Assembly (NCBI GenBank): GCA_035563695.1
Contig: DATMUX010000750.1
Coordinates: forward strand, 1 to 28,626
Direction of reading: 5' to 3'
Source of the DNA: Acidimicrobiia bacterium
GTDB lineage: Bacteria > Actinomycetota > Acidimicrobiia > IMCC26256 > PALSA-610
Length of the DNA: 28,626 nucleotides
The translations under genes and the position numbers were made by a program. The notes beneath the pieces were generated by a model. It was given only the letters and a program-made list of their open reading frames with translations. It was not told where the DNA came from and ran no database searches. This document shows positions 1 through 28,626 of the stretch, piece after piece (position 1 is the first letter of the stretch; each line of letters begins with the position of its first letter).

Positions 1-1
1 C

Positions 2-1807
2 ACGCCGTCGTCCGCGAACAACGGGTCGACGATCGACGACGCCGCGAACATCCAGCCGGAGCTGGCCGCCCAGATCCAAGCGAAGCACCTGCCCGCACCC
101 GACGCGAACACGCTGTACGTCGTGTTCTTCCGCAAGGGCCAGGTCGTCTCGTTGATGGGTAGTGACTCGAAGAGCGGTTTCTGCGCGTACCACAACACCG
201 TCGACACCCGGTTCCCGGAGGCGTACTACGCCGTCATCCCGTGGCAGGACCCCACCGACCCCGGCTGCCAGTACGCGTCGACATCGTTCGACAGCATCAC
301 CGCCATCGTCGGGCACGAGCTCGTCGAGGCCGTGACGGATCCCGAGGTGGGTCGTGCGCCCGATTTCGGCCCCCCGCTCGGGTGGTACGACGCGGTGAAC
401 TCGGCCGAGATCGCCGACGCGTGCGCGACGAACTCGACGTTCACCGCCGGCGACGGGACCAACTACGTCGCCGAGAACGCGTGGAGCAACAGCCACGGGA
501 CGTGCATCGGCGCCGGCCCGCAGTCGCCGGGCCCGCCGACGGGCGTCTCGGCGGTGGCGGGACCAGGCACCGCCACGCTGTCGTGGAACGCGGCCGGCGC
601 GAACGGCAGCGCGATCGCGCAGTACATCGTGACGAGCCCCGCGACGCAACCGTTCACCGTCTCCGGCACCGCCCGCTCGGCCACCATCGGCAACCTCGTC
701 GGAGGAAGGGCGTACACCTTCACGGTTTCGGCCCGCGACACCTTCGGGGACAGCACGCCGTCGGAACCGGTCACGATCACCATCGGACTCGCGCCACCCG
801 GTCCGCCGACATCCGTCTCGGCGACGGCCGGCACGGCGCGCGCGGCGGTGAGCTGGCGCGCCGCCGCGCCGAACGGCGCTCCCGTCACGTCGTACACCGT
901 GACGGCATCGCCCGGCGGCGCCACCGTCGTCGTGCCCGGTTCACGGCTGAACGCCACGGTCAACGGCCTCACGCCCGGGGTCGCGTACCGCTTCCACGTC
1001 GCCGCCACCAATGTCGCGGGCCAGGGTCCGCCGGCCGCGTCGAACCTGGTCGTCGTGCTCGCCGTGGTGCATCGCGCGGGCTATTGGATGTTGAGCTCGG
1101 ACGGCCACGTGTACTCGTTCGGTGCGGCTCCTCGCTTGGGTGACACCTCGGGCCCGGTCGTCGCGATCGCGACCCGCACCGACGGGCTCGGCTACTGGAC
1201 GACGGACGGCCGCGGCAACGTGCGGGCGTTCGGCGCCGCGGCGAACCACGGCGGAAGGCCTCCGTTGCGACCCGGTGAGCAGGTGAGCACGATCTCGGCG
1301 ACGCCGTCGGGCAGCGGATACCTGTTGTTCACCGACGAGGGCAGCGCGTTCGCGTACGGCGACGCGCACCTCTACGGCGACATGCGCAACGTCCGGCTGC
1401 AGGGCCGCATCATCGCGTCGACGGCGACCGCCACTGGTCGCGGGTACTACATGGTGGGATCCGACGGCGGAGTGTTCGCCTTCGGCGACGCGCGCTTCCG
1501 GGGTTCGATGGGCGGCGTACGCCTGAACAAGCCGGTGGTCGGTATCGCCGCCTCACCCGACAACCGCGGCTACTGGCTCGTAGCGTCGGATGGTGGCGTC
1601 TTCGCGTTCCACGCACCCTTCCGCGGCTCGATGGGCGGCGTGCGCCTCAACCGGCCCATCATCGCGCTCGTCGCGTACGGCAACGGCTATCTCATGGTCG
1701 GCAGCGACGGCGGCATCTTCGACTTCGCCGACACGCCGTTCGTCGGGAGCCTGGGCGACAACCCGCCTCCGGCACCGATCGTCAGCGTCGCCGCGTTCGT
1801 GTCGTAG
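2..1807 (+). CDS. 5'-truncated secreted/surface protein: Phi-1/EXORDIUM-like domain + 2 fibronectin type III domains + C-terminal GYW..SDGG repeat module
   Basis: The frame is open from base 2 (TPSSANNGSTIDDAANIQPEL...) to TAG at 1805-1807, so the ORF-track start at 122 is internal. Motifs: FCAYH, YAVIP, HELVEAVTDP, GWYD..EIADAC; two PGPPT.VSA..G..A..SW...Y.F.V.A FN3 units; then 41-aa GYWLVASDGGVFAF..PFRGSMGGVRLN repeats. Confidence 0.85.
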   Translation, partial: TPSSANNGSTIDDAANIQPELAAQIQAKHLPAPDANTLYVVFFRKGQVVSLMGSDSKSGFCAYHNTVDTRFPEAYYAVIPWQDPTDPGCQYASTSFDSITAIVGHELVEAVTDPEVGRAPDFGPPLGWYDAVNSAEIADACATNSTFTAGDGTNYVAENAWSNSHGTCIGAGPQSPGPPTGVSAVAGPGTATLSWNAAGANGSAIAQYIVTSPATQPFTVSGTARSATIGNLVGGRAYTFTVSARDTFGDSTPSEPVTITIGLAPPGPPTSVSATAGTARAAVSWRAAAPNGAPVTSYTVTASPGGATVVVPGSRLNATVNGLTPGVAYRFHVAATNVAGQGPPAASNLVVVLAVVHRAGYWMLSSDGHVYSFGAAPRLGDTSGPVVAIATRTDGLGYWTTDGRGNVRAFGAAANHGGRPPLRPGEQVSTISATPSGSGYLLFTDEGSAFAYGDAHLYGDMRNVRLQGRIIASTATATGRGYYMVGSDGGVFAFGDARFRGSMGGVRLNKPVVGIAASPDNRGYWLVASDGGVFAFHAPFRGSMGGVRLNRPIIALVAYGNGYLMVGSDGGIFDFADTPFVGSLGDNPPPAPIVSVAAFVS

Positions 1808-1816
1808 CCCGCTCGG

Positions 1817-3340
1817 TCAGAACGGCTTCAACCGTCCGGCGATGCCGATCGCGCTGCCGACGACCTGGCCGACCGCGCCGCCCAGGTTCGGTGCGTCGCC
1901 GAACGCGGAGATGGTGCCGTCGCGGCGCAGGATCACGTACCCGTTGCCCGTCGTCGACGGCAGCATCGAAACGCACGGAGCAAGCTGCTGTGACGCGCCC
2001 GAGCCGCGGAACGGCGCCTTGGCGAACGCGAACACACCTCCGTCGCGGGCGACCATCCAGTAGCCGTCGCCCTGCGGGCGCGCCGCCATCCCCACGACCG
2101 GCTGGTTCAGCCGGATACCGCCCGTCGATCCGTAGAAGCGCGCGTCGCCGAAGCTGAAGATGCCCCCGTCGCTCGCATACATCCAGTAGCCACGCCCCGT
2201 CGGCGTCGACGTGAGACCGAGCACCGGCGCGGCGAGACGCATGCTGCCGGTCGATCCGTAGAAGCGCGCGTCGCCGAAGCTGAAGACGCCGCCGTCGCCG
2301 CCCGCGAGCCAGTACCCGCGGCCCGTCGGCGTGGATGCCATCCCGACGATCGGCGCGTTCAGCCGGAGGCCGTGGAGCGAGCCGAGGAAGGGAGCCCCCG
2401 CGAACGCGTAGACGCTGCCGTCGGGTGCGAACAGCCAGTAGCCCGGCCCCGACAGCTGCCCGGCGATGCCGGCGATGGGCAACGTCGGACGGAAGCTCCC
2501 GGCCAGGCCGTCGGCGGACGCGCCGCCGAACGGGATGACCTGTCCCGCGTTCGACGCGATCCAGTACCCGCCCCCCGTGAGCCGCGCCGCGACCTTCGCG
2601 CGGATCGCGGGCAGCATCGGCTCGGTGCGCTGGCCCGGGCAGTCCGTCGCCGACGTGTCGCGGTGCCCGCAGATGTTGAAGAGGTTCTCGAGCACCCCGT
2701 TCGACGCGAGGTACGGGCCGCGGCCCAGCGGATCGACACCCCAGCGCGCGCACTTCCACGCCAGCAGTGTGACGAGGGCGTCGACCATCGGCGGTGGCGG
2801 ATCGATGGTGTCGTAGGTACCCATCAACGCGACGCCGATCGTCCTGGAGTTGTGGTAGATGGCGTGCCCGCCGCGCACGTTCAACCCGTTGAGCTCGCCG
2901 GTGTGGGGAACACCCGCGGGATAATTCTGGGCCCACCGGCCCTCGTAGATGCGGCCGAGGGGATCGATGAGCCAGTTGTACGCGATGTCGATGTACACGC
3001 CCGCGGTCTCGTTGGCGAGGATCCCCCGGCACAGACCGGCGTAGTTGGTGATGTCGTTCGGCGTGCCGGTGTGGTGCACGATCATCTTCAACACCCGCGC
3101 GTCGTACTCCTGGCCCGGCTTGCGCAACGCCTCGTTCGCGCCCCACTGCGCACGCGTGATCATCGGCGGCACCGGCCAGTCGGGTACGGCGCGCAGTGCC
3201 GGCCGAGCATCCGCCAGCGCAACCCCCTCGGCACCGTGCAATCGCGCGAGCCAGGGTGTGGCGGCGGCAGTGATGCCCGCGCCCGCGCCGAGCTGAAGCG
3301 CCGCGCGGCGGGTAATGCGACGGTGGCTGTCGTCGGGCAC
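1817..3340 (-). CDS. Tat-exported N-acetylmuramoyl-L-alanine amidase (Amidase_2/PGRP-like) with C-terminal GYW..DGG repeat module
   Basis: Twin-arginine signal ITRRAALQLG. Amidase motifs IVHHT, DIAYNWLID..GRIYEGR, GGHA...N..TIGVALMG and GHRD...TDCPG (Zn ligands His/His/Cys). The 42-aa repeats GYWxxxxDGG(V/I)FSFGDARFYGSTG follow. Confidence 0.92.
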   Translation of the reverse strand: MPDDSHRRITRRAALQLGAGAGITAAATPWLARLHGAEGVALADARPALRAVPDWPVPPMITRAQWGANEALRKPGQEYDARVLKMIVHHTGTPNDITNYAGLCRGILANETAGVYIDIAYNWLIDPLGRIYEGRWAQNYPAGVPHTGELNGLNVRGGHAIYHNSRTIGVALMGTYDTIDPPPPMVDALVTLLAWKCARWGVDPLGRGPYLASNGVLENLFNICGHRDTSATDCPGQRTEPMLPAIRAKVAARLTGGGYWIASNAGQVIPFGGASADGLAGSFRPTLPIAGIAGQLSGPGYWLFAPDGSVYAFAGAPFLGSLHGLRLNAPIVGMASTPTGRGYWLAGGDGGVFSFGDARFYGSTGSMRLAAPVLGLTSTPTGRGYWMYASDGGIFSFGDARFYGSTGGIRLNQPVVGMAARPQGDGYWMVARDGGVFAFAKAPFRGSGASQQLAPCVSMLPSTTGNGYVILRRDGTISAFGDAPNLGGAVGQVVGSAIGIAGRLKPF

Positions 3341-3365
3341 GACTCCCCCCAGTTCTCAACCAGGG

Positions 3366-3373
3366 TTATCGGC
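3366..3373 (-). promoter_or_regulatory. sigma28/WhiG-like -10 element upstream of the amidase
   Basis: GCCGATAA on the minus strand, 25 nt upstream of the GTG. TGAAG lies 12 nt further upstream as an imperfect -35. Confidence 0.35.
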
Positions 3374-3450
3374 AGCCCCGCCCGCCTTCAAAGGTCTAGC
3401 GAAGCACATCGGCGCGGCCGATACCAAACTCCGCGCGCACCGTGACGGTG

Positions 3451-3459
3451 TGGTAGCAC
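3451..3459 (+). promoter_or_regulatory. candidate extended -10 for a leaderless GT4 operon transcript
   Basis: TGG-TAGCAC, then 7 nt, then GTG at 3467. It is preceded by the palindrome CACCGT-G-ACGGTG (3438-3450). Confidence 0.4.
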
Positions 3460-3466
3460 ACTCCGA

Positions 3467-4609
3467 GTGTCTTCGACGGCGCGTCCGACCGTTGCAATCG
3501 ATGTCACCCCGCTACTCGGCGCGCGCACCGGCATCGGCAATGCGGTCGCCGAGATCGTCGCGGCTCTGCGCGCGCTCGAAGCCGGCCCGGACCTCGTTCC
3601 GTACACACTCAGCGCGCGGGCGCGCCTGCACAGGTCCGACGCGCCGCCGGGTACGCGTTTCGTTCCGATCCCCGCGCGCGTCCTCCTGGCCTCGTGGGTG
3701 CGCGCCGAGCAACCACGCATCGATCACTGGCTACGCCCCGCGAGCGTGCTCCACGCGACGAATTACCTCGCACCGCCGAGCCGCTTGCCCGCGCTCGTGA
3801 GTGTGTACGACTGTTCGTTCGTCCGTTACCCCGAACTGTGCACCGCGGCCGTGCGCGCGTACGAGCCGATCATCCGACGCGCGATCGCGCGCGGCGCGAC
3901 GGTGCACACCGGCTCCGCGTTCGTCGCGGGCGAGATCGACGAGGTCTTCGGTCCGGGTCTGCGCGAGTCGGGACGGCTCGCCGTGATCCCGCTCGGCGTC
4001 CCCACGCTCGGCACCGAATCAGAGATGCCGGCCGTCGTCGAGGAGCGGCTCGACGGCGCGCCCTTCGTGGTCGCCATCGGCACCCTCGAGCCCCGCAAGA
4101 ATCTCGATCACCTCGTCGCGGCGTTCGGCGCGCTGGCGGATCAGCACCCCGATCTCGGGCTCGTGATCGCGGGCCACGACGGCCCCGCGCGTGCCGGCAT
4201 CGACGCGGCGATCAGCCGGCTCCCGGCCCGACCGCGGTCGAGGGTCGTGCTCGCGGGCGGCGTCAGCGCGGCCGGTCGTCGCGCCCTGCTCGAGCGCGCC
4301 GCGCTGCTCGCGTACCCCTCGATCTACGAAGGCTTCGGCTTCCCGGTCCTCGAGGCGATGCTGGCCGGCGTGCCGGTCGTCGCGGCGCGCGCCGGTTCGA
4401 TCCCCGAGATCGCGGGCGACGCGGCGTTGCTCGTCGAGCCGACCGACGAGGCCGCGCTCGCGGCCGAGATGCATCGGGCCCTGTCGGACTCCGAGGTGCG
4501 CGCCGGGCTCGTCACGCGGGGCCGCGAGCGGGTCCGGCAATTCTCGTGGGACAGCACGGCGCGCGGGCTCGCCGACTGGTATCAGCGGCTCGCGGGGTCG
4601 TCGGCGTGA
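3467..4609 (+). CDS. GT4 (GT-B) glycosyltransferase
   Basis: GTLEPRKNL and YPSIYEGFGFPVLEAM (E-x7-E signature); 380 aa. Confidence 0.93.
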   Translation: MSSTARPTVAIDVTPLLGARTGIGNAVAEIVAALRALEAGPDLVPYTLSARARLHRSDAPPGTRFVPIPARVLLASWVRAEQPRIDHWLRPASVLHATNYLAPPSRLPALVSVYDCSFVRYPELCTAAVRAYEPIIRRAIARGATVHTGSAFVAGEIDEVFGPGLRESGRLAVIPLGVPTLGTESEMPAVVEERLDGAPFVVAIGTLEPRKNLDHLVAAFGALADQHPDLGLVIAGHDGPARAGIDAAISRLPARPRSRVVLAGGVSAAGRRALLERAALLAYPSIYEGFGFPVLEAMLAGVPVVAARAGSIPEIAGDAALLVEPTDEAALAAEMHRALSDSEVRAGLVTRGRERVRQFSWDSTARGLADWYQRLAGSSA

Positions 4610-5691
4610 GAGTTGCGATCCACGCGGGGCAACTGCTGCAGCCCGTACCGGGCGGCATCGGGCGGTACGAGATCGAGCTCATGCGCCGCCTCCCCGATTT
4701 CGGGGTCGAGCCCATCGCGTTCGCCGCGGGCGCGCGCCCTCCGGGCGTCGTGCCGCGTGTTCCGTGGATCGACCTCGGGCTTCCGCACGGCAGCGTGCGC
4801 TACGAGCTGTGGCACAGGACGCAGCGACCGCTCGTGCGCATCACGGCCGACGTCGTGCACGCACCGAGCCTGGCGATTCCCGCAGTGCGAGATCAGCCGC
4901 TCGTCGTCACCGCACACGACATCGCGTTCTTGCGCGTCCCGCACGTCACGACGCGCCGCGGCGTGCGCTTCCACCGGCGCGGACTCGCGCTCGCGCGCCG
5001 GCACGCGACACTCGTCGTCGTTCCATCGGTCTTCACGCGGCGCGAGCTCGAACGGGAGGGCTTCGCACCCGACCGCCTCGAGGTCGTGCCGTTCGGCGTC
5101 GATCCGCCGCGACCCCGCGACGACGCGGACGTCGATCGCGTGGTCGCCGGCGTAGGCGTGCGCGCGCCGTACGTCCTGACCGTGGGGACCGTGGAGCCGC
5201 GCAAGGACGTGACCACCATCGTCCGTGCGGTGGCACAGCTGCGCCGCACCGACCCCGATCTCACGCTCGTCGTCGCCGGTCCTCGCGGATGGGGCGAGGT
5301 GCGGGGCCTCGATCTTCCGTTCGTGAAGGTGCTCGGCACCCAGCCCTGGAACGTTCTCGACGCGCTCTACCGCCGCGCCGAGGTCTTCTGCAGCGCGTCG
5401 CTCTACGAAGGCTTCGGGCTACCCGCCGTCGAGGCGATGGTCCGGGGCACGCCGACGGTGGCGACGACCGGCTCGTCGATCGAGGAGGTCGTCGAGGGCG
5501 CCGGGGCACTGTTCGCCCCGGGCGACGTCACCGAGTGCGCCCGCCAGCTCCGGCGCCTGCTCCACGACGAGACCCTGCGAGCCGAGTTGCGCACGGCCGG
5601 CCGGGAGCGAGCCGCCGAGCTCACGTGGCAACGCTCGGCCGCCGGCCACGCGCGCGTGTACGCGCGCGCGCTCGAGCGGTTCGGTTCGTAG
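4606..5691 (+). CDS. GT4 glycosyltransferase
   Basis: The true start is the GTG overlapping the upstream TGA (GTGA, 4606-4609): VRVAIHAGQLLQPVPGGIGRY. Motifs GTVEPRKDV and SLYEGFGLPAVEAM; 361 aa. Confidence 0.92.
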   Translation: MRVAIHAGQLLQPVPGGIGRYEIELMRRLPDFGVEPIAFAAGARPPGVVPRVPWIDLGLPHGSVRYELWHRTQRPLVRITADVVHAPSLAIPAVRDQPLVVTAHDIAFLRVPHVTTRRGVRFHRRGLALARRHATLVVVPSVFTRRELEREGFAPDRLEVVPFGVDPPRPRDDADVDRVVAGVGVRAPYVLTVGTVEPRKDVTTIVRAVAQLRRTDPDLTLVVAGPRGWGEVRGLDLPFVKVLGTQPWNVLDALYRRAEVFCSASLYEGFGLPAVEAMVRGTPTVATTGSSIEEVVEGAGALFAPGDVTECARQLRRLLHDETLRAELRTAGRERAAELTWQRSAAGHARVYARALERFGS

Positions 5692-5694
5692 ACT
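5689..5694 (+). promoter_or_regulatory. -10 element TAGACT (leaderless) overlapping the upstream stop codon
   Basis: TAGACT, then 6 nt, then GTG at 5701. No Shine-Dalgarno is visible. Confidence 0.55.
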
Positions 5695-5700
5695 CCCCGC

Positions 5701-6837
5701 GTGCGCGTGCTGCTCGACGTCTCGGCGGTTCCCGGCCGGCCGGTGGGTGCGGGGGTGTACACGATCGCGATCGCGGCGGGCCTCGCCGCGCGCGACGACG
5801 TCGAGCTGCACCTGCTCACGCGCCGCCACGACGGCGATCGCTGGCGAGTCCTTGCTCCCCGCGCCGCGATCATCTCCCGTGTGCCCGACCGCCGCCCCTC
5901 CCGCCTCGTGTGGGAGCAAACGGGCGCGGCGAGCGTCGCCCGATCCGTGCGGCCCGACGTCTGGCACGGGCCGCACTACACGCTGCCCTTGCGGATCGAC
6001 GTGCCTACGGCGGTGACCGTCCACGACCTCACCTTCTTCGACCATCCGGACTGGCACGAACGCACCAAGGTGCTCTACTTCCGCCGCATGATTGCGGCCG
6101 CGGTCGAGCGCGCGTCGGTCGTCATCTGCGTGAGCGCGTTCACGGCCGAGCGCCTCCGCGCCCGGCTCGATCCCGATTGCGAGATCGTGGTCGTGCCCCA
6201 CGGAGTCGACCATGCCCGGTTCGCGCCTGCGGGCGACACCGGCGTTGCTCGTGAGCTCGAAGATCTCGCGGCCCACGGCGTCACGCCGCCGTACGTCGCG
6301 TTCGCCGGGACCATCGAGCCGCGCAAGGACGTTCCGACCCTCGTACAGGCCTTCGCTCGCGTCGCGGCGACGCGACCGGATCTGCGTTTAGTGCTCGCCG
6401 GCAACGACGGCTGGGGCAGCGCGGCGACGCGTGCCGCGATCGCGGCGAGCGGTGCCGTGACGCGCATCGTGCGGCCCGGATATCTGGACGACGACACCCT
6501 CGCGGCGCTGTTCCGTCATGCGGCCGCGGTCGCGTACCCGTCCCTCGAGGAAGGGTTCGGGTTGCCGGCGCTCGAAGCGCTCGCGTGCGGCACGCCGCTC
6601 GTGACGACCCTCGGTTCCGCGCTCGAGGAGATCGCGGGCGACGCCGCGCTGCTCGTACCTCCGCGTGATGCCGGAGCGCTCGCGGCCGCGATCGCATCGT
6701 TGCTCGACGACCGCGAGTTGGCGGCTCGCTTGCGGGCGGCCGGTCCCCGGCGCGCCGGCACGTTCACCTGGGACCGCGCGGTCGAGGGACACGTCGACGC
6801 CTACCACCGCGCCGCGCCGGTCAGCCTCTCGGCATGA
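5701..6837 (+). CDS. GT4 glycosyltransferase
   Basis: GTIEPRKDV and YPSLEEGFGLPALEAL; 378 aa. Confidence 0.92.
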   Translation: MRVLLDVSAVPGRPVGAGVYTIAIAAGLAARDDVELHLLTRRHDGDRWRVLAPRAAIISRVPDRRPSRLVWEQTGAASVARSVRPDVWHGPHYTLPLRIDVPTAVTVHDLTFFDHPDWHERTKVLYFRRMIAAAVERASVVICVSAFTAERLRARLDPDCEIVVVPHGVDHARFAPAGDTGVARELEDLAAHGVTPPYVAFAGTIEPRKDVPTLVQAFARVAATRPDLRLVLAGNDGWGSAATRAAIAASGAVTRIVRPGYLDDDTLAALFRHAAAVAYPSLEEGFGLPALEALACGTPLVTTLGSALEEIAGDAALLVPPRDAGALAAAIASLLDDRELAARLRAAGPRRAGTFTWDRAVEGHVDAYHRAAPVSLSA

Positions 6838-7748
6838 GAGCGCTCGTCATGGGCGCGACGGGATTCGTCGGCCCGTATCTCGTCGAGCACTGCTCCGACT
6901 GCGGCGACGAGGTCGCGGGTCTCGGCCTCGACGAACGGGGCTTCGACGTCACCGACCGCGAAGCCGTCGCGCGCGCGTTTACGAGCTACCGGCCGGAGGT
7001 CGTGTATCACCTTGCGGCGATGTCACACGTCGGGGACTCCTGGGCCGACACGACGGCATGCTTCCGGGTGAACATCGAAGGAACCGCGCACGTGCTCGAC
7101 GCGGCGCGCTCGGCCGGGACACGGCGGGTCCTCGTCGTCGGCAGCTCGGAGGAGTACGGGCGCGTGCTCGACGGAACGCCGCTCGACGAGGACGCACCAC
7201 TGCGCCCGGTGACGCCGTACGGCGTGAGCAAGGTCGCAGCCTCGTACCTCGCGCTCCAGGCCCATCTGGCCCACGGCCTCGACACCATCCGCGTGCGGGC
7301 GTTCTCCCACACCGGTGCCGGCCAGAGCGCGCGGTTCGTCGTACCGGCGCTGGCCGATCGCGTCGCCCGCGCCGAGATCGCGGGCGGCGATGCCGTGCGC
7401 GTCGGCGCGATCGATCCGGTCCGCGATGTCTCCGACGTGCGCGACGTCGTGCGCGCGTACCGCCTGCTGATGACCCGGGGCGAGCCGGGCGAGGTCTACA
7501 ACGTGTGCCGCGGGCGGGGCGTCGCGATCGGCGACATCGCCCGGAGGCTCGTCGCGCGCGCCACCCGGACGCTGCGCCTCGAGGTCGACCCGGAGCTGGT
7601 GCGACCGGTCGAGGTGCCGTGCCTCATCGGCAGCCCCGCGAAGCTGCAGCGCGCGACGGGCTGGGAGCCGCGGTTCGCCCTCGACGAGACGCTGGATGCG
7701 GTGCTCGCCGACGCCCGCGCCCGCGTGCGCACCGAGCACCACCCATGA
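6834..7748 (+). CDS. rmd: extended SDR, GDP-4-keto-6-deoxy-D-mannose reductase (Rmd)-like
   Basis: GATGFVG Rossmann motif (not the GITGQDG of Gmd), VYHLAA.SHV, GSSEEYG, YGVSK (YxxxK), RAFSHTGAGQS.RFV and RD.SDVRDVVRAY. ATGA overlap with the upstream GT4. Confidence 0.75.
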   Translation: MRALVMGATGFVGPYLVEHCSDCGDEVAGLGLDERGFDVTDREAVARAFTSYRPEVVYHLAAMSHVGDSWADTTACFRVNIEGTAHVLDAARSAGTRRVLVVGSSEEYGRVLDGTPLDEDAPLRPVTPYGVSKVAASYLALQAHLAHGLDTIRVRAFSHTGAGQSARFVVPALADRVARAEIAGGDAVRVGAIDPVRDVSDVRDVVRAYRLLMTRGEPGEVYNVCRGRGVAIGDIARRLVARATRTLRLEVDPELVRPVEVPCLIGSPAKLQRATGWEPRFALDETLDAVLADARARVRTEHHP

Positions 7749-7920
7749 TCCCGACAGTTCGTCCCAACTGTTGGGAGCGTGATGGGCGGTATACGCCCAT
7801 GATCGTCCCAACAGTTGGGAGCCTGGTGGGCGGTATACGCCCATGATCCTCCCCACAGTTGGGAGCGTGATGGGCGCTATGCGCCCATGATCCTCCCGAC
7901 AGTTGGGAGCGTGGTGGGCG
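7742..7920. repeat. tandem array of ~4 x 44-bp units built from two alternating palindromes (REP/BIME-like)
   Basis: Units start at 7742 (54 bp, with a 10-bp insert), 7796, 7840 and 7884 (partial). Consensus CCCATGATCCTCCCAACAGTTGGGAGCGTGATGGGCGGTATACG. The array lies between convergent stop codons. Confidence 0.9.
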
Positions 7921-7926
7921 CGCCGG

Positions 7927-8673
7927 TCAGGGTTCCTGGCGGTCGAGCCAGCCGAGCAACATCGCGATAGCCCGGGGATCGTGGCGGAGTCGGTGCGCGC
8001 CGTTGGCCACGATGCGCAGCTCGCTTCCCTCACGGCCGGCCGCGGCGAGGGCGCGCGCGTCGTCGACGGGCACGACGTCGTCGGCCGATCCGTGGACGAG
8101 CAACCACGGCCGCGGTGCAACCCGGCCCGCTTCCGCCACGGGATCGAGGTTCTCGATTGCGCGAGTCCACGCGCCCGGATCGGGCGGGTACCCGGGAGTG
8201 CGCAGCACGCCCGTGCGGCGCGCGTACTCGAGGAACCACTCCGGGTCACGCACCCACGTGCGCAACGACGCCGGCGCGGCGAACGTCGCGATCCCGCGCA
8301 CGCGTTCGTCGTCGGCCGCGGTAATGATCGTCAACGTCCCCCCGAGGCGAAACCCCGCGATCCAGACGCCCGTGACGTCGCTGCGGCCGATCAGCGCATC
8401 GACGGCCGCGCGCACGTCGGCGAGCCAGCCTTCGATCGAGAAGTCACCCTCCGACGGTCCGGTCCCCCGGAAGGTGAACGTGAGCCCGGCCCACCCCGAC
8501 TCGCGCGCGACTCGATCGCACAGCGTCTGATCGGTGTTGCCCACGGCCGCAGCACCGCCCGGCCCCCGCGGGAAGCCCGGCACGACCAGCAGCGCAGGCA
8601 CGCGTGTCATGCCGCCCGGGCGCGCGAAGTGCGCGCTCAGACGCAGCCCTTCCGACACGATCTCCTCCATCAC
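7927..8673 (-). CDS. alpha/beta-hydrolase-fold protein lacking the canonical Ser nucleophile
   Basis: TFTFRGTGPSEGDFS, elbow IAGFRLGG, LLVHGSADDVVP and GAHRL. The start is GTG at 8673 or ATG at 8670. Confidence 0.85.
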   Translation of the reverse strand: MMEEIVSEGLRLSAHFARPGGMTRVPALLVVPGFPRGPGGAAAVGNTDQTLCDRVARESGWAGLTFTFRGTGPSEGDFSIEGWLADVRAAVDALIGRSDVTGVWIAGFRLGGTLTIITAADDERVRGIATFAAPASLRTWVRDPEWFLEYARRTGVLRTPGYPPDPGAWTRAIENLDPVAEAGRVAPRPWLLVHGSADDVVPVDDARALAAAGREGSELRIVANGAHRLRHDPRAIAMLLGWLDRQEP

Positions 8674-8698
8674 CGTCCCGTCGCCGTGGGTGAATCGT

Positions 8699-8704
8699 TA
8701 TCCT
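8699..8704 (+). promoter_or_regulatory. -10 element TATCCT, leaderless DUF1802 transcript
   Basis: TATCCT, then 7 nt, then GTG at 8712. Confidence 0.5.
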
Positions 8705-8711
8705 GGCCCGC

Positions 8712-9332
8712 GTGAGCGCCTCCATGACGAACCCGACCGACGGGGCCGCCCCGGCCTTGAAGGAATGGGCGGTCGTCGTGCACGCGCTGCTCGAAGGCGA
8801 ACAGATCGTCGACGTCCGCAAGGGCGGCTTGCGCGAGGACGGGCGCCACTTCGATCTGCCTGCACGCCGGTTCTGGCTTTCACCCACTGCGGAGCACCAG
8901 AAGGCAGAGCTGCTGAAGCCCGCGTACGCACACTGGATCGACCTGGCCGAGGCTTCGCCGGCCGGTGAAGCCGTCCGCCTGCACGGGTGGGCCGACGTCG
9001 TCGACGTCGCGACGATCACCGAACCCGAACACGTCGACGCGCTCGATTCCAAACTCATCTGGACGCGCGAGTACGTCGCCTCGCGCTTCAGCTGGAAGCA
9101 GCGCGACCCGCTGTGGGTTCTCGTGCTGCGCGTCCACCGGCTCGTGGAACCGGTGACGGTGCCGTGGCGCGACGACTATGGCGGTTGCACGTCGTGGGTC
9201 ACCTACGACGCGGTCCCCGCCGATCCGCTGACCTTGCCGTCCGATCTAGCGCTCTCCGACGTCGCGTTCGAGGCGAAGCGTAAGGGTGTGCGCGAGGCGC
9301 TGCCGCCGGAGTGCTGGATGGCGGGGCCGTAG
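8712..9332 (+). CDS. DUF1802 family protein
   Basis: ALKEWAVVVHAL..GEQIV..RKGGLRE, F.L.PT.EHQ and YGGCTSWV family motifs. Confidence 0.85.
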   Translation: MSASMTNPTDGAAPALKEWAVVVHALLEGEQIVDVRKGGLREDGRHFDLPARRFWLSPTAEHQKAELLKPAYAHWIDLAEASPAGEAVRLHGWADVVDVATITEPEHVDALDSKLIWTREYVASRFSWKQRDPLWVLVLRVHRLVEPVTVPWRDDYGGCTSWVTYDAVPADPLTLPSDLALSDVAFEAKRKGVREALPPECWMAGP

Positions 9333-9363
9333 GCCTTCGCCGCCGGCACCCATTCCGGGTGGC

Positions 9364-10992
9364 TCATCCCGAGCCCGACGCGGCGTCGACCTGCCAGACG
9401 GCGATGAAGGGTGATCGAAGGACGGGCGTGCCGACAGGTGGCGGTGGCGAGCTCCGTGACACGCTGCGCACCTCGAAGGTGGGCCCGTCGACGGGCTCCG
9501 AGGTGGAGCCCGAGTAGAGATCGATCCCGGGCACGAGGCGAAAGCGGTAACCGTCCTTGGCCAGAGCGAGCGCCACTGCGCCGGCGTCGAGGCCGCTCGC
9601 GCGGTCGCGCACCCCGAACACGGTGTCCCGGCTGGCGACCGCCTGCTCGATGGCGTGCGCGGCGAGGCGGGCCGAGGGTGAATCCCCGAAGGACACCGAC
9701 CGGCCCCGCAGCACGACCGTGTGCGACGCCGCGAGCGTGACGCCGATCAACACGGCGGCGCTGACCCATCCGGCCGCGACCGCGCGCCGCCCGGATCCCT
9801 CCCCCGCCGCGGCGAGGACCGCGAGCGCGCCGGCGCCGACGAGCGCCGGGATCCCGATCGTCTCGAGCCAACGAAGGAGATACGGAAGCAGCGGACCGAC
9901 GATCCGCGTCGTTGCCAGCTCCGCGACCAACAACCCGACCGGTGTCATCAGGCACAACACCGCCAGAAAACGGTTGCGTCGCCACCCGGCGATCGCTCCC
10001 CCGATGCCCAACACGACGAAGAGAGCGACCCACGCGTAACGCGTGTGGAGGTCGGCGACGCCGCGCGCCCGGCCGAGCGGCACCGCGGTCGCGACATCGC
10101 TGACCTGTACTGCCGCGTCGTGCAGCGAATGCGATGTCGCGCCGGCATCTCGAGGCGGGCTCGCGTAGAACCGGGCGATCTGCGTCAGGTTGCCGTCGTG
10201 ATTCGTCACCTGCTGATAGAGCGGCGGTAGCCACACGAGGAAGAGGAGCGCGGCGCCCGCGATCACGACGACGCGTTCCCGACGTGCGAAGCGAGGACGC
10301 CAGCCGCGCCCACCAAGGAACGCGACGACGGCGATCGCGACCGCGACCGCGCAGAGCGGAGCAGTACCGATGTGCGTCTGCACGAGATACGACGCCACAA
10401 GCCACGTTCCGACCAGCGCCGGAACGGACCCCGCTGCACTCGCGGCGACGCAGACGAACATCAGCAGCGCCGGCATCGCAAGCAGCGAAGGATTCCACGG
10501 ACTCGCGAGTTGATCGAAATGCAACGCGTGCACGATGAGCACGATCGCGATCACGGAAACGCGCGCCGCGAGCTCGCCGGCCATTCGACGCACGAGGAGC
10601 ACGATCAGCACCGCGCAACCCCAATTCAGGAACCAGCTCGACAGGAACAGGCTGCGCGATGCCTCGCCCGACAACCAATACGCCGGTGCCATCACCGCGA
10701 ACAGCAGCGATCCCGGATGGTGCCAGCCGAACCGCGAGTACGGTCCGAGCGCCGTACCGCCTCGCACCATCTGGCGCACCGCCAGCTCGATGAAGGCGAC
10801 GTCGCCGCCCGATGTGAACGGCCATCCGAGCGCACGAACCAGCTTGACGACGCCGAGCAGGCCGATCAGCCCGACCGCGAACAGCGAGAGCGGCAACGCC
10901 TCGATGCGACGGCCGACGCGGCCACGCCCGACCACGATCGGCTCCGAGGATCCCAAGTCCGCGGGTGGGGCCGCGTCGACGGCGTGCGTCAC
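9364..10992 (-). CDS. polytopic membrane protein, putative GT-C-fold glycosyltransferase
   Basis: Many hydrophobic segments. The first loop carries GGDVAFIEL...GPYSRFGWHHPG, followed by SPWNP and QTHIG, and there is a soluble C-terminal domain. GTGA overlap with the upstream ORF. Confidence 0.7.
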   Translation of the reverse strand: MTHAVDAAPPADLGSSEPIVVGRGRVGRRIEALPLSLFAVGLIGLLGVVKLVRALGWPFTSGGDVAFIELAVRQMVRGGTALGPYSRFGWHHPGSLLFAVMAPAYWLSGEASRSLFLSSWFLNWGCAVLIVLLVRRMAGELAARVSVIAIVLIVHALHFDQLASPWNPSLLAMPALLMFVCVAASAAGSVPALVGTWLVASYLVQTHIGTAPLCAVAVAIAVVAFLGGRGWRPRFARRERVVVIAGAALLFLVWLPPLYQQVTNHDGNLTQIARFYASPPRDAGATSHSLHDAAVQVSDVATAVPLGRARGVADLHTRYAWVALFVVLGIGGAIAGWRRNRFLAVLCLMTPVGLLVAELATTRIVGPLLPYLLRWLETIGIPALVGAGALAVLAAAGEGSGRRAVAAGWVSAAVLIGVTLAASHTVVLRGRSVSFGDSPSARLAAHAIEQAVASRDTVFGVRDRASGLDAGAVALALAKDGYRFRLVPGIDLYSGSTSEPVDGPTFEVRSVSRSSPPPPVGTPVLRSPFIAVWQVDAASGSG

Positions 10993-11219
10993 CCGTTCGA
11001 CGCCTCGACCGCCCGCGCCGTCCGATGCGGGCGATACCCGCGATTGCGCGCCTCGGCGAGCGATTGCGGAGCGATGGCCAGGAACGCCTCGGCCGACAGC
11101 AGGTCGTCGACCGCGGCAGTCACGGACGGATCGTGCCCGTAGAGGTCGAGGTCGTACACGATCATCGAGCGCTTGTCTCCGACGTAGCGAAAGTGCTCGA
11201 AGCGGATCGGGCGACTCAC
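10989..11219 (-). CDS. small hypothetical protein (76 aa)
   Basis: Start reassigned to GTG at 11219 (VSRPIRFEHFRYVGDKRSMIVYDLD...AEARNRGYRP). It has its own -10, and the longer ORF start at 11285 abuts an upstream terminator. Confidence 0.75.
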   Translation of the reverse strand: MSRPIRFEHFRYVGDKRSMIVYDLDLYGHDPSVTAAVDDLLSAEAFLAIAPQSLAEARNRGYRPHRTARAVEASNG

Positions 11220-11226
11220 GAGCAAG

Positions 11227-11232
11227 ACGTTA
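11227..11232 (-). promoter_or_regulatory. -10 element TAACGT, leaderless
   Basis: TAACGT, then 7 nt, then GTG at 11219. Confidence 0.5.
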
Positions 11233-11286
11233 CCGGCAGCCGCCGGAGCACCGGGCAACCGTTCACGTTCCGGGTCGCGGTGCACG

Positions 11287-11323
11287 AAAAGGAGATCGGG
11301 GGGCGCCTGAGCACCCCCCGATC
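11287..11323 (-). terminator. intrinsic terminator
   Basis: Minus strand GATCGGGGGGTGC-TCAG-GCGCCCCCCGATC forms a 13-bp stem with one U-G pair, followed by TCCTTTT. Confidence 0.8.
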
Positions 11324-11436
11324 ATTTCGACTGATTCGGACCCGTCGCGCCGTCACGTCGGTGGGACCATTTCCGACAGCTACGACGGTGGTGCGGCGGT
11401 TGACCTCCGCCAGGTGGTCCAGTCGAGTTCGACGGC

Positions 11437-11478
11437 CTAGCGGCCGCGCACCTCCGGGGTCCCAGGTTTATCGTGCAT
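11437..11478 (-). CDS. putative 13-aa small ORF MHDKPGTPEVRGR
   Basis: ATG...TAG, 9 nt downstream of GGAGGTG within a very strong Shine-Dalgarno-like tract. Translation is unproven. Confidence 0.35.
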   Translation of the reverse strand: MHDKPGTPEVRGR

Positions 11479-11511
11479 GTGCTGGACCACCTCCCTTCTC
11501 CGGTACCTACC

Positions 11512-11520
11512 GTTGTAGCA
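11512..11520 (-). promoter_or_regulatory. candidate extended -10 for the small RNA
   Basis: TGC-TACAAC on the minus strand. A 7-nt spacer places +1 at A11504. There is no recognisable -35, and the last base deviates from TAnnnT. Confidence 0.35.
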
Positions 11521-11568
11521 GATCGGGAACGAGCCTCGTGGCCGAAATGGCCGAGCGCCCGGATCCGC

Positions 11569-12027
11569 TCAGGACCCGAGCGGCGGGCGCGGCTCGTCGG
11601 GGCCCTGCGCTCTCGGCCCCACGGCACCGATCGCGCGGAGATAGGCCAGCTGCGTCTCGACGACGGCTCGCACCTGCTCGGGATCGTACGCCTCACCGGT
11701 CTCACCCGATCGAGCGCAGACATAGTCGACGGTCTCGGCCCCACCGACGACGACGTCACCGGGGGGATTCGCCGACGAGCCGTTGCCCGTAACGCCCTTG
11801 CGGGCGAAGAACTCGAGCTGGAACGCGAGAATCCGCCGCACGTCGTCCGGAGTCAGGGTGGCGGCGACCGCGTCGGGAACGTGCTCGACGACCCACTCGT
11901 AGGCCTCTTCGGGATCGAACACGGGAGGAGGCGGCTCCGCGGCCATCCGCGCCGCCTCCCGCATCACGAGCCAGGCCGCGATCGCACAGGCCACACCGAC
12001 CACCACCAACGCCGTCACCAGGAGCAC
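11569..12027 (-). CDS. hypothetical protein with an N-terminal transmembrane anchor
   Basis: 152 aa. A hydrophobic N-terminus (LLVTALVVVGVACAIAAWLV) precedes an acidic soluble domain. GC-rich coding-like codon use. Confidence 0.75.
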   Translation of the reverse strand: MLLVTALVVVGVACAIAAWLVMREAARMAAEPPPPVFDPEEAYEWVVEHVPDAVAATLTPDDVRRILAFQLEFFARKGVTGNGSSANPPGDVVVGGAETVDYVCARSGETGEAYDPEQVRAVVETQLAYLRAIGAVGPRAQGPDEPRPPLGS

Positions 12028-12033
12028 GTGCGC

Positions 12034-12039
12034 AACCTA
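12034..12039 (-). promoter_or_regulatory. -10 element TAGGTT (leaderless) overlapping the upstream stop codon
   Basis: TAGGTT, then 6 nt, then GTG at 12027. The TAG is the stop of the 12037-14145 gene. Confidence 0.5.
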
Positions 12040-14145
12040 CTGCTGCGGAGCGGTGGTCCCTTCGACCGGCGAGACCTCGAGCAGCCACGCGACAAGAGGT
12101 CGCGGCGCCGACCGCTGCGGCCGGTGGTCCATGACGCGCTCCGGTTCGTGTTCGTCGGCGATCTCGACATGCGTCACGACCTTCGCGTGGCCCCGGGCCG
12201 CGTTGAGGACGGCTCCGGGGCTCGACGTCACGACCATCAGGCGGCGACCGAGCCGGTGCCACGCAGTCGCAAGTGCGCCGATGTCGAAGTCGCCGTAGGT
12301 CCGGGGCTGCGCGACCGGGACGCCGCAGTACCCGCGCAGCGTTTGCGGCAACACCAGAGCGAGAGTCCCGTAGCCGTACACGAGTATCGCCGAGTCGTGA
12401 CCGGTCGCGGAGCAGAGCTCGCGCACCGCGGCCTGTGCACCATCCTGCATGCGCGCGTCGCGAAACGCGGCCGAACCCACGGCGCTCGGCGCCGAGATCG
12501 CGAGCGCGAGCGCGACCACGCCGACGCCGGCAACGGTCTTGACGGCGAGGCGCCTCGTGCGTGACAGCGTCGACCACAGCGCCGCAACGAAAGCCGCAGC
12601 GGCGATCGCGATGCCGGGCAGCACGACCGGGAGGAAACGGCGCATCGCCCAAGGCTGGTCGGGCGCGATGCTCGGCCGCGCAATGTACGCGATCGTCACT
12701 GGTGTCACGAGGAGCACCACGGCGGTCGCACCGCGGCGCCCGCGCACCGCAAGCCACCCGAGCACCACGAGACCGAGAAATGCGGCGATCACGGCGATCA
12801 GTCCGAAGTAGCTCGCGAACCAGTGCAGAGATCGACTCCAGTGCCATTGGTTGGTCGAATCACGCCACTGCGCCGTCGGGAGCTGACCGGGCGCAAGTTG
12901 CTGGAGATCGCGCGCGGGGTCGGGACGCCACACATAGGCCCAGACGAACGCGGCCGCCCCGATCAGCACCAAGAGCGCGAACACGTCCTTCCGTGCAGCC
13001 AGGGCGCGGCCGGTACCCGGACGCACCCGGTGCACCACAGCACCCGCGACGACCCCGGCGAGCGCCAGAACGATCAGCACCTCGACCAGCCGAATCTCGT
13101 CGGTGAAACTGTCGATGTACTCACGGCGCACGCCGTACATCAACCCGTACACGATGCCCGTGGTCGCGAGCAACGAGCCGGCGAACGCGACCACCACGCG
13201 CCGGCATCGAGCCGGCTCGACACCGTCGTCGCAACGGACCCACTCCACACCGGCGAACACGACGAGTCCGAGCACGATCGTGAACACATCGACTCGAGCG
13301 AACACTGCGGAGCCGATGACGGCTCCCGCAAGGGCCGCGAAGCCGGTTCTGCGTCGAGCGCGCGCCTCGAGATACAGCCATAACCCGCCGAGGACGACGA
13401 TCTGGACCACGAGCTCCGAGTAGGCGTCTCGAGAGAACCAGAGCTGCAACGGACTGATAACGAGCAACACGACGGCACCGAGCGCGTAGCGCGAACCGAT
13501 CGCTCGCGATGCGAGCGCATAGGCCGCGAGCACACCGATCGTCCCGAGCACAGCCGGGACCATCAGCATTCCGCCGTCCCCACCGATGGACCATCCGAGA
13601 GCGAGCAAGGCCGGGAGCATCGGGAAGAAGTTCATGCTCAAACGCCCGCGGGAGGTCTCGCCGAAGCCGGGCGCGGTGACGACGTATGACCGGTCGGCGA
13701 AGGGACCGCTCCGCACGAGGGGATCGAGCTCATGGGTGCGAGCAATCGAACGGCCTTCGTTGACGTACACGCCCGGATCGCGGTCCGTGAGCAAGTGCTC
13801 GGAGTGAAATCCCGCGGCGAGCGCCAGGAACCCTGCTGCGAGCACGATCGCGATGATCGCGGGCGTGGGCGACACCGGGCGGCGGCCGAGGCGCCGGGTC
13901 GCACCGTAGGCGGTCGCGGCGGCCGCGAGCAGCGCCGCCGTGAACGCGACGGCAGGCACGTAAACGTCCGCCATCAGCAGCACGACCGCGCCCGCGCCCG
14001 CGGTCGCGACGCCGACGATCGTTGCGGCCAAGCCGGCAACGAACCACGTCGGCAGCACTCGGTCGCTGAGCCGGGCCGCAGAAGGCGACACGCGCACGTC
14101 GTGTAACTCCGACACAACGGACGAGGAATCGGTCATCACCTGCAT
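12037..14145 (-). CDS. GT-C-like polytopic membrane glycosyltransferase, paralogue A
   Basis: TDRDPGVYVNEGRSIAR, MLPALLA, WFSRDAYSE, ARVD, APDQPWAMRRFL, with many TM segments. The start could also be 14139 or 14136. Confidence 0.75.
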   Translation of the reverse strand: MQVMTDSSSVVSELHDVRVSPSAARLSDRVLPTWFVAGLAATIVGVATAGAGAVVLLMADVYVPAVAFTAALLAAAATAYGATRRLGRRPVSPTPAIIAIVLAAGFLALAAGFHSEHLLTDRDPGVYVNEGRSIARTHELDPLVRSGPFADRSYVVTAPGFGETSRGRLSMNFFPMLPALLALGWSIGGDGGMLMVPAVLGTIGVLAAYALASRAIGSRYALGAVVLLVISPLQLWFSRDAYSELVVQIVVLGGLWLYLEARARRRTGFAALAGAVIGSAVFARVDVFTIVLGLVVFAGVEWVRCDDGVEPARCRRVVVAFAGSLLATTGIVYGLMYGVRREYIDSFTDEIRLVEVLIVLALAGVVAGAVVHRVRPGTGRALAARKDVFALLVLIGAAAFVWAYVWRPDPARDLQQLAPGQLPTAQWRDSTNQWHWSRSLHWFASYFGLIAVIAAFLGLVVLGWLAVRGRRGATAVVLLVTPVTIAYIARPSIAPDQPWAMRRFLPVVLPGIAIAAAAFVAALWSTLSRTRRLAVKTVAGVGVVALALAISAPSAVGSAAFRDARMQDGAQAAVRELCSATGHDSAILVYGYGTLALVLPQTLRGYCGVPVAQPRTYGDFDIGALATAWHRLGRRLMVVTSSPGAVLNAARGHAKVVTHVEIADEHEPERVMDHRPQRSAPRPLVAWLLEVSPVEGTTAPQQ

Positions 14146-14211
14146 CTCAGTACGGATTGTTCCAGAGGCGGATCGACATTGCGCGGTATCGCGTCATCGT
14201 GCGGGATGACC

Positions 14212-16323
14212 TCAGCTCGTAGGGACCGCCGCGACAACCATCGCGAAGGATTCGGTCCGGTACTGCCGGGGGCGGTGCGTGAGCGTCATCTCGAGCTCGT
14301 GCGGATCCGTGACGAGTCGTGTCTGCTGAACCTGCGCGTCGGGGAGGAGATTGCCCACCTCTTCCGTGGAGTTCGCCACGACGAAGAACCGCCGACCCTG
14401 TGCGTTCCATTCGTCGGCGAGGTGGTGCAACGACTGCGCAGTGACCGCCGAGCTGCTGCTCACCCCGACGTCGGCACCACACCAGCTGCGCAAGGTCTGC
14501 GGTACCCAATCATCGAGCAGGTCGTTCGTGTCGCGCTCGACGACGACGACCGCTGCATGCGGGCCGAGATCGCGGCAGGCATCGTCGATGACCGCGAGGA
14601 AGCCACGCTTCTCGCTCATCGATCGAAGATGCCACACCGTATACACCGGATAGGCAACGGCCACGACTGCGACGGCGATCGACAGCCCGCGCACTGTTCC
14701 CCGCCAGCGACCTCCGAAGCGTGTCGTCGCGCCGTATGCGGCGAGCCCGACGGCGAACAAGATGAGCACCGGGAACGCGCCGACGAGGAAGCGGCGCGTG
14801 ACCCAGATGTGGTCCGACGCGGCGTTCGCCTTCCAGAGATACAGCACGCTCCCCGGAACGATGATGGCGAGCGGTCCGGCGACGCGGATCATGCGTCCGA
14901 GCAACAGCGCGCGCAGCAGGAGCGCGGCACCGATGATCGCCGCGGCCACGGTCAGGGGGCCGAGATACCACGACATCCAGCTCATCGACCGCTCGAAGTA
15001 CACCCGCGTGGGGTCGACCGCGATGTGTTCGGCGACTTGCAGGTTGCGCATGAAGTCCTGTGGACGGCCGTGCATCTGCTGCAGGCGCGCCCGGAGGATC
15101 CAGGTGCCGAAGCCCAGCAGGGCCGTGACGATCGCCACGGCCGAGGCGATCACGCGCCACGGGAGGCGGCAGAGCCGGGGTACGAGGAACCGCCAGAGTC
15201 CGACCACGAGTCCGCACACGATGAAGGACGCGATCGTGGCGAGGATGAGCTGTCGGGTATTCGTCCACAAGCTGTCCCAGTACAGACCGCTGTGTCTCGT
15301 CAGGTCGACAAGTCCGACCACGAAACCGGGAACCACTCCGACGAGGAATGCGACGATCGCATACAGCACCTCGCGTCGAGCGGCGCGCACCGCCCGGAGC
15401 CAGGCCAACGCGAGGACGACGGGAATGCCGAGCAGGAACACCGTCGCGTCGATGCGCGTCGCCTGTGTCGCCCCGAGGAAGAGTCCGGCGACGAGAGCCA
15501 CGCGCCAGTGCGGCAGCACACGCGGCGTGACGATCAGCCAGAGTGCCGTGAACAAGAGGATCTGCGACGGGATCTCAGAATAGGAATCGCGCGAGAACGA
15601 CACCTGAGGCAGCATGAATGCAAGCGCGAGCATGGCCGCGAGCGCGAACCAGGGTCGTCGGATCGTGCGCCACGCGAGCACGAAGAAGGCGAGCAACGCG
15701 ACGCCGCCGAGCAGCTCGGGCGCATGGAACAGCCCCGCGTCACCGCCCACCGCGTACGCCTCCGCGAGCAGAGCTGGCAACAGATGCGCGAATTGGAACT
15801 GGAGCGTCCCGTTGTCGAGCTCGTACACCGCCAACGAGTCGAAGCGGACCGTGGGATCGTCGGCGAACGGACCGATTCGAGGTTTCACTTTCAGGGAACC
15901 GGTCCGCGCGATCCACCGGCCCGAGTTGGCGTATGACCCACCGTCGCGGTCGATCAGCACGTGCTGAGATGCGTGGCCGGCGTTCCAGGCCGTGATCCCG
16001 AGGATGGCGGCGATGCCGAGCGCGGCGACGACGTGCGCGGTGCCGGACGTCGGTCGGCGGCGTGTGAACCGGGGCTCGGCGAACAGGGGCTTGGCGATCA
16101 GTAGCACGCCGATGCACGCGACCGCGCCCAGCGGAAACGCGAGCACAGGTCGATACCAGCCTTGGTCTGCGAGGAACAGTCCGATCAACCCGAAGGCGAG
16201 TACGGCGGCGGCGGGCGCCAGGCTCACGAACAGCAGCCACGTGGGCGGCCCGTTCGTCGGCGGAATCTCGACGACCAACACGTCGTCCGCCGGCGCCGGG
16301 GCAGTTATCGTGTCGACCGTCAC
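14212..16323 (-). CDS. GT-C-like polytopic membrane glycosyltransferase, paralogue B
   Basis: IDRDGGSYANSGRWIAR, HLLPALLA, QVSFSRDSYSE, TRID, ASDHIWVTRRFL. Confidence 0.78.
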   Translation of the reverse strand: MTVDTITAPAPADDVLVVEIPPTNGPPTWLLFVSLAPAAAVLAFGLIGLFLADQGWYRPVLAFPLGAVACIGVLLIAKPLFAEPRFTRRRPTSGTAHVVAALGIAAILGITAWNAGHASQHVLIDRDGGSYANSGRWIARTGSLKVKPRIGPFADDPTVRFDSLAVYELDNGTLQFQFAHLLPALLAEAYAVGGDAGLFHAPELLGGVALLAFFVLAWRTIRRPWFALAAMLALAFMLPQVSFSRDSYSEIPSQILLFTALWLIVTPRVLPHWRVALVAGLFLGATQATRIDATVFLLGIPVVLALAWLRAVRAARREVLYAIVAFLVGVVPGFVVGLVDLTRHSGLYWDSLWTNTRQLILATIASFIVCGLVVGLWRFLVPRLCRLPWRVIASAVAIVTALLGFGTWILRARLQQMHGRPQDFMRNLQVAEHIAVDPTRVYFERSMSWMSWYLGPLTVAAAIIGAALLLRALLLGRMIRVAGPLAIIVPGSVLYLWKANAASDHIWVTRRFLVGAFPVLILFAVGLAAYGATTRFGGRWRGTVRGLSIAVAVVAVAYPVYTVWHLRSMSEKRGFLAVIDDACRDLGPHAAVVVVERDTNDLLDDWVPQTLRSWCGADVGVSSSSAVTAQSLHHLADEWNAQGRRFFVVANSTEEVGNLLPDAQVQQTRLVTDPHELEMTLTHRPRQYRTESFAMVVAAVPTS

Positions 16324-16378
16324 CTCTCGCCACCACCTGGGTCACCGCGGGCCACTCATCTCACCGCAGACCGTCACA

Positions 16379-16384
16379 TAGGCT
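16379..16384 (+). promoter_or_regulatory. -10 element TAGGCT, (near-)leaderless GT2 transcript
   Basis: TAGGCT, then 8 nt, then ATG at 16393. Confidence 0.45.
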
Positions 16385-16392
16385 GTCCGTCC

Positions 16393-17349
16393 ATGAGCGA
16401 ACCCGCCCTCCCCGCGACCCTCGAAGGTGCCGCCGGTAACGCTGAACTCGACGTCTCCATCATCCTGCCCGTGTACAACGAGGTCGAGCACCTCAAGCAA
16501 GAGGTCGACCGCATCCGGGCCGCGATGGATGCGTCACAGTACAGCTACGAGATTATCGTCGTTGACGACGGATCGTCGGACGGATCAGGTGAGCTCGCGC
16601 AGTCCATCGGCGGACTGCGGGTGATCCGATTCACGCAGAACCGCGGTTCGGGCTCCGCGCGCAAGGCGGGAACGTCCGCGGCGCGGGGCCGAGTCACCGT
16701 GTGGACCGACGTCGACATGACGTACCCGAACGACACCATCCCGCAGCTCGTGAAGGAGCTCGACGGCTACGACCAGGTAGTCGGCGCGCGGATCACCGAA
16801 GAGGGCACGATGAAGGGTTTGCGGGTGCCCGCGAAGTGGTTCATCCGCAAACTTGCGAGCTTCCTCACATCGACCAAGATTCCCGATCTCAACTCGGGTT
16901 TCCGCGCCTTCCGCACGAGCGTCGCCCGCCAGTACTTGCGGCACCTGCCGGCCGGATTCTCGTGCGTCACGACCATGACGATGACGTTCCTCGCAAACGG
17001 CTATTCCGTGAAATACATCCCGATCGACTACGCGAAGCGTGCCGGTCGCTCGAAGTTCCACCCGGTCAAGGACACACGCAGGTACGGCACGCAAGTCGTG
17101 CGCATGGTCCTCTCGTACAATCCGCTCTCCATCTTCCTACCGGTCGGCCTGGCGCTGCTCGCGCTCGGGATGGGGAAGACGCTCTACGACGTCGTGAAGT
17201 ACAACTTCCACATCGCAACCGACACACTGTTGATCCTCTTCGCCTCGTTCCAGGTCATCGCGATCGGACTCCTCGCCGACCTCGTGGTCCGGGTCGGGCG
17301 CGATCGCGACGAGGTCCCGCCCGCGTCGGTAGACACCTTGCAGACCTGA
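16393..17349 (+). CDS. GT2 glycosyltransferase, polyprenol-phosphate sugar synthase (DPM/Ppm1/GtrB-like)
   Basis: SIILPVYNE, IIVVDDGSSD, NRGSGSARKAG, WTDVDMTYP, PDLNSGFRAF, RAGRSK and two C-terminal TM helices. Start set at ATG 16393; 318 aa. Confidence 0.9.
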   Translation: MSEPALPATLEGAAGNAELDVSIILPVYNEVEHLKQEVDRIRAAMDASQYSYEIIVVDDGSSDGSGELAQSIGGLRVIRFTQNRGSGSARKAGTSAARGRVTVWTDVDMTYPNDTIPQLVKELDGYDQVVGARITEEGTMKGLRVPAKWFIRKLASFLTSTKIPDLNSGFRAFRTSVARQYLRHLPAGFSCVTTMTMTFLANGYSVKYIPIDYAKRAGRSKFHPVKDTRRYGTQVVRMVLSYNPLSIFLPVGLALLALGMGKTLYDVVKYNFHIATDTLLILFASFQVIAIGLLADLVVRVGRDRDEVPPASVDTLQT

Positions 17350-17404
17350 CCTCGTCAGCGTGCGCCACGCGCGGCGCGGCGCGGCGCGGCGCGTCGCGGG
17401 TCGG

Positions 17405-18163
17405 TCAGCGCACCGCGGTGATCATCAGATGCCAACCCATCGCTCGCCCCAGCGGACGGAGCAGCCAGATCGGCGTCTTCATCGTCAGCGGCCCGAAGCC
17501 GTAGGTGAAGGGATACGCCGCGTGGATGGACACGTCGGAGAACTCACCGAAGAGCTCGCGCGCGCTGCGTTTGCTGAACGTGTAGACCACCGGGCAGTGG
17601 TCGTCACGGTCGCGCGGGGACTCGTACGGCAGGCGGAACACACGATGGACGAGATTCACGAGCGAGTACTTGTGGTACAGCATGACGTACGCCGTTCCGC
17701 CCGGGCGGAGGACGCGCCGCACTTCTGATACGGCCTTTTCGATGTCGGGCGTGTGGTGGAGCACCCCGAACGAGTACACCACATCGAATTCGCCGTCGGA
17801 AAAGTCGAGGCGCTCGGCGTTGCCCAGCCGGAAGTCGACTGCGACGTCGCGATGTGCCGCGAACTCCTTCGCGACGGCGAGAGCGCTCTCGGTGAGGTCG
17901 ACCGCCGTCACGTCGAAGCCGCACTTCGCGAGCTGGATGCTGTCGACTCCGATGCCGCAGCCGATCTCCAGCAACCGACCCTTGCTGCCGGCGAGGGACG
18001 CGAACAGCTCGCGCAGGTTGTAGTGGGCACGGTACCGGCGATCCTCGATGTCGCGGAAGTACGCATCCGAGGCGCGCTGCTCATTGGTGTAGTACTCGTT
18101 GTTGACGTGCGACTCCCAGAACTCCTTGACCGTCTCGACGGTCGTGTCGGGTTCGGGTTTCAT
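17405..18163 (-). CDS. class I SAM-dependent methyltransferase
   Basis: LLEIGCGIG, VTAVDLT, GNAERLDFSDGEFDVVYSFGVLHH, LRPGG. Shine-Dalgarno AAAAGGAG lies upstream. Confidence 0.9.
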   Translation of the reverse strand: MKPEPDTTVETVKEFWESHVNNEYYTNEQRASDAYFRDIEDRRYRAHYNLRELFASLAGSKGRLLEIGCGIGVDSIQLAKCGFDVTAVDLTESALAVAKEFAAHRDVAVDFRLGNAERLDFSDGEFDVVYSFGVLHHTPDIEKAVSEVRRVLRPGGTAYVMLYHKYSLVNLVHRVFRLPYESPRDRDDHCPVVYTFSKRSARELFGEFSDVSIHAAYPFTYGFGPLTMKTPIWLLRPLGRAMGWHLMITAVR

Positions 18164-18167
18164 CGCG

Positions 18168-20096
18168 TCACGCTCCTTTTGCCGCCGCCGGACGTACGCT
18201 AGGACCCGGCGAGCTCGCCGTAGGGATCGATTCCGTGAAGATCTCGTGCCACAGCTCGAGCCCGAGGATCTGCCAGAGCATGAAGTAGTGCCAGCGGAGC
18301 CTCTGGTGCGGCTTCGCCGCCAGCACGCTCTTCACGAACTGGGGGTTGAACACCCCCGAACGCTGCAGGCGATCCGGGGTCAGCACCTCCCGGACCATCG
18401 ATCCGAGGTCTTTGCGGTACTGCTCGACGGGATCGAACGTAAAACCCCACTTCTTCTTCTCGAGCACTCGCGCGGGGAGCAAAGGACGCAGGGCGTCCTT
18501 CAAGAGGCCCTTCATGCCACCGCCGAACCTCAGCTCGTCGGGGATGCGCGCCGCGAAGCGCACGAACTCGATGTCGAGCAGGGGCACCCGCGATTCCACC
18601 GCGTGGGCCATCGCCATCGTGTCCTCGTTGAGCAACAGATCCGCAACCATCTTGGTCGAGAACTCCGCTCGGAGGGCCTGCCCCTCGACGGACCCTCGAC
18701 CATCGAAGTACTCGTCGTACACGTCGCGGGTCGTTACGGTCAGGCGACTCAGGAAATCGGCCGTGTAGACGCGGCGCAACAGCGCGGGATTGAAGTCCCA
18801 CGCGTTACGCAGGAGCAAGTAGTGCCGGACGGGATCGCGCACCGACGCGATCCACTCGAGCTTGCGCACGGACAGGTCGAGCGTGGGGCTGCCAATCGCC
18901 GACATCCGCGTGGCAGTCCAGTCGAGTGCCGGTGCGACCGCGTGCACGCCTCGACCGGTGGCGCCGGAGCGCAGCCGCCCGAGCCTCGCGAAGTACCCGT
19001 AGATGTCGTAGCCCGCGAACAGCTCGTCACCTCCGAGTCCGGACAGTGCGACGGTCACGTGCTCGCCGATGTACCGGTGGAGAAGATAGAGCTGGAGGGA
19101 GTTGACCTTCGGCTCCTCCGTGTGCCTGATCGACTCGGCGAGGTGCGCAAGCGCCGGTTCGTGCAGGACGAGCTCGTGATGGTCCGTGTCGAACGTGCGC
19201 GCAACGAATCGCGCGTCGTCGAGCTCGTCCCATGGCTCGTCGAACCCGAGACTGAACGTCTTGATCGGACCGGACGTCGCGCGTCGGACCATGGCGACGA
19301 CGGCGCTCGAGTCCACGCCTCCCGAGAGCGAGACACCGACAGGCACGTCGGCCAACAGCTGGCGCCTGACCGCCGCTTCCAGACCGCTGCGAATGCCATC
19401 GAGCCACTCGTCACGGGTCCGGGTGCGGTCCGGCGTCCAATCGATGCTCGTGTACGCGTACGTGCGCGCTCCCCGCTCGTCGAATTCGAGCACGTGCCCG
19501 GGAGCGAGCCGGCTGATGCCGCGAAACAACGTGCGCTGTCCCGGGATGTAGCGCACGTTCATCGACAGGTGCAGGCTCGCCTCGTCGACCTCCGCCGCGA
19601 CGAACCCGCTCGCGAGCACCGCCTTGGCTTCGGACCCGAACGCGAGCTTCCCTGATCGGGTCGCGTAGACGAGGGGCTTCACGCCGAGCGGATCGCGCAC
19701 CAGGAACAGGGTGCGACGGCGCCGATCGAACAATGCGATCGCGAAGATCCCGTTCAGACGAGCGGCAAAATCGATCCCTTCCTCCTCATAGAGGTGCGCG
19801 AGCACCTCCGTGTCGCACGTCGTGTGCAGCGTGTGCCCGCGCCTCAGAAGGTTCTCGCGCAGCTCCGGGTAGTTGTAGATGAGCCCGTTGAACACGACGA
19901 CGACCGAACCGTCCTCGTTCGTCATGGGCTGGGCGCCACCGTCGACGTCGAGGATCGCCAGACGCCGGTTGCCGAGACAGACACCATCGCCGACGAAGAA
20001 CCCGTCGCCGTCGGGTCCACGGTGGACGAGCGTTTTCGTCATGGCGCGGATCAGCTCGCCGTCGCCGAAGCCGAAGGTGCCCGTGATGCCGCACAT
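18168..20096 (-). CDS. asnB: asparagine synthetase B-like glutamine amidotransferase (surface-glycan amidation type)
   Basis: N-terminal MCGI (Ntn Cys), HRGPD, RRLAILD, CDTEV, RDPLGVKPL, SLSGGVDSS PP-loop, SGLGGDELFAGY and ESRVPLLD. Confidence 0.9.
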   Translation of the reverse strand: MCGITGTFGFGDGELIRAMTKTLVHRGPDGDGFFVGDGVCLGNRRLAILDVDGGAQPMTNEDGSVVVVFNGLIYNYPELRENLLRRGHTLHTTCDTEVLAHLYEEEGIDFAARLNGIFAIALFDRRRRTLFLVRDPLGVKPLVYATRSGKLAFGSEAKAVLASGFVAAEVDEASLHLSMNVRYIPGQRTLFRGISRLAPGHVLEFDERGARTYAYTSIDWTPDRTRTRDEWLDGIRSGLEAAVRRQLLADVPVGVSLSGGVDSSAVVAMVRRATSGPIKTFSLGFDEPWDELDDARFVARTFDTDHHELVLHEPALAHLAESIRHTEEPKVNSLQLYLLHRYIGEHVTVALSGLGGDELFAGYDIYGYFARLGRLRSGATGRGVHAVAPALDWTATRMSAIGSPTLDLSVRKLEWIASVRDPVRHYLLLRNAWDFNPALLRRVYTADFLSRLTVTTRDVYDEYFDGRGSVEGQALRAEFSTKMVADLLLNEDTMAMAHAVESRVPLLDIEFVRFAARIPDELRFGGGMKGLLKDALRPLLPARVLEKKKWGFTFDPVEQYRKDLGSMVREVLTPDRLQRSGVFNPQFVKSVLAAKPHQRLRWHYFMLWQILGLELWHEIFTESIPTASSPGPSVRPAAAKGA

Positions 20097-20121
20097 CAGC
20101 CCGCGGCTCCTCGACAGGTGA

Positions 20122-21159
20122 TCACTGCGCGGCTCCGAACGTCGACTCGAAGTAGTCGACCATCCATTGCGTCACGTCGATCTTCTCTTCGAGGAGGCGC
20201 GCTCGCGCGGCTCGCCCGACCTCACGCGGTGCGTTCGCATACAGCTTCTCGATTGCCGCGATCGCGGACTCGTACGCATCGTCGGTGAAGTGGCGAACGA
20301 GTCCGTAGCGCCGCTCCTGGTCGTCGGTGTACCCGCGTCCGCTCGTCGCGATCATGATGGCCGGCACGCCGAGTACCGCCGCCTCCGACGACATCGTCGC
20401 GGACTCGCCGACGATCAGTTGCGCGTACGCGAGGAGGTTATGGATGTCGTCGACCGGTCCCTGTACCTCGAGCGAGGCCAGGTCGGGCGGCAGTGCGGCT
20501 TCGGACGAGATCACCACCTGCCCATACCCGCGCAACGTCTCCACGAGATGACGCTTCTGAGCAGCGGAGAGGCCCTTCTCGCGCTTGTCGTGCACGGCCT
20601 GCCACGAGACGAACCGGACGATCGAGTACGGCTCGTCGGGCGACACGCCGAACGCGGCCAGCCGGCCCGGATCAGGCGTGAAGCGTTTGGGATGCAGGTA
20701 TGCCAGCTCGTGATAGCCGGCGTAGGTGACGTGCGTCCCGCGCACCCTGCCCCGGTAGCAATCCGGGGTGCACACACTGTGCGCCAGGGGGTACACGAAC
20801 CAATTCGTCTGCCGGGCGAACTCGGTGTCGTAGAACACCACCGCGGGCACTCGCCGCACGGCGCCGGCCAGCGCGATCGACGGACCCATGATCCCGGTCA
20901 TGACATCGGGCCGGAACTCGCGCATCACTTTCATCAGCCGGCCGGTGCGCTGCACCATCTCCACCGTCATACCGACACCGCCACTGCGCTGGTCCGAGAG
21001 GTGGCGGTACCCGAGGCCGTAGCGATCGAGCAACTCGAGCGAACGGTCCTTGTCGCGCGCGGTGATGAGGAGCTCGTGGCCGCGATCGGTCATCTCATCG
21101 TGGAAGTTCCGGAAGAAATGGACGTGGGCCGGGTGGAGAATGTCGATGAGCACACGCAT
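20122..21159 (-). CDS. DUF354 family protein (GT-B-like)
   Basis: Start set at ATG 21159: MRVLIDILHPAHVHFFRN..., ITARDKD, YAGYHELAYLHP, GESATMSSEAAVLGVPA; 345 aa. Confidence 0.85.
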   Translation of the reverse strand: MRVLIDILHPAHVHFFRNFHDEMTDRGHELLITARDKDRSLELLDRYGLGYRHLSDQRSGGVGMTVEMVQRTGRLMKVMREFRPDVMTGIMGPSIALAGAVRRVPAVVFYDTEFARQTNWFVYPLAHSVCTPDCYRGRVRGTHVTYAGYHELAYLHPKRFTPDPGRLAAFGVSPDEPYSIVRFVSWQAVHDKREKGLSAAQKRHLVETLRGYGQVVISSEAALPPDLASLEVQGPVDDIHNLLAYAQLIVGESATMSSEAAVLGVPAIMIATSGRGYTDDQERRYGLVRHFTDDAYESAIAAIEKLYANAPREVGRAARARLLEEKIDVTQWMVDYFESTFGAAQ

Positions 21160-21164
21160 GACGA

Positions 21165-22004
21165 TCAGGTGGCCCGCGTCGATTCGCTCGCCCCGAGCGT
21201 GCCGTCCGACTCGGTTTCCGCCGCGATGTCGACCGGGCGGCGTGCTACCGCAAGAAGACCCGCACCCCATCGGGGCCGGGAGAACTTGCCCAGATACGAC
21301 AACGCGAGCAGGAAAGGAAACACGAGGGCGTACAGCGCCTTGCGACGCTGATCGGCACCCGTGATGAGGTACGAAACGTTGTTGGTGAAGGTCTCGATGA
21401 TGCCGTAGGTGGCCCGGCACGACACCAGCTCGAACCCGCCGTCGCGCAGCTTCGCGGCGAGTTCGTCGGCCCGGTAGCCGGGCCGCACATGACCCGGGAC
21501 ATCGAAGTTGACGCGCCGGCCGAACACGAACCAGCGGCGCTCGTATCCGGGCACGTGGACGACGAGCCGACCTCCGGGACGCAACGCACGCAGCAGACCG
21601 CGCAACGCCTCCGTGTCGTCATCGACGTGCTCCAGATTGTCGACGCTGACCACGAGCTCGAACCGCTTGTCGAACTCGAGTGCCGTCACGTCGCCCTGCT
21701 CGAACCGGCAGTTCGCGAGTCTGGCGCGCTGCGCGATGACGTTGGCCCGCTCGACGAGCCCGGAATCCATGTCGAGGCCGAGCACCTTGGCCTCGGGATG
21801 ACGTTTCGCGAGCTCGATGGAGAACACGCCGCCGCCGCAGCCCGCGTCGAGGATGGTCTCGAAAATGCCGTCGGTCGCGGGGAGGACGCGGCGCAGCCGG
21901 ATACGCAGACCGTTCGCAGGCGCCCCGAGCAGCCGGGCATACCACCGCTCGAACCGGCTTCGGCCGGGGTCGAGCGACAGCTCGCAACCCGCGAAGCCCC
22001 TCAT
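21165..22004 (-). CDS. class I SAM-dependent methyltransferase
   Basis: Start at ATG 22004 (ATGA overlap). ILDAGCGGG, VLGLD, FEQGDVT, DNLEHVDDD, LRPGGRL; 279 aa. Confidence 0.88.
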   Translation of the reverse strand: MRGFAGCELSLDPGRSRFERWYARLLGAPANGLRIRLRRVLPATDGIFETILDAGCGGGVFSIELAKRHPEAKVLGLDMDSGLVERANVIAQRARLANCRFEQGDVTALEFDKRFELVVSVDNLEHVDDDTEALRGLLRALRPGGRLVVHVPGYERRWFVFGRRVNFDVPGHVRPGYRADELAAKLRDGGFELVSCRATYGIIETFTNNVSYLITGADQRRKALYALVFPFLLALSYLGKFSRPRWGAGLLAVARRPVDIAAETESDGTLGASESTRAT

Positions 22005-23230
22005 GACGCCGTCCCGCAACACTCGAGGTGGCACGCGAGCGCCCACGCCATCCATGCCTGGCACCAACGCAGCTCGCGGATCTTGGTGCGGAACGCGCGC
22101 CGCTTCTGGTAGTAGAACCAGCCGCTGCGCGGATCCCACATGTGCGCCAGCGTCCAGTCGAGCACCTTGCGCGCCTGTTCGCCTCCGGTGCCGGCGTGCT
22201 TTTGTTGCAGGGAGAACGTCAGGACGCCCTGCGCGCAGCCGTGGATGTCGATCGGATACAGGCGGTCGCTCATGAAGCGCGCCGCGCCGCCGGGTTCGAA
22301 CAAGCGCCGCTCGTAGAACTCGATGCCGCGCAGGTATGCCTTGTCGAACTCGTCGCTCCGCGCGGCCAGCGAATAGCACTGGATCGCGTCGAGGATGAAC
22401 CCCGTGTGGTAGTTGTCGTGGGTGATGTGGCTCGCCGACGGCGGCTCGGCGTAGAACCACGCGCCTTCTTCGGTCTGCTTCGATACGACGTAGCGCACGA
22501 GCCGACCGCCCTCGTTCAGCAGCCGTGCGTCGTCGCAGAACGCGCCGAGGCGCGCGACGAACGCTCCGACGAGCGCGGATACGTCCATGACGATCCATGT
22601 CACCGATTCGTCGGGCACGTAGCTGAGGCAACGGTGGTCGACGTCCTCGTAGAGCGTCTTCGGAGCATCGAGGAGGAACTGCGCGACCCGCTGCGCGGCG
22701 TCGAGGTAGTTCGGCTCGTGCAGCGTCTCGAAGCCGTCGAGCAACGCCTGGCCGGCGAACGACGTCACGACGCGGTTCGGGAAGTGACGCGGTGCGAAGA
22801 AGCCGACGTCCTGCCAGGGGTAGGGATAGCCCCAACCGAGTCCCGTGAAGCGCGCCGTCGCGTCACACGGCGCGAATTCCGGTGACGGGTGGTCGACGAG
22901 CCAGTCCAGCAGCGCCCGCGCCTCGGCCCGATCGGTGTCCGAGTCCAATAGCCGAGACCGCGCGAGCAAGGCGCGCGCGAAGAGCGCGATGCCTTTCGGA
23001 TTGCGCGCCTTGTGCACACCCACCATCGGGCGCACATCGATGGGGCTGCGCATGACCAGTTGCGTTGCCACGAGGCGGCGGGCCCGTGAACTTCCCGCAA
23101 GACGCTCGAGGACCGGCGCGTTCAGCGCGTCGTGCTTGGAGTACCCCTCGTAGTCGACGCGACGCGCGATCCCGAGCACTCGGTCGAGCACCTCGGCATC
23201 GGTCGCGGCAACTCGGGACGGCTTCGCCAT
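22001..23230 (-). CDS. (alpha/alpha)6-barrel-type protein (GH88/AGE-epimerase-like) of polysaccharide loci
   Basis: GYSKHDALNAP, QLVMRSPIDVRP..G..KARNPKGIALF, GWGYPYPWQ, HDNYHTGFILD, YPIDIH..AQG, GWFYYQ and LRWCQAWM: aromatic-rich helical repeats. Start at ATG 23230, or GTG 23248. Confidence 0.7.
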   Translation of the reverse strand: MAKPSRVAATDAEVLDRVLGIARRVDYEGYSKHDALNAPVLERLAGSSRARRLVATQLVMRSPIDVRPMVGVHKARNPKGIALFARALLARSRLLDSDTDRAEARALLDWLVDHPSPEFAPCDATARFTGLGWGYPYPWQDVGFFAPRHFPNRVVTSFAGQALLDGFETLHEPNYLDAAQRVAQFLLDAPKTLYEDVDHRCLSYVPDESVTWIVMDVSALVGAFVARLGAFCDDARLLNEGGRLVRYVVSKQTEEGAWFYAEPPSASHITHDNYHTGFILDAIQCYSLAARSDEFDKAYLRGIEFYERRLFEPGGAARFMSDRLYPIDIHGCAQGVLTFSLQQKHAGTGGEQARKVLDWTLAHMWDPRSGWFYYQKRRAFRTKIRELRWCQAWMAWALACHLECCGTAS

Positions 23231-23296
23231 GCGCGCTTCTTCTACCACTGCCCCGGACCGATGCTTCGAGACGACACGCTGTGTGAGACCGCGGGC

Positions 23297-23302
23297 ACCC
23301 TA
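23297..23302 (-). promoter_or_regulatory. candidate internal -10 (TGG-TAGGGT)
   Basis: Lies in the 109-bp gap between the oxidoreductase and the barrel-protein genes. Confidence 0.35.
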
Positions 23303-23339
23303 CCAGCCGTCCGGAGAGACGACCGGTATCGCCCCGCGT

Positions 23340-25544
23340 TCACGCCTCGGAGACTCCCTCAGTGAGATCGGTGACCGTTTCGTCGACGAGCAGGTTGCGA
23401 CGGAACTCGTTCACGTCGAACGTGATGCCGGTCCGGATGCTCTCTTGGGCGGCGAACATGCAGAGCGTCGCCAACGACGCATCCTCCCATCGGAGGAGAT
23501 GGTTCGGCTCCCCGCGGATCGCCTTCACGAACTCCTCGAGCTCCTCGGCGTGGCCCATCGACTTGCGCAGTCCCGACCCGTGCTTCTCGACGCTCCGTTT
23601 GTGGACCGTCAACTTCGCGAAATCGTCGAGTATCGCGATCTGGCCGCGGCCGAACACCGTCAGTCGCTCCCGCGGGAACTGCGCGGCCCCGCTCTCGCTG
23701 AACACGATCGTCGCCATCGCGCCGTCGTATTGCAGCGTGATCGCGAAGTTGCACAGCGTTCGCAGATCGTCCGGGGTGCGGCCGAGCGCCCGCCCGATCA
23801 CCGAGACCGGCCGGCGCCCGATGATGAGGTTGCACAAATCGATGAAGTGCTCGCCCTCGGTGATGAGCCGGCCGCCGCCGTCGACCGGGTCGAGCGTCCA
23901 ATGGTCGGCCGGCACGAAAGGCTGGGTCACGGTGTATTCGACGTAGTCGACGCTTCCGTCGATCGACGAGCGGAGCTGCTCGACCATCGGCGAGTAGCGG
24001 CGGTTGAGTCCGAGCGTCAGCAGGACAGGCGCATCTTCCATCAGCCGAGCGATCTCGCGGAAGTGATCGAGACGTGTGACCATCGGCTTCTCGACGAAGA
24101 TGGATTTTCCGGCTGCGATGGCGGCGCGCAGATGCTCGTAGTGCTCGGGCTGGCTCGAGCAGATCAAGACGCCGTCGGTTCCCGGATCGTCGAGCACGGC
24201 CGCCACGTCGGTCGTGACGAGCGTCGCACCGAGCGATCCCGCGAGCGCGGTGGCGTTACGCCCGGTCGCCGAGACGATGCCCCGAAGCTCGACGTCCTTC
24301 ATCGACCGCAGGTTCGGTACGTGCTTGCCGAGCACGTGATTCCCGAACCCGATGAGTGAGAGCCCGACGCGCCCGGCGCGCCGGGGGCGCGTGGCGACTT
24401 CGATGGTGGTGCGCGTGTCGGGCTCGGCACTGTACGAGATCAGTGCCGCGATACCCGGCAGTGTGCGATCGCGGATGGCGTCGAACGCGTCTTGCGCCTG
24501 ATCGATCTCGAACACTCCGCCGATCAGCGGCTCGAGATCTACCGCGCCCGTGGCGATCTGGCGTATGAACTCGGCGAGATTGCGCTGTTCGGTCCACCGC
24601 ACGTAGCCGAACGGGTAATCGATCCGACCCTTCTCGTAGCCGGTGTCGTAGCTGCCCGGACCGTACGCACGCGAGTACCGCAGGTCGATCTCGCGGTACA
24701 GGAAATTCTTCGGGTGGATGTCGAGACCGACATAGCCCACGATCACGACGCGGCCCTGGCGGCGCGTGATCTCCATGGACGAGTTGATGATGTCGGACGT
24801 GTCGGAGCTCGCGCAGATGATCGCGGCGTCGACTCCGTTCTTGTCGGTGAAGTCCTGGATGCGGCGCTTCCAGTCGGGGTCGGACGGGCTCACGACGAGC
24901 TGGACTCCGGCGGCCGTGGCGAGCTCGTTCGCCCGCGGGCTGATGTCGATGCCGATGACGACCGCGCCCGCCGCGAGCGCGATCCGCGCGCAGAGCTGGC
25001 CGACGAGACCGAGCCCGTACACGGCGACGACCTCGCCGAACTGGAGATCCGCGCGGCGCAGCGCCTGCGTTGCGATCCCGCCCACGGTGACGAAAGCGGC
25101 GTGGCGCAGGTCGACACCGTCGGGGACCGGGACGACGTGATTGATGCTCGGAGCCGTGACTTCGGCGTGCCCGGTAGCCGCATATGCAACCGCGTCGCCG
25201 ACCTGGAAACCTTCGACGCCGGCGCCCAGGGCCAGCACGGTTCCGGCGCCGCTGTAGCCGATTTCGCGCGGTGTGATCATCTCGTGCCAGACCCGGTTCG
25301 CGGTCTGACCGATACCGGTCGCGAAGACCGTCTGCTTGACGACATGACGCATCCACGGATCGGAGATCGTCTGTTTGACGAGCTCGATCGGCGTCTTCGA
25401 CAGCGTCGTCGCCTCGGTTCCCGAGCTGATGAGCGAGTAGCGGCTCTGCACGAGCAGCTGGTCGGGTCCGAGATGCGGGATCGGCAGTTCGAGCACGTTG
25501 ACGCGGCCTCGCCGGTCGATCACCCTGCGCACAACTTGTTTCAT
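23340..25544 (-). CDS. bi-domain oxidoreductase (MDR/Zn-ADH-like + Gfo/Idh/MocA)
   Basis: Start at ATG 25544 (AGGAG upstream). N-domain: SLISSGTE, GYSGAG, GLGLVG, SRAYGPGSYD. C-domain: IGFGNH, FVEKPM, GLNRRYSP, GGRLITEGEHFID; 734 aa. Confidence 0.9.
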   Translation of the reverse strand: MKQVVRRVIDRRGRVNVLELPIPHLGPDQLLVQSRYSLISSGTEATTLSKTPIELVKQTISDPWMRHVVKQTVFATGIGQTANRVWHEMITPREIGYSGAGTVLALGAGVEGFQVGDAVAYAATGHAEVTAPSINHVVPVPDGVDLRHAAFVTVGGIATQALRRADLQFGEVVAVYGLGLVGQLCARIALAAGAVVIGIDISPRANELATAAGVQLVVSPSDPDWKRRIQDFTDKNGVDAAIICASSDTSDIINSSMEITRRQGRVVIVGYVGLDIHPKNFLYREIDLRYSRAYGPGSYDTGYEKGRIDYPFGYVRWTEQRNLAEFIRQIATGAVDLEPLIGGVFEIDQAQDAFDAIRDRTLPGIAALISYSAEPDTRTTIEVATRPRRAGRVGLSLIGFGNHVLGKHVPNLRSMKDVELRGIVSATGRNATALAGSLGATLVTTDVAAVLDDPGTDGVLICSSQPEHYEHLRAAIAAGKSIFVEKPMVTRLDHFREIARLMEDAPVLLTLGLNRRYSPMVEQLRSSIDGSVDYVEYTVTQPFVPADHWTLDPVDGGGRLITEGEHFIDLCNLIIGRRPVSVIGRALGRTPDDLRTLCNFAITLQYDGAMATIVFSESGAAQFPRERLTVFGRGQIAILDDFAKLTVHKRSVEKHGSGLRKSMGHAEELEEFVKAIRGEPNHLLRWEDASLATLCMFAAQESIRTGITFDVNEFRRNLLVDETVTDLTEGVSEA

Positions 25545-25905
25545 CGAGAAAACGTCTCCTGTACCGCCGTCGGGCGTGCTATCCCCGTGATCGGCTGGGG
25601 TGCCACGTTCGTGGGCACGGTCACCCGGTGCGAATTCGCGCATCTCTAGCCACGTCACGGTAGCCCACCTCCCCTGTGAGGCCGGCTCGGGGCGGCGCTA
25701 CCGCACCGCCACCACGTCTTCCGACCGGCATACCGGTGTCGGTGCGCGGCCGCGTCCGGCCGCGAGATGCGCGAACAAGTGATCCGGGCGTGGGAGGAGA
25801 TCGCGCGCGACGAACCGGACTTCGTCGCGCGCGGGCCCGTGGAGATCCGTGGTACGTCGGCATGCGATTCGTCCCGTCGCGACGACCCTGTGCGAAACTT
25901 CTACG

Positions 25906-28032
25906 ATGGTCGGCAAGACCCACGACCTCGAGCGCGGGCAGCACGACCCGGATATCGAGCTCTCTCCGGCGCACACGGACCTCGAAGAGCCGAATCCGCG
26001 CTGGTCGAGCGGATCGGCTGATCCCACCTGGCTGCGAGCATTGGCCATCGTCGCGGCCGCGGGCGTACTGAGCTTCGGCGCGATCGGTCTCGCGCTGGCC
26101 GTCGCGGGCTGGTATCGCCCGTGGCTCGCGCTTCCTCTGGGCGCGGCTGCGACCACGGTGCTGGTCCTCATCGGTCGTGAGGCGCTGGCAAGTCCGGAAA
26201 CGACGGATCGGGCCGCGCATGTCGTCGCCGCGATCGGGGTGGCGGCCATCGTCGGTATCACCGCCTGGAACGCGTCGAACTCGGCGCATCACGTGCTCGT
26301 CAATCGAGACGGCGGATCGTACGACACCACCGGCCGGTGGATCGCGCGCCACGGCAACCTCCGATCCGCCCGGCCCGACGGGGTGTTCGCGAACGAACCC
26401 GCGCTCACGTACAACTCGTTCGCGGTGTTCCGGCAACCGGACGGATCACTCCAATTCCAGTCGGCACACCTCCTTCCTGCGTTGCTCGCCGAGGCCTACA
26501 ACGTCGGTGGCTCCCGATTGTTCTTCCACTTCCCTGCTCTGCTCTCCGGCGTGGCCTTGCTCTCGTTCTTCGTGTTGAGCTGGCGACTCTTTCGTCGCCC
26601 TCTGTATGCGCTATCCGCGATGCTCTGCCTCGCGTTCGTGCTGCCGCAGGTCTCGTTCTCGCGCGACAGCTACTCCGAGATCCCGACGCAGATCCTCCTG
26701 TTCACCGCGTTGTGGCTCATGGTCGGATCCCGACTCGTACCCAAATGGCGCGTGGCGCTGCTGGCCGGGCTGTTCCTCGGCGCGACCGAGGCAACGCGCA
26801 TCGACGCCATCGCCTATCTCATCGGCCTCCCGCTCCTGTTCGCGATCGCGCTCCTCGTCGCACAACCGGGCCGGGACCGCAACTCGGTGTGGATCTCGGT
26901 CGCTGCCTTCGTATCCGGCCTGACCGTCACCCTGGCGCTCGGCATCGTCGACTTGACCGTCCGCAGCCACGACTATTGGTCGGCACTGTCCGGGAGCGTG
27001 CGGAAGCTCTTCCTCGCGGTGCTGGCATCGCTCGCCGTCGCCGTCGTCGTGTACGTGCTGACCCCTCGTTTGAGAACACGCGTCCGCGCGTCGCAGATCC
27101 GAGCGGTCGCGAATGCCGGTGGCGCGCTGGTCTTGCTGGCCGGCGCGTTCCTGTGGTTCGTCCGGCCTTCGGCGCTCCAGATGCACTCGACCGTGAACCA
27201 GCTCGTCGTCGGCTTGCAGCGCGCCGAGGGCCGGACGATCGACGGCACCCGGTCGTACTACGAGCAGTCGATGCGCTGGATCACGTGGTACCTCGGACCG
27301 ATCGTCGTCGCGGCCGCGATCGTCGCGGCTGCGTTGCTCACGCGCGAGCTCCTCACCGGGCGATCGCGGCGAGCACTGGCGCCCGTGTTGGTGCTCGGGC
27401 CGGCCGCCGCGCTCTACATCTGGGATGCATCGGCCTCGCCCGATCACGTCTGGGTGGATCGACGATTCCTCGTGAGCGCGATTCCGCTGTTCGTGCTGCT
27501 GGCGTTCGGGCTCGCGGCTCGCCTCGCGGGCCGGAGAGGCAACTCGGCGGCGGCAACGACGACGCGCGTCGCCGCGCTCGTCTTCGCGATCTCGGCGGTC
27601 GCGTTCCCGCTGGCGACGCTGCGCGGCGTCTCGGCGATGACCGAGCAAACCGGGTTCTCGGCGACGGTCGACCAGGCGTGCGCCGCGTTCGGGCCGCGTG
27701 CCGCGGTCGTCGTCCTGTCGAGCCCGACGGGGCTGTTCGACCAGTGGACACCGCAGACCTTCCGGTCGTGGTGCGGGGCCGACGTGGCGATCCTGCGCGG
27801 TCCGCAACGCGAGGCCGTGCTGCAACGGCTCGCGACCCGTTCGGCCGCGCTCGGCCGCCCGCTCTATGTCGCGGCGGATGACCCCGCCACGATTCGGGCC
27901 GCGCTTCCCGACGCGCGGATCACGACGTTTGGACCGGCGACCAACAACCACCTGCTCGCGCGCACGCTCACTCGTCGACCTTCGAGCTACATCACCGAGC
28001 GGCTCGCGATCTCGGTCGCCCGCGTGAACTGA
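25906..28032 (+). CDS. GT-C-like polytopic membrane glycosyltransferase, paralogue C
   Basis: VNRDGGSYDTTGRWIAR, HLLPALLA, QVSFSRDSYSE, TRID, ASPDHVWVDRRFL. Start set at ATG 25906; 708 aa. Confidence 0.78.
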   Translation: MVGKTHDLERGQHDPDIELSPAHTDLEEPNPRWSSGSADPTWLRALAIVAAAGVLSFGAIGLALAVAGWYRPWLALPLGAAATTVLVLIGREALASPETTDRAAHVVAAIGVAAIVGITAWNASNSAHHVLVNRDGGSYDTTGRWIARHGNLRSARPDGVFANEPALTYNSFAVFRQPDGSLQFQSAHLLPALLAEAYNVGGSRLFFHFPALLSGVALLSFFVLSWRLFRRPLYALSAMLCLAFVLPQVSFSRDSYSEIPTQILLFTALWLMVGSRLVPKWRVALLAGLFLGATEATRIDAIAYLIGLPLLFAIALLVAQPGRDRNSVWISVAAFVSGLTVTLALGIVDLTVRSHDYWSALSGSVRKLFLAVLASLAVAVVVYVLTPRLRTRVRASQIRAVANAGGALVLLAGAFLWFVRPSALQMHSTVNQLVVGLQRAEGRTIDGTRSYYEQSMRWITWYLGPIVVAAAIVAAALLTRELLTGRSRRALAPVLVLGPAAALYIWDASASPDHVWVDRRFLVSAIPLFVLLAFGLAARLAGRRGNSAAATTTRVAALVFAISAVAFPLATLRGVSAMTEQTGFSATVDQACAAFGPRAAVVVLSSPTGLFDQWTPQTFRSWCGADVAILRGPQREAVLQRLATRSAALGRPLYVAADDPATIRAALPDARITTFGPATNNHLLARTLTRRPSSYITERLAISVARVN

Positions 28033-28040
28033 CGCCGCGG

Positions 28041-28625
28041 TCAGCGGCTCCGCCGCCGGTGCATCACATCACTTGCCCACCGCATGGGCGCGGTGATCCG
28101 CCACGACGTCGACGCTCGCAAGGCCGCGGCCTCGCCTTCGCGCGCGTGGAGCTCGTTCTGCATCGTCACGACCTGCTCGCGTAGCCCGGACAGCTGCGCC
28201 TCGGCGACGTTGGGATCGAAACCGGCCGCGCCGACGGCCCGCCGCGACACCTCCTCTTCGATCGCGGGCGCCAGACGTTCGAACCGGCAGATCAAATCGC
28301 TCGGCCGGCCGTTGACGAACTGCCGCTGCACACTCTTGTAGATCGCGTGATCGTCGTCGATCGCGAACAGCCCCACGCCCGGGGAGTAGTCGTACACGAA
28401 CGGGAACAGCGCTCGCACTTCCGCGATGAAGTCGGCCGGCAGCGTGTTCGCGAACGTGGTGATCGTGAAGAAGTTCATCTCGGCCACGACAGTGGGCTCG
28501 AACCGCGCGAGCGTCTTGCCTGCTCCTCGCAGCGCCGGCAGTTCGTGGCCCTCGATGTCGAGCTTGACGAGATCGACGCGATCGAGTCCGAGCCGATCGA
28601 CGATGGCGTCGATCGGCTCGGCCGG
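28041..28625 (-). CDS. 5'-truncated FkbM-family methyltransferase with a C-terminal coiled coil
   Basis: The frame is open to the window edge: ...DRVDLVKLDIEGHELPALRGAGKTL..FEPTVVAEMN..., ending LREQVVTMQNELHAREGEAAALRASTSWRITAPMR. Confidence 0.85.
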   Translation of the reverse strand, partial: PAEPIDAIVDRLGLDRVDLVKLDIEGHELPALRGAGKTLARFEPTVVAEMNFFTITTFANTLPADFIAEVRALFPFVYDYSPGVGLFAIDDDHAIYKSVQRQFVNGRPSDLICRFERLAPAIEEEVSRRAVGAAGFDPNVAEAQLSGLREQVVTMQNELHAREGEAAALRASTSWRITAPMRWASDVMHRRRSR

Positions 28626-28626
28626 G

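Follow-up and report, generated by a model that had tools for sequence, protein, structure and literature searches.

A stand-alone transcription unit between two hypothetical genes

The window analysed here is a stretch of 28,626 nt from an Acidimicrobiia genome (contig DATMUX010000750.1). The locus under study lies on its minus strand, flanked by genes for two hypothetical proteins, one of 152 aa upstream and one of 76 aa downstream. Neither protein belonged to a Pfam or NCBIfam family, and in a protein atlas both fell only into unannotated actinobacterial clusters, so the neighbours give no functional hint. The original prediction placed a self-contained structured RNA of about 220 nt here, and all of its motifs were located on the minus strand at the coordinates given; it did not include the helices H1 and H3, the pseudoknot that joins the ORF to a 3' loop, or selection on the mini-ORF. 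The features of the locus, in the direction of transcription, are as follows.

11520-11512, minus: extended -10-like box TGCTACAAC, with the hexamer TACAAC, ending 7 nt upstream of the predicted start
11504, minus: predicted transcription start, a conserved A before H1
11500-11503, minus: 5' strand of H1, CCGG, pairing with 11457-11454
11481-11499, minus: maximal Shine-Dalgarno (SD) sequence, a purine tract plus GGAGGUGGUCCAGC, a 19-nt complement of the 16S 3' tail with two G-U pairs
11437-11478, minus: mini-ORF MHDKPGTPEVRGR, ATG (11478-11476) plus 12 codons plus TAG (11439-11437)
11458-11463, minus: segment B, GGGACC, in codons 6-7, 5' arm of the pseudoknot, pairing with the D loop at 11368-11363
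11454-11457, minus: 3' strand of H1, CCGG, inside codons 7-9, with compensatory changes
11447-11452, minus: 5' strand of H3, GGUGCG, in codons 9-11, pairing with 11395-11390
11433-11446, minus: hairpin CGGCC-GCUA-GGCCG, loop holding the TAG stop, found in the window's order
11412-11422, minus: segment C, CUGGACCACCU, mimic of the 16S tail and pairing partner of the SD at 11492-11482
11411-11395, minus: hairpin H5, GGCGG-AGGUCAA-CCGCC, stem conserved, outer pair changing from G-C to A-U (partly by eye)
11390-11395, minus: 3' strand of H3, CGCACC, with covariation
11342-11388, minus: 3' domain, an outer helix (11388-11383/11347-11342) around a hairpin (11377-11357) with the loop GGUCCC (11368-11363)
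11285-11323, minus: intrinsic terminator and tail UCUCCUUUU, a GC-rich 13-bp stem (11323-11294) with a TCAG loop

With its own -10 box and terminator the unit spans about 218 nt, close to the length first proposed. The box that had been named as a -10 candidate gave no match in a strict sigma-70 scan; TGNTACAA is kept across the window's order, and other classes carry TANNNT-like hexamers at the same spacing. A conserved A-C stands directly 5' of H1 in all members, and the predicted start at 11504 coincides with the A at which the Rfam consensus of the family Ms_IGR-5 begins. In Mycobacterium smegmatis the start of IGR-5 was re-mapped to an A, and this +1A reportedly carries an NAD cap (bioRxiv 10.1101/2021.12.14.472595). 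The GC-rich terminator had also been predicted, and its stem is supported by covariation; in several other classes the 3' domain doubles as the terminator. The terminator tail is also able to base-pair with the purine tract that forms the 5' half of the SD (-14.3 kcal/mol), a feature of the nearest relatives only.

Eleven public RNA-labelled runs contain words of the conserved core, and short contigs of relatives (57-244 nt) from four soil RNA libraries, belonging to four studies, cover 11341-11498. No contig piece extends past about 11494-11496 on the 5' side in three of the four, while in the fourth (run X3) some contigs continue into the promoter and the upstream gene. These contigs are compatible with a discrete, abundant transcript; they show neither strand nor ends, and may include DNA carry-over.

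Distribution and relation to Ms_IGR-5

The element is single-copy in its own genome and single-copy in its order, most of which carries it. Blastn matches came from 48 of 61 relatives and took in most of the order's families, and a 22-nt degenerate core pattern found at least 119 contigs from public genomes, 116 of which nhmmer recognised as true members. Among the matches listed, nearly all contig titles named Acidimicrobiia or uncultured Actinomycetes/Actinomycetota MAGs. The relatives keep promoter-like boxes and terminators. A covariance model built from 70 non-redundant relatives of the window, R1, detected the element in 73 of 151 genomes from Acidimicrobiia and in 62 of 151 from Actinomycetota as a whole, nearly always once per genome; the phylum count takes in four unpublished genomes (G190, G234, G272 and G301), each matched, whose sequences were otherwise unused.

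Searched directly against Rfam, the window gave no match at gathering thresholds and no meaningful one at E≤10. It matched ROSE, CC2171 and ALIL only at E-values of 0.65-7.7, it fell below the gathering score of RF02471 (Ms_IGR-5; 45 bits) with no match at all, and RF02471 was silent genome-wide at E≤10. The connection appeared through intermediate sequences. When twenty phylum-level R1 matches were scanned against Rfam, seven (L207, L208, L203, L204, L196, L198 and L193, with R1 E-values of 3.6e-9 to 1.5e-12) scored 48.1-175.9 bits on RF02471 at the same coordinates and on the same strand. Most of the remaining matches gave sub-threshold RF02471 scores, always at R1's coordinates and strand. 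The reverse scan placed RF02471 matches at R1 sites in 41 of 151 Acidimicrobiia genomes, sub-threshold except for one (50.9 bits), and in none of the seven genomes of the window's family. On this coincidence of two models, we assign the window RNA to Ms_IGR-5 as a divergent member of this known, validated and functionally uncharacterised sRNA family. The novelty first claimed, which had been made conditional on the lack of a known Rfam family, is lowered by this homology, though the window itself scores nothing.

Ms_IGR-5 was first found in M. smegmatis, according to papers that cite the original study (Li et al., RNA 2013). It was validated there and in Streptomyces, where it is expressed as a single-copy sRNA (PMC8780764, PMC8079986), and it was seen again under cold stress (PMC10454040). 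Besides the homology by transitive model searches, it resembles the window RNA in being single-copy and stand-alone and in the order of its elements: a 5' A-C, a 4-nt helix strand, the purine tract with GGAGGUGGUCC, a short frame that ends in GAGGUG, 9 nt and a stop, and a long terminal helix capped by a hairpin with a GUCC loop. Purine tract with GGAGGUGGUCC, GAGGUG box and GUCC-loop long helix follow one another alike in L207 and L208 aligned to the Rfam consensus and, compared with these, in the window. Unlike the Rfam family, whose model does not reach the window's order and family, the window RNA has a separate 16S-tail mimic, an additional hairpin at the stop codon and a separate terminator. 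In the consensus structure of Rfam, the partner of the SD is the H3 strand, and both H1 and the pseudoknot described below are absent. The Ms_IGR-5 papers that we searched make no mention of an ORF, a full 16S complement or a pseudoknot, and a search on the core sequence and on SD-mimic sRNAs in Actinobacteria returned nothing specific. The maximal SD, the phylum-wide ORF of 12-15 codons, helices H1 and H3 and the pseudoknot between ORF and 3' loop thus appear undescribed in the searched papers.

A maximal Shine-Dalgarno sequence and an internal copy of the 16S tail

We read the 16S 3' end as GGCTGGATCACCTCCTTTCT in relatives of the same order; in the relatives with assembled rRNA, 16S ends GGCUGGAUCACCUCCUUUCU. 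The 19-nt SD would form a duplex of -35.5 kcal/mol with this tail. GGAGGUGGUCC is near-invariant, and the purines upstream of it vary slightly (GAAAGG, GAAGGG or GAGAGG).

Part of this SD, AGGUGGUCCAG (11492-11482), is perfectly complementary over 11 bp to segment C at 11422-11412, as the original prediction had stated, and segment C matches the 16S tail read in relatives, in agreement with the proposed mimicry. The SD:mimic helix has an energy of -24.7 kcal/mol and is 90% pair-compatible over 70 relatives. Within the order the mimic varies only by C/U and A/G changes that are one-sided and preserve pairing; the SD strand is invariant, so the helix has no compensatory changes. Across the phylum it reaches at least 8 bp in 53 of 79 members, and a GRCCRCC(U) segment able to pair with the SD recurs; it forms a multiloop strand or a hairpin loop, or is fused to the 3' strand of H3. 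In several classes the GGACCACC segment is also the 3' strand of H3, and its conservation there may owe nothing to the SD. Per-sequence shuffling of the helix was individually weak in this GC-rich RNA (median p 0.07). The further claim that the mimic locks the SD stands as far as the complementarity does, in most lineages, and fails for about a fifth of the sampled members, where the helix has 6 bp or fewer (for example L182-L186, L113 and L129). With the mimic weak or absent in some clades, and with no compensatory proof, we regard the lock as likely but not universal.

A covarying, pseudoknotted fold encloses the initiation region

With a folding energy of -119.8 kcal/mol (z = -4.85), the 236-nt stretch was matched by none of 200 shuffled sequences. 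Using the order alignment, we fitted a nested model of nine helices in which 93.5% of cells are paired and 18 pairs change on both sides; none of 500 shuffles equalled it. The stretch is a real stand-alone RNA gene beyond chance.

The helices H1 and H3, the outer helix 11388-11383/11347-11342, the hairpin stem 11377/11357 and the terminator are proven by compensatory change. H1 links the four nucleotides just 5' of the purine tract to the four just 5' of AGGUG in the ORF, thereby enclosing the whole initiation region. It occurs phylum-wide in at least 11 different compensatory 4-bp versions, including CCGG:CCGG, CCAG:CUGG, CCGA:UCGG, CGCG:CGCG, CGAG:CUCG, CACG:CGUG, CGUG:CACG, CACA:UGUG, CGAC:GUCG and CAGG:CCUG. 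H3, which pairs GGUGnnn with nnnCACC, shows G-C to A-U changes within the window's order, and in other classes both of its strands are rewritten and, by eye, still complementary. In the 3' domain, all six outer pairs and all five hairpin pairs change on both sides. Two parts of the nested stems put forward for this domain are thereby borne out by covariation, the stem 11377-11373/11361-11357 and the pairing 11388-11383/11347-11342 that had been offered as an alternative, while 11388-11384/11354-11350 is left without support.

Both small hairpins that had been predicted lie where they were placed. The one with the stop codon in its loop (11446-11433) shows no covariation within the order, and other inserts take its place in other classes. 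The loop of H5 corresponds to a conserved GAAUCCAA motif adjoining the 3' strand of H3; a motif of the RAAUCCAA type is kept phylum-wide. A long-range pairing of GACUG, the 5' flank of segment C, with the conserved CAGUC ahead of the terminator seemed by eye to be compensatory in a few sequences; it did not emerge from a helix scan.

New relative to both the original prediction and the Rfam consensus is a pseudoknot, B:D, which pairs nGACC of codons 6-7 with GGUCn in the loop of the 3' hairpin. Its variable positions are paired in 74 of 75 and 58 of 75 members, and none of 2000 permutations equalled this. The two flanking positions occur as G-C, A-U, U-A and C-G pairs, and the versions found include GGGACC:GGUCCC, AGACC:GGUCU, CGACC:GGUCG, GUGACC:GGUCAC and AGGACU:GGUCCU. 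D loops for this statistic were drawn from the model alignment; an unbiased hairpin finder often chose terminators, which made the B:D statistic noisy, and was not used. On the order alignment RNAalifold had instead chosen a local GGUCC:GGACC hairpin, A:B, which is also built into R1. Phylum-wide variation in B is matched by the D loop and not by the SD, which is invariant, so that A:B can at most be an alternative state.

Selection keeps a mini-ORF in frame

The ATG of the mini-ORF lies 11 nt after GGAGG and 2 nt beyond the end of the 16S complementarity at 11481. An in-frame ATG, GTG, TTG or CTG stands 5-12 nt after GGAGG in 79 of 79 members, against 16 and 1 of 79 in the two control frames. 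A stop codon follows exactly 15 nt after the GAG of the GAGGUG box (78 of 79 members by script, the 79th by eye), and this fixed position is filled by TAG in 60, TGA in 14 and TAA in 4 cases. The ORF has 12-15 codons throughout the phylum, with indels in multiples of three only; each of the 11 length variants seen in 115 members of the order is a 3-nt insertion.

These regularities weigh on a reading of the RNA as a purely non-coding, trans-acting sRNA, whose mini-ORF would go untranslated and whose SD-like tract and mimic would be structural or bind targets, for example as a C-rich, anti-SD-like seed that blocks the SDs of other mRNAs. Such a role would fit the treatment of Ms_IGR-5 as an sRNA in Rfam and the literature. 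It would also fit the finding that RNA helices explain all conserved codons, the common non-AUG starts, with CUG in 9-11 of 79 members, and the GAAUCCAA-type motif, conserved with no intramolecular partner found. However, an untranslated RNA would need neither frame nor start nor stop, and the conservation of all three contradicts it: the start codon is in frame at SD distance in every member, the fixed-place stop may be any of the three, and lengths change by whole codons. Moreover, the D loop covaries with B and so offers no conserved seed for pairing in trans. We consider the non-coding reading unlikely, though deserving of some weight. Since many members start with UUG or CUG, translation of the mini-ORF may nevertheless be very rare.

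The peptide itself is little conserved. Across classes it is conserved at T, E and V only, each fixed by B:D, H1 or H3, and residues at helix positions follow the covariation, being L, P, S, R or C at H1 and R, H, A, V, T, S, P or M at H3. Outside these three residues the peptide is variable, which suggests that selection acts on the translation of the frame and not on its product. If the locus were instead an ordinary small-protein gene, with the 13-residue peptide as effector and a fold that merely limits its synthesis, one could point to the phylum-wide retention of the ORF, to the MH(D/E/K) N-terminus that recurs in several classes and to the clade-conserved peptides of the rreB and rreR RNAs discussed below. 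Against this stand the dependence of every conserved residue on a helix, the way in which the other positions track compensatory changes in H1 and H3, a length free to range over 12-15 codons, and synonymous sites that are invariant within the order. An effector role for the peptide is improbable.

Independence from the neighbouring genes

Within the window's order both flanking genes are co-oriented with the RNA, the upstream gene in 29 of 29 cases and the downstream gene in 21 of 29. This arrangement, together with a layout of SD, short ORF, structure and terminator that resembles ribosome-mediated attenuators, would suit a cis-acting leader or attenuator of the 76-aa gene, or a 3' UTR element of the 152-aa gene. 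The synteny is confined to the window's order and the nearest orders; beyond them the RNA persists class- and phylum-wide next to unrelated enzymes and regulators, which marks it as an independent gene and not as a UTR of its neighbours, as had been supposed from the start. The terminator stem also covaries freely, with no competing antiterminator partner, the 3' domain is itself the terminator in several classes, and by eye a TANNNT box belonging to the downstream gene lies 7 nt ahead of its GTG. A cis-acting role is therefore very improbable.

A type I toxin-like mRNA locked by 5'-3' pairing and SD sequestration is hardly credible: the hok and aapA1 mRNAs (PMC6733600) share with the window RNA the intramolecular anti-SD pairing, the 5'/3' fold-back seen in the window's clade and a ribosome-accessible state that would be only co-transcriptional or activated, but the peptide here is hydrophilic, variable and 13 residues long, in keeping with the original view that it is no hydrophobic toxin, no antisense RNA accompanies it (the plus strand has no promoter- or terminator-like sites), and the gene is single-copy, vertically inherited and phylum-wide, a housekeeping-like distribution. 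We found no structural resemblance to 6S/Ms1-like RNA, tmRNA-like RNA, T-boxes or tRNA mimics, nor to an RF2-type frameshift sensor, and the identity of the stop codon varies.

Resemblance to rreB and rreR

In function the nearest precedent is rreB, which together with rreR belongs to the small mRNAs of alpha-proteobacteria (Hahn et al., RNA Biol 2016/17, PMC5711450). rreB of Bradyrhizobium is a stand-alone mRNA of 165 nt with a 17-nt SD and a GTG-started sORF of 14 codons, and within this SD the predicted free seed is limited to the 5' nucleotides. The RNA sediments together with 30S subunits, its SD and start codon keep translation weak, and loss of the start codon stabilises it (start-codon-dependent decay). 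Overexpression gives no phenotype, and the rreB and rreR peptides are conserved within their clades (all PMC5711450).

Like these RNAs, that of the window is a stand-alone promoter-to-terminator unit (about 165-220 nt) with 16-19 nt complementary to the 16S 3' end, an sORF of 13-18 codons often with a non-AUG start, a genomic context that is not conserved, and an SD of which only the 5' part is predicted to be free. The rre RNAs are recognised by at least 16 nt of 16S complement directly upstream of an sORF, and the window has 19 nt at 11499-11481; they are stand-alone RNAs of about 165 nt with an sORF of 14-18 codons, and the RNA of the window, at about 218 nt, has a terminator and a -10 box of its own and an sORF of 13 codons. 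There are also differences. The complementarity in the window stops before the start codon and does not run into the first base of a GTG, the phylum is a different one, the likeness described here is one of architecture, and the peptide is dictated by RNA helices instead of being conserved within a clade. For rreB neither a pseudoknot nor an internal 16S-tail mimic has been described. The window RNA would thus share the logic of rreB with a more elaborate lock.

A looser parallel is STAB-SD, a 5' stabiliser of the cry3A mRNA of Bacillus thuringiensis that Agaisse and Lereclus reportedly described in 1996. There too a very strong 5'-proximal SD may act mainly by binding 30S subunits over productive translation. 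STAB-SD, however, lies in the leader of a long mRNA with no conserved ORF, whereas the SD of the window opens a conserved mini-ORF in a stand-alone structured RNA.

A proposed small mRNA gated by its own fold

The homology and architecture, the helices H1 and H3, the B:D pseudoknot and selection on the ORF are established by the comparisons above. Putting them together, we consider that the minus-strand stretch, from about 11504 to about 11287, is probably a gene in its own right that yields a small mRNA of about 218 nt, and that it represents the Acidimicrobiia form of the actinobacterial RNA family catalogued by Rfam as Ms_IGR-5; to this explanation as a whole we assign a probability of roughly 0.55. 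On the best reading, by analogy, the RNA would resemble rreB: a small mRNA to which 30S subunits dock and in which the fold of the RNA itself gates translation.

In this fold the whole initiation region would be buried by H1, by pairing of the 3' two-thirds of the SD with segment C, by B:D and by H3, with the stop codon directly behind. Using the 3'-terminal nucleotides of its 16S tail, a free 30S subunit could catch the 5' purine tract of the SD, displace the internal mimic by strand invasion and dock very tightly; a duplex of 19 bp (-35.5 kcal/mol) in place of one of 11 bp (-24.7 kcal/mol) would favour the invasion. The fold of the window speaks against this, since it predicts pairing of the purine-tract toehold with the 3' tail of the same RNA. 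Occasional translation of the ORF would unzip B:D, H1 and H3, leaving the RNA remodelled and probably exposed to decay. What is conserved would then be the binding and passage of the ribosome and not the peptide. Such an RNA might, for example, report or buffer free 30S subunits. A role as a sponge is doubtful, given that overexpression of rreB had no phenotype (PMC5711450).

A more specific proposal is a natural toehold switch, in which the 16S tail of a free mature 30S subunit would seed on the purine tract and invade the SD:mimic helix. The conformation of the RNA, its lifetime and possibly the freed anti-SD copy would report the abundance of free 30S subunits or the integrity of the 16S 3' end. 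Docking would release the pseudoknot partners and also the internal 16S-tail copy, which could then mask the SDs of other mRNAs. We regard the proposal as speculative and distinctly unlikely. If it were true, Ms_IGR-5 and the alpha-proteobacterial rre RNAs would be convergent or related representatives of a single widespread class of ribosome-sensing mini-mRNAs.

Implications for the family

Ms_IGR-5 has been catalogued for more than ten years as a validated, uncharacterised sRNA of mycobacteria and streptomycetes. As a single-copy gene the family is found well outside the reach of Rfam's model, both in Acidimicrobiia and in further classes of Actinomycetota, and an improved covariance model would let genome annotation recover its missing members. 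Its constant core is not that of a generic non-coding sRNA: it is a maximal SD that opens a mini-ORF, whose translation the conservation of the frame suggests, and this initiation region sits within a pseudoknotted fold supported by covariation. The anatomy ties Ms_IGR-5 to the equally enigmatic rreB and rreR RNAs, and H1, H3, B:D and the SD:mimic helix provide concrete structural hypotheses for an RNA that is tractable in M. smegmatis or Streptomyces.

Different routes to the probable Shine-Dalgarno lock

The probable lock on the Shine-Dalgarno sequence (SD), in which a mimic of the 16S rRNA tail would pair with it, is rebuilt by differing routes across classes, since in some of them a dedicated hairpin displays the mimic in its loop, or the mimic forms part of a hairpin (L203, positions 300-520, and the f57-type loci L189, L192 and L195). 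At L203 this hairpin is CCGGAGG-ACCA-CCUCCGG, whose stem is itself SD:anti-SD-like. Two further elements of the window's RNA are:

11285-11300, minus strand: terminator tail AUCUCCUUUUCG, similar to the extreme 3' end of 16S rRNA
11400-11406, with homologous positions: RAAUCCAA-type motif, immediately 5' of the 3' strand of helix H3

Pairing is predicted between the terminator tail and the purine tract on the 5' side of the SD, so that in the window's clade two separate tail mimics could together cover the whole SD. Tails of this type are limited to the nearest relatives (L001-L005). The RAAUCCAA-type motif is kept from Acidimicrobiia through the Rfam Ms_IGR-5 consensus, where it reads GAAUUCC. 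A search for an intramolecular pairing partner of the motif found none; the motif may make a tertiary contact or serve as a binding site.

Distribution of the RNA

Matches to the RNA model, a covariance model built from 70 relatives, were present in all 15 sampled genomes of one Acidimicrobiia family but in none of the 35 sampled genomes, each of about 1.1 Mb, of another, f27; streamlined lineages may have lost the RNA. Three contigs (L060, L081 and L036) from metagenome-assembled genomes labelled Burkholderiales and Bifidobacteriaceae bear a typical Acidimicrobiia-type copy (nhmmer E-values of 1e-39 to 1e-48). These contigs were probably mis-binned, or their bins mislabelled.

Neighboring genes and a possible connection to cysteine

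Two conserved protein genes flank the RNA in the window:

11569-12027, minus strand: upstream gene, 152 aa, with an N-terminal membrane helix
10989-11219, minus strand: downstream gene, 76 aa

Across the 29 order-level loci, the upstream gene was present at every one (57-80% identity) and the downstream gene at 21 (47-71% identity). Neither matched any family in Pfam or NCBIfam, and the protein atlas yielded unannotated clusters only.

Among five distant loci examined, three (L168, L173 and L177) have a gene for a PLP-dependent enzyme of Cys/Met type (PALP or Cys_Met_Meta_PP) adjoining the RNA. In several lineages the mini-ORF also has cysteine codons in its variable N-terminal portion, with encoded stretches such as ..DGCCGT.. 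and ..ECFCRT... A connection with the supply of cysteine is possible.

Follow-up and report, generated by a model that had tools for sequence, protein, structure and literature searches.

The window studied here is a 28,626-nucleotide stretch of an Acidimicrobiia genome, and the locus of interest lies among genes that are read from its minus strand. On the upstream side is a gene for a 152-residue protein with an N-terminal membrane helix (11569-12027), which has no family annotation except a sub-threshold match to DUF7669. On the downstream side, directly past a predicted terminator, is a gene for a conserved protein of about 77 residues (RPIRFEHFRYVGDKRSMIVYDLDLYGHD...; 10989-11222) with no Pfam match. 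Large multi-pass membrane proteins, also on the minus strand, flank the locus at 9364-10992 and 12037-14145; the 702-residue flanking protein gives a borderline match to PMT_2 (GT-C mannosyltransferase-like), consistent with a glycosylation locus elsewhere in the window. Within the intergenic region we found a long complement of the 3' tail of 16S rRNA, followed by a small open reading frame (sORF) and a set of conserved helices, all on the minus strand.

An earlier, sequence-only reading of this DNA had singled out positions 11481-11499 for their likeness to the 16S tail. The plus strand there reads GCTGGACCACCTCCCTTCT and the minus-strand RNA (11499-11481) reads AGAAGGGAGGUGGUCCAGC. In five relatives, of which four belong to the same family and the fifth to the same order, the 16S gene finishes with GCGGCTGGATCACCTCCTTTCT; these tails served as the reference, the window's own 798-contig metagenome-assembled genome (MAG) being without an assembled 16S gene. 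Against them the claimed identity of 17/19 was confirmed. Both mismatches become G-U pairs on the minus-strand RNA, as had been proposed, and all 19 positions are pairable (17 Watson-Crick and two G-U). An anchored scan over the 3.86-Mb genome, on either strand, ranked 11481-11499 as the single best anti-16S site, with 19/19 pairable positions. The runners-up had 18 pairable positions (13 Watson-Crick) and then 16, and both fell within long open frames. As site counts drop approximately 2.4-fold with each added pair, a single genome is unlikely to contain a site of 19 pairs. Further long complements of the 16S tail (contigs C177, C747 and C689) fell inside long open frames or at the edge of a contig, had no sORF architecture, and were set aside. 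We nevertheless take the conservation of the tract in homologues, over its genome-wide rank, to be the decisive evidence.

The minus strand carries an extended -10 box, TGCTACAAC (TGnTACAAn; 11512-11520), which is conserved: TGnTA occurs 15-16 nt upstream of an invariant A in 110 of 132 homologues, where the commonest -10 hexamers are TACAAA, TACAAG and TACAAC. The invariant A (132/132 homologues), 7 nt past the -10 hexamer, is the predicted transcription start at 11504. A simple sigma-70 scan found no promoter at the locus, since a -35 box is missing and the hexamer does not have a T at its position 6. An intrinsic terminator hairpin of 13 pairs followed by TCCTTTTCGT (11294-11323, minus strand) is the sole terminator-like site in 11150-11650, where shuffled sequence is expected to yield 0.2. 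The predicted transcript is therefore about 215 nt long and runs on the minus strand from approximately 11504 to 11290. The proposed placement of the tract at nt 6-24 of this RNA is consistent with the predicted +1 A, and the conserved -10 box, +1 A and terminator together support the view that it stands at the start of a predicted small RNA with its own beginning and end. The choice of the minus strand as the RNA strand also agrees with the predicted features, since promoter, terminator, sORF and both covariance models described below lie there; for the same reason, a plus-strand transcript, or a plus-strand RNA mimicking the 16S tail, was rejected. Past the sORF, the minus strand holds in order a 16S-tail look-alike (CUGGACCACCU), two hairpins and the terminator. 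The tail that follows the terminator stem (11286-11294, minus strand; UCUCCUUUUC) resembles the 16S 3' terminus; beyond the window it was seen in only the two or three closest relatives.

Blastn recovered the 283-bp gap between two minus-strand genes from 33 of 41 relatives, with DNA identities of 73-88%; these relatives represent the majority of the order's families. At least 119 genome contigs carry the motif pair GGAGGTGGTCCA ... GGAGGTGCRCGG. One of these is a chance match, and among the motif-pair contigs listed nearly all are MAGs labelled Acidimicrobiia or Actinomycetota. From an alignment of 65 sequences of the window's order (A1) we built a covariance model, R1. Of 151 Acidimicrobiia genomes, 73 gave a single full-length match to this model, which also matched 66 of the 151 genomes of a phylum-wide sample; these tallies, like those for the Rfam model below, include four unpublished genomes (G174, G218, G256 and G285), whose use was confined to the counts. 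One genome of another class (G193) has two full-length copies, on contigs C17 and C126; every other genome has one. There was no R1 match in the sampled small genomes of 1.1-1.8 Mb. In families f25, f10 and f18, the element was found neither in the 35 sampled genomes from a genus of about 1.1 Mb nor in other small Acidimicrobiia genomes (1.5-2.5 Mb), and it may have been lost in streamlined lineages.

The sequence-only reading did not recognize the RNA as a named family and suggested a search of Rfam. Searched directly, the window bears this out: no family reached its gathering threshold anywhere in the window, and at E <= 10 the region 11100-11800 gave chance-level matches only (CC2171, EAV_LTH and ALIL). 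In particular, RF02471 (Ms_IGR-5) did not match the window's copy at E <= 10 in 11100-11800 or at the gathering threshold in the whole window, nor did it match in G000. The R1 model, however, ties the element to RF02471, which matches 43 of the 151 genomes of the phylum sample and does so at R1's coordinates in about 36 of them. The strongest co-located scores were 185.6 bits in G277, 175.9 bits in G238 and 84.8 bits in G264, compared with a gathering score of 45 bits; in G238, for instance, the R1 match spans 5201074-5201241 and the RF02471 match 5201054-5201239. In three Acidimicrobiia genomes (G053, G056 and G047) RF02471 scored 27-38 bits at coordinates shared with R1. Thus, the family is not without a name. 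Through this chain of models, the window's element appears to be a divergent branch of Ms_IGR-5 that lies below Rfam's own reach, and, as set out below, an analogue of the rre RNAs.

For the tract itself, the comparison covered 48 homologues outside the window's order, drawn from further orders and classes. Of the 768 cells at positions 1-16 (11499-11484), 767 were pairable with GGAUCACCUCCUUUCU, in a homologue set that leans towards tract-keeping copies since R1 and RF02471 both contain the tract. The only changes at these positions were A/G opposite U, plus one C/U opposite G. Complementarity beyond GGAGG is thus kept in relatives, the point on which the sequence-only reading had said it could fall. 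Its proposed reach into helix 45 fared differently. Positions 17-19 (11483-11481) were pairable in 39, 18 and 26 of the 48 homologues, which is near random, and they also varied among 117 pattern-matched homologues. The three extra bases, AGC, pair with 16S in this genome only, and the helix-45 part is therefore peculiar to it. What is conserved is a 16-nt complement of the free 16S tail (AGAAGGGAGGUGGUCC; 11484-11499, minus strand) with the family consensus AGAAAGGAGGUGRUCC. The window's copy makes 14 Watson-Crick and two G-U pairs over these positions, and the family consensus 15 and one. At position 13 the window has a G, where Streptomyces-like and some Mycobacterium-like genomes often have an A (these labels are inferred, from the strength of the RF02471 match among other things). 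Seven further loci detected by the Rfam model alone (Streptomyces-like, Mycobacterium-like and others) have the same tract, and five of them carry A at position 13, which gives a fully Watson-Crick complement. We read the 16 bases as complementary to the free tail of 15 nt together with the closing G of helix 45, which is in a U-G pair. On this reading, the conserved feature is a complement of the whole free tail and not an invasion of helix 45.

The sORF begins 11 nt past GGAGG and 5 nt past the conserved 16-nt tract, a GGAGG-to-ATG spacing greater than the usual optimum. It consists of 13 codons and a TAG (MHDKPGTPEVRGR; 11437-11478, minus strand). Within the order, insertions between the ATG and a conserved GGGAC are all of +3 nt (10 sequences, approximately five independent events), and indels in the spacer before the ATG are of 1-2 nt. 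GTG can stand in for the ATG, and the TAG gives way to TGA in four sequences and to TAA in one, in each case within the frame. Beyond the order, in other classes too, the frame has 12-15 codons, starts 8-12 nt past GGAGG with ATG, GTG or TTG (CTG in a few), and uses all three stop codons; two loci (L025 and L116) are without a standard start codon. The peptide end ...T-x-E-V-x-x-(R/C) is conserved across the phylum. Judged from these indels and from a frame kept across the phylum, the sORF evolves as a coding frame, which argues against a simply non-coding RNA.

A second GGAGGUG box lies inside the sORF (codons E-V; 11449-11455, minus strand) and is invariant in 65/65 sequences. Read from the sequence, it stands 11 nt before the stop codon, the same distance as separates the first GGAGG from the AUG. 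With the UAG in the A site, the second box would lie 8 nt upstream of the last sense codon in the P site, a geometry like that of initiation. It is a speculative thought that a terminating ribosome could re-pair its anti-Shine-Dalgarno sequence there.

RNAalifold on a plain MAFFT alignment gave no stable single nested fold, and helices were instead tested singly by counting pairs for each proposed helix in A1. Helix H1 joins the 5' strand CCGG (11500-11503) to 11454-11457; in A1 it pairs CCRG with a YYGG just before the second GGAGGUG, with 98.8% of cells paired and compensatory changes at two pairs (AU 45 / GC 15; GC 58 / AU 6), and it covaries further in other classes (CGCG, CGAG and CACA variants). 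Helix H7 joins the GGUGCG of the second GGAGGUG box to CGCACC at 11390-11395 (GGUGCR with YGCRCC in A1; 99.5% paired); it has one compensatory pair, and GGUGC/GCACC becomes GGUGG/CCACC in other orders. A third helix, entered in the same covariation count, pairs the internal look-alike of the 16S tail (11412-11422) with AGGUGGUCCAG in the tract (11482-11492). Its eight core pairs are 90-100% paired and its variation in A1 is all on the 3' strand and wobble-compatible, with one lineage (L173) showing a GAUCC/GGGUC compensation. Hairpin H6 (11357-11377) covaries at 5/5 stem pairs, and its loop GGUCCC (11362-11367) is complementary to the GGGACC of the sORF (11458-11463), a pseudoknot that is invariant apart from one covarying pair. 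All the features named here are on the minus strand. Taken together, the helices are 94.9% paired vs 91.0% in shuffles, with covariation of 0.178 vs 0.104, and none of 500 shuffles was as high.

H1 and H7 cross the helix between the Shine-Dalgarno region and the look-alike. Thus, the RNA is either pseudoknotted or alternates between two states. In partition-function folding of each homologue from +1, the AGAAA at the 5' end of the tract had mean unpaired probabilities of 0.46-0.95 in A1 and the following GGUGGUCC of 0.10-0.24; the same predicted pattern of an open AGAAA and a closed GGUGGUCC was repeated in A2 and A3, the class and phylum alignments. In the window's lineage, the modelled closing partner of GGUGGUCC is the internal copy of the 16S tail. 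The minimum-energy fold of the window's own sequence pairs the AGAAGGG seed with the 3' tail of the terminator. This pairing is not conserved beyond the nearest relatives and was rejected as the fold.

Three observations suggest that a partner in trans, the 16S tail, constrains the tract. First, the tract is invariant while its internal partners vary. Second, its open 5' part is conserved though it lies in no conserved helix. Third, the computed energy of the 16-nt duplex with the 16S tail is -27.5 kcal/mol, compared with -8.7 kcal/mol for GGAGG alone and -20.5 kcal/mol for the internal helix with the look-alike.

Ms_IGR-5 is itself an established RNA. It is a validated sRNA of M. smegmatis from the MSMEG_5794-5795 gap with an NAD-capped +1 A (bioRxiv 10.1101/2021.12.14.472595), it appears again in cold-stress transcriptomes (PMC10454040), it was validated by RNA-seq in S. 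lividans (PMC8079986), and it is a stand-alone sRNA unit with mapped starts and ends in S. avermitilis (PMC8780764). Its homologues have significant ribosome footprints in Ribo-seq of M. abscessus and M. smegmatis (PMC4974804). The available portions of this literature treat it as an uncharacterized non-coding sRNA and mention neither the 16S complement nor the sORF. Ms_IGR-5 and the window's element have in common the 5' sequence ACnnGRGAAAGGAGGUGRUCC, helix H1, a frame of 12-15 codons that carries ...T-x-E-V..., a helix of the GGUGR/YCACC type, a 3' hairpin whose loop has GUCC, and one copy per genome. Ms_IGR-5 is a stand-alone small transcript and so, by prediction, is the window's element. 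They differ in the frame: the window's order has an ATG start and 13 residues, whereas mycobacterial-type Ms_IGR-5 has 12 residues and mostly UUG starts.

The closest design outside the phylum is that of the rre RNAs, analogues of which have been reported only in Alphaproteobacteria (Hahn et al., RNA Biol 2016/17, PMC5711450). The rreB RNA of Bradyrhizobiaceae, a small mRNA of 165 nt, is complementary to the 16S tail over 17 nt and carries an sORF of 14 codons; all but five 5' bases of its tract are predicted to be paired. It co-sediments with 30S subunits, where it is mostly found, and is weakly translated, and a start-codon mutant is more stable (PMC5711450). The window's element resembles rreB and rreR in being, by prediction, a stand-alone small mRNA (about 215 nt here and 165 nt there), in the complement of the full free 16S tail (16 conserved nt here and 16-17 nt there), in the tiny sORF that follows the tract (13 codons here, 12-15 across the phylum, and 14-18 there), and in the predicted arrangement of open 5' tract bases as a seed with the rest locked in a helix. 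There are differences as well. In rre the complement has no imperfect position and its last base is the G of a GTG start codon, whereas that of the window includes G-U pairs (one or two) and stops 5 nt short of the ATG; only the window's element has the second invariant GGAGGUG 11 nt before the stop; and its covarying 3' domain is larger. We detected no sequence or peptide similarity to alphaproteobacterial rreB or rreR. The sole hint is RF01867, the Caulobacter sRNA CC2171, whose consensus starts with GAAAGGAGGUGAUCCAGUG, an anti-16S tract followed by GUG. It is the only Rfam model that touches the tract (15 bits vs a gathering score of 75; E = 0.91), and the likeness is limited to the tract and one hairpin. 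CC2171 is probably the Caulobacterales rre analogue mentioned in PMC5711450.

Based on these comparisons, we propose that the tract is the ribosome binding site of a mini-mRNA of about 215 nt, encoded once per genome and transcribed on its own, which is the Acidimicrobiia branch of Ms_IGR-5, and we consider this reading probable. By analogy with rreB, the 3'-terminal UCUUU of a 30S subunit would first pair with the open AGAAA(GG) seed. The rest of the tail would then displace the internal look-alike (approximately -27.5 vs -20.5 kcal/mol), and the resulting 16-bp duplex would tether the RNA to the subunit and slow clearance of the start site. The sORF would be translated, probably slowly, and its translation would be coupled to the fate of the RNA. 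These docking and translation steps are modelled on the 30S co-sedimentation, weak translation and stabler start-codon mutant of the Bradyrhizobium RNA. Of the functions put forward in the sequence-only reading, docking of the 30S subunit is the most plausible: rreB binds 30S (PMC5711450), and Ms_IGR-5 homologues are ribosome-protected in mycobacteria (PMC4974804).

It is possible instead, although we think it rather unlikely, that the product is the peptide, 12-15 residues with the C-terminal ...T-x-E-V-x-x-R/C, and that the masked giant Shine-Dalgarno sequence sets when and how much of it is made, for example when free 30S is abundant or when the mask is opened. The phylum-wide frame, the conserved T, E and V, and the use of all three stops agree with this, as does the Thr codon, whose third base varies among C, U and G, all synonymous. 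However, the N-terminal half of the peptide is variable. The conserved codons do not vary at synonymous sites either and fall inside H1, H7 and the pseudoknot, which means that constraint at the RNA level could account for the greater part of the peptide's conservation. Moreover, the peptides RreB and RreR are unstructured, and putative overproduction of RreB from a truncated construct gave no growth phenotype (PMC5711450).

The crossing helices could also be taken as two riboswitch-like states that expose or hide the docking tract in response to a ligand or signal, with two GGUCC boxes, two GGACC boxes, and H1/H7 versus the look-alike helix as the exclusive pairings. Each of the crossing helices is supported, the loops are invariant and the fold z-score is -4.66, but these helices are equally compatible with one pseudoknotted fold. 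As no ligand-related gene context was found, the neighbours differ between orders and Rfam gave no riboswitch match, we regard such a switch as improbable.

Still less credible, in our view, is a non-coding sponge, that is, an RNA that traps 30S subunits or acts on immature 16S 3' ends, as the sequence-only reading had also suggested, with the frame incidental. The stability of the 16-nt duplex is extreme and rreB is found mostly on 30S, as a sponge would have it. Yet a single gene copy per genome faces thousands of ribosomes, and 20-fold overexpression of 17c-rreB left growth unaffected (PMC5711450), which makes titration unlikely. Nor does the complementarity go further than the mature tail: it extends neither into helix 45 nor into the precursor. 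The frame, finally, does not behave as incidental: its insertions are all of +3 nt and its starts and stops are replaced only by other starts and stops.

The neighbouring genes bear on one last alternative. The 152-residue gene is directly upstream of the element in every relative of the order that was examined, but not beside homologues of another Acidimicrobiia order, of other classes or of a Mycobacterium-like genome, and the membrane protein was rejected as a functional partner because its adjacency is confined to the window's order. Of 20 relatives, 14 have the 77-residue gene beside the element (immediately downstream in 12, displaced by a further 0.8-1.2 kb in two), as does one genome from another order (G053); the gene is absent within 1.5 kb in the other six of the 20 and was not seen beside homologues of other classes. 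That the sORF and terminator form a ribosome-dependent attenuator of this gene, which is on the same strand and directly past the terminator, is very improbable, as so inconstant a neighbour argues against a dedicated leader and agrees with stand-alone transcripts in Streptomyces (PMC8780764) and likewise M. smegmatis (10.1101/2021.12.14.472595), and no alternative anti-terminator pairing was found.

Returning to the mini-mRNA, a catalogued actinobacterial sRNA family and the rre design were both already known, and the window's element is a divergent branch of the former. What is new, set against the available portions of the Ms_IGR-5 literature, is that Ms_IGR-5 across Actinomycetota, including the Mycobacterium and Streptomyces types, has a 16-nt complement of the full 16S tail and a frame of 12-15 codons. 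From its sequence features, Ms_IGR-5 has the look of a mini-mRNA that docks to ribosomes. With this, a phylum-wide RNA acquires a concrete hypothesis that is testable in M. smegmatis and S. coelicolor, and the rre design is extended well beyond Alphaproteobacteria. Whether Ms_IGR-5 and its relatives form, with the rre RNAs, one widespread functional class with full-tail 16S pairing as its working principle is a bolder idea, and we hold it to be doubtful. One possible role for such a class would be that of an mRNA dedicated to testing or parking ribosomes, which would signal the presence of free mature 30S subunits or retain them, possibly in quality control of the finished 16S 3' end or in entry into and exit from dormancy. 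If the class were real, the masked toehold and the second GGAGGUG before the stop would keep one ribosome cycling or parked, and mycobacteria and streptomycetes would carry an unrecognized ribosome-directed regulator.

Parts of the element are also present in public RNA data. Twenty-four public runs hold some of it, mostly RNA or putative-RNA libraries from soil, sediment and rhizosphere, and in four runs mapped at 80% likeness short contigs of relatives cover 11341-11522. In three of these runs the summed word depth reached 142, 57 and 13, compared with 0-11 on the flanking genes, for contigs that are strandless and come from relatives, and with a conserved core that recruits more organisms than its flanks do. 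In the fourth run, the upstream gene was covered at a level similar to that of the element. This coverage fits, weakly, with an abundant small RNA.
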